In this document: piece after piece, positions 1 through 63,420 of the stretch
Layout of the letters: the number at the start of each line of letters is the position of its first letter
Position numbering within the stretch: the stretch's first letter is position 1
DNA from: a bacterium
GTDB lineage: Bacteria > Patescibacteriota > Minisyncoccia > Phycocordibacterales > UBA6899
Assembly (NCBI GenBank): GCA_021851895.1
Contig: JAJZQJ010000003.1
Span: forward strand, 1-63,420
Length of the DNA stretch: 63,420 nucleotides
Direction of reading: 5' to 3'
Position numbers and translations under genes: made by a program
Notes under the pieces: generated by a model
Seen by the model: the letters and a program-made list of their open reading frames with translations, nothing else
Databases searched by the model: none
Told to the model about the DNA's origin: nothing

Positions 1-68
1 CTTTAATGGAGAGACAACACTGAATGGAACAATTTCACATAACGATATAAGTAATCAACATCAAGCTC

Positions 69-410
69 ATGTCTAATCAGCAACTTACTTCGAGAGAGGG
101 TTCAATTAATTTTTGGACAAAAGAAAAAAGCCTCATAGATACAATAGTTGATGGAAGCCCACTTTCGACTTCATCAATTATCTTGGGGACTTTTGAGTTA
201 GCAGATGGAGGAATTCTTATTTCAGAATCAAGAGACGGACGAATCCAGGTTGCATTTGTGGTAAATAACGCAGGGCGAGTAAATTTAACCTCGGGTAGTA
301 GGGTAATGGGTAATGAGAAACACATGATTACACTGACTTGGAGGAAAGATGCAGACCTCATTAGTCTTTATATAGATGGTACCGTTGCTAATTCAGTTAG
401 TTTTCCCTAG
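69..410 (+). CDS. hypothetical protein, possible LamG/concanavalin-like beta-sandwich fragment
   Basis: 113-aa ORF. C-terminal ITLTWRKDADLISLYIDGTVANSVSF resembles LamG-type strands. Hairpin terminator follows. Confidence 0.3.
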   Translation: MSNQQLTSREGSINFWTKEKSLIDTIVDGSPLSTSSIILGTFELADGGILISESRDGRIQVAFVVNNAGRVNLTSGSRVMGNEKHMITLTWRKDADLISLYIDGTVANSVSFP

Positions 411-467
411 ATTTATATATTAATCAAGAAGATTGCAACGTAATTTGACTGCAAGGAATTGTCCAAA

Positions 468-497
468 AGAAAAGCACCACATTGAGTGCTTTTCTTA
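468..497. terminator. hairpin terminator between ORF 69-410 (+) and tRNA-Gln (-)
   Basis: aagcac-loop-gtgctt stem followed by a T-run, with an A-run on the other side (usable in both directions). Confidence 0.5.
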
Positions 498-502
498 TTT
501 TG

Positions 503-573
503 CTACGGGACTTGGAATCGAACCAAGATTAAAGGCTTCAAAGGCCTCTGTCCTACCTTTAGACGATCCCGTA
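503..573 (-). tRNA. tRNA-Gln (anticodon UUG)
   Basis: Manual cloverleaf on the reverse complement: acceptor TACGGGA/TCCCGTA, D-stem GTCT/GGAC, anticodon stem GAGGC/GCCTT, loop CTTTGAA, T-arm CTTGG-TTCGATT-CCAAG, discriminator G. No encoded CCA. Confidence 0.85.
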
Positions 574-746
574 AATTATTATGTGTTCAAATGAAATACG
601 AAGGCTCAAAAACACGCAGTCATAGGACAGAGGTTTACCTCTTTCCTACCCGTGAGCGACTGAACGTAGGGAAGGCGTGAGTTGATGAGGGTTGCGGTGG
701 CGACTCCTTATCGGGCAAGAATGCCTGGTGCCCGTAGGGCCATTCT

Positions 747-767
747 TACCTTTAGACGATCCCGTAA
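747..767 (-). repeat. exact 21-nt duplicate of the tRNA-Gln 5' end (acceptor 5' strand plus D-arm)
   Basis: tacctttagacgatcccgtaa at 554-574 recurs at 747-767. No T-arm or cloverleaf can be completed for the second copy. Confidence 0.8.
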
Positions 768-861
768 TGTTTGAACTGTACTGTTATATCATATATGTGC
801 ATTGTTTGCTAGATTGGTAAAATAACATATAAGTGAGTAGAAGAAGTGCTATACTTTATGC

Positions 862-1353
862 ATGAATCATAGACAAACACCTTTTGAGTTCTCAGAATCT
901 TTGGTTAAAGGAAAGATTGTGGAGACCGTATTTTTCAGAATGTTCAGTCATTCTGGTAATTATGTAGTACTGCCATTCGGATATGAGAATGTATTACCAG
1001 CAATAGCAGGTATTAGTTCAAACGGTAATGACGATGATGCTGTGAGTGCAATAAAAAGAGCGCCAGATTTTGTCATTATCGATAAAGAGGAACCACATGA
1101 TGTAAAGTTAGTTGAAGTAAAGTATATGAAGCATCCTTCCGCAGAAAAAGTGTTAGAAAAGGCGACATTAATACTTCAGTCTTGGAGGCCAGCATATTTA
1201 TTTCTCGCTACGCCAAAAGGATTTTATCTTGAAAAGGTTGCCGAGATAGTTAAAAACAAAGGTGCAATGAATTTGCTTGGAGAGGAAATTATCTCACGTG
1301 ACCTGCAGGCGGAATATGCCAATTTGGTAAATAAATACATAGAACCACTCTAG
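862..1353 (+). CDS. hypothetical protein, possible PD-(D/E)xK nuclease fold
   Basis: 163 aa. APDFVIID...VKLVEVKY resembles the D...(D/E)xK core of restriction-endonuclease-like proteins. Weak, motif-level only. Confidence 0.4.
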   Translation: MNHRQTPFEFSESLVKGKIVETVFFRMFSHSGNYVVLPFGYENVLPAIAGISSNGNDDDAVSAIKRAPDFVIIDKEEPHDVKLVEVKYMKHPSAEKVLEKATLILQSWRPAYLFLATPKGFYLEKVAEIVKNKGAMNLLGEEIISRDLQAEYANLVNKYIEPL

Positions 1354-1374
1354 TTCAAGTTTCTGACACTTCAA

Positions 1375-1383
1375 TGCTATAAT
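1375..1383 (+). promoter_or_regulatory. extended -10 box (TGCTATAAT) 6 nt upstream of ATG 1390
   Basis: tgctataat followed by caaaaa then ATG. Member of the leaderless-type promoter series. Confidence 0.6.
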
Positions 1384-1389
1384 CAAAAA

Positions 1390-2037
1390 ATGCAATCGAT
1401 TTCTGCTTTTATCTTCGACATGGACGGTGTGCTCTCTGATACCCAGCAGCTCCATTCTCGAATCGAATCCGAAGTGCTCGCTGAATATGGTATCATCATC
1501 AGTCCAGAGGAGATCTCACCACGCTTTGCGGGAACACGTACAGAGGAGATCTTCGCAAAGATCCTTGAGGAGCATCATTCCTCGTACAGTGTTGCTGACC
1601 TTCTTGAAGAAAAGTGGAGGAGGGTGACCGCGATGGCAGAGTCTGACGTTGTCCCGATCAAGGGGGCGATTGCTCTGCTTGAGCGGCTTACAAAGGAAGG
1701 CTATCCGCTCTCTGTCGCTTCATCCTCACGTACCGCATATGTAGAGCTCATACTCCGCTCGCTCGGTATCGAGAATCATTTTCAATATGTAGTGACAGGA
1801 GAAATGGTGAAAAGGGGGAAACCCGATCCTGATATCTTTCTTCTTGCAGCGGAAAAGATGCACTTCCCGCCTGAGGAATGTATCGTCATCGAGGACAGTC
1901 GGCTAGGAATGCTCGCTGCCCGCGATGCCGGCATGCGTTGTATTGGTCTCGTCGAGGATATTCATAGAGAGTATCCGACGCCGCATCTCGTACAGACCCT
2001 CGACGAGGTCACCCCAGAATACATCGCGAGTCTATAA
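1390..2037 (+). CDS. HAD-superfamily hydrolase, beta-phosphoglucomutase-like
   Basis: FDMDGVLSDT (DxDG motif I), SSS motif II, KPDPDIF and EDS motifs. 215 aa. Confidence 0.85.
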   Translation: MQSISAFIFDMDGVLSDTQQLHSRIESEVLAEYGIIISPEEISPRFAGTRTEEIFAKILEEHHSSYSVADLLEEKWRRVTAMAESDVVPIKGAIALLERLTKEGYPLSVASSSRTAYVELILRSLGIENHFQYVVTGEMVKRGKPDPDIFLLAAEKMHFPPEECIVIEDSRLGMLAARDAGMRCIGLVEDIHREYPTPHLVQTLDEVTPEYIASL

Positions 2038-2040
2038 CAT

Positions 2041-2063
2041 AAAACACCCAGAAGGGTGTTTAT
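2041..2063. terminator. bidirectional intrinsic terminator
   Basis: aaaacaccc-agaa-gggtgttt between convergent genes. Confidence 0.7.
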
Positions 2064-2077
2064 AATCATCAGGAAGC

Positions 2078-2605
2078 TTATTCTGCGATCGAGTACTGCT
2101 TGTGGAGTGCGATAGGGAGTCCCGCTGCACGTGCTTTGTCTATCGTATCTTGTGTCCCTGTGCTGTCGTTTGCTTGAAAGGCGTAGACTTCATCGGAGTG
2201 CGCTACCTCGTCATTGTGCCTGAGGTTGTAGTGCTGCTGAGTGATGTCTCCATCGTAGGGGAGCGCAAAAAGATGCTCTGGCCGTGCTGCTTGAAGCTTG
2301 CGCAAACAGACATCAAGTGCGTCGATGGATTGTGTTGTGACGGGTGGCTTACACCAGTTCGTTCTGTAGTCGTGAATATAGTTTTCAAGATTCGTCGGCA
2401 AAAACACTTTGAGGGACTTGCCGCTACTATCGTGCGCAAGCGCTTCGGTCATTGCGAAGTAGTCTACACCTGTTGCGCCTCCAGTGATGATGCCATCGCC
2501 ACGCTGTATCACTTCTTTTGCCATTGCGCGTACGTCATGCTCGACCCTCGCATCAGTTAATCTCCATGTGCCCGTGAATAGGATCCATTTCATACCTTCG
2601 AGCAT
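2078..2605 (-). CDS. SLOG/DprA-like Rossmann-fold protein (DUF2493-like)
   Basis: GIITGGATGVDYFAMTEAL matches the GGAxGxD nucleotide-binding loop of DprA/LOG/SLOG families. 175 aa. Confidence 0.5.
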   Translation of the reverse strand: MLEGMKWILFTGTWRLTDARVEHDVRAMAKEVIQRGDGIITGGATGVDYFAMTEALAHDSSGKSLKVFLPTNLENYIHDYRTNWCKPPVTTQSIDALDVCLRKLQAARPEHLFALPYDGDITQQHYNLRHNDEVAHSDEVYAFQANDSTGTQDTIDKARAAGLPIALHKQYSIAE

Positions 2606-2669
2606 AACGAGATTTTACCAGCTAGGCAAGGGGGGTACAATCATCAATGTTATCTGCTATAATAACTCC

Positions 2670-2927
2670 ATGAAACGCACCATCGTCATTTCTTCTTTAC
2701 TCCTTCTCCCTATGCTCGCATCGGCGCTCACACTCGCCGACGTGCAGAACTCCGACTTCTGGCCAGGATTCTGGCAGGGGCTCACACTTCCATTTCGCCT
2801 CTTCCTCAAGTTCTTCATGCATGACCTTACAATCTATGAGCCTACGCGAACGATCTGGTGGTACCATGTCGGATTTCTCGTCGGAGTCTTTGCGATTTTC
2901 ACCGGAGGGCATCATAGTGCGAAATAA
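2670..2927 (+). CDS. small secreted/membrane protein
   Basis: Internal start MKRTIVISSLLLLPMLASA (signal peptide) preceded by tgctataat plus 6 nt. C-terminal hydrophobic helix. 85 aa. Confidence 0.55.
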   Translation: MKRTIVISSLLLLPMLASALTLADVQNSDFWPGFWQGLTLPFRLFLKFFMHDLTIYEPTRTIWWYHVGFLVGVFAIFTGGHHSAK

Positions 2928-2950
2928 AAACGCCATTTGGCGTTTTTTTA
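2926..2950. terminator. bidirectional intrinsic terminator
   Basis: aaaaacgcc-attt-ggcgttttt. Confidence 0.7.
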
Positions 2951-3622
2951 TGCTTTATTTCGCTTCTCGATCCGATCGATCGTCACGGACTTATCCGGCA
3001 TGATCGTGTAATCGATTTCAAGATCCTTCGTATGGAAGACCATCGGAAGCGGTGCTTCGGAGAGTCGCTGCTCGCGACGGAGTTTCTTTGAGCGCAGGTC
3101 GGTCTGAATGCACTGCACGATCTCTGGTCGGACGGTGCATATTTTCTCTATCGCTGCATCTTTGAATGCAAATGGTCCAAGCGGTGTGTATTCCTGTATC
3201 CACTCAGGGACGCGCGCCTCAGGGTGCGCGTCATACATTGGTATGTAGGGTTTGATGTCGAGGACGGGTGTGCCGTCGAGGAGGTCCACGCCCTTTATGT
3301 AGATGCGAGGATAGGCAATACGTTCGATCTCTGCAACCGAAAGACTGATCGCATTCGCTCTATTTGGTGCGCGCGTTGCATAAACACCTTTCCATCCACC
3401 ATTTAAGCGGGGTGGTTGGACCATCGCATGTTTATTGAGTGACTGATGGAAGTCGCCGAGGATCCAGATGTGACTGTATTCGTCGAGGCCTATGAGGGCG
3501 TCACGCGCTGGGCCTGTAAGCTCAATATATGCCGTCATATTGGGTACGAGGCTCGACTGACGGGGAATCTGTCGCATATCTTTGAATGAGGAATGGATGA
3601 TACCGATGGGTTCGCAGTGCAT
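2948..3622 (-). CDS. trmO: tRNA (t6A37-N6)-methyltransferase TrmO (YaeB/TsaA family) with C-terminal extension
   Basis: PIGIIHSSF...IPRQ, GVYATRAPNRANAISLS, DLLDGTPVLDIKPYIP are hallmark YaeB motifs. Confidence 0.8.
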   Translation of the reverse strand: MHCEPIGIIHSSFKDMRQIPRQSSLVPNMTAYIELTGPARDALIGLDEYSHIWILGDFHQSLNKHAMVQPPRLNGGWKGVYATRAPNRANAISLSVAEIERIAYPRIYIKGVDLLDGTPVLDIKPYIPMYDAHPEARVPEWIQEYTPLGPFAFKDAAIEKICTVRPEIVQCIQTDLRSKKLRREQRLSEAPLPMVFHTKDLEIDYTIMPDKSVTIDRIEKRNKA

Positions 3623-3681
3623 GGGGCGATTATAGCAGAAAATGTTTTTATAAAAAGCGAGACTCCAATTGGAGCCTCGGT

Positions 3682-5607
3682 TTATTTACTTGTGGTTAGC
3701 GTGAGTCGCTTCAAGAGATTGCCTTTTACAATGAGGTCAGACGCTCTGATATTCTCCGCCTGTCGTTCATACAGTTCGTTACAGGACTGGATGGGTATGA
3801 TCTTCTTCGACATGATATCGAGGCAGGTGCCCTCAGGGAAGAGGCCACTGTCGCTGCTCGTGTAGGAGAGTGTAGGTGTAAGAATATTTGTGATGATATC
3901 AGTATACGGATCTCTGTGTGTCATGACCGCATGTTTTGGGTCGAGCAGGTCATTTCCGAATATCGTCTGCGGAATCTCAACACCGAGTAGGTTCGCGATA
4001 GTGGGGAAGAGATCAAGATGGCTACCTGGAGTTGCGTTTTTGCCGCGTAAGGTCTTATTGAGGTCCTTTGAGAGTATGATGAGCGGCACCTGGCTGTTCG
4101 TCAGTCCGCGAGGTGTTTTATTGAGTGCGATACTGCGCTGCGCCTCGGTGTCGGTAAAGCTCCCGTGGTCTCCGAAGATCGCGATCACTGAGTCATCATA
4201 GATACCACGTTTCTTTATATCTGCAATGAATGCACCGATTGCGGCATCGACGTAGTGGACGCTGTGTAAGTAGGCTTGCTGCTTCTCGGTGAGCGTCGTG
4301 TCTGCGGGAAACACGAGTTCGTGATACTTCTCGGGAACGATGAACGGGGTGTGCGAGCTTAGCGTGATCGCGGTGGCCATGAACGGGTGCGTGAACGTGC
4401 TCATTTTTTCGGCAGTCTCCCTGAGGAAGTCGTCATCGTCGAGTGTCTCAAATCCCTCCTCTGTTTCAGTGAAATCCGCTTTGCTTATTTGATTCTCATA
4501 GCCGAGACCAGGATAGATGTTCGCTCTGTTCCAGAAGTTCGGTACGTCGCCATGAAGCGCGTACGTATGGTATCCGTTCGCCACTAAGACATTAGGGAGT
4601 GAGTGGAATGTGTTATGTGCAAAATCGACGAATGCAACAGTGTTCGTGAGTGGGTAGAGTGAGGTGAGCGTCACGAATTCTGCATCAGCCGTATTTCCGG
4701 GGCCGATCTGGGTGTAGTAGTTGTCGAAATAGAGACCTTCCTTTGCGAGCTTATTGAGGTTCGGTGTAACTTCCTTATCGCCGATCTTTTGCCCGATGAC
4801 TCCTGCATCGAGGGATTCTATTTGAAGGAAAATAAGATTCTTTCCTTTTGCGATGCCTGTATATTTGTTTGGAGTATGCTGTGAGCGGCTTGCGATCCTC
4901 GTCTCTACGAATGCGATGTCCTCGGGGGTGATATGCGCACGACGAAGTGCGGAGCCGATAAGGTCTCCTATATAATAATTAGTGATACCGGTGCGCTGTA
5001 TCGTCTGATTTTGAGAAAAGACGAAACTATTGATGTCGTGCAGTGTTTGTGCGGGGTTCGAAAGTTTCTTCCAGAGGTCGCCGCCCATCGCAAGGAGCGC
5101 TCCATATCCGAGGAGAACGAAAATGATGATGATGCCGGCGGAGATGAATTTTGTGCGTGCAGAAAGACGGTCTTCGAATATTACTCGAGTCTTGTCGAAA
5201 AGTGCGAGCGCGAACACGGTGAGTGGCGCGAGGAAGAAGAACGCTATACGCGGCGTGATGAGCGTCAGTATCGTACTCCACTCCGCACCCACTTGGTGCG
5301 CATAGCGAAGCGCTGATGCTTGCATGAATCCACCATAAAATGAATGATAGATGTATTGGGATACGAAAATGAGCGACGTGAAGAATGTCGCGCTGAAAAG
5401 ATAGAAGAATCGTGTTCTTTTGCCGAGCAGCAGGGCGGGGCCATAGAGGAGTACTCCAAGTGTGAAACTCTCAAGAAGGAGGTAGCTAAATTCGGTACTA
5501 CGAGGGAGGTTTACCCAGGCATTGAAGATCACATTTTGAACGACGAGCAGCAGGGCGAGGAGTAGCGGAAACAGAGTATTGGTTTTGCCTTGGGAAAGCC
5601 ATTTCAT
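3682..5607 (-). CDS. LTA synthase family / sulfatase-domain membrane protein
   Basis: Five N-terminal TM helices plus alkaline-phosphatase-like domain (FLQIESLD, HGDHG). 641 aa. Confidence 0.8.
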   Translation of the reverse strand: MKWLSQGKTNTLFPLLLALLLVVQNVIFNAWVNLPRSTEFSYLLLESFTLGVLLYGPALLLGKRTRFFYLFSATFFTSLIFVSQYIYHSFYGGFMQASALRYAHQVGAEWSTILTLITPRIAFFFLAPLTVFALALFDKTRVIFEDRLSARTKFISAGIIIIFVLLGYGALLAMGGDLWKKLSNPAQTLHDINSFVFSQNQTIQRTGITNYYIGDLIGSALRRAHITPEDIAFVETRIASRSQHTPNKYTGIAKGKNLIFLQIESLDAGVIGQKIGDKEVTPNLNKLAKEGLYFDNYYTQIGPGNTADAEFVTLTSLYPLTNTVAFVDFAHNTFHSLPNVLVANGYHTYALHGDVPNFWNRANIYPGLGYENQISKADFTETEEGFETLDDDDFLRETAEKMSTFTHPFMATAITLSSHTPFIVPEKYHELVFPADTTLTEKQQAYLHSVHYVDAAIGAFIADIKKRGIYDDSVIAIFGDHGSFTDTEAQRSIALNKTPRGLTNSQVPLIILSKDLNKTLRGKNATPGSHLDLFPTIANLLGVEIPQTIFGNDLLDPKHAVMTHRDPYTDIITNILTPTLSYTSSDSGLFPEGTCLDIMSKKIIPIQSCNELYERQAENIRASDLIVKGNLLKRLTLTTSK

Positions 5608-5738
5608 TGGGCTCTATATTATCATGTATTCGTTCTCCTGTATCGCAGTTTATATTTGTCTTAACCTGCGATATGTGGGATGATTTATTTGAGGCAATGC
5701 GATAAAATCTGCCCTGTCTGCGTACTACTATAGACAAC

Positions 5739-6326
5739 ATGATCGACTCTGAAAAATGCAATGGAAAGACCGATGAAGAGCTCGTCACGCGCTCGCTCGA
5801 TGATTCGAGTTGGTTTTTCTGCTTGGCGAAAAGATATGAAGAAAAACTCATACGCTATATAAGGCGAATTTCTGGTGGCGAGAGAGAGGATCAAGAGGAT
5901 ATATTGCAAGATGTCCTCATAAGTGCCTATCAGCATCTACGAAGTTTTGATACGCGGTTGAAGTTCTCATCATGGATATACCGTATAGCGCATAACACCT
6001 CGATAAGCGCGATCAGGAAGAGGGCTATTCGGCCCACCGTTCACCTCGAGGAGGATGATATGCAGAAATTCGCGGATACTATCGATGTGGAAAAGGAAGT
6101 CGATGCGAACTTTGACCACGCGCTGATACAGGAGGTGCTTGCTCGCCTCAATGAGAAATACAGTGAAGTGCTCATCTTGCGCTACCTCGACGAGAAAGAC
6201 TATCTTGAGATCGCGGATATATTGCGAAAGCCCGTAAGTACTGTTGGGAATTTGATCAGCAGAGGAAAAAAGTTGTTCAAGGCCGAATATGAAAGAACGA
6301 TAATGAATAAACAACATGGAAAATGA
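5739..6326 (+). CDS. RNA polymerase ECF-type sigma-70 factor
   Basis: Region 2 (ILQDVLISAYQHLRSFD...FSSWIYRIAHNTSISAIRK) and region 4 HTH (YLEIADILRKPVSTVGNLISRGKK). Confidence 0.85.
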   Translation: MIDSEKCNGKTDEELVTRSLDDSSWFFCLAKRYEEKLIRYIRRISGGEREDQEDILQDVLISAYQHLRSFDTRLKFSSWIYRIAHNTSISAIRKRAIRPTVHLEEDDMQKFADTIDVEKEVDANFDHALIQEVLARLNEKYSEVLILRYLDEKDYLEIADILRKPVSTVGNLISRGKKLFKAEYERTIMNKQHGK

Positions 6327-7065
6327 TATAGCAAAAAAAGCCCTGCAACGGATTGTTGAGGGTGGCATCACACCAGAGTCGAAAACCGTTGCGAATTTAC
6401 GCAAGTTTGGTTTTTGGCTTCCGGTCATTCTTGCTCTTGTTTTTGGCTCACTCGCAAGTGCAGGAATGTTCTTTGTGCTGATGAACGGTGATTGGGATCT
6501 CCTTGGTCGTTTCGGTGCAGGATTCATCGTGCGCTCAATGCCATATTTCTGGTTGTTTTTCCTCGTCGTCTTTGTGCTCCTCGGTGAGTTTTCTTATGCA
6601 AAGACCACAATTGGCTATCGCTATGGCCCAGTAAAGGTCATCATCACCTACGTGCTTTCAACGATGCTTCTTGGTGGCGTATTCTTGTCACTCGGTGGTG
6701 GGGCTCTGTTCGAGCGAGCGATGTCCGTAAGAGGCATCATGCGTGACATCATGTTCAATCAAACCGAAGTCTGGTCACATCCCGATCAGGGCTTGCTCTC
6801 AGGTACGATAAAAGACATTGGAACATCTACACTACGGTTGGTTGATTTTAGCGGTGTTGAGTGGTCAGTTGATACACAGCACGCGCTTATAAGAGGGCGC
6901 GTGCAATTAGAAAATGGGGAGGCGGTCAAATTACTGGGCACCATGACCGCGAGCGGTTTTGCTGCAAGCGAGATACGCCCCTGGGTAGGAAATGGTTCTA
7001 TGCGAGGCAACGGTCTGCGCAATGGGAGTGGTGCTGGAGTAGGTCGACTTGGTGGAATGCGATAA
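6316..7065 (+). CDS. multi-pass membrane protein, candidate anti-sigma partner
   Basis: Start overlaps the sigma gene stop by 11 nt. 4-5 TM helices. The anti-sigma role is inferred from position only. Confidence 0.45.
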   Translation: MENDIAKKALQRIVEGGITPESKTVANLRKFGFWLPVILALVFGSLASAGMFFVLMNGDWDLLGRFGAGFIVRSMPYFWLFFLVVFVLLGEFSYAKTTIGYRYGPVKVIITYVLSTMLLGGVFLSLGGGALFERAMSVRGIMRDIMFNQTEVWSHPDQGLLSGTIKDIGTSTLRLVDFSGVEWSVDTQHALIRGRVQLENGEAVKLLGTMTASGFAASEIRPWVGNGSMRGNGLRNGSGAGVGRLGGMR

Positions 7066-7123
7066 AAAAGTTTTTGATGCGTATTAATAAGTGAAGGCCT
7101 TAATTAATATAAACTTCAAAACA

Positions 7124-7504
7124 ATGAATAAGACGATCATATCAGTTGGTGTCGCAACACTTATCGTTGCGGCTGCTGCAACTTCAGCATTCGCATATCA
7201 AGGCGATTCGACGAAGCGCGGTCCAAATTATACGCCTGAGCGCCATGCAGCAATGACTGCAGCGATTACGAGTGGGAATTATGATGCTTGGAAGAATTTG
7301 ACAGTAGCGGGTACTCGCGTATCCACGGTCATCACCAAGGACAACTTCCCAAAGTTCGTGGAGATGTGGAAGCTCGAGCAGGCAGGGAAGACCGCTGAAG
7401 CAAAGGTCATTCGTCAGCAGCTCGGACTCGGTGTTGGTGCGGGAATGCACACGGGCCGTGGCCAGGGTCAGGGAATGGGCAGAGGCGTACATCGCTCACT
7501 CTAG
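7124..7504 (+). CDS. small secreted protein, Gly-rich C-terminus
   Basis: MNKTIISVGVATLIVAAAATSAFA signal peptide. Third gene of the sigma module. Confidence 0.5.
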   Translation: MNKTIISVGVATLIVAAAATSAFAYQGDSTKRGPNYTPERHAAMTAAITSGNYDAWKNLTVAGTRVSTVITKDNFPKFVEMWKLEQAGKTAEAKVIRQQLGLGVGAGMHTGRGQGQGMGRGVHRSL

Positions 7505-7521
7505 CGATCGGAGAGTCACTA

Positions 7522-7550
7522 AAAGAACATGCCCGAGGCATGTTCTTTCT
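7522..7550 (+). terminator. intrinsic terminator
   Basis: gaacatgc-loop-gcatgttc followed by tttct. Confidence 0.65.
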
Positions 7551-7643
7551 GGTTTACAGATGTAAAGCTTTGGTGTATCATTCAAATGATGGTTTGAACG
7601 TTATTCATATACAAAATAGACTGTTCACACGATCATTAAATAA

Positions 7644-8075
7644 ATGCATATGGCTAAAAAAGACACCAAAGATTCAAAGTTTTATATTGTCATAGGTGCG
7701 CTTATCATCGCAGTCATCGCATTGTTCTTGTTCTTCCCAATGGCAAAAATGCAACTTTCCGGTGGAGAGTTCGTGCAGACCTATGAGAAGACGGCAAATG
7801 CTGTGGTGCTTGATGTGCGTACGCCGACTGAATTCGCAGCGGGTCATCTCGATAAAGCGATCAATGTCGATTATGAGAATCCTTCTTTCGAAACTGAGAT
7901 AAAGAAGCTCGATACTTCAAAGACATACTTCGTTTACTGTAGATCAGGTAATCGTTCTGGGCGATCCATAGAGATCATGCGCAGAGATGGCTTTGATCAT
8001 ATTTTCGAACTTAAGGGCGGTATCATTTCGAATGTCGGCTCGATCACGCTCGTTCCTTCGGGCGTAAATGGTTAA
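7644..8075 (+). CDS. membrane-anchored rhodanese-domain sulfurtransferase
   Basis: N-terminal TM helix. VLDVRTPTEFAAGHL and active-site loop YCRSGNRS. Confidence 0.8.
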   Translation: MHMAKKDTKDSKFYIVIGALIIAVIALFLFFPMAKMQLSGGEFVQTYEKTANAVVLDVRTPTEFAAGHLDKAINVDYENPSFETEIKKLDTSKTYFVYCRSGNRSGRSIEIMRRDGFDHIFELKGGIISNVGSITLVPSGVNG

Positions 8076-8101
8076 TTTTACTATGAATTAATATAATAAA
8101 T

Positions 8102-8449
8102 ATGCTTTACACAAATTTACATCACATCGAGTCGCTCGATGAACACAAGAAGGTACTTGCAGAGAATGAGAACGTTATGGTCATTTGTGGCCGTATGGGT
8201 CCAATGTGTATCCCTGTATACGGAATCGCCGAGGAACTCGAAGATGTCTATCCACACGTGAAGTTCTGTGATTTTGAATTCGATAATCCTGCAGCAGATG
8301 TCATCCGCGCTCTTCCTGAGGTGCAGGGATTCATGGGCATCCCATTCACCATCTACTACAAGAATGGAAAGGTAGTAAAGGCAACCTCGAGCATTCAGTC
8401 GAAGGCAGAGGTCACTGCGATACTCGACGCTGAGTTTGGTAAGAAATAA
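8102..8449 (+). CDS. thioredoxin-fold protein with atypical active-site region
   Basis: Trx-like length and layout, but CGRMGPMC in place of WCGPC. Immediately upstream of trxB. Confidence 0.6.
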   Translation: MLYTNLHHIESLDEHKKVLAENENVMVICGRMGPMCIPVYGIAEELEDVYPHVKFCDFEFDNPAADVIRALPEVQGFMGIPFTIYYKNGKVVKATSSIQSKAEVTAILDAEFGKK

Positions 8450-8457
8450 TATTTCTC

Positions 8458-9390
8458 ATGACGGGAGAAGCACATTTTGACACCATTGTCCTCGGAGGTG
8501 GGCCTGCTGGTCTTACTGCGGCGATATATCTTGCTCGTGCGAAATTGAAGACACTCGTCATCAATGAGGGCACTGTCGGAGGACAGATGATTCTCACTCA
8601 TGAGATCGCAAACTACCCTGGCGTTGAAAAGACGAGCGGTTATGCACTCTCTATGACCATGAAGAAGCAGGCGGAGTCATTTGGTGCAGAAGTGCTCGCA
8701 AATAAGACCGTTCTGTCTGTCGACATCGAGGGTGACGTAAAGAAGGTCATCCTTGAGGGCGACGTTACTTATACAGCGAAAAGCATCATTGTGGCGCCCG
8801 GAGGCCGTTCTCGAACACTCGGAGTGCCTGGTGAGGATGCGTTGAAGGGAAAAGGTATTTCTTACTGTGCGACCTGTGATGGCGATTTCTTCACCGATAA
8901 GGAGATCATCGTCGTCGGCGGTGGTAATTCTGCACTTGAGGAAGCTGTCTCTTTGACTAAATACGCAAAGCGTGTGACGGTGGTACACAAACTCGATCAT
9001 TTCGAAGCGCATAAACATGCAGTAGAAGAGGCAAAGGGACATCCCCGTGTCGATTTCATGATGGAGTCGGTGATCACCGAGTTCCATGGAAATGACAGGC
9101 TCGAGAGCGTCGATATCAAGGATCTCCATACGGGGAACACGCTCAATCGTAAAATCGATGGAGTATTCGTGTTTATCGGATACGTACCGAATACCGAGTC
9201 GTTCAAGGGCATGCTTGATTTGAATCAAGCAGGTGAGATAATGGTTACAGAGGGGATGGCTACAAACATCCCTGGTGTATTCGCAGCTGGAGATAGTACT
9301 GCGAAACGATTTAGACAGATCACGACCGCAGTTGCGGATGGCACCATCGCGGCGCTCTCCGCTGCGGAGTACGTCGAACGATCGCATTGA
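8458..9390 (+). CDS. trxB: thioredoxin-disulfide reductase
   Basis: GGGPAGLTAAIY FAD motif, redox CATCDG, GGGNSALEEA NADPH motif. 310 aa. Confidence 0.9.
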   Translation: MTGEAHFDTIVLGGGPAGLTAAIYLARAKLKTLVINEGTVGGQMILTHEIANYPGVEKTSGYALSMTMKKQAESFGAEVLANKTVLSVDIEGDVKKVILEGDVTYTAKSIIVAPGGRSRTLGVPGEDALKGKGISYCATCDGDFFTDKEIIVVGGGNSALEEAVSLTKYAKRVTVVHKLDHFEAHKHAVEEAKGHPRVDFMMESVITEFHGNDRLESVDIKDLHTGNTLNRKIDGVFVFIGYVPNTESFKGMLDLNQAGEIMVTEGMATNIPGVFAAGDSTAKRFRQITTAVADGTIAALSAAEYVERSH

Positions 9391-9416
9391 TCGATTATTG
9401 GGTAATATGAAAATAT

Positions 9417-10319
9417 ATGCATTTTGGAAAAAATGTCGGTAAGTGGGATAAGAAGATCCGGATCATACTTGCAGAAGTATTTGCGCTTCTCGCATTCTTC
9501 TGGTTCGGTGGTCTCTACGCTACGCTCTTCTGGGTGCTTGCGGCGATCATGATCGTCACTGCGCTCACAGGATTTTGCGGTATATATAAACTAATTGGAG
9601 TAAGTACTTATAAAGAGAATGAGGCGTGTCCTGCCGTTCCTGTACGCGTTGGGTTCATCTTATTCGCTCTTGTCGTACTTATTGCGGGAGGTTATTACAG
9701 CAATTTCTTCTCAAAGAAGTTCTATCTCGAAGATTTCAACCGCATGAACGATGCATATAAGCAGACATTGTTCTATACGGGTCAGGAGAAGCGTCAGGAG
9801 GCTGTAGAGAACTATCAGCGACTTATATTCCTCTATGCGCCATTCAGTGCGAAATATCGATCGTATCATCCTTACGCTTTACGAAACGATGCACAGCTTA
9901 ATGCCGATCTCATAAAGGCAGGTCAGATCATCGCAAGCGTTAATGATAAGGTGAACTCGGGTGACCTCAAATCTGCGCACACAGATCTCGAGCAGGTACG
10001 TCCTATCTTCCAAGAGATATTCAAGCGTAACGGATTCTCGATGCTCGCTGTCGCGCTCGTTGATTTTCATGATGCAATGGAGCAGATCATCGCGAAGGCA
10101 GATGCAAAGGACCCCGCTGGCGTCATCGCGATATATCCGTCAGTGAGTGAGAAGTTGAAGGCTGTTGAATCGGAAGATAACGATGCAGACATTCAGTCTA
10201 TTCGCCTGAAGCTCGACGAGCTTTTCGTGCTTGCACAGCGTGGAAGTGTCGACCAGCTCTCTCCAAAAGCAGCTGAGCTCAAATCAAGCTTTGTGAAAGT
10301 CTATCTCGTACGTGGATAG
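9417..10319 (+). CDS. DUF2892-like (YgaP-type) membrane protein with C-terminal helical domain
   Basis: N-terminal NVGKWDKKIRIILAE plus two TM helices resembles DUF2892. Remainder unknown. Confidence 0.5.
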   Translation: MHFGKNVGKWDKKIRIILAEVFALLAFFWFGGLYATLFWVLAAIMIVTALTGFCGIYKLIGVSTYKENEACPAVPVRVGFILFALVVLIAGGYYSNFFSKKFYLEDFNRMNDAYKQTLFYTGQEKRQEAVENYQRLIFLYAPFSAKYRSYHPYALRNDAQLNADLIKAGQIIASVNDKVNSGDLKSAHTDLEQVRPIFQEIFKRNGFSMLAVALVDFHDAMEQIIAKADAKDPAGVIAIYPSVSEKLKAVESEDNDADIQSIRLKLDELFVLAQRGSVDQLSPKAAELKSSFVKVYLVRG

Positions 10320-10325
10320 CCATAG

Positions 10326-10356
10326 AAACACCCGATGCTTATCACGGGTGTTTTTC
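10326..10356 (+). terminator. intrinsic terminator
   Basis: acacccg-loop-cgggtgt followed by ttttt. Confidence 0.65.
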
Positions 10357-10392
10357 ATTTTCTCTACACGCTCGACGTGTTATGCTGTTCTT

Positions 10393-11037
10393 ATGAGTCT
10401 CGGAATCGCCCTACTTCTCGTTGTCCTCCTCGGTTATTTCAGTAACTGGATCAATTGGAGATTTTTGAATTTTCGCATCATGCACGGTCTCTACTATATT
10501 GGAGCATTCGTGCATGAGTCCTCGCATGCACTTATGTGTTTGTTTACTCGTGCCAAGATAAGAGAATATGTCATATTCAGTGAACAGCCGCATGTTACTT
10601 ATGAACGTTCAAGATTTTCCTTCATCGGAGACATGCTTATCTCATCTGCGCCGGTATTTGGTGGATTGTTCTTCTTGTTTCTCCTGAATGTCGTCCTCTT
10701 TGATAAGGCGATCACCATACCAATACCCGAAGCGACGGTCGCCGGCTTACTGCTTTCTCCGTTGCGTATATTTGCAAGTATGCATGTATTCGAGTGGCAG
10801 AGCCTCGTGATGCTCATGCTATTTCTGAATGTAGGTGCGATGCTCGGTCCATCGATTCAGGATATGAAGAATATGTGGCTCATGCTCATTGTGCTCTTTT
10901 TCGTGCATATTCCGAGCCTCCTTGGCTTTGGCCTCATTGCGCTCTCTCTTGTGCTTGCGAATATATATCTCCAGCTCATTTTGATTCTCCTCGCTCGTCT
11001 CCTTTCTTGGTCTGTAGGTCTAATTCGCGGAGTTTAG
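10393..11037 (+). CDS. multi-pass membrane protein with HExxH motif (putative zincin peptidase)
   Basis: Start moved to MSLGIALLL downstream of the terminator. FVHESSHALM motif. 5-6 TM helices. Confidence 0.5.
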   Translation: MSLGIALLLVVLLGYFSNWINWRFLNFRIMHGLYYIGAFVHESSHALMCLFTRAKIREYVIFSEQPHVTYERSRFSFIGDMLISSAPVFGGLFFLFLLNVVLFDKAITIPIPEATVAGLLLSPLRIFASMHVFEWQSLVMLMLFLNVGAMLGPSIQDMKNMWLMLIVLFFVHIPSLLGFGLIALSLVLANIYLQLILILLARLLSWSVGLIRGV

Positions 11038-11070
11038 GTGGTGTTATAATTGTGCATATCCAATTCGGGC

Positions 11071-11481
11071 ATGAAAAAACACATTCCAAAGCGTTATCTT
11101 TATATCGTCTATGCGTCTATAGCGATACTCGTCGCGATACTTGTTTATCTCGCCTTTTTGCTTGCCATGCAATACCGTTATCTGGCACGCGAACAATTGG
11201 TTCATGGAAAGCACGTGCAGATAGCGAATTTTCGCAAGCAGCATGTTTTGACGATCAAGGATCTCTCCCTCATTGAATCATGGATGACGTTCGACTACAT
11301 AACCGTCGCGTTCAAGGTTCCTGCGACCGTACTCAAAGAGTCACTAAATATCGATGACTCACGATTTCCGCGTATCACTATATTCAGGTATGCGAGAAGC
11401 CATGGACTCAATGAATCTGAGTTCACACTACGCGTGATGGAGGCTGTGGGGAAGTATCTCATTGATACAAAGGTTAACTGA
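11071..11481 (+). CDS. membrane-anchored hypothetical protein
   Basis: ATG 11071 downstream of tgttataat (11043-11050). One TM helix. Confidence 0.45.
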   Translation: MKKHIPKRYLYIVYASIAILVAILVYLAFLLAMQYRYLAREQLVHGKHVQIANFRKQHVLTIKDLSLIESWMTFDYITVAFKVPATVLKESLNIDDSRFPRITIFRYARSHGLNESEFTLRVMEAVGKYLIDTKVN

Positions 11482-11487
11482 AAGACA

Positions 11488-12072
11488 ATGGATTACATAC
11501 TTTCCGTTTTGCTTTCATACTTGCTCCTGTATAAATACTTCGCGCTGTTTTCCGTGATGTATTTGGCTGGGCTCATCATTCCGTTTCCAATAAATACGCT
11601 CGTGTTTGCTGCGGGGGTATTCGCGAGTCAGGGATACTTCAATCTCTGGATGTCATTTATAGTGGCACTTTCCGGAAATGTCCTCGGCGATTATACCGGC
11701 TATTTGCTCACCGCCATTTGGAAGGAGCGCTATGTGAAGCGTCGTCACCTCGAGAAAGTCCCGTATCTGCCCGCTCTTGAGCGCTATTTAAGGCGCTATG
11801 CTGGGCTTACCGTTTTCTTTTCAAGATTTCTTGGTGTCGCAGGTTGTACGGTGAATTTCCTCTCCGGCCTTGCTGGCGTATCAAAGCGGCGCTTTCTCAC
11901 ATTTGACATACTCGGTAATGCGATTTCTTCGGGTGTATTTCTTCTTGGTGGGTATATACTAGGGACGTTCACCGAGACATTCTCGGATAGCATGAGCCTC
12001 ATTGGGCTGATGATCATGATCACTTTTGTTATCATAATCATCATTAACGTCATAAAAAGAAAAACATCATGA
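11488..12072 (+). CDS. DedA-family membrane protein
   Basis: SNARE-associated/DedA signature region GNVLGDYTGYLL. 4-5 TM helices. Confidence 0.8.
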   Translation: MDYILSVLLSYLLLYKYFALFSVMYLAGLIIPFPINTLVFAAGVFASQGYFNLWMSFIVALSGNVLGDYTGYLLTAIWKERYVKRRHLEKVPYLPALERYLRRYAGLTVFFSRFLGVAGCTVNFLSGLAGVSKRRFLTFDILGNAISSGVFLLGGYILGTFTETFSDSMSLIGLMIMITFVIIIIINVIKRKTS

Positions 12073-13010
12073 CGAAACACAGACACATCTTACTCGGCAT
12101 ATTTGCACTCTTCATCATATTTGCTGGAGTATATTTTGCGGTCGACATAAGGCAAGAAAGCGATTTATCGGTGCAGATAATGCCAAAAAGCCAAGAGCTG
12201 GGAAACATTGGCGCCGATGTGCGTGATGCGACTTTTATGTTTGATGATAAGCCAATCACGTTGAAGGACGGTGTTGCCTCCGAAGAGATCGTGCCTGGTG
12301 GGCAGTCGATGGCAGTGACGAAATATTTCGGCAATGAAGCAAAGGGAGATCTCAATGGGGATGGTAGGGAAGATGTTGTCTTATTGCTCACAAGAACAAT
12401 GGGTGGTTCAGGCACCTTCTATTATGTTGCCGTAGCGCTCGCAACTGATGGTGGGTATGTGGGGTCAGAGGCGTATCTCATAGGAGATCGCATCGCTCCA
12501 CAATCGACGAACATAGACCGTAATGGGGTTATCCTCGTCAACTATGCTGATCGCAAGCAGGGACAGCCTTTCTCTGTGCCACCAAGTGAAGGAAAGACAT
12601 TACGTTTGAAATTGGATCCAGAAACGATGCGTTTTGCGATCGTTGCTGATGGTACCGGTGAAGCTGATCCGTCATCGATGTCCCTTACGATGAAGTCGTG
12701 GAGCTGGCAGTACACAGCACTGAAAGATGATTCGAAGATCGTTCCGAAGCGTCAAGGAAAGTTCACTTTGAAGTTCGATGATTCCGGGAGGGTGTCTGTA
12801 GGAACAGACTGTAACACAGCTGGTGGAAAATATTCTGCCCTAGGTAAAGAACTCCACTTCGATGCATTCGTTTCGACAGAGATGTTCTGTGCAGGTTCTG
12901 AGGAGGGGTTGTTCGTGAAAGAGTTGCAATCCGTATTCCTTTATGATTTCAATGATAGAGGAGAGCTCATACTCACACTGCTTGATGGGGAGTCTATGCA
13001 CTTCAAATAA
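12069..13010 (+). CDS. membrane-anchored protein with C-terminal META (HslJ-like) domain
   Basis: ATGA overlap with dedA. C-terminal WSWQY...KFTLKFDDSGRVSVGTDCNTAGGKY...MFCAG typical of META domains. Confidence 0.7.
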   Translation: MTKHRHILLGIFALFIIFAGVYFAVDIRQESDLSVQIMPKSQELGNIGADVRDATFMFDDKPITLKDGVASEEIVPGGQSMAVTKYFGNEAKGDLNGDGREDVVLLLTRTMGGSGTFYYVAVALATDGGYVGSEAYLIGDRIAPQSTNIDRNGVILVNYADRKQGQPFSVPPSEGKTLRLKLDPETMRFAIVADGTGEADPSSMSLTMKSWSWQYTALKDDSKIVPKRQGKFTLKFDDSGRVSVGTDCNTAGGKYSALGKELHFDAFVSTEMFCAGSEEGLFVKELQSVFLYDFNDRGELILTLLDGESMHFK

Positions 13011-13031
13011 AAAATGCCCACAGGGCACTTT

Positions 13032-13433
13032 TTATTTTTTCCAGCGCTTGTAGAGCTCGTCATTCTCTTGTTGGCGTTCTGCGATTTCGAGATCGCGCAG
13101 ACGCTTGAATTCCTGCTCTGCGGCATCTGCGTCTTTTGTCGCTTGTGCGAGCTGCTCTTTGGTCATTTCGTCGTCAGGCCATACGCCGATCATCTCTTTA
13201 TACCTCGTTGCCATATCAATGAGGGTGGGCTCTGTGTTTACCGGAGCAGGATGAGATACTGTTTCTGTCGGATTAAAGACAGGAACGAGTGGCTGCGTGT
13301 TTGCCTCCTGCTGTTGCACACCCGGGAATGAGACGATGTTTTGATGAGTTTCTGCGGGTGATTCTGGGAGTCCGTCGAGTTCTTCTTGAGAGAAAAGTGG
13401 GGGATGCTCTTCCATATAGGGAAAGCATAGCAA
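13032..13433 (-). CDS. hypothetical protein
   Basis: 133-aa ORF with acidic/coiled C-terminus. No recognisable motif. Confidence 0.4.
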   Translation of the reverse strand: MLCFPYMEEHPPLFSQEELDGLPESPAETHQNIVSFPGVQQQEANTQPLVPVFNPTETVSHPAPVNTEPTLIDMATRYKEMIGVWPDDEMTKEQLAQATKDADAAEQEFKRLRDLEIAERQQENDELYKRWKK

Positions 13434-13474
13434 AGGTTACGCTGTGGTGCAATGAAAAACAGCCCGAGAGCTGT

Positions 13475-13849
13475 TTAGTGACTGTGTGTGCCACAATCTG
13501 CGCAGCCACCTTGAAGGAGGATCATTTGCCAGTGGTGCGCGTATTCGGTCATGCCTTGTTTTGCGAACCAGGCATAAAATGTAATGAATGAGGGTGTGTC
13601 CGCTGACGCTTCACTGTTCTCTTGTTCGAGTAAGGTGGCATAGCGCGTAACTGCTTGAGCAATATGCTTTTCTGCTGATTTTCTGAGTGATGTTGTTGGT
13701 ATCTCAAGCTTCGCAACATCCTCATCGGATTCGAATGCGCTGACAAGCGTATCGAGGCTCGGTCCGATATACGCAAGAAGAGGCTCGATGTCGTGCTCGA
13801 GAGCTTTTGCGATCAGTGTGCGTTCGTTTTCTTTTACTGTATCTGTCAT
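13475..13849 (-). CDS. hypothetical protein
   Basis: 124-aa ORF ending in GGCADCGTHSH. No recognisable family. Confidence 0.45.
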   Translation of the reverse strand: MTDTVKENERTLIAKALEHDIEPLLAYIGPSLDTLVSAFESDEDVAKLEIPTTSLRKSAEKHIAQAVTRYATLLEQENSEASADTPSFITFYAWFAKQGMTEYAHHWQMILLQGGCADCGTHSH

Positions 13850-13912
13850 GAAGTTTTCACATGATAACCCGATTATTCAGCATGTCAAGAGATCTTGTTG
13901 TATTCTATTCCG

Positions 13913-13921
13913 TGCTATCAT
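13913..13921 (+). promoter_or_regulatory. extended -10 box (TGCTATCAT) 6 nt upstream of ATG 13928
   Basis: Same geometry as the other leaderless-type promoters. Confidence 0.55.
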
Positions 13922-13927
13922 CGAGCA

Positions 13928-14434
13928 ATGAAATTGAGGGCTATCGAAGAAAAAACTCCGCTCGGCATCTTCTCGATACTATTCATCTCGGAAAGATCTG
14001 ACGAGTTTATCGCTTTGGTTTCTGGTTTTGCAAATACCCGGTCATTGCGCAAAAAACTGCCGTCTTTGTATCGTTCCCTTGAGCTCGAGGCTCATGAGGA
14101 AGGACATCCGCTTCGAGATGCCATAAAGTCATATTTCAATGGTGATCATCGTGCTTTCTCAAATGTCCCGCTGCAGATCGAGGGTACTCGGTTTCAAGAG
14201 GAAATATGGAATGAAATTGCGAAGATAAAACTAGGAGAGACGATCTCTTATCGTGAGCTTGCTGGTCGATCAGGTCATGCGTCAGCGATTCGAGCTGCTG
14301 CATCGGCGTGCGCATTGAATCGTTTGGTGCTTCTCCTGCCTTGTCATCGCATCATAAGAAGCGACGGCTCCATCGGAGACTATGCATTTGGAAAAAAGCG
14401 AAAGGAGGCCTTGTTGCGCCTCGAGAGGGAATAG
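13928..14434 (+). CDS. ogt: methylated-DNA--protein-cysteine methyltransferase
   Basis: YRELAGRSGHASAIRAAASACALNRLVLLLPCHRIIRSDGSIG (PCHR active site). Confidence 0.85.
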   Translation: MKLRAIEEKTPLGIFSILFISERSDEFIALVSGFANTRSLRKKLPSLYRSLELEAHEEGHPLRDAIKSYFNGDHRAFSNVPLQIEGTRFQEEIWNEIAKIKLGETISYRELAGRSGHASAIRAAASACALNRLVLLLPCHRIIRSDGSIGDYAFGKKRKEALLRLERE

Positions 14435-14717
14435 TAAGAGCCCTCAGTCACATTTTTGAAATGTGTATAGTAAGTGCATAATTTGTGCATTGCATGTCTC
14501 GATGCAAGTGTTACGATGATTGTAACGGATGACCACGATATAAGAAATGGATGAGGAAGGAAGACCATTCGCCATATCCTTGCAAGCAAGGAGGCTTCCA
14601 AAGTGGCACCGTTGTCGTGTTGAATATCGTAAGCCAAAGCAGACACAAAAGGAATGAATAGTGTTCACCTGTGCGTTGTCAGTGAATCTGAGAATTTAAG
14701 GTTTCCAGCGATATTCA

Positions 14718-14748
14718 CCGTGAAAATGACCCCAATGGGGTCATTTTC
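14718..14748. terminator. bidirectional intrinsic terminator
   Basis: aaaatgacccc-aat-ggggtcatttt. Confidence 0.7.
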
Positions 14749-14750
14749 AT

Positions 14751-15758
14751 TTAATTGATCTCGATGTCGACATAGGCAACCTCCGGAAATCGTTCCTTCA
14801 TGTTCTTCTCTATCTTGTCGATATGATTTCCGACGAGTCGCGGGATGCGGTCGAGCATTTTGAGCATAAGTTTTGCAAATTCACTGTAGTCGTCCTTCAC
14901 TTCATCGAATTCCTCGCGCAGATCACCGGCATCGTAAATCTCTTCATAGAGTGGTGATCCGTTCCATTCGACGGTTGCGAAGATGCGGTATTTGCCGACA
15001 TCGATCGCAGTTGATTTGAATTCGAGGATCTGTTCGATGCAGGGATCTTTGAGGAGAAAGTCCATGATGTCTTCTCGTGTGTCTTCGTCGAGCGGTTTCC
15101 CTATGAGGTACTGATGGTTCTTTATGATGAGAATGACCGCGAGCGTTCCGAGAAGTAAACCGACGATGATACCGCCTACTGCATCGTAAGAGGCATTTCC
15201 TGTTATGTAGACAAGTGCCTGCGCGAGCATTGCGATAAGCACGCCGAGTACCGCTGCGCCATCTTCGTAGACAACGGCGAGCGTTACGGGGTCGGCGTCT
15301 GCGAAGATCTTTCGAGAGAAGCGACGATCGCCTTTAACTTCTCGGATCGCAATCAAGAGCGTTGCTCCTTCGACGAGTAATGCGATGAGCAGGATGAGAA
15401 ATGAGAGATAACTGAATTCGGAGACGTTATGTCCGCTATTGCGCAATAGAGAATCGATCGAGTGATAGACGGTTACACCAGCACCGATGAATAAGATACC
15501 GCATGCGGAGATGAGCGACCAAAAGAATCTCTCGATGCCGTAGCCATAGCCACGTTCATCGTCCGCCGGACGCTTCGAGCGCTTGATGCCTATAAGCAGT
15601 AGGGATTGATTTAGTGTATCAGCGAAACTGTGGACGCTTTCTGCGAACATACTTGTTGAGCCGCTGATGATCGCAATTATCGTTTTGAGTACCGTAACGA
15701 GCGTATTACCGAGCAAGGCCGCAATTACTGGTATCTTGCCGTGGGTGTGTGAAGACAT
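14751..15758 (-). CDS. cation diffusion facilitator (CDF) family transporter
   Basis: FAESVHSFADTLNQ motif, 6 TM helices plus cytoplasmic C-terminal domain. Confidence 0.85.
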   Translation of the reverse strand: MSSHTHGKIPVIAALLGNTLVTVLKTIIAIISGSTSMFAESVHSFADTLNQSLLLIGIKRSKRPADDERGYGYGIERFFWSLISACGILFIGAGVTVYHSIDSLLRNSGHNVSEFSYLSFLILLIALLVEGATLLIAIREVKGDRRFSRKIFADADPVTLAVVYEDGAAVLGVLIAMLAQALVYITGNASYDAVGGIIVGLLLGTLAVILIIKNHQYLIGKPLDEDTREDIMDFLLKDPCIEQILEFKSTAIDVGKYRIFATVEWNGSPLYEEIYDAGDLREEFDEVKDDYSEFAKLMLKMLDRIPRLVGNHIDKIEKNMKERFPEVAYVDIEIN

Positions 15759-15871
15759 TAGCTAATGATAGCATGAATACAATGCCGAGGTGATAGGTCA
15801 TAGGGGATAGGTCATAGGAAATAATATGGTATTTCCTATGACCTTCCGCTTTTTTCTGCTACTATTTACCC

Positions 15872-16348
15872 ATGACATACGAACGTCCCGACTGGGATAC
15901 CTATTTTATGAGCATCTGCGAGGCGGTGGGTGCGCGCTCGACCTGTGATCGCGGTCGCGTTGGTGCAGTCGTCACTCGTGATAATCACATACTTTCAACG
16001 GGTTATGCTGGTGCTCCGAGAAAGCTTCCGTCGTGTGATGAGGTGGGCCATGAGTTCCATACGGTGCGGCATGCCGATGGGCATGAGACACAACACTGTA
16101 TTCGCACCGCGCACGCTGAGCAGAATGCGATCATTGAGGCGGCTCGTGTCGGTATCGCGCTCGACGGATCAACAATATATGTGCGCATGACCCCGTGCTA
16201 TGTCTGCGCGAAGATGATCGTGAATGCAGGAGTACGCCGCGTTGTCGCAAAGCAGGACTATCATGCCGCAGATAGATCCAAGGAGATCTTGGACGCTGCA
16301 GGAATTGAGCTTGTTGTTCTTGAAAATGCAGTTGTAAGTTACAAATGA
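15872..16348 (+). CDS. deoxycytidylate (dCMP) deaminase
   Basis: HAEQNAI and PCYVCAKMI zinc-binding motifs. TGCTACTAT plus 6 nt plus ATG promoter geometry. Confidence 0.85.
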   Translation: MTYERPDWDTYFMSICEAVGARSTCDRGRVGAVVTRDNHILSTGYAGAPRKLPSCDEVGHEFHTVRHADGHETQHCIRTAHAEQNAIIEAARVGIALDGSTIYVRMTPCYVCAKMIVNAGVRRVVAKQDYHAADRSKEILDAAGIELVVLENAVVSYK

Positions 16349-16381
16349 AAAAGCCCCTTGGGGGGCTTTGTTTATAGAAAA

Positions 16382-17269
16382 TTAGGCTTCAGTGCGATCG
16401 AGCGCGAGTTTGCGATCGGTCGCCTCGAGCAGTGATGCAAGCGCGTCGGCGAGCTTGTGCTTGTTAACACGCGAATGCGCGAACTTTCGCTGCTCTGGTG
16501 TGCCGCGCTGGAGAAGTCCTCCGGCGGGGGAGAGCGTCCATTCGCCCTTCTCTCCGGCCGCATCGATAAGATGGTCGATGCTCTCGTCGCCAAGCTGTGC
16601 CTTTTCGTTCGGGTGACGCAGGATTCCGAGATTGTAGCCATCGGTGAAGATGATAAAGCGGACGTTATAGTCCTGGAAGAGGACGCCATGCACAGGGCTT
16701 CCTGCACACCGGCCGTTTGAGATGGCGATCTTTCCATTATGGAAGAGGTCAGTCTTCTCGGCCTGGTCTTTGATCAAGATGCGGTTGCGCCCCGCCTTAA
16801 GGAGTCCGTCGAAGATTTCGGACATCCGCGAGTAGTGGATGTCGCCCCCTTGTGGATAGATCGCTTTGAGCGCGGAGAGGATCGCATCGAGGCTGGTGTG
16901 GCTGATGACGGACTGATTCGCCCTGGATGCACTCGGGGCAAGCGTGTGGCCGATCGACTTCGAGGGGTGCCACTGCTGGATGTAGCGCACGAGGTCCTCG
17001 AGCGCCGCACGATCTGCTTCGGTGGCATATCGCTTCACGATCGCGGGGAAGGTCTCGAGCATACGCCCGTTCATCATCGCCCGTTCGGTTCGGGTCAGCG
17101 TGTCCTCGCAACCTACGAAGAGGTCGTTCGGCTTCACATCTTTGAGATTCGGGAACCGCTTCAGGAATTTGATCTCCTCAGTGCTCCGGTCGGGGACGAA
17201 TAGTTTCGTCGCCCAGAGTGCTGCGAGGATGGGGAGGTTTGTCTTGCCGAGAACGAAGATGTTCGTCAC
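16382..17269 (-). CDS. hypothetical protein encoded in a visibly GC-richer segment
   Basis: 295-aa ORF. Many long overlapping shadow ORFs on both strands, typical of a high-GC insert. No recognisable motif. Confidence 0.55.
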   Translation of the reverse strand: MTNIFVLGKTNLPILAALWATKLFVPDRSTEEIKFLKRFPNLKDVKPNDLFVGCEDTLTRTERAMMNGRMLETFPAIVKRYATEADRAALEDLVRYIQQWHPSKSIGHTLAPSASRANQSVISHTSLDAILSALKAIYPQGGDIHYSRMSEIFDGLLKAGRNRILIKDQAEKTDLFHNGKIAISNGRCAGSPVHGVLFQDYNVRFIIFTDGYNLGILRHPNEKAQLGDESIDHLIDAAGEKGEWTLSPAGGLLQRGTPEQRKFAHSRVNKHKLADALASLLEATDRKLALDRTEA

Positions 17270-17406
17270 TGCTACTCCTTACGGGCTGAGTTGCCCTTGT
17301 GGTGGGAAAGAACAGAAATGCGCATGTGCGCAAGTAGCAATCGCTACTGTCTTGAAATACCATATTATATGGCTATAGTCAAGGGTATTCCTGTGTATTT
17401 GACTGG

Positions 17407-17420
17407 ACTACAAATGTAGT
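17407..17420. promoter_or_regulatory. 6-2-6 inverted repeat ACTACA-AA-TGTAGT, candidate ArsR operator
   Basis: Perfect palindrome 14-27 nt upstream of the arsR-like ATG (17434), overlapping a -10-like TAGTTT. Confidence 0.4.
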
Positions 17421-17433
17421 TTATCCTTCAAAT

Positions 17434-17712
17434 ATGCATTTGAACGAGCTTGCAAAACGTATGCGAACCGTGGGAGATGAAAATAGACTCCGGGTGCTTT
17501 GCCTTATTTTCGATGAGCAAAAGATCTGCGTATCGGAAATAGCAGCGAAACTAGGAATGAGCGTTGCTATCGTCTCACATCATCTTCGCGCCATGCAGAG
17601 CGAAGGTTTGCTTTTGCCGGTCCGTGAAGGAAAAAGAGTTTGTTATGTTGTTAGAGATGAAAAGTTCATGGATGATCTGAAGAAGTTCATCTGCACATAT
17701 AATGAGAAATAA
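17434..17712 (+). CDS. ArsR/SmtB-family transcriptional regulator
   Basis: ENRLRVLCLIF...ICVSEIAAKLGMSVAIVSHHLRAMQSEGLL winged-HTH signature. Confidence 0.85.
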   Translation: MHLNELAKRMRTVGDENRLRVLCLIFDEQKICVSEIAAKLGMSVAIVSHHLRAMQSEGLLLPVREGKRVCYVVRDEKFMDDLKKFICTYNEK

Positions 17713-17956
17713 GAATATGAATACAAAAGAAGTCATCGTTTATTCGACTCCAACATGTCCATACTGCGTCTATGCGAAACAGTTCTTCCGAGAGCATGGA
17801 GTTGCATTCAAGGACGTCGACGTGAGCATTGATCGCGCTGCGGCGATGGAGATGGTTAAGAAGTCGGGACAAATGGGCGTGCCGGTCATCGATATTGGCG
17901 GTGAGATTACCGTTGGCTATCGTCCAGACGTCTTTGCTCGCCAACTCGGTATATAA
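17702..17956 (+). CDS. glutaredoxin-like protein (CPYC)
   Basis: VIVYSTPTCPYCVYAKQFF...GVPVI. Alternative start at 17717. Confidence 0.8.
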   Translation: MRNKNMNTKEVIVYSTPTCPYCVYAKQFFREHGVAFKDVDVSIDRAAAMEMVKKSGQMGVPVIDIGGEITVGYRPDVFARQLGI

Positions 17957-17996
17957 CACCCTGTGGGGTGTTTTATCTTGGTGCTATAATCCTCAT

Positions 17997-18410
17997 ATGC
18001 AACAGTTCGTCGCGAATCTCAAGAAGAAGGCAGAGCTTCTCCGCATCATGCCCGATCTCTCTTTGCGCATAACATTTTCGGCGATCTCGATTATGCTCAT
18101 CGTGTCCGCTTTCTTGCTTGGCGAATTACACGGGCGAAGTGTCCGAGCAGAAGAGCAACTTGCAGTAGTTGGAGCACTTCCTTATGTGGATTATGGGGAA
18201 TATGGAGCGAAGGTACGCCCACTGAAGCAGGATGCTGCTGTGGTGAATACGCAGATGCGACTTTATGTCGCATCTCAGAATGGGAAGACCTATTATCCTG
18301 TGGGGTGTAAGTCAGCAGCAAGAATCAAGGAGGAGAATAGAATCTATTTTGGTTCAGTTGCGGAGGCTTCGGCAAGTGGTCTTACTCCGGCGAAGAACTG
18401 TACGTTTTGA
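17997..18410 (+). CDS. membrane-anchored protein with C-terminal Ada-like/sunset-type Cys motif
   Basis: Start MQQFVANL set by tgctataat plus 6 nt. C-terminal YYPVGCKSAARIKEENRIYFGSVAEASASGLTPAKNC. Confidence 0.55.
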   Translation: MQQFVANLKKKAELLRIMPDLSLRITFSAISIMLIVSAFLLGELHGRSVRAEEQLAVVGALPYVDYGEYGAKVRPLKQDAAVVNTQMRLYVASQNGKTYYPVGCKSAARIKEENRIYFGSVAEASASGLTPAKNCTF

Positions 18411-18450
18411 TCATCAAGACATTCATTGAGATAGGAGATATAATCAAAGT

Positions 18451-19554
18451 ATGGAGCGAATATCGAAAGCATTACTATTCTATTTGCGCTATCGGCACAC
18501 CTTCAGCCCGATCATTTTTGCATTGACCTTTATTATCGATGTCGTGACGTTTCCTCGTGTTGATTCGCCTAAAGCAATATTTCTCGCATCGCTATATGCT
18601 GCACTGACATGGGTGCTACTGCTACTGTTCGCGCGAAGCGCGGAGGGTGATATGTCTGATGAAAAACGTCGACGCTGGCATCCTACGACAAAATTGATTC
18701 TTGATATCGTGCTTCAATTCGCTTTTGGCGCGCTCGCCAGTGTGCTCTTCGTGTCTTATCTCAAGGGTGCAGATGCGATAAGTAGTATTCCATTTCTCGC
18801 AATACTCTTTATCTTTGTCACCGGAAATGAATTTGCGAATAATCATCGATCTCGTTTATGGGTTCGTTTTTCTGCGACCGTCTTTCTCTGTTACGCTTAT
18901 GCGCTGTATCTCGTTCCTTTGGCCCGAAACGTGCTCGGAAACAGTTCTTTGCTCATCAGTACTTTGGTTTCCGCTGTTCTTGCTGTGGTTATGTTGATCG
19001 CAGTGCGTACAGTTGCTCCTTTGGTGTTCTCAAAAACGAAGAAGGTCCTTATTGGTGCGACCACATTCATCTTGCTTGGCATGCCGCTTTTGATCGTCAC
19101 GGGAAGCATACCGCCGCTACCGATGATGCTTCGTGAGGGATCGGTGTTGCATGATATCGCACGTGTGAACTCGACTGACTATCTTGCTCGACAAGAGCAG
19201 CAGCCATTCTATGCACGTTTCGGCATTCCTGGTCTTTTACCGCACTATCACATAAGCGTTGGCGAAGGACTCACGTTCTTTACCGCGGTATATGCGCCTG
19301 CAGACATCAAGACGGGAGTGGTGCACCGCTGGGAGCAATATGATGAGCGAGCAGGGAAATACGTCCAACGCTCATTTGTGCCGCTTGCAGTTGCTGGTGG
19401 TAGAGAAAATGGCTATCGAACATATTCTATGGTTGCTCCCATCTCGCCAGGGAGATGGAGGGTGACTGCTGAGATCGGGGCGAGTCAGATCCTCGGTTAT
19501 CGTACGTTCATCGTCGATATCGGGACTCCGAGCCTTGTTGAGGTTATAAAATAA
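18451..19554 (+). CDS. DUF2914-like polytopic membrane protein
   Basis: About 7 TM helices plus C-terminal beta domain (HRWEQYDE...GYRTYS...GRWRVTAE...LGYRTFIV). Confidence 0.6.
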   Translation: MERISKALLFYLRYRHTFSPIIFALTFIIDVVTFPRVDSPKAIFLASLYAALTWVLLLLFARSAEGDMSDEKRRRWHPTTKLILDIVLQFAFGALASVLFVSYLKGADAISSIPFLAILFIFVTGNEFANNHRSRLWVRFSATVFLCYAYALYLVPLARNVLGNSSLLISTLVSAVLAVVMLIAVRTVAPLVFSKTKKVLIGATTFILLGMPLLIVTGSIPPLPMMLREGSVLHDIARVNSTDYLARQEQQPFYARFGIPGLLPHYHISVGEGLTFFTAVYAPADIKTGVVHRWEQYDERAGKYVQRSFVPLAVAGGRENGYRTYSMVAPISPGRWRVTAEIGASQILGYRTFIVDIGTPSLVEVIK

Positions 19555-19583
19555 AACACGCAACGATGGTAGTGCGTGTTTTA
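19553..19583. terminator. bidirectional intrinsic terminator
   Basis: aacacgca-loop-tgcgtgtt between convergent genes. Confidence 0.65.
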
Positions 19584-20843
19584 TGTTGCCGCTGCCGTTC
19601 CTGCGACGTGTCCGGTTGTCCAGCATAACTGCAAGCTATATCCACCAGAGGGTCGGTCGATGTCGAGCACATCTCCGGTGACATAAAGGTTTGCGTATCT
19701 ATCTGAGCGCATGCTTCTTGTATCGACTTCTTTGAGGGGTAGTCCACCTGAAGTGACAATAGCCTTATCTGCGCCGAGAAGGCCTGTTGGGGTAAGGCGG
19801 ATGTGTTTGAGTAGGTTGACGACCCGCTTGCGATCTTCTTTTTTCAGCTGATGTACTTTCATCGCTGGATCGAGTTTGAGTTTTCCGATGACAGCTTCAG
19901 CGAGTCGAGGTTCGAGGATCTCCGAAAGGGCGTTCTTTAGCATCCTATTTTGGGACGGAGCAAGCTTTGATTGAAATTCACGATCGAGCGCCCCTTCGTC
20001 GAGTTTTGGGAAGAGATCTATTTCGATGATGATCGGATCTTCTTTTTGCATCATCCATATCTCCTTGCTCATATTAAGAATGAGCGGTCCACTCAATCCA
20101 AAGTGCGTAAAGAGAATTCTGCCTGTTCGCTTTGTTGCTACTTTGCCATCACGTAACAGCGAGACCTTTGCTTCGGGGTGCGCAAAACCAAGCAGGGCAT
20201 GGGTCCAACGTTCTAGGGTGCGCACTGGAACAAGAGAAGGATTTGGGGCATGTATGGTGTGTCCAAGTGACTTCAGCCATATGAAGCCATCTCCGGATGA
20301 GCCCGTTTCTGGACGTGATGTTCCTCCGGTAGCAATAATGAAACGATCACCTGATATCGTTGTTCCATCTTCGAGCACCGCACCCGTTACTGTGTGACCA
20401 TCAGTGAGCAGTTCTGTCACGCGTGCGTCATTACGTATTTTGATGTGCTCGGCTTCCATGGCGTGCAATAGGGCTTCGAGTACGGATCGAGCACTCTCGG
20501 TTGCGGGGAACATGCGTCCGCCCGCTTCTTCTTTGAATTCTAGCCCAAGCGCAGCGAAGAAGTCGATAGTGTCTCGAACATTGAATTGAGCGAAAGCGGA
20601 GAAGAGGAACTCCTTAGCATCTTTGTATTTCAAAAGTAGTTTGCGATCATCAGTTTCGTTGTTCGTGATGTTGCATCTACCTCCACCGGTGATCAAGAGT
20701 TTTTCGCCGCAGCGGTGATTCCGTTCAAGAAGGAGCACTTCAGCGCCAGCTTTTGCCGCAGAAATCGCAGCCATCATTCCCGATGGTCCTCCGCCGATGA
20801 CAATGACTTTCAGGGCACTCGTGTTTTTTACCGCAATAGACAT
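19581..20843 (-). CDS. NAD(P)/FAD-dependent oxidoreductase, HI0933/BaiN-like flavoprotein
   Basis: VIVIGGGPSGMMAAISAAKAG...LITGGGRCNITN. Confidence 0.8.
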   Translation of the reverse strand: MSIAVKNTSALKVIVIGGGPSGMMAAISAAKAGAEVLLLERNHRCGEKLLITGGGRCNITNNETDDRKLLLKYKDAKEFLFSAFAQFNVRDTIDFFAALGLEFKEEAGGRMFPATESARSVLEALLHAMEAEHIKIRNDARVTELLTDGHTVTGAVLEDGTTISGDRFIIATGGTSRPETGSSGDGFIWLKSLGHTIHAPNPSLVPVRTLERWTHALLGFAHPEAKVSLLRDGKVATKRTGRILFTHFGLSGPLILNMSKEIWMMQKEDPIIIEIDLFPKLDEGALDREFQSKLAPSQNRMLKNALSEILEPRLAEAVIGKLKLDPAMKVHQLKKEDRKRVVNLLKHIRLTPTGLLGADKAIVTSGGLPLKEVDTRSMRSDRYANLYVTGDVLDIDRPSGGYSLQLCWTTGHVAGTAAAT

Positions 20844-20969
20844 CTAGACATACTACTGTATCTATTGCGCCACGACAAGGCGAATTGCAGTTACTACTAT
20901 ATATGTGATAATTGATATATAATAGTATAGTTAACAGTTGGACGCGCGCTGTTTCTTCAAGGTAAACCT

Positions 20970-21461
20970 ATGAAATATCATATTCCAATATCAAGAAGTT
21001 CGGATGACATGGATGAGCGTCCGGTGCGCATCAATCAGAACGGTGGAGTGACAATGCTCGCCGCAATATTCTGGACGCTGATGGTGCTTTCCACTGGAGT
21101 ATATGCGACATGGTATGTCGGTGCGCACAGGAAGGGGGCGCTTGCAACAGCAGGAGAGGCTTCAACAAGTGCCTCAACGGATGCATACATACAAGCGATA
21201 GCACGCAAGATGTTGCTTCCTGAGGATAATACACCTCCTCGAGTTGCGATCATTACCGATCCCGTATTGCTCACTGAAGAACAAGAGTTTTATCGTGGTG
21301 CAGAGGCTGGAGACGTGCTCGTTGTTTTTGAGGATTCAAGGAGGGCAATAGTGTATAGTCCGCGACGAGATATCATCGTAAATGTCGGTCCGATCGTTCC
21401 GAAGAGCATATCGATGAACGAAGGATCTGCAATTGATCCTAGGCTTAGCAGTGGTGAGTAA
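20970..21461 (+). CDS. membrane-anchored hypothetical protein
   Basis: 163-aa ORF with one TM helix. Confidence 0.4.
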   Translation: MKYHIPISRSSDDMDERPVRINQNGGVTMLAAIFWTLMVLSTGVYATWYVGAHRKGALATAGEASTSASTDAYIQAIARKMLLPEDNTPPRVAIITDPVLLTEEQEFYRGAEAGDVLVVFEDSRRAIVYSPRRDIIVNVGPIVPKSISMNEGSAIDPRLSSGE

Positions 21462-21472
21462 CTTAGAAAGTA

Positions 21473-21937
21473 ATGTATCCAGATTATCTTACGAGTCTGT
21501 GGATCATTCTTTCAGGACGAAGTGCGTTTGGAGTGAGCTGGACGTCTTTGCTCGCCGGTGAGGCGTTGATTGTAGTAATAGCGTTTCTCTCAGTGTATGC
21601 ATTTCGGTTCTTTCGTAAACTCACTTGCATTGTTTTTCCGGTCTTGCCTGACTATCTTGATGAGAAAAGGGAGGACCGCAAGTGGTTTCGACTTTCTAGC
21701 CAAATACTACTTTGTGCGGAGTGTGTCTCCGGGAAGCGGGTGAGGTCTTTGGTTCGCATGATTCCAGGCATTGCTCTTGATGAGCGCGGGGTATTCACGT
21801 CTCTGGGGCCAATTCCATTTGAGGGTTTGCTGCATATTGCAAGCACAATGAGGAGTGAAGTGGGCATATTCTCCATCATTCCACTATTTTTGCACAGGGA
21901 GACAAGGAAATTGGTATTTCAAATACACGGCAAGTGA
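21473..21937 (+). CDS. hypothetical protein
   Basis: 154-aa ORF with hydrophobic N-terminus. No motif. Confidence 0.3.
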   Translation: MYPDYLTSLWIILSGRSAFGVSWTSLLAGEALIVVIAFLSVYAFRFFRKLTCIVFPVLPDYLDEKREDRKWFRLSSQILLCAECVSGKRVRSLVRMIPGIALDERGVFTSLGPIPFEGLLHIASTMRSEVGIFSIIPLFLHRETRKLVFQIHGK

Positions 21938-21940
21938 TCT

Positions 21941-22366
21941 ATGGAGACTCAACATGAAATTCGTATATTACTCATCGATGAGAACCCTAAGGTGAGATGG
22001 AGTATCACCGCAGCTTTGGCGAGCCTCGGGATCCTATCGAAGGTGACTGTTGTCGATAGGGTGTGCTCAGTTAATGATCTTTTCATGGGAGAAGCTGAGT
22101 TCGATCTTGCTATCGTTGATCCGTTTGCACTTCTTGGTCACGGGGTTGAACTTTTTGCGAGCATGCATGCACATCCTATCGGGAAGCATCTTCCCGTGCT
22201 CATATATACTGCATCTCATAAAGAGAAGTGGAATGGCTCACATCTCCTTACAAAACCTGCACATAATGATGATCTTGCCATTGCCATCTTGCAGACCATT
22301 CCTCAGTCGAAGGTGAGTGAGCTCCCTGTTTCTGCAGTCCGTGCCTTGACGACAGCATCAGCATAG
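21941..22366 (+). CDS. receiver (REC)-like single-domain protein
   Basis: IRILLIDENP...DLAIVDPF...LTKP layout of CheY-like receivers. Divergent. Confidence 0.55.
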   Translation: METQHEIRILLIDENPKVRWSITAALASLGILSKVTVVDRVCSVNDLFMGEAEFDLAIVDPFALLGHGVELFASMHAHPIGKHLPVLIYTASHKEKWNGSHLLTKPAHNDDLAIAILQTIPQSKVSELPVSAVRALTTASA

Positions 22367-22371
22367 CGCAC

Positions 22372-24564
22372 ATGAGATCAATACGTACAAGACTTCTGCT
22401 TAACGCATCCATTGCGAGTGTCGCACTCTTCATGATCGGTGGAGGTATTTTCTACTTCATATTTTCCTCAGTAAGTGAGGATGCGGTTGGAGGCGCACTG
22501 CAGAGGGAGCTATCACTCACATTCAAACGAATCGATGAATTTCAGGCGGAGCGAGCAAAAGAGCTCGAAGTTTTTGCAGAGTCTGACAGTGTGGCGACGA
22601 TGCTCCTCGATGGTAACTGTGCTCGCCCTGATGATGTTCAAAGGATCGTCATTCCATTTCAGAGAAACGCATGGAATTCTATTGGAATATTCGATGCGAC
22701 TGGTGCAACTTGCGCATACTCAGGTGAGTCGTTTGAACTCTCGGACGTTGAAAAAGATGAACTCAAACGAACATTGAACGGGTCAAATGAGTTTTCCGAT
22801 GCGCTTCTCGATACAAAAACAGGTGCTGCGTATCAAACGGTCATGGTTCCCGTGATCGGAAGCGATATGAACGTATCAGGGGTGGTGTTCGGCCGATTAG
22901 GAGCTACCGCACTATCGAGGCCACTTGGAGACATCGGTACACCCGTACAGCTACTTAATGCTTCTGGGGTGGTCATTGAGAGTATTCGATCGGGTTCGGG
23001 GGTTAATAGAGACGTAGCGTTTCCAGACCCGGTCACGGTGTCCGGGTTTGCATCTACGCTTTCACTTGACGATCATGGAGTTATGCGTGTTGGGGCAAAA
23101 TCATATGTTGTCGCAGTTGCGAGTGAGCCGGGCGTACCAGGATATCAGGGGAAAGGCTGGCGCCTCGTCTCTGTCGATGGAAATAATATGCTTTTTGGTG
23201 ACCGATTTACATTACTCGGCGCTATCTTATTTGGCTTGATCGCAGTACTTGGTGGCCTCGTTTTCTTTGCGCGTATCCCATTTCGCTTGATTCGCGAGAT
23301 GAAGCGCATGGTGAGGTATGTGCAGCAGCGTTCAAGCGGTGCCGTGGCGTTCATTCCGAAAGATATCGATGGAGAGACTCGCGAGCTCTATGGGGCGATA
23401 GAAAAGCTTGCCACACGATATAACATACTCGCGCAGTCTCGAGATGACGGGGCGATCAAACTCGCGCAGGAAGTTTCGGAATGTAAGGACGATAGAGATC
23501 GCTATGCAGTGATGATCGGAGCAATGCGAGAGGGCGCATGCGCACTCGATAATCACGGAGAGATCACACTATGCAATAGCGCTGCAGCGAAGATACTCGA
23601 GAGGAACAGAGATGAGGTGATTGGAAAACACTATCATGACGTATTCCGTGTTTACTCGGACGAGGATATGCAGCGTGAATTCGATCCATTCGAGAAGGCG
23701 CTGCGCTCTGGTGGAATATTTGCAGAGGAGGGGCCGTATTATTTGCTTCAGGCGGGCGGAGGTGCACTTCCTGTGCGCATACAGTCCACGGTCATTCGTC
23801 GTGGTGTTGATCGGGCTTCAGCAGGTATATTCATACTTATTCGTGATGTTGCTAAAGAGGTTGCTGTTGAGCAGTCGAAGAACGAGTTCATTTCGGTGAC
23901 ATCACATCAGATGCGAACTCCGCTTGCGACGATGCGATGGCATATCGAGCGATTACTGAAACCTAGTGCTCCACCTAGTCCTGAAAAATTGAAAGATTAT
24001 CTCAGTCGTATCGAACGAAATAATAAGCGCATGATAAGGCTCACGGATGCATTGCTTGATGTCTCCCGCATCGACTTAGGTACCGCAAAAGAGAAGATAG
24101 AGGTCGTCGATGTTCCTGCTGTTGTAAGGGAAGTACTTGATGAAATAGATGAGGGCACGCTGAGTCAGCGAAAGATCCTTGAGAATTATAAGGGCATAGA
24201 GGGGCAGGTCGTTCGCTGTGATCCTTATCTCGTGCGTGTTGTATTCGAAAATTTCATAGAAAACGCTATCGCTTATACAAGACCAGGAGGCAGGGTCGAG
24301 ATCGTCGCCGCGATCGATGGTGACTCGTTGCGCATAGACGTGGAAGATGACGGGATAGGCATTGCGGCAGATATGAAGGACAAGATATTCTCAAAGTTCG
24401 TGAGAGGGAAAGACGCAACGTCATTGTCTCCAGAGGGCACAGGTCTTGGGCTCTATATAACGAAATCTCTCATTGAGCGTGCCGGTGGCAGGATATGGTT
24501 TACGAGTAATCGTAATGAGGGTTCGACCTTCTCAGTGCGATTTCCATTAGCAGAAGTTAAATAA
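22372..24564 (+). CDS. sensor histidine kinase (periplasmic sensor, PAS, HisKA, HATPase_c)
   Basis: Two TM helices flanking a ~270-aa extracytoplasmic domain. H-box FISVTSHQMRTPL. N, G1 and G2 boxes (ENAIAYT, DDGIGI, GTGLGL). Confidence 0.85.
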   Translation: MRSIRTRLLLNASIASVALFMIGGGIFYFIFSSVSEDAVGGALQRELSLTFKRIDEFQAERAKELEVFAESDSVATMLLDGNCARPDDVQRIVIPFQRNAWNSIGIFDATGATCAYSGESFELSDVEKDELKRTLNGSNEFSDALLDTKTGAAYQTVMVPVIGSDMNVSGVVFGRLGATALSRPLGDIGTPVQLLNASGVVIESIRSGSGVNRDVAFPDPVTVSGFASTLSLDDHGVMRVGAKSYVVAVASEPGVPGYQGKGWRLVSVDGNNMLFGDRFTLLGAILFGLIAVLGGLVFFARIPFRLIREMKRMVRYVQQRSSGAVAFIPKDIDGETRELYGAIEKLATRYNILAQSRDDGAIKLAQEVSECKDDRDRYAVMIGAMREGACALDNHGEITLCNSAAAKILERNRDEVIGKHYHDVFRVYSDEDMQREFDPFEKALRSGGIFAEEGPYYLLQAGGGALPVRIQSTVIRRGVDRASAGIFILIRDVAKEVAVEQSKNEFISVTSHQMRTPLATMRWHIERLLKPSAPPSPEKLKDYLSRIERNNKRMIRLTDALLDVSRIDLGTAKEKIEVVDVPAVVREVLDEIDEGTLSQRKILENYKGIEGQVVRCDPYLVRVVFENFIENAIAYTRPGGRVEIVAAIDGDSLRIDVEDDGIGIAADMKDKIFSKFVRGKDATSLSPEGTGLGLYITKSLIERAGGRIWFTSNRNEGSTFSVRFPLAEVK

Positions 24565-24570
24565 ATACTT

Positions 24571-24984
24571 ATGGCAGAATTCAAAACTAAGAAAATTCTC
24601 GTTGTTGAAGATGAGAAAGACATGCGCGATATCATCGTTGAGACGCTCACCGAAGTCGGATATCCTGTTGTGTCTGCGGCAGATGCTGATGAGGGCTGGA
24701 AGCTATACCGTGACGAGCATCCTGATCTGCTCATACTTGATATTCTTATGCCCGGGAAGAGTGGTCTCTCACTGCTCGACGATATCCGTAAAGAGAAGGG
24801 CGGGGATAAGTTGCACGTGATCATGCTCACGAATTACAACCCAACCAATAGCAATCTCATTGAGCCGATACTGAAGAATGATCCGGAGTACTATCTGATA
24901 AAAAGTGATATCTCCATGGATATATTGTTAGACAAAGTGCGCTCGAGCTTCGAAATGGAGTCGCAAAACAAAAACACCCCGTAG
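24571..24984 (+). CDS. response regulator, receiver domain only
   Basis: KKILVVEDEKDMR...DLLILDILMPGKSG...MLTN. Confidence 0.85.
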   Translation: MAEFKTKKILVVEDEKDMRDIIVETLTEVGYPVVSAADADEGWKLYRDEHPDLLILDILMPGKSGLSLLDDIRKEKGGDKLHVIMLTNYNPTNSNLIEPILKNDPEYYLIKSDISMDILLDKVRSSFEMESQNKNTP

Positions 24985-24999
24985 GAGAGGGGTGTTTAT
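24971..24999. terminator. bidirectional intrinsic terminator
   Basis: aaacacccc-loop-ggggtgttt. Confidence 0.7.
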
Positions 25000-25718
25000 T
25001 GTTCCTTCGTCGTCGTTGGTGTCGTTGAAGAAGCTGTATCAGATGCTGTTCGGAGTTTGTCGATATTCGGGATGAGCTTCTCTATCTGCTCTTGAGTTTT
25101 GAAACCGTAGTATGGCTTTCGGTTTATGATGAGAATCGGTGGATCAAAGTGCGTTCGGTATATCGATTTGAGGGTATCAATCGAAGAAAGTCCGAGATTG
25201 TAGTCGAACGCATAGATATGAAGACGGTCATATTGTTCGCGCATTTGCGTGAGGACGTGGCCCATCTTTATACAATCAGTACATTCTCCCGCATTCGAAT
25301 AGAAATAGATGATCGTGCTGGACATCTCGCCACACTGACGCTGTCTTTCGCGCAGAAGGAGATAGTCTTTGATCATGAGGAGTGAATAGTCCTTCTTGAG
25401 CGAGATCACCTCTTTATCATTGGTGCCACGCTGCTGTTCCATGTCATCGAGGCGACGTGCGAGCTCATTCATCTGTGGAATCTGAGAGCCAGCCGAGGTG
25501 GGCTCATCGCATGCAGCATCGGCGAGAAGCTGATATTGGATCTCTGTCTCGACGATTTGTCTATTGATTCCTGATTCGACATCTTTGATCGCTGCCGTGC
25601 GTAGACTATAGAAATAGTTCGAGGCAAGGAAGGCTACAGCAAAGATGCCTAGTGTGATGATGAATACCACGAGGAATTTACGCTTCGTAATGTTTTGTTG
25701 TGGGGTGATTGATGTCAT
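24996..25718 (-). CDS. membrane-anchored protein, possible thioredoxin-like fold (CxxC)
   Basis: N-terminal TM helix. IIYFYSNAGECTDCIKMGHVL resembles a Trx-fold CxxC segment. Confidence 0.4.
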   Translation of the reverse strand: MTSITPQQNITKRKFLVVFIITLGIFAVAFLASNYFYSLRTAAIKDVESGINRQIVETEIQYQLLADAACDEPTSAGSQIPQMNELARRLDDMEQQRGTNDKEVISLKKDYSLLMIKDYLLLRERQRQCGEMSSTIIYFYSNAGECTDCIKMGHVLTQMREQYDRLHIYAFDYNLGLSSIDTLKSIYRTHFDPPILIINRKPYYGFKTQEQIEKLIPNIDKLRTASDTASSTTPTTTKEQ

Positions 25719-25740
25719 AGTCGTTTATATTGCCACGCTT

Positions 25741-26994
25741 CTAGCGCCATGGGGCTTCTTTAGAAGTGATGAGGTTATAGAGCGATTTCGCAAGCCAGAA
25801 TGGCGCGATGAGACCATAGAGGAAGAGAAACGAGAGCGTTCCTCGAGCTATGGTGTATTGCTTTCGAACGAGACGCACACCGAAAAGGATGTAGAGAATG
25901 GTCCCAAGGAAAAGCACATAGATGATGAGGCGGTTGAAGGTGAGGTCGTACGAGAAGGGGTCGAAGTTCGTATTTGGCCAACCGAAGTGGAAGCCGACCG
26001 CCTGGCGATAGAGGATCTCTTCTCCTATAGATTTTATCACCGCTTTAATGTATGCGACAGTGAAGTAAAGTGCGGTGAAGATGGAGATGAATGCAAAGGG
26101 GAGAGAAAGTACGCCCAGGTACCCGTATTCACTCTTCATGAACATATGCCTATATGAGAAGTATGCGTTTTTGAGGAAGCCGGATACCCATCGGACACGT
26201 TGTTTATAGAGAGCGTAAAGTGTTTTCGGTGGAATTGTCCACACGATCGCAGTATGGGCATTCTCGATCTTCAGCTTATTTGACTGGATGCGAAGCGCCA
26301 TTTCCATGTCTTCGGTGTGGTATGCCGCTCTGAAGTTTCCGATCTTACCGAATAGGTCGCGTCGGAAGATGGAGAATGGGCCTGGAGTCACATAGAGGGC
26401 GTTGATGCGGGAGAGTACTTTTCTGGTGAATGCGCCGACCATGTATTCTATTGCTTGGATATGTCGAAGCCAGTTATCAGGTTTCCATATTTGCACCGAA
26501 GGGGTGACGGAGACGACTTCGGGATCCTTGAAATAGGGGATCATCTCTCTGAGGGCATCAGGCTCGACATAGGAGTCTGCGTCAAGACAGCCAATGAACG
26601 TGGAGTTGCTTTTCTCGATGCCGAGGTTCATGGCCGTGTGCTTCCCGCCGTTTTCCTTTGAAAATATGCGAACACGAGGATTATTGCCGAAGTGCTCATT
26701 TGCCACCTCTAGGGTGTTATCTGTCGATCCGTCATTAACGAAAAGGACGTCGAGCTTGTCTTTGGGGTAATCGAGGTCAAGTATCGAGTTTATCGTTCCA
26801 ACGATGGTTGTTCCTTCATTCCATGCGGGGACGATGATGGTCACCGTAGGGAGTTCCGCATCAGGGGTCCTTGGGTGGGGGACGAAATGCATCTGGTTAT
26901 ACTCCTCAATATAGGTCAGTAGCATGAAGACCTCAAAATAGGTCACCGCAAAGAGGATCGCTATGGTTACTGTTTGTCCGATGAGTTCTAACAT
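25741..26994 (-). CDS. family 2 glycosyltransferase, processive type (membrane-embedded)
   Basis: VTIIVPAWNEG, DAD, QRVRW motif (YKQRVRWVSGF), flanking TM helices. Confidence 0.85.
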   Translation of the reverse strand: MLELIGQTVTIAILFAVTYFEVFMLLTYIEEYNQMHFVPHPRTPDAELPTVTIIVPAWNEGTTIVGTINSILDLDYPKDKLDVLFVNDGSTDNTLEVANEHFGNNPRVRIFSKENGGKHTAMNLGIEKSNSTFIGCLDADSYVEPDALREMIPYFKDPEVVSVTPSVQIWKPDNWLRHIQAIEYMVGAFTRKVLSRINALYVTPGPFSIFRRDLFGKIGNFRAAYHTEDMEMALRIQSNKLKIENAHTAIVWTIPPKTLYALYKQRVRWVSGFLKNAYFSYRHMFMKSEYGYLGVLSLPFAFISIFTALYFTVAYIKAVIKSIGEEILYRQAVGFHFGWPNTNFDPFSYDLTFNRLIIYVLFLGTILYILFGVRLVRKQYTIARGTLSFLFLYGLIAPFWLAKSLYNLITSKEAPWR

Positions 26995-27440
26995 GATGAT
27001 TTCTGGGTTCCCTTAGGGTGGGGCTGTGCTCTCTATCCTATGCAAAATTTAGCCTTATGTAAAGCCCTTTTTTGAAATTTTCTGGGGAAGCGGCTATTGG
27101 GCGTATTTTGCCTTTGGTCGAAAAAACACGCAAAAATAAGGATTTCCAGCATATTTAATCACGATAAGTCAAATTGTCAATGTTTTTTATGGCTCTCAAA
27201 AGGGTCATTTTAAAAAAAGTCTGACGGTGTAGTTCGAAAATATGCCTATATTTAGCCATTATTTTGATATATTCGTAAAATGGTTGCATATTCGGGTGTC
27301 ATCAGTACAATAACCCAGTACTCTTAAAAAGCCTTAGGGGCCCTTCGGGGACCACCTATTGCATAGTTTCCGATCCGCTTCTTCGCACGTCCGTCAGACA
27401 GTTCGTCTGTCTCCACCAGAAGCAGAGTACAAAACTATAT

Positions 27441-28166
27441 ATGCCACAAGAAGTTCTTGAGGGTTCAGATGTTGGTGAACGTTCGGGGTTGCTTAACCTG
27501 CAGCCCCTTGCCCGATCCATCGTTGCGCTTATCGCTGTAGCCGTTATGGTTGCACCAGCAAGCGTATTTGCCGCAACACCCTCTCCCTTAGACGAGCATG
27601 ATGTAGACACGTATATCCAGCGCATTAATTCGCGTTATGGGGATCATGTCGACACCGCTGCAATGCTCGCAGATTATGATCGCGATATGATCGTTTCGGT
27701 CATCGCAGTCGAATCTGAAGGAAATCCCCGCGCAAAGTCGTCAGTAGGCGCACGTGGGTTGATGCAGCTTATGCCCGCAACTGCAAAGTTCTTTGGAGTG
27801 AAAGATCTCTCTGATCCATTCCAGAATATCCTTGCAGGCACGAAGTATCTTAAGGAGTTGCAGACCGATTATGGTTTCAAGACTCCCGAGGAGGCTTTGA
27901 TCGCCTACAATATGGGCCCCGCACGTGCACGTCGTTTCCTCTCTCAATATGATACTGAGGATCACTCGTACGTTCAGAAGGTAAAGTTCGTCTATAACCG
28001 CATCCAGGAGCAAAAGCATGATCTTGATCATGCAATTGCACTCAAGCAGTCTATCAATGATAGTCTCGCGAAGTCCGATGCAACAGCTAGCCCCATTGCC
28101 GTATCTGCGTTTGCTGCGAAGATACTCAACCCTATAAAGGTGGCAGAGGCGTCGACGAATAACTAA
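27441..28166 (+). CDS. lytic transglycosylase (SLT domain)
   Basis: VIAVESEGNPRAKSSVGARGLMQLMPATA...AYNMGP. Confidence 0.8.
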   Translation: MPQEVLEGSDVGERSGLLNLQPLARSIVALIAVAVMVAPASVFAATPSPLDEHDVDTYIQRINSRYGDHVDTAAMLADYDRDMIVSVIAVESEGNPRAKSSVGARGLMQLMPATAKFFGVKDLSDPFQNILAGTKYLKELQTDYGFKTPEEALIAYNMGPARARRFLSQYDTEDHSYVQKVKFVYNRIQEQKHDLDHAIALKQSINDSLAKSDATASPIAVSAFAAKILNPIKVAEASTNN

Positions 28167-28226
28167 ATACCCCATCGGGGTATTTTGTTTTTTTGTGGAT
28201 GAGTTGCATGTTGTTTACACTTTGCA

Positions 28227-28235
28227 TGCTATACT
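28227..28235 (+). promoter_or_regulatory. extended -10 box (TGCTATACT) 6 nt upstream of ATG 28242
   Basis: Leaderless-type geometry. Confidence 0.55.
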
Positions 28236-28241
28236 CAACGC

Positions 28242-28958
28242 ATGCTCGAAGTTTCTCTATTTTCTGCTTTTCTTGCTGGATTCCTGACCTTTCTTGCTCC
28301 ATGTACGCTTCCGCTCGTACCTGCTTATCTCGCTTTTCTTGCGGGGGGTACAGGGCCAGCAGAGGAGTCCAAGGTTTTTCAGCGCGCGCTCTCGTTCATG
28401 GCAGGTTTCTCTGCGGTGATCATACTGCTTGGCGTATTCGTCAACCAAATAGGTCGCTATGTCGCTACATATAGGGGAGTGCTGACGATGGCGGGAGGAC
28501 TGCTCTTTGTAGTGTTCGGCCTCATGCTTCTCGGGTTCATTCGTATACCCATGCAAACACGTGGACTGCCGAGCTATCTCCGTCCAACGAACAATTACAT
28601 CGCTGCAGTGCTCGGTGTTGTTTTCGCTTTTGGTTGGAGTCCTTGTGTCGGTCCGATCCTTGGGAGTATCTATGTACTTGCCGCACAGGCAGACACGGTG
28701 TTGCGTGGTACGCTCCTACTGACGCTCTATGCGCTTGGCCATAGTTTGCCATTTATATTGCTTGCATATTTTTACGATAAGTCATTTCGTGTGGTTTCCG
28801 TCCTCTCCCGCTATTCGGAACGCATTAGTCGTGGTGCAGGCGTCTTGATGATCGTTATCGGCCTATTCATGCTTTTTGGGCAGTACGGCTACCTCCTTTC
28901 GCTTTTTGGGAAGGTCATTGATGGAAATTGGCAGGAGCATTTACTTAATTATCTGTAG
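28242..28958 (+). CDS. ccdA: cytochrome c biogenesis/thiol-disulfide transporter CcdA (DsbD family)
   Basis: FLAGFLTFLAPCTLPLVPAYL and GWSPCVGPILG motifs. 6 TM helices. Confidence 0.85.
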   Translation: MLEVSLFSAFLAGFLTFLAPCTLPLVPAYLAFLAGGTGPAEESKVFQRALSFMAGFSAVIILLGVFVNQIGRYVATYRGVLTMAGGLLFVVFGLMLLGFIRIPMQTRGLPSYLRPTNNYIAAVLGVVFAFGWSPCVGPILGSIYVLAAQADTVLRGTLLLTLYALGHSLPFILLAYFYDKSFRVVSVLSRYSERISRGAGVLMIVIGLFMLFGQYGYLLSLFGKVIDGNWQEHLLNYL

Positions 28959-29001
28959 AACGGCCCATATGGGCTGTTTTTGCACATGGTATAATGCACA
29001 T

Positions 29002-29964
29002 ATGTCTCGACTGACGCGCATATTTTTATTCATGTTGTTGTGCCTGCCTTCGGCCGCAGCTGCAGTAACAAGCCCAGCGGGTATTCCTACTGGGGGTATA
29101 TGGTTCTCGAAAGAGCCGTTTTATGTTGGCGATCAAATAACCGTGAACTCATTGGTGTTCAATGCTTCGACGGTGGTTGTTCGTGGTTCACTTGAGTTGC
29201 TTGATGGTCCGACGATACTCCAACAAAAAGATGTCGTATTGAATCCAGGCGATTCAAAGATCATCAGTTTTCCATTGCAAGTGACGAGAGGAAAGCATGC
29301 GTATCAGATTCGAGTAGCAAACGGTGATTTCACTGATCAGGGCGGTCTCCCCGTAGTCTTAGGTTCGAGTGGAGACTATGTTGACCATACACTTGCGCTC
29401 GAACGTACTGCAATGGTTACTCCCGTACAGGCGGTACCCACAGGAGAAGACGTGTCGCAATCATCGACATCGACATTTGCCATAAATGCAGCTGATCCCA
29501 TAACCGCAAAAGATGCGCAGGGCGTTGCAAGCGCGGTTGAAAAGGTCATACCGCCATCTATCGTGCAGCCAGTGGTGAATGCTGCGGTGCCGGTCATTGG
29601 CGCTACCGAGTCATTTCGCGTGGGGGAAGCGAATGCAAATGCGAAGCGTATCGGTGTGACGATAGGGGATCTCGCAAGCGAGCTCGGCACGGCAAAGGTA
29701 CTTGGCGCATCGACAGAGGCAACGAGTTCAAAGAAGGGGATCATATCCGCAGTGATGGAGAAAATAAGCGCTTGGGGTGTATTTCGAAGAGGACTCACTA
29801 CGGGGAATTTCATACAATCACCATTTGGATACGTCAAATTATTCTTTTTCTTGCTTTATCACGCACTCATCAGCTCTGCGTGGGTGTTCTATGGGGTCGC
29901 AGCTGCAGCACTCATTAAGGCGCTATTCTATGTAAAAAACCTTATTTTCCCAAAGCCTGTATAG
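29002..29964 (+). CDS. secreted protein with C-terminal membrane anchor
   Basis: Start MSRLTRIFLFMLLCLPSAAAA (signal peptide) set by tggtataat plus 6 nt. C-terminal TM helix. Confidence 0.5.
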   Translation: MSRLTRIFLFMLLCLPSAAAAVTSPAGIPTGGIWFSKEPFYVGDQITVNSLVFNASTVVVRGSLELLDGPTILQQKDVVLNPGDSKIISFPLQVTRGKHAYQIRVANGDFTDQGGLPVVLGSSGDYVDHTLALERTAMVTPVQAVPTGEDVSQSSTSTFAINAADPITAKDAQGVASAVEKVIPPSIVQPVVNAAVPVIGATESFRVGEANANAKRIGVTIGDLASELGTAKVLGASTEATSSKKGIISAVMEKISAWGVFRRGLTTGNFIQSPFGYVKLFFFLLYHALISSAWVFYGVAAAALIKALFYVKNLIFPKPV

Positions 29965-30067
29965 ATATGAAACATGAACGCCTGGGCGTTCATTTTCATT
30001 ATTAAATAGGTTGACGAATCGCTACTATTTATGTTCCAGACATTTATGGCGAACATAACGTGCTAGT

Positions 30068-30619
30068 ATGGAAAACATTATTGAAAGCACGAACATAATC
30101 ATGGATAAAAAGACACAGATTAAGGTGGCTATCGGAACCGCCGTCCTCGTTGTGGTTCTCCTGCTCATCGCAGTATGGAGTAGCAAGAGCTCATCAAAGA
30201 CCGAGACTGTCGCGACCTCCACAGCAGCGACGACGACCATCACTAAGGCGTCGGTAACCCCAGGGACGACTGGCCTCCCAGATGCATCGCTCATACCAAA
30301 GAATGTCACGAATGGTCTTGCGGCTGCGGATCAGGTCACTGGCGAATTCGTCGCAGTTACCGATATGCACATCACTGCAGATACATGGGTCACTGTCTAC
30401 GACGATGTGAATGGACAGCCTGGGCGTGTTATGGGAGCTTGGCTTGAGCGTGCGATATCCGCATCTCCAAAGACCATCGTTCCGCTCCTTTCTCGTAAGA
30501 CGGAGTCTGGAAAGCGCTATTACGTCGCTCTTATAAAGGATGATGGTGATATGGAGTTCGATCTTTCGAAGGATCGTCCGACTGCCGATTCACCAGTCGT
30601 CTCATTCATCGCAAAGTAG
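30068..30619 (+). CDS. membrane-anchored hypothetical protein (Thr-rich linker)
   Basis: One TM helix then a beta-rich domain. Start may be 30101 (MDKKTQ). Confidence 0.45.
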   Translation: MENIIESTNIIMDKKTQIKVAIGTAVLVVVLLLIAVWSSKSSSKTETVATSTAATTTITKASVTPGTTGLPDASLIPKNVTNGLAAADQVTGEFVAVTDMHITADTWVTVYDDVNGQPGRVMGAWLERAISASPKTIVPLLSRKTESGKRYYVALIKDDGDMEFDLSKDRPTADSPVVSFIAK

Positions 30620-30632
30620 TTAACGAATCATA

Positions 30633-30657
30633 AAAAACACCGATTTCGGTGTTTTTT
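30633..30657 (+). terminator. intrinsic terminator
   Basis: aaaaaacaccg-attt-cggtgtttttt. A second, opposite-strand terminator lies at 30671-30690. Confidence 0.7.
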
Positions 30658-30693
30658 ACATGAAATGAAAAACGCACCGGAGGGTGCGTTCGA

Positions 30694-31110
30694 TCAGAGC
30701 TCATCGAGATGTTCATAGATGAGTTGCCAGTGACTGATGACACCAGCGAGTGCGACGAGGATGAAAGCTACTGCGACGACGCTCATGAGTATGCCGGAGC
30801 CGATCCAGCCCAAAGCCTCTTCGTGGTAGGCGAGTGGGAGGAGTCCGAATGCGACAGGCATCCCATGCAGGAAGTAAGCGTGCACCGATGGTGTCACATC
30901 ATCCATAATAGATAGACAATTCACGACGACGCCGAGGATGGCGAGCGCGAACGAAATCCAGAGGAGCACGTTGGGCCTGATGTTGAACAAGTGGGTAACG
31001 TACTGGAAGAGGTAAAGCAAGATGCAAATGATGAAGAGCGAAAAGAAGAGACTCTTGAGGGCATTCGTGGTGACCATGCTGCCTCCGTTTTGCTTATGTT
31101 GTTTTACCAC
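30694..31110 (-). CDS. small polytopic membrane protein
   Basis: 4 predicted TM helices. 138 aa. Confidence 0.45.
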   Translation of the reverse strand: MVKQHKQNGGSMVTTNALKSLFFSLFIICILLYLFQYVTHLFNIRPNVLLWISFALAILGVVVNCLSIMDDVTPSVHAYFLHGMPVAFGLLPLAYHEEALGWIGSGILMSVVAVAFILVALAGVISHWQLIYEHLDEL

Positions 31111-31171
31111 GTGCTTTCAAATTAGCAAGTGAGATCGGTGTATTTCATTGCGGAGAGAAAAAATGCGTGTA

Positions 31172-31180
31172 TGCTATACT
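31172..31180 (+). promoter_or_regulatory. extended -10 box (TGCTATACT) 6 nt upstream of uvrB ATG 31187
   Basis: Leaderless-type geometry. Confidence 0.55.
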
Positions 31181-31186
31181 TTTATC

Positions 31187-33295
31187 ATGTCATTCTCATT
31201 ACAACCCGAGTGGAAGCCAGCTGGCGATCAACCTCAAGCGATCGATGCACTCGTCGCGAATTTTGAGCAGGGCTCAGAGAGGCAGACCTTGCTCGGTGTA
31301 ACCGGGTCGGGAAAGACGTTTACCGCAGCGAATGTCATCGCAAGAATCGGAAAGCCGACTCTCGTCATCGCACACAATAAGACGCTCGCAGCTCAGCTTG
31401 CCCAAGAGTACAGGACTTTCTTTCCAAACAATGCGGTGCATTATTTCGTCTCGTACTATGACTATTATCAGCCAGAGGCATATATCCCGACGACGGATAC
31501 TTATATCGAGAAAGATGCTGCGATCAATGCCGAGATCGAGCGTCTTCGTCATGCATCGACCCAGGCGTTGCTTACCCGTGATGATGTGATCATCGTAGCA
31601 TCTGTTTCCTGCATCTACGGCCTCGGTTCTCCGGAGGAATATAAGAAGGTCAATATCAAGCTTGAAAAAGGTGCTGTACTTTCTCGTAACGATCTTATCC
31701 GTAGACTCGTCGGTGTCTATTTCACGCGTACGACCGCAGATCTCACCCCGGGCACATTTCGTTCCGTTGGGAATCATGTCGAGATCATGCCGACATCCGA
31801 GCTCACAATATATGAGATCTCGTTTTCTGGCGCCTCGATAGAGCGCATCATGCAAATCGACCCTATGACTCGTGCTGAAGTCCGTGAACATACTGCATTG
31901 TTCGTGTTTCCGGCGAAACATTTCGTCACCCCAGAGGATGAGCGACTTCGTGCTGTGGAGGACATCAAGCGAGAGCTCGGAGATCAATTGCAGCACTTCG
32001 ATCGCGAAGGGAAGATACTTGAGGCAGAGCGCTTGAAGAGGCGTACGAATTATGACCTCGCGATGATATCAGAGGTTGGTTATTGCTCGGGCATCGAGAA
32101 TTATTCAAGGCATTTCGACGGTCGTGGTCCGGGCGAGGCTCCAAGTACGTTGCTTTCGTATTTTCCACACAAAGCAGATGGGACACCTGATTTTTTGACG
32201 ATCATCGATGAGTCACATGTTACGATCCCCCAGTTGCGTGCGATGTTTGCTGGAGACCAATCTCGAAAGGAGACCCTGGTACAGCATGGTTTTCGTCTTC
32301 CTTCGGCAAAGGATAATAGGCCGTTGCGTTTTGAAGAGTGGAATGAACGCGTGGGAAAGATACTCTTTACCTCAGCAACCCCTGGTGAATATGAACGTGT
32401 TGAGTCAGAGAACATCGTTGAGCAAGTCATTCGTCCAACGGGCCTCCTTGATCCACTTATTGAAGTCCGGCCTGTCGTCGGGAGGGATGGTGCGCTCGGT
32501 CAGGTACAGGATTTTCTCGAGGAGGCGACGCGAGTGATCGCATCTGGCTCTCGAGTGCTCGTGACGACGCTCACGAAGCGTATGGCGGAGGATTTGTCTG
32601 GTTTCCTTATCGAAAGAGGGATGAAGGCAGCATATCTCCATAGTGACGTAAAGACGCTCGATCGAATTCAGATTCTTACTGATTTCAGAAAGGGTGACTA
32701 TGACTGTCTTGTCGGTGTCAACTTGCTCCGTGAGGGACTCGATCTTCCTGAGGTCGCCTTAGTTGCCATTCTGGATGCGGATAAAGAGGGTTTCCTTCGC
32801 TCAGAGACTGCACTCATTCAGACCATTGGTAGAGCAGCGAGAAACGTTGAAGGCCGTGTCATTGTTTATGCAGACAGGCTGTCGCAGGCGCTCGAGTTTG
32901 CTATCAAGGAAACATCGCGAAGAAGGGCGCTGCAGGAGGCATACAATAATGCGCACGGCATCACCCCCAAGACGATTTCCAAGCAAATTCACGATATCAC
33001 TGAGGGTATGGAAAAAACCAATAAGGAGGCACTCCGTGAGTTGATCTCTATCGACAGGGTACGCTTTGCTGAGGATCCGAATGCCCTGATAAAAGAAAAG
33101 GAAAAGGAGATGGAGGATGCAGTCGCTGCACTCGACTTCGAGACTGCTGCGTTTCTTCGTGATGAGATCGCCGCACTCGCAAATGAGCTTGGAATAAAAC
33201 ACAAAGCCGCAGCTGCATCGAAGAAGGTGAAAGATGAAGAAGACAAGCGTCCAGCAGGACGAACAAAGAGAAAGACCGTCCTACATAGAAAATAG
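31187..33295 (+). CDS. uvrB: excinuclease ABC subunit B
   Basis: PAGDQPQAI, GVTGSGKTFT Walker A, DESH, beta-hairpin region, C-terminal UVR domain (FETAAFLRDEI). Confidence 0.95.
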   Translation: MSFSLQPEWKPAGDQPQAIDALVANFEQGSERQTLLGVTGSGKTFTAANVIARIGKPTLVIAHNKTLAAQLAQEYRTFFPNNAVHYFVSYYDYYQPEAYIPTTDTYIEKDAAINAEIERLRHASTQALLTRDDVIIVASVSCIYGLGSPEEYKKVNIKLEKGAVLSRNDLIRRLVGVYFTRTTADLTPGTFRSVGNHVEIMPTSELTIYEISFSGASIERIMQIDPMTRAEVREHTALFVFPAKHFVTPEDERLRAVEDIKRELGDQLQHFDREGKILEAERLKRRTNYDLAMISEVGYCSGIENYSRHFDGRGPGEAPSTLLSYFPHKADGTPDFLTIIDESHVTIPQLRAMFAGDQSRKETLVQHGFRLPSAKDNRPLRFEEWNERVGKILFTSATPGEYERVESENIVEQVIRPTGLLDPLIEVRPVVGRDGALGQVQDFLEEATRVIASGSRVLVTTLTKRMAEDLSGFLIERGMKAAYLHSDVKTLDRIQILTDFRKGDYDCLVGVNLLREGLDLPEVALVAILDADKEGFLRSETALIQTIGRAARNVEGRVIVYADRLSQALEFAIKETSRRRALQEAYNNAHGITPKTISKQIHDITEGMEKTNKEALRELISIDRVRFAEDPNALIKEKEKEMEDAVAALDFETAAFLRDEIAALANELGIKHKAAAASKKVKDEEDKRPAGRTKRKTVLHRK

Positions 33296-33361
33296 CACAA
33301 GCGAAACCGCTTGCGCTATTTTTTCTGAGTTTGCACATCGTATTGTGCTATAATGGGACAA

Positions 33362-34546
33362 ATGATCTCCGTGAGTATCGGTGTTGGCAAGAATGATGAT
33401 GCGCGTCGATCAGGTGCCGATGCGGTGACGCAGGCGCTTGCGACGATGCCGGACAAGCATGCAGACTGCTTGGTCGTTTTCGGTTCTTCTCTCGTCGATC
33501 AGGATGCGCTTATGGCGGGCATAAAAGACGCAGCACCTATGGTTCCCATGGTCGGCTGTAGCACTGCCGGTGAGATCTCAAGTGATGGACTTGCTTCCGA
33601 GGGTGGTGTCGTCGTTGCTGCTTTCTCCTCCGATCAACTACAATTTGGTACTGGATTCGCAACGCACATGCAATGGAATGCGCGTCGTACTGGCGTAGAT
33701 CTTGCGCATTCGATACATGATGCAATGGAGGTACAGATGACCTCAGGACTCTTTTTTGGAAATGTGCTCTCGGGTGGAATGGAAGATGTCCTTCTTGGAC
33801 TCAGGGAGCAAGTGGGTACGGCGATCGATATCGTTGCGGCGGGGGCTGCGGACAATTTTTCTTATTATGAGACCAGTCAATATTACAATGACAGGGCATT
33901 CGGTGACGCCATGTCCGGTATTGGGTTTTCTGGTAGATATTCCTCTGCGAGTGCAATTCGTCACGGATTTTTGCCTGTTGGAGCATCTCGAAAGATAACG
34001 AAGGCAACTGAGAATGTCATCGAGGAGATCGATGGTATGCCCGCAATTCGTTTGTATGAGGATTACTTTGGTGAGCAGTACGCGACAATGCTTTCGGAGG
34101 GGAAGCTCACCGCATTCGCATCTTCGTACCCACTTGGAATCTATGTGGACGAACGTTCGAAGCCGGTATTACGTAGTCCTCTTCGTGTTGACGTGACAAG
34201 TGGGCACATTATTTGCGGAGGTAGCGTGAAAACTGGTAGCGCATTGAGGCTTATGATCTCTGATAAGCAGCAAGTCGTCTCGACTGCTCGTGATGCTGCA
34301 CGAGAGCTCATGGATAAACTTGGGGGCAAAAAACCGAAGATCGTTTTTATGTTCTCGTCTTCCTCACGAAAGAAGATACTTGGTCATTCAGCTCCAAGGG
34401 AAGTTCGTGCAGTGCAGGAGGAGATCGGCCTCGATGTTCCACTGCTGGGATTTTATAGTTATGGAGAATGTGTGGGTTCCGGAAATGAGAATGGTTCCAT
34501 GGTCTTTCATAATGGCTCGGTCATGCTCTTCGCAATTGCAGAGTAA
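33362..34546 (+). CDS. FIST-domain signal-sensing protein
   Basis: FIST_N/FIST_C layout (ADCLVVFGS..., GCSTAGEI, FYSYGE). tgctataat plus 7 nt plus ATG 33362. Confidence 0.7.
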   Translation: MISVSIGVGKNDDARRSGADAVTQALATMPDKHADCLVVFGSSLVDQDALMAGIKDAAPMVPMVGCSTAGEISSDGLASEGGVVVAAFSSDQLQFGTGFATHMQWNARRTGVDLAHSIHDAMEVQMTSGLFFGNVLSGGMEDVLLGLREQVGTAIDIVAAGAADNFSYYETSQYYNDRAFGDAMSGIGFSGRYSSASAIRHGFLPVGASRKITKATENVIEEIDGMPAIRLYEDYFGEQYATMLSEGKLTAFASSYPLGIYVDERSKPVLRSPLRVDVTSGHIICGGSVKTGSALRLMISDKQQVVSTARDAARELMDKLGGKKPKIVFMFSSSSRKKILGHSAPREVRAVQEEIGLDVPLLGFYSYGECVGSGNENGSMVFHNGSVMLFAIAE

Positions 34547-34551
34547 AAGTT

Positions 34552-36021
34552 ATGAGTGAAAACATCTCTACAAAGATCGCTCGTGAAGCATATGCATCAT
34601 CGCTTTGGGTTGTGCGCGCACGTTGGTACTATGTATTCCTCGCATTCATGCTGGGGGTCATTTCGATAACTCCGGAGTCATATGCGACGACACTTCCACT
34701 GCTTACGGGCATGTTCCTCTTCGCATTGATCGTCAATCTTATCCTCGCACTCTATCTTCATCGGAATTCTGCAGATGAGTTGGGGGAGATCAAGTTGTGG
34801 AGGATCAATGTCGGCCAGGTTGTGTTCGACATGCTCTATATATTCTTCTTCCTCGTTGCGACCGGTTCTGGACTCACCTCTTTCATACATGTTTTCTTTT
34901 TCGTCCCGATCATCATTTCAATGATCTTGTTCGGATTCCGTGGCGCGATGAGTGTCGCAGTGCTTTCTGGTGTATTCTTGCTCGTTTCCGAGTTCGCTGA
35001 AAACGGAATCATGCAGGCTGCACTGCTTCATCCGTCCGCACTCCCCGCACTCCTTCGTTCCCATGGCATCATCATGGATTTTGCTCAGTCGAGCGTCGTT
35101 GTATTGATCTACATCATCATTGGATTCTTCTCAGGTAACGTCGCGAGGACACTTGCTTCTCGCGAGGCTGACCTCCGAAGACAGTTCCTTGAAGAGGAAG
35201 CAATGGTGAATAAACTGAGTGATCTTACGAGGGATCTCGAGCAGAGTTCGCGTATGCTTGTACGCCGCGACATCGAGCTCACTATTGCAAATGAACACAT
35301 GCAAGCTTTGGATGCGATGAAGACAGAGATCATCTCTGTTGCTGCGCATCAATTACGCACTCCGCTTTCGGGTATGAAGTGGATGATGAAGATGCTCCTT
35401 GTGGGCGATGTCGGTGAAATTACCCCATCGCAAAGGGATCTTCTTGAGAGAGGTTTCGAGTCGAATGAGCGTTTGATACGCTTGGTAAATGACATGCTCG
35501 CTGTTGATAGGCTCGAGTCGGGTAGGGTGAAATATGTCTTCGTGCCTGTACAGATTCAAAGTCTTATTGAGAAGGTTGTTGCCGATCTTCTTGTACATGC
35601 AACTGAGAAAAATGTGCATATCATCACAAGGCTCGCGCCCGATGTTCCAAAACTCTATCTCGATCCTGAAAGGATCACTGATATGCTGAATAATCTCATT
35701 GATAATGCGATTAAGTACAGCATGACCGATGATGCAGTGGTCATTACGCTTACCAAAGATGGCGATACTGCGCAGCTCATGGTGAAGGATCAGGGCATCG
35801 GCATTCCCGAAAAGGATCAGTCAAGAGTCTTTTCGCGATTCTTTAGAGCCTCGAATGCAATGCAGTACCAAACTGAGGGCTCCGGGCTCGGTTTGCCAAT
35901 CGCGCAGAGCGTTGCGTTGCGCCATGGAGGAAAGATCTGGTTTGAGTCGAAAGAGGGAGAGGGGTCAACGTTCACTGTTCAATTACCGATCTCGAGAAAG
36001 AATTCAGAAATTGTACAATAA
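34552..36021 (+). CDS. sensor histidine kinase (polytopic N-terminal domain)
   Basis: About 6 TM helices. H-box ISVAAHQLRTPL. HATPase boxes DNAIKYS, DQGIGI, GSGLGL. Confidence 0.85.
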   Translation: MSENISTKIAREAYASSLWVVRARWYYVFLAFMLGVISITPESYATTLPLLTGMFLFALIVNLILALYLHRNSADELGEIKLWRINVGQVVFDMLYIFFFLVATGSGLTSFIHVFFFVPIIISMILFGFRGAMSVAVLSGVFLLVSEFAENGIMQAALLHPSALPALLRSHGIIMDFAQSSVVVLIYIIIGFFSGNVARTLASREADLRRQFLEEEAMVNKLSDLTRDLEQSSRMLVRRDIELTIANEHMQALDAMKTEIISVAAHQLRTPLSGMKWMMKMLLVGDVGEITPSQRDLLERGFESNERLIRLVNDMLAVDRLESGRVKYVFVPVQIQSLIEKVVADLLVHATEKNVHIITRLAPDVPKLYLDPERITDMLNNLIDNAIKYSMTDDAVVITLTKDGDTAQLMVKDQGIGIPEKDQSRVFSRFFRASNAMQYQTEGSGLGLPIAQSVALRHGGKIWFESKEGEGSTFTVQLPISRKNSEIVQ

Positions 36022-36085
36022 AGTATAGATACATTCGTTTTTGAGAGCAGTCTCGACTATTATATTGTGTTATAATACCAGAAAT

Positions 36086-36880
36086 ATGTCAGCAATCATT
36101 CTATTTACCGAACAGCAAAAGTTGATCGATGGTCTTAAAGATATACTTGCTCCGCAGGGTGTTTCCGTTGTACCCATCGCCGATCCAACACAGTTTCTTT
36201 CTACGGTTCTCTCAACGAAGCCCGCGTTGATCATTATCGATGTTGCGGTCGCGGGGAAGACCGGATTGCAGTATCTTGAAGAGCTTCGTAAGGCAGATGC
36301 TTCTGTCGCGAATACTCCGGTGATCATTGGTGAAGAAACAGGTGATCTTATGGTCATCTCAAGAGCATTACAACTTCAGATCGCGGATTACTTCGTTACG
36401 GGAAAGTTTGACGTCACCTCAACCCTTGCAAAGATATTCAGGCATCTTCCTGAGAGCGAAGGCGTGACACCTCCTCCTTCTGTTGTCATGCATGAGGAAA
36501 ATAAGCATTATACGCTTTTGCTCATCGAAGATGACCGATTTCTTCGCGATCTCGCGATACAAAAATTCTCCGCGGATAAAACACTGACAGTGATCACTGC
36601 AATGGATGGAGAGCAGGGAGTGATGCTTGCGGAAAAGCATATTCCGCATGTCATACTTCTCGATATTCTTTTGCCGGGAATAGATGGTTTCGAGGTATTA
36701 AAGAGGATCCGTTCGAAGCCACAATTCGGAAGGACGGTAATCGCTATGCTCTCGAATTTTGGACAGCGCGAGGATATCGATAAGGCAATGCAATTGGGCG
36801 CAAATCAGTTCTTCATCAAGGCTAATTTCACACTTGATGAAATCGTGGTGGAGGTCAAGAAAATGCTTGCAAAGTATTAA
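36086..36880 (+). CDS. response regulator with two tandem receiver domains
   Basis: Divergent first REC (ALIIIDV). Canonical second REC (LLLIEDDRFL...ILLDILLPGIDGF...LSNF). Start after tgttataat. Confidence 0.75.
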   Translation: MSAIILFTEQQKLIDGLKDILAPQGVSVVPIADPTQFLSTVLSTKPALIIIDVAVAGKTGLQYLEELRKADASVANTPVIIGEETGDLMVISRALQLQIADYFVTGKFDVTSTLAKIFRHLPESEGVTPPPSVVMHEENKHYTLLLIEDDRFLRDLAIQKFSADKTLTVITAMDGEQGVMLAEKHIPHVILLDILLPGIDGFEVLKRIRSKPQFGRTVIAMLSNFGQREDIDKAMQLGANQFFIKANFTLDEIVVEVKKMLAKY

Positions 36881-36962
36881 GCTCACAAAAAGGAAACCAG
36901 AAGTCGCACGTGTGTGCGACTTTTTGCGTCTTTAGGATGCTATACACTTTCCCTTGCGCATA

Positions 36963-36971
36963 TGGTAATCT
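36963..36971 (+). promoter_or_regulatory. extended -10 box (TGGTAATCT) 6 nt upstream of uvrA ATG 36978
   Basis: Leaderless-type geometry. Confidence 0.5.
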
Positions 36972-36977
36972 GGTGTG

Positions 36978-39587
36978 ATGGCAAAAGGAAAAGTAAAGGC
37001 GCAGGAAGATATCGTCATAAAGGGAGCCAGGACACATAATCTAAAAAACATTTCACTTTCTATACCGAGGAATAAGATGATCGTTTTTACCGGTCTTTCC
37101 GGGTCAGGAAAGTCTTCATTGGCCTTCGATACGATATTTGCTGAAGGGCAGAGAAGGTATGTTGAATCGCTTTCCGCATATGCTCGGCAGTTTTTGCATA
37201 CCATGCAGAAGCCTGACGTGGACGAGATATCAGGGCTTTCACCTGCGATCTCGATAGACCAAAAATCACATTCATCAAATCCTCGCTCAACTGTTGCAAC
37301 GATTACGGAGATCAATGATTATCTCCGCGTACTTTTCGCACGTATCGGAGTTCCGCACTGTCTGCTTTGTGGAAAGCCCATAAAACGTTTGACGAATGAG
37401 GAGATCCTCGCTTTTGCGTTTAAGCGTGCAGATGAGCTCATTTCGAATTCGTCTTCACGTGAGGTGATGGGCGTTAGTCTTTCTGATGGAAAGATAGGCA
37501 TTTATGCTCCAGTTGTGCGTGGAAGGAAGGGGGAGTATTACCAAATGCTCTATGACTACCTTGGAAAGGGTTATACGAAGGTTCGTGTCGATGGCGAGCA
37601 GAAAAGTCTGCGCGAGCGTATAACGCTTACAAAGACGAAGGTGCACGACATCGATCTTCTCGTCGATGAATTTTATGCTTCCGAATTCAAAGATGATGAA
37701 CGTGGTGTAAGAGAGAGACTCTCTGAAGCTGTCGAGCGTGCGCTCAATGAGGCTGAAGGCCTTGTGAAGCTCATCGTTGGTGATGAGGAGGTGCTGCTCT
37801 CTGCGAAATTCGCATGTCCTGACGATGGTTTTTCCTATCCCGAGATAGAGCCTCGACTTTTCTCTTTCAACTCTCCTGCGGGCGCATGTGCTACCTGTAA
37901 TGGCCTTGGAACAAAACATCTTTTTGGCGAGGAGGCGTGTGAGACGTGTAATGGTGCGCGTTTACGCGAAGAAGCCTTGCATGTGCGTATTGGTGAGAAA
38001 AATATCGTTGATATCACCGACATGTCTGTTGATGATGCTTTCGACTATTTCGCCTTACTCGAGCTGAGTCCTTTTGAGCAGCAGGTATCCGGTATCGTCA
38101 CGAAGGAGATCACCACGCGACTTACGTTCATGAGAGACGTTGGAATAGGCTATCTCACTCTCGGGAGAAGGGCGAATACGCTCTCCGGTGGGGAGGCGCA
38201 GCGCATTCGTCTTGCTTCTCAGCTTGGCTCGAGATTGGTGGGCGCTTTGTACGTTCTCGATGAGCCAACGATCGGACTTCACCAACGCGATAATGATAAG
38301 CTCGTCAAGACATTGCGTGATCTTTGTGACATTGGAAATACCATTATCGTCGTTGAGCACGATGAGGATACCATCTTCGCTTCGGACTATATCGTCGATA
38401 TTGGTCCTGGTGCCGGCGTCCATGGAGGCCATGTGATGACTAGTGGCTATTTAGAGGAGGTGCTCACCGATGATCGACAAAAATCTTTGACTTTAGATTA
38501 CCTCAGGGGCGAAAAATTTGTTGAGATCCCAGAGAAGCGCAGAGACGTAGAGATGGGAAAGCTCATCATTCAGGGTGGTACGATATTCACCATCAAAAAT
38601 CTCACCGCGGAAATTCCCCTTGGACGTCTCGTGTGTATCACTGGCGTTTCAGGATCAGGGAAGTCGACGTTCATGTATGAGATCGTTCATAAGAATCTCG
38701 AACATTCTTTCGATCGACACAAGAAATCAAATAAACCAGTGAACGCATCAGTCTTTTCTGGCACTGAATATATCAATCGCGTTGTGATGATCGACCAAAC
38801 CGCGATAGGGCGCACGCCAAGAAGTAATCCTGCTACCTATACAGGTTCATGGACCTTCATTCGTGACCTTTTTGCTGAAACCGAAGAGGCGAAGGCAAGG
38901 GGTTGGAAATCCTCTCGGTTTTCATTCAATGTACGTGGTGGACGCTGTGAGGCATGTGAAGGAAATGGGCAAATCGCAGTAGAGATGCACTTTTTGCCTA
39001 CGGTATATGTGATGTGTGAGGTGTGTCAGGGCAAGCGCTTCATGAAGGAAACCCTCGAAGTGAAATTCAGGAAGAAAAGCATTTATGACATTCTTGAGAT
39101 GACGATCGAAGAGGCCACGGTCTTCTTTAATGACATTCCGGCAATACATGATCGATTGCGCACGCTCGAGGAAGTTGGACTTGGATATCTCAAGCTTGGG
39201 CAGTCTGCTACAACACTTTCGGGAGGTGAAGCTCAGCGCGTGAAAATTGCCGCAGAGCTCTACCGGCCACATCAAGATCGTACACTCTATATGCTTGATG
39301 AACCGACTGTCGGCCTTCATTTCGACGATGTCCGAAAGCTCATCGAGATACTACAGACACTGGTGAAGAAGGGTAACAGTGTACTCATGATCGAGCATAA
39401 TCTCGACGTGATAAAGTCCGCCGATTGGCTCATCGATTTCGGCCCAGAGGGAGGCGTTGGTGGTGGTCGCATCGTCGCTAAAGGAACACCAGAGGATGTG
39501 GCTGCGAATACAAACTCCGCAACAGGTCAGTATCTTTCGAAGGTCCTCTCGAGATCAAGAAAATCGAAGAACAAGAAGTCGAAATAA
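36978..39587 (+). CDS. uvrA: excinuclease ABC subunit A
   Basis: Two ABC ATPase modules ([26 protein letters not shown] twice) and zinc-finger CxxC clusters. Confidence 0.95.
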
Positions 39588-39620
39588 AAAACACCCCACT
39601 TCGTGGGGTGTTTGATTTTT
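39586..39620. terminator. bidirectional intrinsic terminator
   Basis: aaaacacccca-cttcg-tggggtgttt. Confidence 0.7.
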
Positions 39621-39988
39621 CAATTGAGTGTGTATCGTGAACGAATCAGTGATTCGTGGAAGTTTATGAAGAAATGTTCCTTCAAATAGTGCTTGGTCGC
39701 TTTCGTGACCGAATCTCTGTATGCGGTAATGAGCACACGGAAGATGAGGCTTCGAGAAGCAACGCGTCCTTCGGGATCGCGATACGCACGCTTGTTGCGC
39801 GCTAAGACGAAAATGAAATGATCCGCACAGCGGATGAGGAGATCGAGCGGCTGAATGCTCGGGTCGTCCAATTCGCTAGGGGAGCTGCAGATGAGCTGAG
39901 TGAAAAACGTCAGCCATCGCTGCTCTTGTTCCGAGGGCGGAAGGGTATCTTTCGGATCGTGCTTTGCAAGGATCTCGAGCTCGTGCAT
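39620..39988 (-). CDS. hypothetical protein
   Basis: Start MHELEIL preceded by AAGGAGG Shine-Dalgarno. 122 aa. Confidence 0.5.
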   Translation of the reverse strand: MHELEILAKHDPKDTLPPSEQEQRWLTFFTQLICSSPSELDDPSIQPLDLLIRCADHFIFVLARNKRAYRDPEGRVASRSLIFRVLITAYRDSVTKATKHYLKEHFFINFHESLIRSRYTLN

Positions 39989-40127
39989 GGTGGCCTCCTT
40001 TGTCAAAAGGTTGGGCGAGGTGGGTCACCAATTGGTGCTGTGGTTGGGTATAGGCTGGATTTGAAAATATTTATCATCGCACGCTATACCGAAGTACAGC
40101 GTATCGGTGCCAACATAACCCATCTCC

Positions 40128-41405
40128 TTGCAAATTACCACCCGAACATGTTATCGTCAAGGAGTGAAACTGTCGGATTTCAAAGCAGGGAAATACCCCA
40201 TGAATCCCGGCGTTTATCGCTTCATCGACAAAGACGATAACGTGCTTTATGTGGGAAAGGCGACGAATCTGCGCCATCGTGTCCGCAGTTATTTTGACGA
40301 TGACCTTATTAAGAAAAGAGGGCGATTTATCGTTGATATGGTCGCGAAGGCTGTGCGGGTGACCACCGAAAGCTCACCATCGGTCCTTGATGCTTTGATT
40401 TTGGAGGCAGCATTGATCAAGGAGATCCAACCACCTTACAATACTCGAGAAAAGGATAATCGGAGCTTTACCTACATTGTCATCACCGAGGAGGAGTACC
40501 CAAGAGTTTTGGCGCTGCGTGAGCGTACTGTTGCGATGACTGGTGATGAGGAGAAAAAATATAAGCGCGTTTATGGTCCATTTCCAAGTGGAGCAACAGT
40601 GAGAACAATGCTGTCATTGATTCGAAAAATGATTCCATTTCGCGATCGATGTACACCACTTCAAGGAAAGCCTTGTTTTAATCGCCAACTTGGGCTTTGT
40701 CCTGGGGTGTGTGATGGTTCGATCACTTCAAGGGAGTATGCACAGAATATTAACGAGATCATCCTGTTCTTCGAGAGAAAGCGTGATCGGTTGATAAAAG
40801 AGCTTGAAAGAAACATGCGACACGCTGCGAAGGAAATGGCGTTTGAGAAGGCCTCGGAATATAAGAGGATCCTCTTTGCTTTGACTCATATCAATGACGT
40901 TGCGCTCATAAGCGATGAAACAAGATTGGCCTCACAGCGTTCTGCAAAGATCAGGAATAGGGCATTTCGTATCGAAGGATATGATATCGCGCACCTCTTT
41001 GGTACGTACACTGTTGGAGTCATGACCGTCATTCATGACGGGAGACCAGAGAAGTCGCAGTATCGGAAATTCAAAATACGAGAGCGTGAGGGTGCGATCG
41101 ATGACCTTGCGCGTCTTGAAGAGGTACTGAGGAGAAGGTTTGGTCATAAAGAATGGCAAGAACCAGATATCGTTGTCGTCGATGGAGGTAGAACACACCT
41201 TCTTCGCGCAAGGAAGGTTCTCGGTGCCCTTGGAGTTCGTTCGGCGGTCGTTGCGCTTGTAAAAGACGCGCACCATAAGGCGCGAGCGATCATCGGGAGT
41301 AAGGAGCTCGCAGAATCTTTTCGTCCTTCTATTGTACTCGTTAATCTTGAAGCACATCGATTTGCCGTCAATTATCACCGAGCATTGCGAGAAAAGCTCC
41401 CCTAG
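40128..41405 (+). CDS. uvrC: excinuclease ABC subunit C, short form lacking the C-terminal (HhH)2 domain
   Basis: GIY-YIG (PGVYRF...VLYVGKATNLRHRVRSYF), UVR domain (MAFEKASEYKRIL), endonuclease V-like domain (RIEGYDIAH). TTG start at 40128, or ATG at 40200. Confidence 0.8.
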   Translation: MQITTRTCYRQGVKLSDFKAGKYPMNPGVYRFIDKDDNVLYVGKATNLRHRVRSYFDDDLIKKRGRFIVDMVAKAVRVTTESSPSVLDALILEAALIKEIQPPYNTREKDNRSFTYIVITEEEYPRVLALRERTVAMTGDEEKKYKRVYGPFPSGATVRTMLSLIRKMIPFRDRCTPLQGKPCFNRQLGLCPGVCDGSITSREYAQNINEIILFFERKRDRLIKELERNMRHAAKEMAFEKASEYKRILFALTHINDVALISDETRLASQRSAKIRNRAFRIEGYDIAHLFGTYTVGVMTVIHDGRPEKSQYRKFKIREREGAIDDLARLEEVLRRRFGHKEWQEPDIVVVDGGRTHLLRARKVLGALGVRSAVVALVKDAHHKARAIIGSKELAESFRPSIVLVNLEAHRFAVNYHRALREKLP

Positions 41406-41452
41406 GGAGTTTTTCTCTCTGTGTATATGTTCGTAGCGAAGGGGGTTGGATG

Positions 41453-41461
41453 TGCTAGTAT
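41453..41461 (+). promoter_or_regulatory. extended -10 box (TGCTAGTAT) 6 nt upstream of ddl ATG 41468
   Basis: Leaderless-type geometry. Confidence 0.55.
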
Positions 41462-41467
41462 GTAGAT

Positions 41468-42436
41468 ATGTCATTGCATCGTAAACGAGTGGCGGTGGTA
41501 CGTGGTGGACCTTCCGCGGAATATAGCGTTTCATTGAAGACTGGTGAGGCCGTTCTTCGCCACCTCAATAGAGAGAAATATCAACCCCATGACGTCGTGC
41601 TCACACGCGATGGTGTTTGGTATATCAATGGTGTGCGCTCAACATTTGCAGACATCGCACAGCATTCGGATGTGATCTTCAACGCGATGCATGGTGAATT
41701 CGGTGAGGATGGTAAAGCACAGCAATTATTCCAATCATTCGGAATCCCTTATACAGGATCAGATGCGGTTGCTTCGGCGATCGGTATGCATAAGGGTCTC
41801 GCCAAAGAACGTTTCGCTGATGCTGGTTTAAAGGTCGCAAGAGGAGAGGTCATTCCAAGGGATGCAGAGATGTCTGGTGTTGCGTACCATCTTGCACAGG
41901 ATATGGGTTTTCCTCTTATCGTAAAGCCTGTTACTGGGGGATCTTCCGTTGCTACACGCATTGCGCGCAATGAGACGGATCTCGTCATCGCAATGGATGC
42001 AGCAGCGAAATACGGCGATGTGCTCGTCGAGGAGTATATTGAGGGTAAAGAAGGTACCTGCGCGGTTGTCGACACAGGAGACGGTGAGCATTTCGTTTTG
42101 TACCCAATAGAGATCAGGCCGCATGCTTCAAAGGAGTTGTTTGATTTCGATGCGAAGTACGATGGTAGCTCGGAGGAGATATGCCCGGGGAATTTCACGC
42201 TCGCTATGATGTCTCGGATGCGTGACGCGGCATCGCTCGCACATCGCGCGATCGGTGCTCGTCATTATTCTCGATCGGATTTCATTGTCACACCGTCAGA
42301 CGTATATATTCTCGAAATCAACACGCTTCCCGGTCTCACCGATTCATCACTACTTCCAAAGGCGCTTGAGGCAAGTAACGTTTCTATGTCAGAGTTCTTG
42401 GAGCATGTAATTGAATTGGCATTAAGGGGCAAATAA
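41468..42436 (+). CDS. ddl: D-alanine--D-alanine ligase
   Basis: VAVVRGGPSAEYSVSL, ATP-grasp motifs (IVKPVTGGSSV, EINTLPG). Confidence 0.9.
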   Translation: MSLHRKRVAVVRGGPSAEYSVSLKTGEAVLRHLNREKYQPHDVVLTRDGVWYINGVRSTFADIAQHSDVIFNAMHGEFGEDGKAQQLFQSFGIPYTGSDAVASAIGMHKGLAKERFADAGLKVARGEVIPRDAEMSGVAYHLAQDMGFPLIVKPVTGGSSVATRIARNETDLVIAMDAAAKYGDVLVEEYIEGKEGTCAVVDTGDGEHFVLYPIEIRPHASKELFDFDAKYDGSSEEICPGNFTLAMMSRMRDAASLAHRAIGARHYSRSDFIVTPSDVYILEINTLPGLTDSSLLPKALEASNVSMSEFLEHVIELALRGK

Positions 42437-42462
42437 AACACCATATTCTGGTGTTTTATTTA
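42435..42462 (+). terminator. intrinsic terminator
   Basis: aaaacacc-atattct-ggtgtttt. Confidence 0.7.
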
Positions 42463-42547
42463 TCTCTTTTGGGCGCCCTTTGTGGCCGCTATTGGGGATA
42501 TGATTCACTTGCAAATAATTTTTAATCGTGTATAGTTATTTCCACGC

Positions 42548-42620
42548 GGGCCCATAGCTCAGTTGGTAGAGCAGCGCATTTGCAATGCGAAGGTCGCAGG
42601 TTCAAATCCTGTTGGGTCCA
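42548..42620 (+). tRNA. tRNA-Ala (anticodon UGC)
   Basis: Acceptor GGGCCCA/TGGGTCC with the G3:U70 Ala identity pair, D-arm GCTC-AGTTGGTA-GAGC, anticodon loop TTTGCAA, T-arm GCAGG-TTCAAAT-CCTGT, discriminator A. No encoded CCA. Confidence 0.9.
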
Positions 42621-42665
42621 CAGAGGCAGAAAAAAGAGCGTAAGCTCTTTTTTCTTTTGCCTCTG
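42621..42665. terminator. A/T-flanked hairpin abutting the tRNA-Ala 3' end (bidirectional terminator-like)
   Basis: cagaggcagaaaaaagagc-gtaa-gctcttttttcttttgcctctg. Homologous hairpins at 61797-61840 and 63213-63257. Confidence 0.6.
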
Positions 42666-42832
42666 TGAGACCCAACAGGATTTGAATGGCGGAGGCCGCG
42701 AAGCCGGCCGCTGAGGCTCCCGGCCGAAGCGGCCGTGGCCGAGCCGGGGTCGCGAGCACTTAGCGCTTTTGGATGCAAAGCATCCAAAACGCTTTGTGAC
42801 TCGTGACCAAATCCTGTTGGGTCCTCCATTCC
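42666..42832 (-). ncRNA. candidate structured RNA unit A1: GC-rich core framed by inverted and direct copies of the tRNA-Ala 3' end
   Basis: 42669-42686 is the reverse complement of tRNA positions 42601-42618. 42807-42828 is a direct copy plus TCCA. Core 42687-42806 is homologous to 61530-61595, 61700-61775 and 63111-63190. Strand assignment is inferred. Confidence 0.45.
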
Positions 42833-43040
42833 ACTACAAGTATTTGTATTTTGATTTATGAGGTGACAGAGGGGCAAATCCTGTTGGGTCTCTCTGCTTA
42901 GGAGCGAAGCACCTATTTGCATTTTTGACTCGTGACCAAATCCTGTTGGGTCCTCCATTCTTCTATGAGTATTTGTATTTTTATTTAGTACGCTGAAGAA
43001 TACAAACTCACGTTCGGTTAATACATGCTCAAAACGCAAT
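42833..43040 (-). repeat. degenerate second unit (A2) and leader module of the tRNA-Ala-linked element
   Basis: Further tRNA-3'-end copies at 42875-42890 and 42936-42957. About 70-nt direct repeat 42791-42862 / 42919-42992. 42983-43011 resembles the leader at 61426-61454. Confidence 0.4.
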
Positions 43041-43064
43041 AAAAACACCTCTCGGTGTTTTTAT
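43041..43064 (-). terminator. intrinsic terminator of the small Cys-rich gene
   Basis: aaaaacacc-tctc-ggtgttttt. Confidence 0.65.
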
Positions 43065-43179
43065 TCGTACAACACATTCTCGTGTTTGTTCTACCTTGCA
43101 ACGTCATACGAGCAGGACACTATGAGCCGGGGAGGGCGTCCTCCTGAGATCATAGTGACCCAGTTTCATATAGAGAAAC

Positions 43180-43365
43180 CTAAGCTTCGTAAGCGAGCTC
43201 CTCTTCGAGGATGCTGCAATAGCAGTGTTCTGGGTTTGTCCATTCGCGTCCGCAACGCAAACATGGTTGCTTACCTGCTCGAGTGTTTTCTGACTCGAGC
43301 TCACGTGCGAGTGAGGCGATGGACGTGCAGAACGCACATTCACAATATGGTCGCTCGTTGGCCAT
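43180..43365 (-). CDS. small Cys-rich (zinc-ribbon-like) protein, 61 aa
   Basis: MANERPYCECAFC...QPCLRCGREWTNPEHCYC. Start set by tgttatact plus 6 nt plus ATG on the minus strand. Confidence 0.5.
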   Translation of the reverse strand: MANERPYCECAFCTSIASLARELESENTRAGKQPCLRCGREWTNPEHCYCSILEEELAYEA

Positions 43366-43371
43366 AGTGAT

Positions 43372-43380
43372 AGTATAACA
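43372..43380 (-). promoter_or_regulatory. extended -10 box (TGTTATACT, minus strand) 6 nt upstream of ATG 43365
   Basis: Leaderless-type geometry. Confidence 0.5.
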
Positions 43381-43504
43381 ATGGTAATATTCTATTGAAA
43401 ATGAAATATGTGCAAAACTTGTGCATAATATGTGTATAGTCGTGAAAAAGAGCAAAATATTGTGCTAGAATAGTGGATATGAAGGATAAAGCCACCGTAT
43501 AACC

Positions 43505-43699
43505 ATGACCGATAATTTCACATTTGAGGAGCAAAGAACTAAACTCACTGCCTTTGCTCAACCACGTGGTATGGTCGGATTCCTAATGAAGCATCTTGGT
43601 ATCCGTGATGAGCGCACTGCAAATGCGATCTTAGTCGCAGTTGCAGTCATCATTTTCATCATATCAGGGTTCATTTTTGCCAGTGCACTGAGGGTATAG
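43505..43699 (+). CDS. small membrane protein, 64 aa
   Basis: C-terminal TM helix. Followed by terminator aaaaaccgacgtc-loop-gatgtcggtttttt. Confidence 0.45.
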   Translation: MTDNFTFEEQRTKLTAFAQPRGMVGFLMKHLGIRDERTANAILVAVAVIIFIISGFIFASALRV

Positions 43700-43729
43700 A
43701 AAAACCGACGTCATATTGATGTCGGTTTT

Positions 43730-44017
43730 TTATCCACTGAGGTCGTTTTCCATTCCTGTTTCTTTCACACGCTGACGATAGGTGCAGAAGGAGCAGTGTC
43801 TGCTTGGCAGTGGCGGTCCCGCCTTGAGCGACTTCTCCATTCCTAGTTTGATGGATTTTTTTGTGACCCTAAGTGATTTTAGCGGCGAATCAAGCATAAG
43901 GCATTCGCTCGGACGAGAAACATTGTAGTGTTTTGCAAGGTAAAAACAACGAGGACAGTCGAGGAAAAGCGAGATGTCCGCATCTTCGATCTTCTTGTTT
44001 TCGCTTACTTTAGCCAT
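43730..44017 (-). CDS. small four-Cys protein (CPRC...CSFC), 95 aa
   Basis: Start MAKVSENKK set by tgctataat plus 6 nt on the minus strand. DCPRCFYL and CSFCTY resemble the Cys ligands of Cas4/AddB-type nucleases, but the nuclease core is absent. Confidence 0.5.
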   Translation of the reverse strand: MAKVSENKKIEDADISLFLDCPRCFYLAKHYNVSRPSECLMLDSPLKSLRVTKKSIKLGMEKSLKAGPPLPSRHCSFCTYRQRVKETGMENDLSG

Positions 44018-44023
44018 GGTGGC

Positions 44024-44032
44024 ATTATAGCA
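44024..44032 (-). promoter_or_regulatory. extended -10 box (TGCTATAAT, minus strand) 6 nt upstream of ATG 44017
   Basis: Leaderless-type geometry. Confidence 0.55.
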
Positions 44033-44158
44033 TACTTCCATTAAGTAAGTTACAAATTCTGCAGCTTGTGTATCATTATGTAAAACGCATGCTTGGATTC
44101 CTTTGTTCATCATAGTGATTCGCTTTTCGCTTCGGTCCTTTTCGTGTATATTACTGTT

Positions 44159-46645
44159 ATGAATAAAGGAAGATCAGAGCGCTATGATCATAAGCAAATA
44201 GAGGATAAGTGGCATGAACATTGGAATGCTATGTCGCTTTATCGTACTCAAGAAGACCCTTCGAGGCCGAAGTGTTATGTACTCGACATGTTTCCATATC
44301 CATCTGGAGACGGATTGCATGTCGGTCACCCGAAGGGCTACATCGCTACGGATGTCTATTCTCGATTCAAGCGTATGCAGGGTTTTAACGTTCTGCATCC
44401 TATGGGCTGGGACGCCTTTGGTCTTCCTGCAGAGCAGTTTGCGCTGAAGAATAAGGTGCATCCTAGTACTGCTGTCGCGAAGAATTGCCATCGATTCAAA
44501 GAGCAACTTGAGAAGATAGGTTTTAACTATGATTGGGAAAGAGAGATCAATACCACTGATCCTAATTATTACAAATGGACACAGTGGATATTTTTGCGTC
44601 TCTTTGAGCGAGGCCTCGCTTATCAGTCGAATGAGCCTATTAATTGGTGTCCTTCGTGTCTGACTGGCCTCGCTAACGAGGATCTTGATGGAGACCGATG
44701 TGAGCGCTGCGGTACAAAGGTTGAGAAAAAGCCTATAAGGCAATGGGTGCTCCGCATCACTGCTTATGCTGATCGCATGCTTGAAGATCTCGATTTGCTG
44801 GAGTGGCCAGCATCCATCAAGGAGAGTCAGCGCAATTGGATAGGGAAGAGCGAGGGTGCAATGATCGATTTTGTGCATGACGGTGCTACTACAAGCGTTG
44901 CGCCGCTTTCTGTATTCACGACGAGACCAGATACTTTATTTGGCGTAACCTATGTTGCAATCAGTCCCGAGCTCACTTTGCGCTACCTCGCTGAGAAGAT
45001 CATTCATGAAAACGCTGAGATCGAGGATTTCGCAAAGAATCTTATTGCAGAGGCGGCAGATGTCGAATATGGTGCTGTTACTGAAAAGAGGGGCGCTTTC
45101 ACTGGTGCATATGTCATTCATCCGATCACCCAGGCGAAGATCCCATTATGGGTCGCAAATTACGTGCTGAGTGATTATGGGACGGGTGCAGTGATGGGTG
45201 TTCCCGCACATGATGTGCGTGATTTCGATTTTGCAAAGCAGTATGGCATCGACGTGCTCACTGTAGTTTCGCCTCAAAAAGATACACCATCTGATACCCA
45301 TCTCATGGAAGCCTATGAGGGAGATGGATATCTCATAAATTCCAGGGAATTCAATGGACGAGAAAATAGGGAGGCGATTGTTGCAATTGTGAAAGCGGCA
45401 AAGGGAAAGCAGCAAACGCAGTACCGACTGAAGGATTGGGTATTTGCACGTCAGCGCTATTGGGGTGAACCTATCCCACTCGTGTTCGAGGGGGACTCTG
45501 ACGTCGCATATCCTGTCGATGAGAGTGATCTCCCTGTGCTCCTGCCTCAGGTGGAATTCTATGAACCTACCGGCACTGGGGAGTCTCCTCTTGCAGGCAT
45601 ACCTGAATGGGTGAATGTGAAGGGGTACATCACAGAGAGAGGGACATTCAAGCTCGTTACGAATGAGCATCCCGCACCAGTAGGCACGAAGGTAAAGGAT
45701 TTCCGCAGAGAGACAAATACAATGCCTCAATGGGCAGGTTCCTCTTGGTACTACTTACGCTATATCGACCCAAAGAATAATGAGAAACTCGTTGATCCGA
45801 CGCTAGAACACTATTGGTCTCCTGTAGATGTGTATGTCGGCGGAGCCGAGCATGCGACACGCCACCTTATTTATGCACGTTTCTGGCATAAGGTACTTTA
45901 CGATATCGGCGTTGTTTCAAAACCTGAGCCATTTGCTCGCTTACAGAATGTGGGATTGATCATGGCTTCGGATGGTCGCAAGATGTCAAAGCGCTATGGA
46001 AATGTGATCAACCCCGATGACGTTATTGAGACGTTCGGCGCTGATTCACTTCGACTCTACGAGATGTTCATGGGGCCATTTGATCAGTCGATCGCTTGGT
46101 CGACGGACAATATGGTGGGAGCGCGTCGTTTCGTCGAGCGCGTTTGGAAACTCGCAGATAAGGTTGGGGACATTGAGGAGGATAAGCTCACTGAGGTGCT
46201 CCTTCATCAGACGATCGCAAAAGTAGGTGCTGATATCGAAGCTTTCAAGTTCAATACTGCCGTTGCGCAATTGATGATTTGTCTCAATGGGCTTGAAAAG
46301 CTTGTCGCTGTTCCTTTGCGGTCCTATAGGGCATTCTTGCTTTTGCTCGCCCCTTTCGCGCCGCACATGACCGAGGAGGTCTGGCTGCGTTTTGAGGAAT
46401 CTGAGTCAATACATATTCAGCAGTGGCCGATATTCGATCCCGCAAAGACGGTAGGGAACACTGTGGCGATTGCGGTTCAAGTCGGCGGGAAGCATCGTGA
46501 TACGCTGCACCTCGAGAGAGATGCGTCGAAAGAGGATGTTGAAAAGACTGCCCGCGAACGCGATCTTGTGAAAAAGTGGATCGATGGTGTCGAGGTAAAA
46601 AAGGTAATCGTCGTCCCTAATAAGATCATCAATTTCGTCATATAG
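44159..46645 (+). CDS. leuS: leucine--tRNA ligase
   Basis: YVLDMFPYPSGDGLHVGHP (HIGH), KMSKR (KMSKS), CP1 editing domain. Start at MNKGRSERY after TATATT plus 6 nt. Confidence 0.95.
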   Translation: MNKGRSERYDHKQIEDKWHEHWNAMSLYRTQEDPSRPKCYVLDMFPYPSGDGLHVGHPKGYIATDVYSRFKRMQGFNVLHPMGWDAFGLPAEQFALKNKVHPSTAVAKNCHRFKEQLEKIGFNYDWEREINTTDPNYYKWTQWIFLRLFERGLAYQSNEPINWCPSCLTGLANEDLDGDRCERCGTKVEKKPIRQWVLRITAYADRMLEDLDLLEWPASIKESQRNWIGKSEGAMIDFVHDGATTSVAPLSVFTTRPDTLFGVTYVAISPELTLRYLAEKIIHENAEIEDFAKNLIAEAADVEYGAVTEKRGAFTGAYVIHPITQAKIPLWVANYVLSDYGTGAVMGVPAHDVRDFDFAKQYGIDVLTVVSPQKDTPSDTHLMEAYEGDGYLINSREFNGRENREAIVAIVKAAKGKQQTQYRLKDWVFARQRYWGEPIPLVFEGDSDVAYPVDESDLPVLLPQVEFYEPTGTGESPLAGIPEWVNVKGYITERGTFKLVTNEHPAPVGTKVKDFRRETNTMPQWAGSSWYYLRYIDPKNNEKLVDPTLEHYWSPVDVYVGGAEHATRHLIYARFWHKVLYDIGVVSKPEPFARLQNVGLIMASDGRKMSKRYGNVINPDDVIETFGADSLRLYEMFMGPFDQSIAWSTDNMVGARRFVERVWKLADKVGDIEEDKLTEVLLHQTIAKVGADIEAFKFNTAVAQLMICLNGLEKLVAVPLRSYRAFLLLLAPFAPHMTEEVWLRFEESESIHIQQWPIFDPAKTVGNTVAIAVQVGGKHRDTLHLERDASKEDVEKTARERDLVKKWIDGVEVKKVIVVPNKIINFVI

Positions 46646-46651
46646 ATCAAA

Positions 46652-46683
46652 ATCGAACGCTATTTCTGGCGTTCGATTTTTCG
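46652..46683 (+). terminator. intrinsic terminator
   Basis: aaaatcgaacgc-loop-gcgttcgatttt. Confidence 0.7.
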
Positions 46684-46835
46684 TTCCCCGTAAGACAATG
46701 GCCTAGGAGGGCCATAGATGGGTAATTTCCACCATGGAAATATACTTGACATCTTACCTATATATGATAGAAATAGTCATAACACGTATTGGAGGGAATA
46801 TGTCAATACTGTTTTATTTGTGTTAGTTTTTCATT

Positions 46836-47876
46836 ATGTCTACCACAGTTAACATAACTTTTAAGCCGAAGGCGGTCGTACGGCAGCTTCTTTCTGTCCC
46901 AAATGATCGCAATCAAGACGTGCTCATCCGTCGTTATGGGCTCGGCGCAGATCCCACCCGAATGACCCTTGAGGCAATCGGTGATCTTTATGGTATCACT
47001 CGTGAGCGCGTGCGTCAGATCGAAAACACCGCGCTTGCAGCAATTCGTAAATCTCCAACATATCGTGAATTGCTTCCCGCATTCAACGAACTCCGAGATG
47101 CTATGGTCGCACTTGGCGGCATTGTGCACGAACGTGATTTCCTCAATGCAATTTCGAGTGACCACGTGACTCAGCAGCACATCCATTTTCTCCTCGTTGT
47201 CGGTGATCTTTTCATCAAGCACAAGGAGAATGATGATTTTGAGCACAGCTGGACCATAGACAAGGAGCTCGCTGATCGCGTTCATGATTCCCTCCAAAAA
47301 CTTTATGCTTCACTCGGAAACGATGATCTCATTGAAGAGTCGAAGTTGATCGATCGTTTCTTGTCACATCTTCGTGAGGTCAATGCGGAATACGCTCGTG
47401 AAGAGGTCTACCGCCGCTGGCTCAATCTCTCACGCCGGCTCTCAAAGAATCCACTCGGCGAATGGGGACGTTCACAGTCACCAAACGTTTCTGCGCGTGG
47501 TATTCGTGATTACGCATTCCTCGTTTTACGCAAGCATGGCTCACCGATGCATTTCCGTGAGGTTGCTAACGCGATCGAACAGAATTTCCGAAGGGAAGCG
47601 CATATTGCTACTACACATAACGAGTTGATCAAGGATAAGCGTTTCGTACTTGTTGGTCGTGGCCTCTATGCACTCTCAGAGTGGGGATATTCGACTGGAA
47701 TCGTTCGTGACGTCATCCGTGATCTTCTTCAGAAGCATGGCGCATTGCACCGCGACGAAATCGTCGAGCGTGTCATGCGTGAGCGCTATGTGAAGGAGAA
47801 CACTGTTGTGGTTAATCTTCAGAATGTCCGCTTCTTCAAGAAGAACAAGGACGGCAAATACGAATGCCTTGCCTAG
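46836..47876 (+). CDS. sigma-70 region-4-like HTH fused to a C-terminal HARE-HTH domain
   Basis: N-terminal RYGLG...TLEAIGDLYGITRERVRQIENTALAAIRK. C-terminal MHFREVANAIE...KDKRFVLVGRGLYALSEW. Confidence 0.65.
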   Translation: MSTTVNITFKPKAVVRQLLSVPNDRNQDVLIRRYGLGADPTRMTLEAIGDLYGITRERVRQIENTALAAIRKSPTYRELLPAFNELRDAMVALGGIVHERDFLNAISSDHVTQQHIHFLLVVGDLFIKHKENDDFEHSWTIDKELADRVHDSLQKLYASLGNDDLIEESKLIDRFLSHLREVNAEYAREEVYRRWLNLSRRLSKNPLGEWGRSQSPNVSARGIRDYAFLVLRKHGSPMHFREVANAIEQNFRREAHIATTHNELIKDKRFVLVGRGLYALSEWGYSTGIVRDVIRDLLQKHGALHRDEIVERVMRERYVKENTVVVNLQNVRFFKKNKDGKYECLA

Positions 47877-47885
47877 GCAACAAAA

Positions 47886-47912
47886 TAAAAGACCCGCTCG
47901 GGTCTTTTATTT
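47886..47912. terminator. bidirectional intrinsic terminator
   Basis: aaaagaccc-gctc-gggtctttt. Confidence 0.7.
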
Positions 47913-48398
47913 TTTATTTTCAATAATATTTCGCTTGTACTCCTCACGCTCTTTGCATGCGGTGCAGAGACCAAAGTATTCAACCGTATGATACGTGATG
48001 CTATCGTAGTGGGGGATCTGTGCTTTAAGATGTGGCTCGAAGTCCTCGTAGAAGCATCCTTCGATGTCATCGTGTCGCTTACATCCAGTGCAAGTAATGT
48101 AGTGATGGTGTCGTTTGTCGTCGTGAAGTTCATAGTATGCGGCGTCTTCTCCAAAGTCATCTCTATGCACTATTCCTTTTTTAACGAAAGTCTCAATGGT
48201 ACGATAGATCGTGACCATATTCATATCTTCATCGGTCAATTGTATTCGCTCGAAGATATCTTTGACACGCAGTGGCTTTTTCGCGTCAGTAAGCACACGA
48301 AGGACCTTGCCGCGTGCTCCAGTTGCCTTAAGACCTGTCTCTCTGATTAGTTGAGACATCGTCTTCGACTCACCTTGACGATTTTTTGTTGCTTGCAT
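47907..48398 (-). CDS. Fur-family metalloregulator
   Basis: Winged HTH (RVLRVLTDAKKPLRVKDIFERI...VTIYRTIETFVKKGIV), HHHYITCTGCK...C metal sites. Confidence 0.8.
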   Translation of the reverse strand: MQATKNRQGESKTMSQLIRETGLKATGARGKVLRVLTDAKKPLRVKDIFERIQLTDEDMNMVTIYRTIETFVKKGIVHRDDFGEDAAYYELHDDKRHHHYITCTGCKRHDDIEGCFYEDFEPHLKAQIPHYDSITYHTVEYFGLCTACKEREEYKRNIIENKK

Positions 48399-48507
48399 GT
48401 ATAAATTGTATAGTAACTTACAATAACAACAATATCACAATTGTGGACAATGTGTGGATAGTTACTATACTCTATATACTAACAAAAAACATGCTTTTTG
48501 GCATGTC

Positions 48508-49329
48508 TTATTGCTGTGGCTCAGGCTCGGCCATTCTGATGTTCTCTTGCTCCGTGCGAACGGCTTCCTTGATGTCTTTACTGATATAACGTTCTATGGC
48601 GTTATAAGGAAGTATAAACTCGATCGAGCTTCTCGTCGCTGTATTGGGATCAGGATCCTTATCAACGCTTACGAGAAGTCCATCCCTTGATAATGCGTGC
48701 TGATCATCTCTAAGAAGTGCCTGGTTGATGGCAGCTGAGGATAGGCCTTTTGCATTCTCTTGCTTTGAAAGGAGAAGAGCGGTATTCATCATCGCGTCAT
48801 TTCCTGCGAAGAGATCCTTTGCCTCAAGCGCCTTCGCTTGCATGAGATCGAACGTAATGTAGCGCACATACTGTTCTGGGTGAGGGATTTGAGCGAGCAT
48901 TGTGCTTTCGGTGACTGCGATCGATATGATCCGTGGAGTTGCGAGCAGCACTTTGCTACTGAGTGTGAACGTATTCAGTGTCCCTATGGTCGTGCTTGCG
49001 TTGGTGTTGCCTCTTTTTGATTCAGAACGAAAGCGTCCTATGGCGTCATCGATGAAGCGTGCGATATATGCATTTGCTCTATCGGCTGCTACGGGATCGC
49101 TGTATATAAGAATCTTGGGAGTGTCATAATTTAACACGGTGAGCGTCGCAGGTTCATCTTTCGTCGTATGCGAAATAGTGATGAGCGGCACTTCCTTTCC
49201 AAGTGCCGTGCTCAGTGGTGTCGTGTGCGCACTCGCTTCCTCTTGCTCATTTCTTGACGTAATGACGTGGAAGGCGAGATAGACCCCAGCGAATAGTAAG
49301 ATTATTGTAAAAAGTGCGCGTAAGCTCAT
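48508..49329 (-). CDS. secreted/anchored hypothetical protein (possible DUF3298/RsiV-like fold)
   Basis: N-terminal signal anchor. Weak resemblance only. Confidence 0.4.
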   Translation of the reverse strand: MSLRALFTIILLFAGVYLAFHVITSRNEQEEASAHTTPLSTALGKEVPLITISHTTKDEPATLTVLNYDTPKILIYSDPVAADRANAYIARFIDDAIGRFRSESKRGNTNASTTIGTLNTFTLSSKVLLATPRIISIAVTESTMLAQIPHPEQYVRYITFDLMQAKALEAKDLFAGNDAMMNTALLLSKQENAKGLSSAAINQALLRDDQHALSRDGLLVSVDKDPDPNTATRSSIEFILPYNAIERYISKDIKEAVRTEQENIRMAEPEPQQ

Positions 49330-49341
49330 GTGTAAAAGGGT

Positions 49342-49776
49342 TTATATTTTGAGGCCGTCCTTCTTCTCGCGTCTCTTTGTGCATTTCTCACAACGACAGC
49401 CAAGAGGCTTTATGTGTACGTCAAAATACTCCTTACCATAATCGTAAGTTATTTCTTCTCCTTTCGCAATATGTTTTGTCGATACGATCCAGACATGACC
49501 CTTTTTAATGTCACTCTCAGCGTTTGGACCACAGGAGTGATTTGCATAGCGAGCGGTATTGTAACGAGGGCTTCCATCAATGTCGAGCTTTGAGCTAACG
49601 TTAAAGATGTATTTATTCGCATCTTCATCGGAGGAGGAACGTACGATGCCAATGTATTCAATTATTCGGGCTCCCTTGGGTATATCCTCGTCTGCGAATA
49701 ACCCAAGCCCTGCGGACGAACGTTTTACTTTCAGTTTGTAATTAGCGTGCGGCTCTGTGCGTGTTTCGATGATCAT
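49342..49776 (-). CDS. SET-domain protein (putative lysine methyltransferase)
   Basis: GARIIEYIG, ARYANHSCGPNA (NHSC), EEITYDYG, post-SET CRCEKC. Start MIIETRT with AAGAGG 6 nt upstream. Confidence 0.8.
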   Translation of the reverse strand: MIIETRTEPHANYKLKVKRSSAGLGLFADEDIPKGARIIEYIGIVRSSSDEDANKYIFNVSSKLDIDGSPRYNTARYANHSCGPNAESDIKKGHVWIVSTKHIAKGEEITYDYGKEYFDVHIKPLGCRCEKCTKRREKKDGLKI

Positions 49777-49891
49777 ACAGTGCCTCTTATCGTACTGAAT
49801 AAAGATAAACTGAGAAGGGGATAGGACTATTGACATATACTATATATGTGTTATTATCATTACTGGCAAAATAGCCTGAAAGGAGGTCCCC

Positions 49892-50323
49892 GTGTCACTT
49901 TCGATGCGTCATTTCATGTTGTTCTTCGTGTTCGCAGCAGTGTTGTCCGCGGGATCTCCGAGGAGGAGTACACAAGTTTATGTTCCTGGAAAGGAAACAG
50001 ACTTCTACCTCGCTGAAACCGGTGTTGCGTCGTGGTATGGTCCGGGGTTCGTCGGTAAGCTCATGGCTAATGGTGAACCTTATGATCCGATGCGGTATAC
50101 GATCGCGCATAGGACGATTCCTCTTGGGGAAGTCGTAACCATCTACTGCAAACGGACTGGAAAGACTGTGGTGGCGAGGGTGACCGATCGTGGACCCTAC
50201 GTCGACGGTCGCATAGCAGATATGTCCTATCTCGTCATGAGTACACTCGGACTGGTTCGCGATGGTGTCGGCGAGGTTGAGATCTATCGAACCGCTGACG
50301 CAATCGCACAATCGCGCAAATGA
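49892..50323 (+). CDS. RlpA-like double-psi beta-barrel lytic transglycosylase
   Basis: GVASWYGPGFVGKLMANGEPYD...VARVTDRGPY. AAGGAGG SD plus GTG start. Confidence 0.8.
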   Translation: MSLSMRHFMLFFVFAAVLSAGSPRRSTQVYVPGKETDFYLAETGVASWYGPGFVGKLMANGEPYDPMRYTIAHRTIPLGEVVTIYCKRTGKTVVARVTDRGPYVDGRIADMSYLVMSTLGLVRDGVGEVEIYRTADAIAQSRK

Positions 50324-50363
50324 GGATACCCAGTATCCTCATTTTTTACTACCCATACATGTT

Positions 50364-50392
50364 TTGACAATCACTTAATAGCATGTTACTAT
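50364..50392 (+). promoter_or_regulatory. canonical sigma-70 promoter TTGACA-N17-TACTAT (with TGt extension)
   Basis: ttgaca 50364-50369, tactat 50387-50392. Predicts a ~240-nt 5' UTR for the DEAD-box helicase gene. Confidence 0.6.
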
Positions 50393-50639
50393 AGACACAT
50401 CTCATCGTACTCCACGCTTCGCGTTCTGCTTTGTGCAGTTAAGGGGTTTGTGGGACGCGTAATGTACTCCGCATACTTTTTCAAAGTATGCACACCTCGT
50501 GGGCAACGCCCATTGTTTCAATATTTCTCCCGTGCTCTGGTATCACTGTTCCGAGAGATGCTCGAAATAAAGAGAAGTCACGTTCTTCTCGCTTTGTCGT
50601 GTTTTATTTTTTGCATTACGCAATAATTTCAATTCCAAA

Positions 50640-52103
50640 ATGGAACATAATAAAAATAATAATAATCAGCGTCGCGGACGCGCTTTTGCTCGCGGGCCTC
50701 GACGCGATGGTGCGCAGTCTCGCGCAAATACTGGAGGTTCTACAAGAGCACGTCATGATGTCCCTTTGCATGCGCAGAGAAAACAGCATGCTACTGTAGA
50801 CTCTTCACAGGCAACACATCGACGTCGCCCTATGGTGCTCGGTGGCATTGGTGGTGGCGGACGATACGAACCAAGTGAGCGTGAAATGAGGCGTGCACGA
50901 AAAGGACCGGAAGCGCTTGCTGCCGACGACGTCTTCAAGGAGGTCGTTGAGGGTAAGAAGCCAGCACGAACTACTGTGAAGAAATCGGGGCAGCCAGTTA
51001 TCGATGCAAGTCGATTCATCAATCGTGCCGTGACTGTTGAGCAAGATGCACCATATATGCCAACGCATCAATTCACGGATTTTAAGATCCATGAGCAGAT
51101 AAAGGCGAATATCGCCGCAAAAGGCTATGTCATCCCAACAGCTATTCAAGATCAGACCATTCCACAAGCACTTGAAGGAAGGGATGTGATCGGTATCGCA
51201 AATACCGGCGAGGGTAAGACCGCGGCATTCATTATTCCGATGCTCGACAAGCTTGTACGTCATCCGCAAGGGTCAGTGCTTGTCGTCACGCCAACGCGTG
51301 AGCTCGCAGTGCAGATCGAAGAGGAATATATGGGCTTTAGTAAGGGTATGCACATGCCCTCAGCATTGCTCGTGGGTGGACAGGCAATGGGTCATCAGAC
51401 CGATCGCTTGCGCCGTGGTGCTCGCGTCATCATTGGTACTCCAGGCCGTATAAAGGATCATATCGAACGAGGAAATCTTGTGATGTCTCGAGTGCATAAT
51501 TTTGTGCTTGACGAGGCGGATCGTATGTTGGACATGGGTTTCATCCATGACATACGTTTTCTTATTTCCAAGATGCCGGAAGTACGCCAGACATTGTTCT
51601 TCTCAGCAACTTTTGCCAAGGAGATCGAGGCACTATCGTCATCATTTTTGCGTGATCCCGTTCGCGTTTCAGTGAAGAAGCGCGAGACAGGAAAGAATAT
51701 CAATCAGGATGTCGTGTACGTCGCTGATAGGCAGGAGAAGTTCCAAAGATTGACCGAGATACTCGCACGTCCAGAAGTTGAGAAAGTCCTCGTCTTTGGT
51801 CGTACAAAGCATGGAGTGGACAAGCTCGGACGTATCCTCTTCCGTACTGGTTTCGCTGCAGTCGCTATTCATGGTGACAAGTCGCAGCGAGAGCGTCTGC
51901 GTGCATTGCGTGATTTCAAGGAGAATAAGGCAAAGATCCTCGTCGCAACCGATGTTGCGGCTCGAGGCCTTGATATCCCTGATGTTTCTCATGTCGTGAA
52001 TTATGATGCCCCAGAGAATTTCGATGATTATGTGCACCGCATCGGCCGTACTGGTCGTGCGGGCAAGAAGGGAACGGCATTTACGTTTGTAGAAAGACCG
52101 TAG
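50640..52103 (+). CDS. DEAD-box ATP-dependent RNA helicase with Arg/Gly-rich N-terminal extension
   Basis: Q motif, TGEGKTAAF, DEAD (VLDEADRMLD), SAT, HRIGRTGRAG. Confidence 0.9.
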   Translation: MEHNKNNNNQRRGRAFARGPRRDGAQSRANTGGSTRARHDVPLHAQRKQHATVDSSQATHRRRPMVLGGIGGGGRYEPSEREMRRARKGPEALAADDVFKEVVEGKKPARTTVKKSGQPVIDASRFINRAVTVEQDAPYMPTHQFTDFKIHEQIKANIAAKGYVIPTAIQDQTIPQALEGRDVIGIANTGEGKTAAFIIPMLDKLVRHPQGSVLVVTPTRELAVQIEEEYMGFSKGMHMPSALLVGGQAMGHQTDRLRRGARVIIGTPGRIKDHIERGNLVMSRVHNFVLDEADRMLDMGFIHDIRFLISKMPEVRQTLFFSATFAKEIEALSSSFLRDPVRVSVKKRETGKNINQDVVYVADRQEKFQRLTEILARPEVEKVLVFGRTKHGVDKLGRILFRTGFAAVAIHGDKSQRERLRALRDFKENKAKILVATDVAARGLDIPDVSHVVNYDAPENFDDYVHRIGRTGRAGKKGTAFTFVERP

Positions 52104-52133
52104 CCAGTATTACTGAACAACCATATTACATCT

Positions 52134-52859
52134 ATGCAAACTCGTTTAGACAAGCTTGTCGTTGAAAACGGAATCGCCCCATCACGTGCGCGTGCACAGG
52201 CGATGATAGAGTCTGGCAAGATCACGGTGAATGATATCGTTGTCGTTAATTCGTCGCGTATGTTCAGTGAAGGTGATATGGTGCGGGCACTAACGCCGGA
52301 TATTCCATGGGTCTCGAGAGCAGCCTTGAAGCTCATACATGCCCTCGATCACTTTGCATTAGACCCAAATGGTAGGATCGCTCTCGATATCGGTGCTTCA
52401 ACGGGAGGCTTCACTGAGGTGCTGCTCGAGAGGGGTGCAAAACACGTATATGCGATCGATGTCGGCACGAATCAGATGCATGAGCGTCTGATCAATGATG
52501 ATCGTATTACCCTCCGAGAAGGAGTACACATCCGAGACGTCAAGCGTGAGGACTTCGATGAATTACCATCACTCATTGTCATCGATGTGTCTTTCATCTC
52601 TCTTACGAAGGTTCTTCCTTTGGCGCAAGAATTACTTGCGCCTCATGGAGATGTCGTGGCGCTCATAAAACCTCAATTCGAAGTTGGAAAAGAGCATATA
52701 GGAAAGGGGGTTGTCCGAGATCCTACGCTCCATGCTGAGGTATGCGATCGTATCGTAGGACTATCGCAAGATCTTGGTTTTATCGTGCAGGGACCTATTG
52801 AATCGCCAATTGAGGGCGGGGATGGAAATGTAGAATTCCTGATTCATCTTTCGCGTTAA
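52134..52859 (+). CDS. tlyA: TlyA-family rRNA 2'-O-methyltransferase (S4 plus FtsJ domains)
   Basis: RLDKLVVENGIAPSRARAQAMIESGKITVN, DIGASTGGFTEVLL. Confidence 0.85.
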   Translation: MQTRLDKLVVENGIAPSRARAQAMIESGKITVNDIVVVNSSRMFSEGDMVRALTPDIPWVSRAALKLIHALDHFALDPNGRIALDIGASTGGFTEVLLERGAKHVYAIDVGTNQMHERLINDDRITLREGVHIRDVKREDFDELPSLIVIDVSFISLTKVLPLAQELLAPHGDVVALIKPQFEVGKEHIGKGVVRDPTLHAEVCDRIVGLSQDLGFIVQGPIESPIEGGDGNVEFLIHLSR

Positions 52860-52886
52860 AAAACTCCGCTTTTGCGGAGTTTTTTA
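52858..52886. terminator. bidirectional intrinsic terminator
   Basis: aactccgc-tttt-gcggagtt. Confidence 0.7.
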
Positions 52887-53864
52887 TTCGGTGTTTGATG
52901 ATGGAGGTCCGATGATCGCTTCCTCCTTTGCGATGCAGGCATTATACGATGCAACCTGACCGTTATAGGTGCTGATCACACCTTTGAGACTGTTGAGAAG
53001 GTCATTATGCTGTGATGCGAGAGCGTTATATTGCGCGATCATCGCATTGATCTCATCTCGATTTCCCATTTGTGCATCGATCTTTTGTTTCAGTGCAGTC
53101 AGCTCATTAGAAAGTGTATCCATAGTCGCCTCGCTATTCTTTATGGAAAGCTCCATGGTTGCGTCAGGGAGTACGCAGTTCGGCGGAGGTCGCCCAAACT
53201 CCTGCACTGCATACCAAACATCTCTCCCTTCATATGGTCCCTTAATTGCAGCAACGCCGATCTCTGTATATGTGGGCTTGAGGATGTTCGCTCGGTGTCC
53301 AGGAGAGTTCATCCAGCCATCCATGACGTCACGGCTATTTTTAAAGTCCCCAAGGGCAAGGTTCTCGCCGACAAGAGAATAGTCATATCCGTGTAATTTT
53401 GCGAGATCACTTACATTCACACCATCGGGTGATTTATGAGCAAAATACTGCTTCGCGATCATATCTTTCGCTTTTGCCATTGCAGCCTCGGAGAGCTTGG
53501 CGTTGAAGGTGAGTGGTGCGGCGCCGGTCTTTGCGCGTTCTTCATTCGTGATCATGATGATGGAGAGCGCATCGAGTGGTGCCACATCTCCATTGCTTGA
53601 AGTTGCAACTTTTAAGAGCGGCGTCGTTGCGAGTGCCTTTTGAGATTGGCGTGGTGTTGTCGTTATGGGCTGGATTCCCGACGCAGTATGCTCTTCTAGC
53701 GGAAGTGCCGTAGCTCGTGCTGTCGTGGTGGATTGTGTTACCGCCGGAGGCTCGTTTTGTGCAATATTGATTCGTTGGGGTGTCGCCGTGGGCACCGAAA
53801 AAAGAGCGGAAAGCGCGGTGAAAACGACGATAAAGCCTTTAACAATCGAATCCCATAGATTCAT
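52884..53864 (-). CDS. CAP/SCP (YkwD-like) domain secreted protein with C-terminal coiled-coil
   Basis: TNEERAKTGAAPLTFN...YFAHKSPDG...GENLA...GWMNSPGHRANIL. Confidence 0.75.
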   Translation of the reverse strand: MNLWDSIVKGFIVVFTALSALFSVPTATPQRINIAQNEPPAVTQSTTTARATALPLEEHTASGIQPITTTPRQSQKALATTPLLKVATSSNGDVAPLDALSIIMITNEERAKTGAAPLTFNAKLSEAAMAKAKDMIAKQYFAHKSPDGVNVSDLAKLHGYDYSLVGENLALGDFKNSRDVMDGWMNSPGHRANILKPTYTEIGVAAIKGPYEGRDVWYAVQEFGRPPPNCVLPDATMELSIKNSEATMDTLSNELTALKQKIDAQMGNRDEINAMIAQYNALASQHNDLLNSLKGVISTYNGQVASYNACIAKEEAIIGPPSSNTE

Positions 53865-53898
53865 GGAATCCAGTATAACATGTTATAATGCAAGCCAT

Positions 53899-54654
53899 AT
53901 GGCAAAGAATACAAAAGTATCCGCACCGGCAGTAGCAGTTTCCACAGAAGCGCCTGCACGAACAGTCATCAATAAGCCAGAATCTAAAGTGCCGCGAAAT
54001 CCCCATACGCACGAGGAGATTCTCACTGGTGCAAAGCACCATAACCGCACATCGCGTATTGCTTCGGAATTCGAGCGAGGACTCAATTTCATTAAGCGTT
54101 ACGAGAAGTCAGTGACGATATATGGCTCAGCGAGATTCAAGCAAAATAATGTGCACTACAAGGATGCTCGTGCGTTAGCAGCACGGTTCGCTAAGGAGGG
54201 CTATGCTGTGGTGACCGGAGGAGGTCCTGGAATCATGGAAGCCGGAAATCGCGGCGCTCGCGAAGCAGGTGGGGCATCGATCGGCCTCAATATCGAACTT
54301 CCTTTCGAGCAGATCATCAATCCTTATGTTACTGACTCGATGTCTTTCTACTATTTCTTCTCGAGAAAGACGACCATGTCATTTGCCTCTGAGGCATATA
54401 TCTATTACCCAGGAGGCTTTGGTACGCTCGATGAGCTTTTCGAGATATTGACTTTGGTGCAGACGGGAAAGATCCGAAAAATCCCTATTTTCCTCGTAGG
54501 CTCAGATTTCTGGGCACCACTCGAGGAATTCATCGAGAATGTGGTTATGCGTGATCACGGCGCGATCGATAAGAAGGACCTTCAGCTTTATACCGTTACT
54601 GATGACCACGATCTTATCTTGAAGACGATCTTGTCCTCACCGGTCTATAAATAA
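53899..54654 (+). CDS. LOG-family (TIGR00730) nucleotide phosphoribohydrolase
   Basis: VVTGGGPGIMEAGNRGA and PGGFGTLDELFE. Start MAKNTK after tgttataat. Confidence 0.85.
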   Translation: MAKNTKVSAPAVAVSTEAPARTVINKPESKVPRNPHTHEEILTGAKHHNRTSRIASEFERGLNFIKRYEKSVTIYGSARFKQNNVHYKDARALAARFAKEGYAVVTGGGPGIMEAGNRGAREAGGASIGLNIELPFEQIINPYVTDSMSFYYFFSRKTTMSFASEAYIYYPGGFGTLDELFEILTLVQTGKIRKIPIFLVGSDFWAPLEEFIENVVMRDHGAIDKKDLQLYTVTDDHDLILKTILSSPVYK

Positions 54655-54678
54655 AAAAACCGCCTTGGCGGTTTTTAT
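54655..54678. terminator. bidirectional intrinsic terminator
   Basis: aaaaaccgcc-tt-ggcggttttt. Confidence 0.7.
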
Positions 54679-55871
54679 AGTGTATCACGCAGTTTCGCGG
54701 TAAGTGCGATCATGCCGATGATCGCTACTCCTGAGACTGCAAGGAGTGAGGAGATATCGATGATTTGCAAGGTAAGCAGTGTCGCACCGATCGTCGGAAC
54801 GATCAGCCACGCAAGTGGTCGAGCACGACGATAGAATGCGATGAGTGAAGGATGTGCATATTCGATTCTTTTGAAGAAGAAAGCGTCGGCCATCGACTCT
54901 GTAGCTGTGGCTCCTATGCGCGATATGATCAAAAGGAGCGCCCAGAAGAAGAATGTCTGCTGCGTCTCAGCAAAGAATGGGATAGCGATGAGTGTCGCAC
55001 CCATGACGACCATACCTGTAATGATCATCTCCTTTTCGCCGATGAACTTGTCTGCGAGCCAACCGTAAGGTGTCGGGAGTATTACGAACATTGCTAGTGC
55101 CATGGTGATGATATATCCGAAACGATCATAGGTGAAGCCGATGTGTTCAACGAAATAGAGCGGGACATAGATCGTCATCATGACATAAAATGTCTGCAGG
55201 GCGAACTGCGCAGAGAAGACAGGGAAGAGGTCTGGTGTGAGCTCATGTAATCTCTTGCTGATGACCAGGGGGACATCATCATAATGAGGATCTTTGAAGC
55301 TCTTGAACGCATAGCGGATGAAAAACGGTATTGGAAGTGCTGACAGTGCTGCAGCGATATAGACATAGTGAAGGGCATAGCCGGAAGCGATATATCCACT
55401 GAGCGCTGGCGAAAGCATGAAGCCGAGTGATAAAATTGCAAAAAATACACCGTGAAGAACCCCCATCTTCTCTTCACTGACATAGCGAGAGATATAAATA
55501 TCGAGACCCGCATAGATCATCGTCGTATCGAGAGTCATCAGGAGGTAAGTGAGGATCTTGGGGATGATGTGTAGCGGCATCGAGATCGCAAAAAGGGCAA
55601 CAGGAAGCGTGCTCGCTGCAAAAAGCGTGACGTTCGTATTTCCGAATCTGCGGAGGATCTTTGGGGCGACAATGAAATAGAGTAAAGCGAGTGCTGCCGT
55701 AGCCGCAAAAATATAACCAACAAGACGATCGGGTGTGCTGGTATATTGAGAAAGCGCCCTAGAGAGATATGAAGAATCGATGTAGGTCGTAAAGCCTACT
55801 TCGAGTGATGTGAGAAAGCCAGTGATCGATAAGATCATGAGCGAACGTTTCCCTATTAGCGTATTTTCCAT
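54675..55871 (-). CDS. MFS transporter
   Basis: 12 predicted TM helices. 398 aa. Confidence 0.8.
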   Translation of the reverse strand: MENTLIGKRSLMILSITGFLTSLEVGFTTYIDSSYLSRALSQYTSTPDRLVGYIFAATAALALLYFIVAPKILRRFGNTNVTLFAASTLPVALFAISMPLHIIPKILTYLLMTLDTTMIYAGLDIYISRYVSEEKMGVLHGVFFAILSLGFMLSPALSGYIASGYALHYVYIAAALSALPIPFFIRYAFKSFKDPHYDDVPLVISKRLHELTPDLFPVFSAQFALQTFYVMMTIYVPLYFVEHIGFTYDRFGYIITMALAMFVILPTPYGWLADKFIGEKEMIITGMVVMGATLIAIPFFAETQQTFFFWALLLIISRIGATATESMADAFFFKRIEYAHPSLIAFYRRARPLAWLIVPTIGATLLTLQIIDISSLLAVSGVAIIGMIALTAKLRDTL

Positions 55872-55958
55872 TGACGCATTATAGCACGAGTGCCTTCTGG
55901 GGAGGCCATAAATGGGGATATTCCGTAATAGGCATATGATATACTAGGGGTAACGTCT

Positions 55959-57278
55959 ATGTTCGATTATTACGTACAGACCTATCAATCGTTTCTTGCG
56001 TCACCATACTACGAGCCCACGATGGTGCTTCTTGGATATGCTTATAACATCGTCACTGCTTTTGCGTTCATTTGGGCGCCTTTATGGATGTGGGAGGTTC
56101 TTGAGTCAACATTACAAAAGCAAAAAAGAGCGGCGTTTCTGCAGAAAATGGAATTCACTCTGCTTGAAATCAGGGTACCGAGAAATATTGATAAGTCTCC
56201 ACTTGCGATGGAGCTCGTACTCCATGCGCTACATCAGCCTTTTAAACCGACGAATCGATTGGAAAAGATCACTAAAGGGAAAGTAAACTCTTGGTTTTCT
56301 CTTGAGATGGTTTCCACGGAAGGAGCAGTACATTTTTATATTTATACTCCAAAGGAGTTCGTAAAGCATGTTACCAATCACCTATATTCGCAATACCCTG
56401 ATATCGAAGTGCGTGAAACTGTAGATTATGTGACGAAGGTGCCATTTGGACGAGACAAAGAAGAGTGGGATCTGCATGGCGCAGAGTTTATCCTCTCGAA
56501 GCCCGATCCGTATCCAATAAAGACTTACGTTGATTACGGGTTAGATAAGCTTGACCTTAAAGAGGAATTCAAGATCGACCCAATGACGGTTGTTCTTGAA
56601 TATCTCGGAGCGATAGAAAGGGGACAGCACGCATGGATACAGATCCTCATTCAGGCTCATGAGGAGCGTTATAAGGGGAAGCCAAAGGATAGAGAGTGGG
56701 ATAAGTTTTGGGGTGAATATTGGTGGAAGATCGGTAGCGAAGACTGGATGAAGTTCGTTACGAATAACTGGTGGACACCGCCAACTCAGGATTGGAAGAA
56801 GGAGGCCGATAAGGTCATTAAGGAGATAAAAGACAAGGCTGGTGACAAGATGTCGTCGATCCAGCGCAAAGAGATCGAGGCGATAGAGCGTTCTATCACG
56901 AAACTTGGTTTTGATGTAGGAATACGCGCAATCTATCTCGCCCGTAAAGATCGCTATGATACTGCGAATATTGCTGGTCTCATGGGAATCATGAAGCAGT
57001 TTTCCTCTCTTGAGTTGAATGGATTCAAAGATAATAACGTCACCAAGAAGGATGCAAAGCGAGACATAAAAACAGATGCTGATCTAATGAAAGCGAAGAA
57101 GAAGATGTTTGATGCCTATCTTCGAAGAGGATTCTTCTATGAAAAAGGAAAACCTTTTGTGCTTAACACAGAGGAACTCGCAACTATATTCCATTTTCCA
57201 GGAAGAGTGTCTGCGACACCTACATTCAGTCGTATCGAATCGCGCAAGGCGGAGCCGCCGAGCAATCTCCCTATTTAA
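55959..57278 (+). CDS. hypothetical membrane-anchored protein, Trp/Lys-rich central region
   Basis: 439-aa ORF with an N-terminal TM helix. No motif I can name with confidence. Confidence 0.5.
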   Translation: MFDYYVQTYQSFLASPYYEPTMVLLGYAYNIVTAFAFIWAPLWMWEVLESTLQKQKRAAFLQKMEFTLLEIRVPRNIDKSPLAMELVLHALHQPFKPTNRLEKITKGKVNSWFSLEMVSTEGAVHFYIYTPKEFVKHVTNHLYSQYPDIEVRETVDYVTKVPFGRDKEEWDLHGAEFILSKPDPYPIKTYVDYGLDKLDLKEEFKIDPMTVVLEYLGAIERGQHAWIQILIQAHEERYKGKPKDREWDKFWGEYWWKIGSEDWMKFVTNNWWTPPTQDWKKEADKVIKEIKDKAGDKMSSIQRKEIEAIERSITKLGFDVGIRAIYLARKDRYDTANIAGLMGIMKQFSSLELNGFKDNNVTKKDAKRDIKTDADLMKAKKKMFDAYLRRGFFYEKGKPFVLNTEELATIFHFPGRVSATPTFSRIESRKAEPPSNLPI

Positions 57279-57317
57279 TTTTTATAATAACGAGGAACCA
57301 AAAACAGTTCTTTTATC

Positions 57318-58367
57318 ATGGATAACGTCATCGTCGACCTCAAGCAGCAGGGTGATGCGAGCAATGGATCTCAGAATGTTTCTGGTGATCTACCTGAACA
57401 CAAGAAAACGCGCCGCCTTGGCATGATCATCTCAATCATACTGCTTCTTCTTTCATCGGCTCTTTTTGGGGTCGCATACGCTTATTTGTTCACTCCTCCG
57501 ATCGAATTCATTCCGAAAACGATCGTTCGTATCGATGCGGGCGAAAGTGTGCAGGGGATCGCAACGATATTAGCGAACGCGCATATCATCAAATCGCCCG
57601 AAGCATTTGCATTTTTGGTGCGTATAAAGGGGGCTGATACAAAAATGCATCAAGGAGCATATTATTTTGAAACTGCGCCCTCGCTTCCTGCGGTCATTGA
57701 TCGGATCATTTCGAGGGATTATGGAATCGAAAACGTTCGTGTATTGATCCCTGAAGGCTATACACGAAAGGATATGGCAAAAACCTTCTCATCAACTTTT
57801 CCTGACTTCTCTTCAGTCGACTTCATGAATGAGACTGAGAGTCTTGAGGGTTATCTCTTTCCTGATACGTATCGTTTCTTTCGAAATGCAACAAGTGGTC
57901 AGATCGTTCGTGATATGCGTAAAACTTTCAACCTGAAGACGGCTGATCTTCAGAATGAAGCTCTCGCGAAAGGGAAGGATTGGAAGACCATTATGATTGT
58001 CGCGTCGCTTGTTGAGCTTGAGGGTAAGACGAAGGAGGATCGAGGCATGATTGCGGATATCATTTACCGTCGTCTCCAGCAGAATATGCCCTTACAGCTT
58101 GATGCCCCTTTTGTTTACATTATGGATAAAGCCTCATTGCAGCTCACGCAAGAAGACCTGTTCGTACAGTCCCCATATAACACCTATAGAAATAAGGGAT
58201 TACCCCCGACTCCTATCGCATCGCCGGGTATTGAAAGTATAAATGCTGCAGTGAATCCGACGCCGAATGACTATCTCTACTATCTTTCGGATAAGAACGG
58301 TATCATTCACTACGCGAAGGATTTTGCAGAGCATCGCAAAAATAAACAACTTTATCTCGGTCAGTGA
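57318..58367 (+). CDS. mltG: endolytic murein transglycosylase MltG (YceG family)
   Basis: N-terminal TM helix, LysM-like lobe, LEGYLFPDTY, SPYNTY. Confidence 0.85.
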   Translation: MDNVIVDLKQQGDASNGSQNVSGDLPEHKKTRRLGMIISIILLLLSSALFGVAYAYLFTPPIEFIPKTIVRIDAGESVQGIATILANAHIIKSPEAFAFLVRIKGADTKMHQGAYYFETAPSLPAVIDRIISRDYGIENVRVLIPEGYTRKDMAKTFSSTFPDFSSVDFMNETESLEGYLFPDTYRFFRNATSGQIVRDMRKTFNLKTADLQNEALAKGKDWKTIMIVASLVELEGKTKEDRGMIADIIYRRLQQNMPLQLDAPFVYIMDKASLQLTQEDLFVQSPYNTYRNKGLPPTPIASPGIESINAAVNPTPNDYLYYLSDKNGIIHYAKDFAEHRKNKQLYLGQ

Positions 58368-58369
58368 AT

Positions 58370-58396
58370 CAAAAACGCCACCGTGTGGCGTTTTTG
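58370..58396 (+). terminator. intrinsic terminator
   Basis: aaaaacgccac-cgtg-tggcgttttt. Confidence 0.7.
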
Positions 58397-58441
58397 ATTC
58401 TGTGTATATTTCTCGATGCTATGTATGTTATAATTTACTAT

Positions 58442-59647
58442 ATGTCCTTCTTTAAAGGCCTTTTCTCTGGTGGGAAAAAATCCCATCATGTGCTTGTCGT
58501 TGATGTCGGGTCCGGGTCCATTGGAGCTGCTTTGGTGCGCCTCGATCATGGTGTAGAGCCTTTTATCGTTGCCACGTCAAGAGAAACGATACCTTTTCAG
58601 GAAAAGCTCAACGTTCAGCGCTTTGTGACGTTGATGCAAGAATCTCTAGACAAGGCTACGGATGGAGTAATGAAAGAACATGCAGAAATCATCCCGACTG
58701 AAGTCTTTTTTGCACTCGCATCGCCTTGGAATACATCGCAAACTCGTTTGGTTCACCTTGATCAGCCAGATGATTTTCTTATAACCGAGAAAGGGTTTCG
58801 TCAGATCATCGACAAGGAAAGTGCGCTTTTCACCACCACCCCGTTTGATCCGAGCGGCCCCAAGGAACTTCTCAAGAATATTTTGATCGAGTCCCGAGCA
58901 ATGCAGGTGAAATTGAATGGTTATGAAGTTGCTGCACCGATCGGACGAAAGGCGCAAGAGCTTGACATTGCACTTTACCTTTCTGTGATGCCTGAACGCA
59001 TACGCGATTCTTTTGTGCAAACAACGACTCGACGTTGGCCGCACATCACACCGCATTTTCATTCATTTATGTTTGCGGCATTCAATGCTGTTCGCGATAC
59101 GTTCGCAGAGAGTGCATCATTCATCATCGTCGACGTCGCAGGAGAGGTGACTGACGTCGCTCTCGTGCGCGATAATGTCTTGCTTGAGTCCCTGTCATTC
59201 CCATTGGGGTACCATGCGATTACGCGCATGACCATGCGTGAGCTCGGACTTCAGAATGCAGCAGCGATCTCGGAAGTACAACTTTACCTCGAGGGGAAGT
59301 CGGATGCAGGGCGCACCAAAGAGATGGAGGAGATCTTCGCGAAGGCAATTCGTGAGTGGAAGTTGCTTTTCATTGGAGCACTGACACAACTCTCGGAGCA
59401 GTATCCGATTCCGCACGTCATCTATCATTTCGTCGATGAAGACTACGTTGTTCATTATGGTGACGCGTTGCGCGAGTCCGCAGATAGAGTTTTCGGGGAG
59501 GATCAGGGTGAATTTGACGTGCATTCTCTTGATGAAGAGTTTCTTCTTCGCTTCATGAAGCTTGAGGAGGGGCAACGTGCAGATATATTCCTCTGTGTTA
59601 TTATTATGATATTAGAAAAGCTTCTCAATGCAGATGTGAAAGGCTAA
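58442..59647 (+). CDS. actin-like ATPase (ASKHA) fold protein, FtsA/PilM-like
   Basis: VLVVDVGSGSIGAALV (phosphate-1-like) and IIVDVAGEVTDVALV (phosphate-2-like). Start MSFFKG after tgttataat plus 7 nt. Confidence 0.45.
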   Translation: MSFFKGLFSGGKKSHHVLVVDVGSGSIGAALVRLDHGVEPFIVATSRETIPFQEKLNVQRFVTLMQESLDKATDGVMKEHAEIIPTEVFFALASPWNTSQTRLVHLDQPDDFLITEKGFRQIIDKESALFTTTPFDPSGPKELLKNILIESRAMQVKLNGYEVAAPIGRKAQELDIALYLSVMPERIRDSFVQTTTRRWPHITPHFHSFMFAAFNAVRDTFAESASFIIVDVAGEVTDVALVRDNVLLESLSFPLGYHAITRMTMRELGLQNAAAISEVQLYLEGKSDAGRTKEMEEIFAKAIREWKLLFIGALTQLSEQYPIPHVIYHFVDEDYVVHYGDALRESADRVFGEDQGEFDVHSLDEEFLLRFMKLEEGQRADIFLCVIIMILEKLLNADVKG

Positions 59648-59653
59648 TACGTT

Positions 59654-61351
59654 ATGATCAATCAATCGAACACACCAATTGAAAGCGGTGACTCGCCGCA
59701 GCCTAAACGACGAATCATCCGCCGTATCGTCAGAAGAGTTCCAAAACAGCATCCAAGCGCGTCGCCGATGTCTGCTGCTGATGCCGTAGTTGCGCAAGCC
59801 GAGCAAAAGAGGCGCACTCATGAGGAATCAGATGATACGTTACAAGCAGTGTCTGTGGTAAGGCAGCCTTCGAGTGGTAGGATTTTGGAGCCCAGCAAAG
59901 AAGCAGAAGCCTTTCTTTCTGGAGATGCCACTGAGCCTACAAAACAACAGCCGGTCATTGAATATCCTGCAATGCCTACGATCGAACCGAAAAAAATGGT
60001 TCTCGAGCAATTTGCCGCGCGTAAGGATAAGAATCGATCTGACAATCAACCGCCTGTAGGTGAGGATTCCTCGGAATCGGGAAGAAGCCCAATAGAGAGT
60101 ATCTGGCCTTATATCGCTGCAGCGAAACAGCATGCGGGGGAGGCACACGAGGATATACAGGGTGATTTTACTGATACTTCGAAGAAGACTCGTCCGACTG
60201 TATCAGAATTCGAGGAAGAGCATAATTATTTCTCTTGGATACCTTGGGTGCTTGGACCGATCATTTTATTGGTTCTCATCATTGGTGGAATTTCATATTT
60301 TTCAGGAGCAAATATCGTGATCACTCCAAAGACGGAGCAGGTGAGCTTGCTCGCTGATATCGAGGCTGTAAAAAATGGAGATCCTGCCAAGGAGTTCCCA
60401 CTCTCAGTGCTTACGATCGAAGATAAGGTTTCTGTAGACGTTCCTGCAACTGAGTCAAAGACATCTGTCGCGACCGCATCAGGAAAGGTCACACTTTTCA
60501 ATAAGCAGACTGTTGCTCAGAAGCTCATAAAGACAACACGTCTTGAGGCTGTCGATGGAAAGATCTATCGTATTCATGAGAATGTTACGATCCCAGCTGC
60601 AAAGTCAGGAAAGCCAGGAACCTTGGACGTTATGGTGTATGCTGAGTCTTCGGGTCCGGATTATAATCGTAAAGGGCCAGCAGAATTCACACTTCCAGGG
60701 TTTAAGGGTAAGCCCCAATTCACTTTGGTTGGCGCAAATCTTACCGGAGAGATCTCTGGTGGTTCAGCGGGGGTGAAGAAGACGGTTCCAAATGATGTGC
60801 TTGATGGGGTATCTCAGAAGCTTAAGATAGAACTTGAAAACAAGCTTCGCGCACGAGCTACCCAAGAGATTCTACCTGCGCAGGTAAGCTACGAAGGACT
60901 TTATCAGTTCTCATACAAGGATGTAACGCTTGAGGCATCTGATGCTCCTGAAAAGGCGCGCGCGGTACTTACAGGCACGCTCTCTGCGCCAGTGTTCGAT
61001 CGGGTATTGCTTACGAAGACTCTTGCTCGCTCAGCACTCAAGAACTATAACGACGAGGACATCACGCTTTCTCATATCGAGATGCTTCCAGTGACTTATC
61101 AGGAGGATCCGACGAAGGTTGATTTGCTCAATGCTGATAAGGTGGTCTTCCATGTTGAAGGGCAGGGTTCATTTATGTGGAAGGTGGATACTGATACATT
61201 CACAAGAGCGTTGCTCAACGTGTCAAAGGATGACGTGAAGAAAGTCATTATGCGATTCCCAAGTATAGATCACGTCGACGCGACACTTCGTCCGTTCTGG
61301 AAACAGTATTTCCCAGGCAGCGTGAAGGATTTCGTTGTAACAGTGAAATAG
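59654..61351 (+). CDS. large single-pass membrane protein, unknown function
   Basis: 565 aa. Disordered Pro/Ser/Glu-rich N-terminus, a TM helix near residue 210, beta-rich ectodomain. Confidence 0.5.
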   Translation: MINQSNTPIESGDSPQPKRRIIRRIVRRVPKQHPSASPMSAADAVVAQAEQKRRTHEESDDTLQAVSVVRQPSSGRILEPSKEAEAFLSGDATEPTKQQPVIEYPAMPTIEPKKMVLEQFAARKDKNRSDNQPPVGEDSSESGRSPIESIWPYIAAAKQHAGEAHEDIQGDFTDTSKKTRPTVSEFEEEHNYFSWIPWVLGPIILLVLIIGGISYFSGANIVITPKTEQVSLLADIEAVKNGDPAKEFPLSVLTIEDKVSVDVPATESKTSVATASGKVTLFNKQTVAQKLIKTTRLEAVDGKIYRIHENVTIPAAKSGKPGTLDVMVYAESSGPDYNRKGPAEFTLPGFKGKPQFTLVGANLTGEISGGSAGVKKTVPNDVLDGVSQKLKIELENKLRARATQEILPAQVSYEGLYQFSYKDVTLEASDAPEKARAVLTGTLSAPVFDRVLLTKTLARSALKNYNDEDITLSHIEMLPVTYQEDPTKVDLLNADKVVFHVEGQGSFMWKVDTDTFTRALLNVSKDDVKKVIMRFPSIDHVDATLRPFWKQYFPGSVKDFVVTVK

Positions 61352-61361
61352 GATATTCTAT

Positions 61362-61388
61362 TAAAAAAGACACAATGTGTCTTTTTTA
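61362..61388 (+). terminator. intrinsic terminator
   Basis: aaaaaagacac-aat-gtgtctttttt. Confidence 0.7.
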
Positions 61389-61399
61389 ATTTAGATGCA

Positions 61400-61796
61400 G
61401 GGCAAACGTAAAACCGTTTCGGTTTGAGTTTGAATGACGCTTCGCGTACTGAATCGGATTCAAGGACTCGTCCCTCTGTCACCTCCATATATTTCATCGC
61501 TTCGCTCGAAATCTATGGGGTGCAGGTGGGGCCAGGGCTCGGCCACGGCCGCTTCGGACGGGTCCTCAGCGGCCGGCTCCGCGGCCTCCGCCCTACGAGT
61601 CCTTGAGGGGGTGGCAACAAAAACAAAAAAGACGCTTTCGCGTCAAGCGAGGACTCGACACGGCTCACAAAGCATTTCATTGCGCTGCGCTTATGAAATG
61701 CTAAGTGGCCGTCGTCACGGCTCGGCGACCCTGCGCTGCGCGAAGACGCGCGAGCGAGGGTGCCCGCCTCCGCCTTTCGAGTCCTTGAGGGGGTGG
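61400..61796 (+). ncRNA. candidate structured RNA: conserved 34-nt leader plus two tandem units (B1, B2) framed by tRNA-Lys 3'-end-derived arms
   Basis: Leader 61400-61433 is near-identical to 62923-62956. Antisense arms at 61461-61470 and 61651-61658 pair with sense arms at 61596-61605 and 61777-61784. GC-rich cores are homologous to 42687-42760 and 63131-63190. Strand is inferred. Confidence 0.45.
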
Positions 61797-61840
61797 CAAC
61801 AAAAACAAAAAAAACGCTTTCGCGTCTTTTTTGTTTGTTG
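61797..61840. terminator. A/T-flanked hairpin abutting the tRNA-Lys 3' end (bidirectional terminator-like)
   Basis: caacaaaaacaaaaaaaacgc-tttc-gcgtcttttttgtttgttg. A truncated copy lies at 61613-61644. Confidence 0.6.
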
Positions 61841-61913
61841 TCCCCCCTCAAGGACTCGAACCTTGGACCGTCTCGTTAAGAGCGAGCTGCTCTACCAACT
61901 GAGCTAAGGAGGG
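61841..61913 (-). tRNA. tRNA-Lys (anticodon CUU)
   Basis: Reverse complement folds as acceptor CCCTCCT/AGGGGGG, D-arm GCTC-AGTTGGTA-GAGC, anticodon loop CTCTTAA, T-arm CAAGG-TTCGAGT-CCTTG, discriminator A. Has an unusual C1:G72 pair and a G27.A43 mismatch. Confidence 0.8.
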
Positions 61914-61995
61914 ATGGGGATATAGTACCAAATTTGCAAAATATTGCAAGCGTTTTGCATGAAAAAACACAACGCATGGTTGTGTTTGGGGGTGG

Positions 61996-62361
61996 TCATT
62001 CAGCTTCAGGAAATTCTTGAATTTTCCAAAAGTCATCACGCCGGAGCGAAACTGTCTTCATGCGATCGGGCTGGACGTGGCCATGCCTGTACTCGCCGAA
62101 CTTGTCTGTGCAGACGTTGTCGCCGGTCGTGCGGTTGATCCGATGCATTTTCTTGTTGGTGCAGGTACACTCGCCGATGTGGGGTTCCAGTATGTTCACG
62201 GTGAAGACCTCTTGAGGCTCATCATCTCCTTTGGTCTCCTCCTTCAGAATACCCGTAATCACTCCGACACGCCGCTTCGTGGTATGGTTCCTTTTTGCGG
62301 CCTTTCTGCTGAGAACCACGGTCATGCCTTTGGTGATCACTTCGGGGATGATGGGGGCCAT
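61996..62361 (-). CDS. small Cys/His-rich (zinc-ribbon-like) protein, paralog of 62481-62831
   Basis: AGGAGG SD 6 nt upstream of ATG. ECTCTNKKMHRINRTTGDNVCTDKFGEYRHGH aligns with the neighbour's CSRCNGPVRVNRTTGEAVCKNSDCNHRHGF. Confidence 0.6.
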   Translation of the reverse strand: MAPIIPEVITKGMTVVLSRKAAKRNHTTKRRVGVITGILKEETKGDDEPQEVFTVNILEPHIGECTCTNKKMHRINRTTGDNVCTDKFGEYRHGHVQPDRMKTVSLRRDDFWKIQEFPEAE

Positions 62362-62480
62362 CGATTTCCTCCTGATTTACTTTGTACAGAGCTCGGGGAA
62401 CAATAACATATAGTATAAAAAAGTCAAGTAATGAAAAAGGCTCGCGCATAACGCGAGCCGTGTGACTTGATGTGCTGGGC

Positions 62481-62831
62481 CTAGTACTCGTCCTGCATGG
62501 GGCTGAAGTCATCCTTCGCGAGATCGCTGAGGACGACGCCCTGGGGATGGGTGATGAACCCATGCCGGTGATTGCAGTCCGAGTTCTTGCAGACCGCCTC
62601 GCCGGTCGTCCGATTGACGCGGACGGGGCCGTTGCAGCGACTGCAGTTCTCCGCCGTACGGGGAAGCAGGAGCTTGGCCGTGTAGGTGACCTTGATCATG
62701 CCGCGCTCATCGCCGGTGCGATGGACGTCAGTGATCACGGCGGCCCTGAGGCCGGAGACCTTCTTCTTCTCGAGGGCCGACTTGCAGACGAGGATCTGGG
62801 AGCCCTTGGGGATTTCGAGAACTGTGGACAT
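62481..62831 (-). CDS. small four-Cys zinc-ribbon-like protein, strongly GC-rich coding sequence
   Basis: Start MSTVLEIPKG (alternative upstream ATG 62903). Own terminator ggctcgcg-ttat-cgcgagcc at ~62443-62462. Paralogous to 61996-62361. Confidence 0.6.
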   Translation of the reverse strand: MSTVLEIPKGSQILVCKSALEKKKVSGLRAAVITDVHRTGDERGMIKVTYTAKLLLPRTAENCSRCNGPVRVNRTTGEAVCKNSDCNHRHGFITHPQGVVLSDLAKDDFSPMQDEY

Positions 62832-62922
62832 GTGTCCCTTTCTTTGAAAGTGGAACGGGTTATCCGTCCGAAGATATAATAGCATATTTTTGGGGAAAGT
62901 CAATAGATACTATTTAATGCTT

Positions 62923-63060
62923 GGGCAAACGTAAAACCGTTCCGGTTTGAGTTTGATGGAGCGCAAAGCGCGCTGGTACAGATACTTCTAATACACAGGG
63001 AGCCGAAAAACCCTTTAGGTTTTTGACTCATTGAGTGCTCTGCACGCAGAATAGGATTCT
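62923..63060 (+). ncRNA. leader of the third tRNA-type element locus (conserved 34-nt 5' module plus variable hairpins)
   Basis: gggcaaacgtaaaaccgttccggtttgagtttga preceded by the -10-like TATTTA (62911-62916). A TATAAT also lies at 62875-62880. Confidence 0.4.
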
Positions 63061-63420
63061 GGGACTCGGTCACAAGTCACTAAGTCTTTAGCCAGCAGAG
63101 CTGTCAAAAGCCTAAGTGCTCGTGACCACGGCTCGGCTACAGCCGCTTCGGCTGGGAAGCCTTCAGCGGCTGGCTTCGCAGCCTCCGCCTTTCGAGTCCC
63201 GCCCCGGAGTCACAGTGGCATAAGAAAAAAGAGCTTGCGCTCTTTTTTCTGCCACTGTGCCGGAGAAACGAATCAGACGGGACTCGGTCACAAGTCACTA
63301 AGTCTTTAGCCAGCAGAGCTGTCAAAAGCCTAAGTGCTCGTGACCACGGCTCGGCTACAGCCGCTTCGGCTGGGAAGCCTTCAGCGGCTGGCTTCGCAGC
63401 CTCCGCCTTTCGAGTCCCGC
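63061..63420 (+). repeat. perfect 218-bp tandem repeat (1.65 copies visible, runs off the window) of the GC-rich core, tRNA-like 3' arm and hairpin
   Basis: 63061-63202 is identical to 63279-63420. Each unit has arms GGGACTCG / CGAGTCCC, a core homologous to loci A and B, and hairpin 63213-63257. Confidence 0.85.

Follow-up and report, generated by a model that had tools for sequence, protein, structure and literature searches.

The window, by which we mean the whole stretch of 63,420 nt that was analysed, is a contig of a Patescibacteria chromosome. Its gene content includes UvrA, UvrB, UvrC, Ddl, LeuRS, MltG/YceG and two-component systems. Related repeat units are found at three loci, the third of which runs into the end of the window (Table 1). 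The paired core GGCTCGGC-N34-48-GCCTCCGCC occurs five times in the window against an expectation of 0.00 (motif count).

Table 1. Positions of the repeat loci, the adjoining tRNA genes and the parts of the locus 3 unit within the window.
Feature	Position	Strand	Remarks
tRNA-Ala(UGC)	42548–42621	+	convergent with locus 1
Locus 1	42669–43030	-	leader, two truncated units, one full unit (42676–42823); 62-nt TRF array
Locus 2	61400–61839	+	leader and two units (61455–61604, 61642–61786); terminator at end
tRNA-Lys(CUU)	61840–61913	-	convergent with locus 2
Locus 3, leader	62923–63060	+	two diverged module copies (62923–62956 and 62997–63030)
Locus 3, 5' arm (S')	63061–63068	+	GGGACTCG; T-loop/T-stem part of the 3' arm in reverse complement; closing helix P1
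Locus 3, core domain 1	63069–63129	+	helix P2 (GGTCAC../..GTGACC), CAC-UAAG/CUAA-GUG helix, variable distal hairpin P3
GGTCACAAGTCAC block	from 63068	+	direct reading
CTAAGTG block	63112	+	direct reading
Locus 3, core domain 2	63130–63189	+	invariant GGCTCGGC and GCCTCCGCC around variable GC-rich hairpins
GGCTCGGC	63130–63137	+	direct reading; present in 14/14 units
GCCTCCGCC	63181–63189	+	direct reading; present in 14/14 units
Locus 3, 3' arm (S)	63190–63209	+	T + TTCGAGT-CCCGC-CCCGGAG; TTCGAGTCCCGCCCCGGAG at 63191–63209
Locus 3, long hairpin	63210–63259		inner A-tract / GC stem / T-tract; predicted fold
Locus 3, inter-unit spacer	63260–63278	+	CCGGAGAAACGAATCAGAC; unit-to-unit junction, tandem arrangement
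Locus 3, second unit copy, truncated	63279–63420	+	identical to 63061–63202; reaches contig end

An earlier note on this DNA had described locus 3 as a 218-nt repeat composed of a series of blocks and homologous to elements next to tRNA-Ala and tRNA-Lys, and this anatomy is correct. A repeat search and direct reading agree in giving 142 nt of 100% identity at a period of 218 nt, and direct reading placed each of the blocks where it had been described. The array was not returned by TRF; only ~1.65 copies are visible in the window. The 3' arm of the unit is a sense copy of a tRNA T-loop, T-stem 3' strand and acceptor 3' strand, and the closing stem is formed by GGGACTCG and CGAGTCCC, with GCCCCGGAG as the tail. 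Within core domain 1, the CAC-UAAG/CUAA-GUG helix is near-invariant and contains an A.A mismatch. The predicted fold of the long hairpin shows the pattern typical of a bidirectional intrinsic terminator, with a GNRA loop (GCAA) on the minus strand. It is 92% matched by the hairpin after tRNA-Ala (42619–42668), as claimed before, but its proposed homology with the hairpin at tRNA-Lys comes down to position and type, with no shared sequence repeat.

The leader module of locus 3 is also found upstream of loci 1 and 2, and it precedes the element in a relative of 73% identity (L025). It contains a small hairpin, TTGAGT/TTGACT, a covarying mini-hairpin and CTGAAT/CAGAAT. A promoter scan gave a sigma-70-like match at 63023–63052, ending 8 nt before the locus 3 unit; promoters are not a general feature ahead of the units. 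At locus 2, the 3' end of tRNA-Lys(CUU), TTCGAGTCCTTGAGGGGG, is copied in both units (A and B), which have constant arms and differing cores of ~130 nt. The 3' end of tRNA-Ala(UGC) occurs within locus 1 as one inverted and three direct copies.

A structured element downstream of Patescibacteria tRNA genes

The family was searched for with a pattern consisting of GGCTCGGC, ~40 nt and GCCTCCGCC, which carried no tRNA information. Eleven further loci were found, 11/11 in Patescibacteria, and at every one of them a convergent tRNA gene lies 59–76 nt beyond GCCTCCGCC. These are genes for tRNA-Phe, Leu (two), Gly (three), Tyr (two), Lys, Glu and Val, with nine further anticodons. At most loci the 3' arm equals the T-loop, T-stem 3' strand and acceptor 3' strand of the neighbouring tRNA, and in most units the arms copy the segment from the T-loop to the 3' end of that tRNA once inverted (at about +47 to +66 nt) and once direct (at about +176 to +211 nt).

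Fourteen units were aligned, giving 21 invariant columns and, in all 14, the same arm-closed stem with an acceptor-strand tail. The consensus pairing holds in 89% of the cells of this alignment as compared to 37–49% when the partners are slid. Compensatory changes are seen in 22 of 33 pairs (for helices 2 and 3, in 15 of 20), and the observed covariation score was reached by none of 500 shuffles. A covariance model (R1) gave full-length hits at 96–126 bits and, more weakly, extra units at 834–952 in L006 and at 1878–1987 and 2098–2214 in L013. These two loci and locus 2 of the window are two-unit arrays. We conclude that the unit is a structured element of ~150 nt which belongs to a Patescibacteria-specific family located directly behind tRNA genes.

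Much of bacterial diversity belongs to the Patescibacteria (CPR), whose genomes are tiny and poor in non-coding DNA. In each genome the conserved structure nevertheless accompanies several tRNA genes; it was absent from catalogues, and Rfam 15 contains no model of it. Rfam searches at the gathering threshold for the whole window and at E ≤ 10 for 61500–63420 returned only three tRNAs and chance microRNA-type hits, and a full-text search of the literature for a CPR tRNA-adjacent RNA of such kind found no relevant description. The earlier note missed the clade-wide family, the 5' arm as a direct duplicate of the tRNA gene end, and the layout shared with RtT repeats.

ARAGORN and the Rfam tRNA and tmRNA models find only the three true tRNAs of the window and nothing in the units; a tRNA or tmRNA identity was rejected. 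The sequence 5' of the T-loop copy (GCCTCCGCCT) makes a T-stem impossible. Two paralogous small zinc-ribbon proteins are encoded between loci 2 and 3; they belong to no Pfam family and have no homologue at the 11 loci, and a link with the element was likewise discarded.

The contig end and the tRNA gene expected beyond it

In three assemblies of the source organism the contig terminates inside the locus 3 repeat, with the window end being the contig end or at most 5 nt from it; the continuation of the array beyond this end, stated in the earlier note, lies outside the observed sequence. Attempts to extend the contig by exact-protein look-ups of its last genes returned only contigs ending at the same place. 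The contigs of two relatives (P0003 and P0002; 73% and 76% identity) stop at their own copy of the element. With the source contig and those of two relatives ending there, the elements are repeat-induced breakpoints in CPR metagenome assemblies, and it follows that MAGs probably lack the adjoining tRNA genes systematically.

The largest default k of the assembler MEGAHIT is 141, and the identical stretch of 142 nt equals k+1 for this value. The second partial copy (63279–63420) is probably a de Bruijn graph cycle (k=141) that was walked twice. As the identity looks like an assembly cycle, it is informative about neither the number of copies nor their divergence. The simplest source of the perfect identity being such a cycle, the earlier proposal to derive from it a very recent amplification or ongoing homogenisation is unsupported. 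It is nevertheless very improbable that the tandem repeat at 63061–63420 is purely an artefact, i.e. a single unit with the tRNA directly after it. This would agree with the k+1 length of the identical stretch and with the stop of the contig in three assemblies, but for a cycle to form, the junction 63260–63278 followed by GGGACTCGG must be present in the reads. Moreover, an independent Logan contig assembled at k=31 (L002) ends 30 nt inside the unit, at the very point at which two left-hand contexts meet, and multi-unit arrays are common in the family. Since a unit-to-unit junction exists, there are at least two tandem copies, the identity between them not being shown thereby.

By analogy with the rest of the family, a minus-strand tRNA gene beyond the array, as the earlier note had predicted, is strongly supported and in our estimate quite likely, because all 11 loci found with the motif adjoin a convergent tRNA. 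Both complete loci in the window likewise have a convergent tRNA gene. The gene would follow the last unit of locus 3, ~60–75 nt after its GCCTCCGCC, and its 3' end would be close to TTCGAGT-CCCGC-CCCGGA (TTCGAGTCCCGCCCCGGA); tRNA-Leu is our best guess. A metagenome scan for this predicted end found such tRNAs, mostly tRNA-Leu, and a groundwater contig carries a tRNA-Leu(UAA) with the predicted end together with a divergent member of the family. The locus 3 array and the source organism were not returned by the scan. Certainty is lowered by one counter-example, the distal unit of L009, because its arms mismatch the neighbouring tRNA.

Origin of the arms and competing explanations

Read at the level of sequence, the arms originate as DNA-level copies of the neighbouring tRNA gene. 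The 5' arm corresponds exactly to the 3' strand in reverse complement: where tRNA-Ala has the G3.U70 pair, the arm helix has A-U, and in L005 a G takes the place of the A6 mismatch partner. The direct repeat of L003 and of L013 extends into the tRNA trailer. With a 5' arm that answers in this way to the 3' strand, and is not a copy of the tRNA 5' strand, acceptor-stem mimicry by selection was rejected. As regards a native, displaced 3' end, an encoded CCA is little guide: most tRNA genes here read N73-CAA, with or without an adjoining element.

Alignment of the units further establishes that they are copied within genomes. Unit 2 of L006 and L012, situated at two different tRNA-Gly genes of one contig, are identical at 185/186 positions. 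The 5' arm of L012 matches its own tRNA, its 3' arm keeps the L006 version, and both direct copies at L012 carry the target sequence. Copies from the same genome cluster together.

We favour, as reasonably likely, the explanation that locus 3 is a tandemly duplicated, RtT-like structured RNA element that is borne by a tRNA locus and belongs to the Patescibacteria-specific family of ~150 nt. A single-stranded-DNA structure in place of a structured RNA is less likely. A unit of the family consists of a conserved two-domain core bracketed by two arms copied from the T-loop-to-3' end of the neighbouring tRNA. Here, the tRNA-distal arm is a direct duplicate of the tRNA gene end and the tRNA-proximal arm an inverted duplicate, positioned across the palindromic terminator from the real tRNA end; pairing between the arms closes the core into a three-way junction. 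Spread between tRNA genes and tandem amplification may have come about through recombination or template switching. Possible anchors are the direct repeats, the palindrome of the terminator and the T-loop, which is near-universal in sequence. Transcription of the element, its acting strand, the copying mechanism and any cellular role are points on which we infer. The strand convergent with the tRNA is favoured by transcription-unit logic, G.U counts and an RtT-like shape; the tRNA-sense strand is favoured by folding energy, base composition and the completeness of the distal arm.

It is possible, if somewhat unlikely, that the units are seemingly autonomous but enzyme-dependent mobile DNA, either MITE-like or integron-cassette-like, which inserts into the T-loop-to-3' segment of tRNA genes and duplicates ~19–25 bp of the target. 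A recombinase encoded elsewhere would then recognise the folded core, be it RNA or single-stranded DNA, and any RNA would be incidental. Consistent with such mobility, the same core occurs beside no fewer than 11 tRNA species, its arms mostly agreeing with the adjacent tRNA, target direct repeats flank the units, and the arrays adjoin tRNA genes as integron cassettes adjoin attI. Mini-hairpins of the GCGAAGC type are found in 18 places on one strand versus 1 on the other. The near-identical copies at a pair of tRNA-Gly genes, where the target supplied the 5' arm and the donor the 3' arm, also fit, but gene conversion between copies already in place would account for them equally well; under a site-specific single crossover, donor sequence would be expected in the tRNA 3' end, and it is absent there in L012. 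Moreover, a target duplication of 19–25 bp fits no common transposase, and no integrase, transposase, reverse transcriptase or Cas gene is present in the 63-kb window or beside the other loci. A MITE or DNA transposon in the strict sense was rejected, as the terminal inverted repeats differ with each tRNA and equal the target, and the duplication is variable (8–25+ nt).

A bolder form of spread, which we regard as unlikely, would be a self-retargeting clade-wide element whose folded core moves from one tRNA gene to another, lands at the universal T-loop and, as it is copied, builds its arms from the host tRNA. If so, each copy would be a bespoke double-stranded image of the acceptor + T helix of its host tRNA, and the RtT repeats of E. 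coli would be explained as one case of a general phenomenon. If, in addition, the RNA were handled by RNase P, RNase Z, the CCA-adding enzyme or tRNA-recognising proteins, the copies would represent a new class of tRNA-specific decoys or regulators, acting in organisms with minimal regulatory repertoires.

Direct repeats extending from the T-loop to the 3' end of a tRNA are a classic signature of tRNA-targeting integrative elements. The units could accordingly be scars or cis-mobilisable remnants (attL/attR and arm sites) of phages or integrase-driven elements that integrate at tRNA 3' ends, accumulated by tandem accretion, but this is improbable. Such direct repeats are seen at the element loci and the unit of ~180–220 bp is near the size of a complex attP, but invariant blocks and compensatory changes maintained over phylum-level distances are unexpected of att arm sites, and the internal inverted copy is left unexplained. 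Judged against tyrosine-integrase att sites, the loci have the direct repeats of the tRNA 3' end and lack both the integrase, none being encoded within the 63-kb window, and, at L012, the donor sequence that a single crossover would leave in one of the repeats. The units have no matches in viral contigs, phage records or plasmid records, which, together with the chromosomal genes present, also led us to reject a phage origin of the window.

Least of all can we see the unit as a guide or primer-binding RNA aimed at the tRNA or its gene, with the 5' arm as a retroviral-type primer-binding site for the mature tRNA, or with the arms as the guide of an RNA-directed nuclease or recombinase in the manner of an omega-RNA, a bridge RNA or a CAST homing crRNA. 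The 5' arm is indeed complementary to the tRNA 3' end over 16–20 nt; TGG (the complement of CCA) stands in front of it in L005 and in locus 1 of the window, and GG in L004, L007 and L008. However, the full TGG precedes only 2 of ~11 arms, pairing between the arms would mask a guide, and no gene for TnpB, IscB, IS110, Cas12k or a reverse transcriptase is present in the window or beside the other loci. Bridge-RNA guides address adjacent half-sites and not the same segment on both strands, as the arms do. CRISPR or other interspaced arrays were rejected, since the arms are constant, the cores of ~130 nt may differ, and the layout is not one of short repeats with variable spacers.

Comparison with known systems

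Genomic islands and phages that target tRNA genes (attL/attR), including tandem accretion and CIME, resemble the family in that direct repeats of the tRNA 3' end flank DNA and arrays form at the tRNA. The Patescibacteria units differ from them in being only ~200 bp long, in having no integrase, and in possessing an extra inverted copy and a covarying core. In integron cassettes with their attC sites and in the folded attP of CTX phage, structure is likewise kept while the stem sequence varies, a hairpin stem imitates a double-stranded target, and arrays grow beside that target. Here, however, no IntI or Xer-type context was found, the stem copies a specific tRNA in place of a fixed core site, and the 'cargo' is a terminator only. 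tmRNA, viral TLS, mascRNA and bacterial Y RNA likewise have a helix equal to the stacked acceptor and T stems, with the tRNA 3' strand, whereas the Patescibacteria unit has no T-arm hairpin and no cloverleaf. Its 5' strand is the 3' strand in reverse complement, and identity elements, for instance G3.U70, are lost as a result.

The closest known system is that of the 178-bp RtT repeats of the E. coli tyrT-tyrV locus (rttR), and the kinship is architectural only. No sequence or covariance-model similarity exists, and the Patescibacteria core has invariant blocks of its own. The RtT model RF00391 (gathering threshold 45 bits) gave no match in the whole window and none at E ≤ 10 on either strand of 61500–63420; the same model found 4 units in E. 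coli at 133–138 bits. The Patescibacteria element is further distinguished by its occurrence at many tRNA species, RtT being confined to one enterobacterial operon, by arms of up to 19–20 bp, and by the bidirectional terminator between the tRNA and the first unit. Because this terminator separates the two, co-transcription with the tRNA is doubtful and the RNA is perhaps convergent. For RtT, the accounts given in PMC3318445 (citing Bosl & Kersten 1991) and bioRxiv 10.1101/2024.07.17.603846 describe an RNA released by processing of the tyrT transcript, with a possible link to the stringent response.

In layout, on the other hand, the agreement is extensive. In both systems, units of ~180 bp follow a tRNA gene directly and in tandem. 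They contain a direct copy of the tRNA from its T-loop to its 3' end (19 nt in RtT), an inverted copy ~110 nt away, and GCGAAGC mini-hairpins on the purine-rich strand. Pairing of the direct with the inverted copy closes a multi-hairpin RNA, beyond which the remaining acceptor strand forms a tail. Each E. coli tyrT/tyrV unit has AATCCTTCCCCCACCACCA at its end and GGGGAAGGAT upstream, and the Rfam RtT consensus is closed by exactly this AATCCTTCCCCCACCACCA/GGGGAAGGAT stem, followed by a single-stranded acceptor tail; the Patescibacteria units have the same closing stem of an inverted and a direct tRNA copy with a 3' tail. The RtT arrangement of E. coli tyrT is not unique, and the family provides a comparative handle on RNAs bracketed by tRNA tails. 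Since 1991 it has not been clear what RtT does, and through the family both the role and the origin of such RNAs can be studied.

A repeat at the contig end and its relatives beside tRNA genes

The repeat of 218-nt period at the end of the window (locus 3) is real and was rightly described by the earlier note: the claimed identity of 63061-63202 with 63279-63420 (142 nt, spacing 218) was confirmed by direct reading and a repeat search, and direct reading placed all of the blocks listed for its unit. The array is absent from the TRF output because just ~1.65 copies are visible in the window. Two invariant core blocks, GGCTCGGC and GCCTCCGCC, are common to all three window loci, and the paired motif occurs five times in the window against 0.00 expected. 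A database with one genome per GTDB species was scanned with the pattern CTAAGTG-N8-14-GGCTCGGC-N32-50-GCCTCCGCC, which is free of arm-derived and tRNA-derived sequence. This returned 11 loci (L003-L013), all from Patescibacteria (Paceibacterota, Saccharibacteria, Parcubacteria group, UBA2163). Each of the 11 has a convergent tRNA gene, its 3' end 59-76 nt past GCCTCCGCC (Phe, Leu(UAG), Leu(CAA), Gly(GCC), Gly(CCC), Gly(UCC), Tyr twice, Lys(UUU), Glu(CUC) and Val), and the same spacing is found at window loci 1 (tRNA-Ala) and 2 (tRNA-Lys). The fourth tRNA gene of the window, tRNA-Gln(UUG), has neither an element nor a nearby copy of its own 3' end; the association is therefore frequent, not universal.

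The exact-pattern scan undercounts the family, since a divergent relative on a groundwater contig (L024) has other sequence in place of the invariant blocks (…GGTGCCCGCACTCAC-TTTCAAGTCC…). A convergent tRNA, a terminator and a sense copy of the tRNA end, 19 nt long, are all present there. Rfam 15 has no family that matches the element, and the unit had no match among viral contigs or in phage and plasmid records. Beyond the repeat itself, the main result is an uncatalogued structured element that occurs clade-wide, bracketed by copies of a tRNA tail and with an architecture like that of the E. coli RtT repeats.

Coordinates of the features discussed
Feature	Location	Strand	Remark
Leader module	window 62923-63060, 61400-61462, 42957-43030 (-); L025 11754-11814		before each locus
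Two truncated units upstream of full unit, locus 1	window 42793-42987	read on minus strand	TRF: 62-nt period array
tRNA-Gln(UUG)	window 502-573	-	
Paralogous small protein, 121 aa	window 61996-62361	-	between loci 2 and 3
Paralogous small protein, 117 aa	window 62481-62834	-	between loci 2 and 3
Divergent relative of element	L024 6520-6692	+	beside tRNA-Leu(CAG), 6693-6775 (-)
Distal unit of two-unit array	L009 735-917	-	complete genome CP174359.1
Two adjoining tRNA-like sequences	L015 5055-5300		GC-rich contig JAESGS010000555.1
Region with four RtT units	L028 1286500-1288000		E. coli K-12, NC_000913.3

The earlier note had also taken the perfect identity of the copies as a sign of recent amplification. 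This is to be dropped, as 142 nt is k+1 for k=141, the largest default k of MEGAHIT. On the simplest reading the identity probably reflects a cycle in the assembly graph and is imposed by the assembler; copy number is not readable. The junction of hairpin, spacer and unit start is real, and there are therefore at least two tandem copies. A matching Patescibacteria MAG contig (GCA_027330905.1) stops 5 nt short of the window end, a Logan k=31 contig is broken 30 nt inside the unit, and two other contigs that encode the 565-aa protein of the window, one of them 111 kb long, yielded no further downstream DNA. The contigs of two relatives, L025 and L026 (73% and 76% protein identity), end 197 nt and 77 nt past the homologue of this protein, exactly at the start of their own leader and element. 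Elements of this kind seem to break assemblies of Patescibacteria MAGs systematically and could thereby conceal neighbouring tRNA genes.

The prediction of a minus-strand tRNA after the last locus 3 unit is sound by analogy with the family rule, which is based on the convergent tRNA found at every one of the 11 loci from the pattern scan and at the two complete loci of the window. Arms match the adjoining tRNA in most units, the exceptions being the distal unit of L009 and the 3' arm of L012 (two mismatches), and the predicted 3' end, TTCGAGT-CCCGC-CCCGGA, is quite likely to be right. Base 72 is uncertain because the match between arm and tRNA stops at position 71 in both locus 1 and locus 2. 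Metagenome tRNAs with this end are mostly tRNA-Leu; L024 has such a tRNA-Leu(UAA) in addition to the divergent element beside tRNA-Leu(CAG).

Two small paralogous proteins lie between loci 2 and 3 (29% identity, E=1e-12); their centre resembles a zinc ribbon (CxxC...C...H), and they have no Pfam family. The longer had an exact-sequence match on one short Logan contig only, the shorter (as delimited here) had no record by exact-sequence look-up, and homologues are absent from the 11 element loci outside the window. The window does not come from a phage: it encodes UvrA, UvrB, UvrC, D-Ala-D-Ala ligase, LeuRS, YceG/MltG, histidine kinases and others of this sort.

Fold and tRNA-derived arms

An alignment of 14 units has 21 invariant columns. 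The consensus comprises a closing helix P1 (5' arm paired with 3' arm), a long irregular hairpin (P2, a near-invariant CAC-UAAG/CUAA-GUG segment and a variable tip), a second domain with variable GC-rich hairpins enclosed between the invariant blocks, and a U3 (or A3) linker. Pairing holds in 89% of alignment cells, as compared with 37-49% when the partners are slid; compensatory double changes occur at 22 of 33 pairs, and none of 500 shuffles reached the observed covariation score. As both arms copy the tRNA, covariation in P1 is not independent evidence, which is supplied by helices 2 and 3. A covariance model recovered all units (96-126 bits) and three weaker extra ones, giving two-unit arrays at L006 and L013 (beside tRNA-Glu). 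A conserved extra hairpin (GCAAAG-CAG/AAG-TTTGC type) separates the T-stem and acceptor parts of the 3' arm in L003, L004, L009 and L013, and the T-loop copy is changed to TTCTCGT in L003, L005 and L013; together these look like a structural subtype.

The strand that converges on the tRNA has, in this order, a 5' arm, the core, a 3' arm, a terminator hairpin and the antisense tRNA gene. The 5' arm is the reverse complement of the tRNA 3' end, from about C56 to C74, and thus repeats the gene end directly. The 3' arm copies the tRNA in sense, starting at T54 and reaching about position 70-71, and thus repeats the gene end in inverted orientation. The 5' arm has A-U in place of G3.U70 of tRNA-Ala at locus 1, and G in place of A6 of tRNA-Leu (opposite C67) in L005; it is a copy of the DNA, not of the 5' strand of the tRNA. 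The direct repeat extends into the tRNA trailer in L003 and L013, to 25 and 44 nt. At locus 1 the tRNA's own trailer and terminator are reproduced by the 3' arm and the sequence after it, so that the stretch between tRNA end and terminator has its mirror image on the far side of the terminator loop. Past the discriminator, most tRNA genes (window, L003-L013, L024) read CAA, CAG or CAT, that is, C74 then A; CCA is encoded in few (L010 Leu(CAA), L013 Ser, L024 Leu(UAA) and Lys). At L004, L005, L007, L008 and window locus 1, by contrast, the copy in the tRNA-distal arm is followed by CC or CCA. In the L009 array, the distal unit lacks a 5' arm, and its 3' region (TCGGACTTGTATC, conserved hairpin, TATCAAGTCCGCCCAC) mismatches the adjoining tRNA-Lys(UUU); the end of that tRNA is copied perfectly over 20 nt in the proximal unit, whose core is quite different. 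Elsewhere, the two tRNA-like sequences of L015 have normal acceptor, D and T arms with ~50-nt mid insertions, and neither was called by ARAGORN. A G-1:C73 pair is possible in the first, whose end reads ...GGGTTCGAGTCCCGCCCCGGAGCC.

Copying of units and the functional strand

Two elements on one contig, L006 unit 2 and L012, lie behind tRNA-Gly(GCC) and tRNA-Gly(UCC), respectively, and are identical at 185 of 186 positions from the T-loop part of the 5' arm through to the tRNA. The remainder of the L012 5' arm is its own tRNA's sequence; the 3' arm retains the GCC version. Copies resemble each other most within a genome (window loci 1 and 3, 73%; L003 and L013, 77%). The tRNA-Tyr loci L007 and L010 are orthologous; in both, the 3' arm tracks the T-loop variant of its own tRNA (GAAT versus AAAT), and the decayed 5' arm of L010 retains the other state. 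These patterns fit DNA-level processes. Duplication or conversion between the direct repeats would make arrays too, and the inverted pair could be homogenised across the palindromic terminator by what we infer to be quasi-palindrome template switching, a known mutational route. Single-crossover integration would be expected to leave donor sequence in the L012 tRNA, where it is absent; neither the window nor the surroundings of the other loci hold integrase, transposase, reverse transcriptase or Cas genes. Both truncated units at locus 1 begin with the same 16-nt 5' arm, GACCCAACAGGATTTG; one of them carries a type-I start (GTCACGAGTCA), the other the type-II start (CCCCTCTGTCACCTC) also seen in unit A of locus 2. 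Besides growing, arrays therefore also decay.

Because the inverted-repeat arms make both strands read as antisense arm, core and sense arm, the strand needs independent evidence, and the odds between the two are roughly even. On the convergent strand, a TTGACT-18-CAGAAT match ends 8 nt before the locus 3 unit, within a leader module common to all three window loci and L025. The inter-unit hairpin of locus 2 has a T-tract on the other strand only, so that leader, units A and B and terminator form a coherent transcription unit. G.U versus A.C counts (15 versus 8) and an RtT-like shape in loci 2 and 3 (short stem and 3' acceptor tail) also favour this strand. The tRNA-sense strand has the lower minimum free energy in 13 of 14 units, is purine-rich in all 14 (unpaired bases A282/G243 versus C98/U89), with GGA/GA and AAA as internal loop and linker, and has GNRA terminator loops; its 3' arm, the tRNA-distal one, is the complete copy, followed by CC(A) in some loci. 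Most other loci have no promoter-like site upstream, which counts against both strands. The leader consists of an A/T-rich hairpin (AAAACCGTTYCGGTTT), TTGAGT/TTGACT, a small hairpin and CTGAAT/CAGAAT; its opposite strand holds hairpins and a weak terminator. The small stem shows a compensatory change (ACGC..GCGT versus GTGC..GCAC), and a covarying hairpin within a would-be promoter spacer is odd.

Comparison with the RtT repeats of E. coli

The original papers on these repeats are those of Egan & Landy (1978), Rossi et al. (1981) and Bosl & Kersten (1991). The tyrT-tyrV locus contains 178-bp tandem units, each ending in AATCCTTCCCCCACCACCA, which is the 19-nt 3' end of tRNA-Tyr starting at the T-loop, and each with an inverted GGGGAAGGAT ~110 nt upstream. 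The RtT model of Rfam, RF00391, matched four units in E. coli K-12, of which three follow tyrV and one lies between it and tyrT; only one rttR is annotated in the record. Each of these cores has CTTCGACCAAGGTTCGACTCGAG, similar to the stretch of tRNA-Tyr that spans the variable loop and T arm. The RF00391 consensus is closed by exactly the GGGGAAGGAT/AATCCTTCCCCCACCACCA stem, followed by an unpaired acceptor tail. The rttR RNA is reported to be freed from the transcript of tyrT, with a possible link to the stringent response (PMC3318445; bioRxiv 10.1101/2024.07.17.603846).

In DNA layout, RtT and the Patescibacteria element are the same: tRNA, ~45-60 nt, inverted copy, structured core and direct copy, repeated. 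However, the cores are unrelated, the RF00391 model found no match in the window and, unlike RtT, the Patescibacteria element has a terminator between tRNA and unit. It is therefore classed as of the RtT kind rather than as a member of RF00391.
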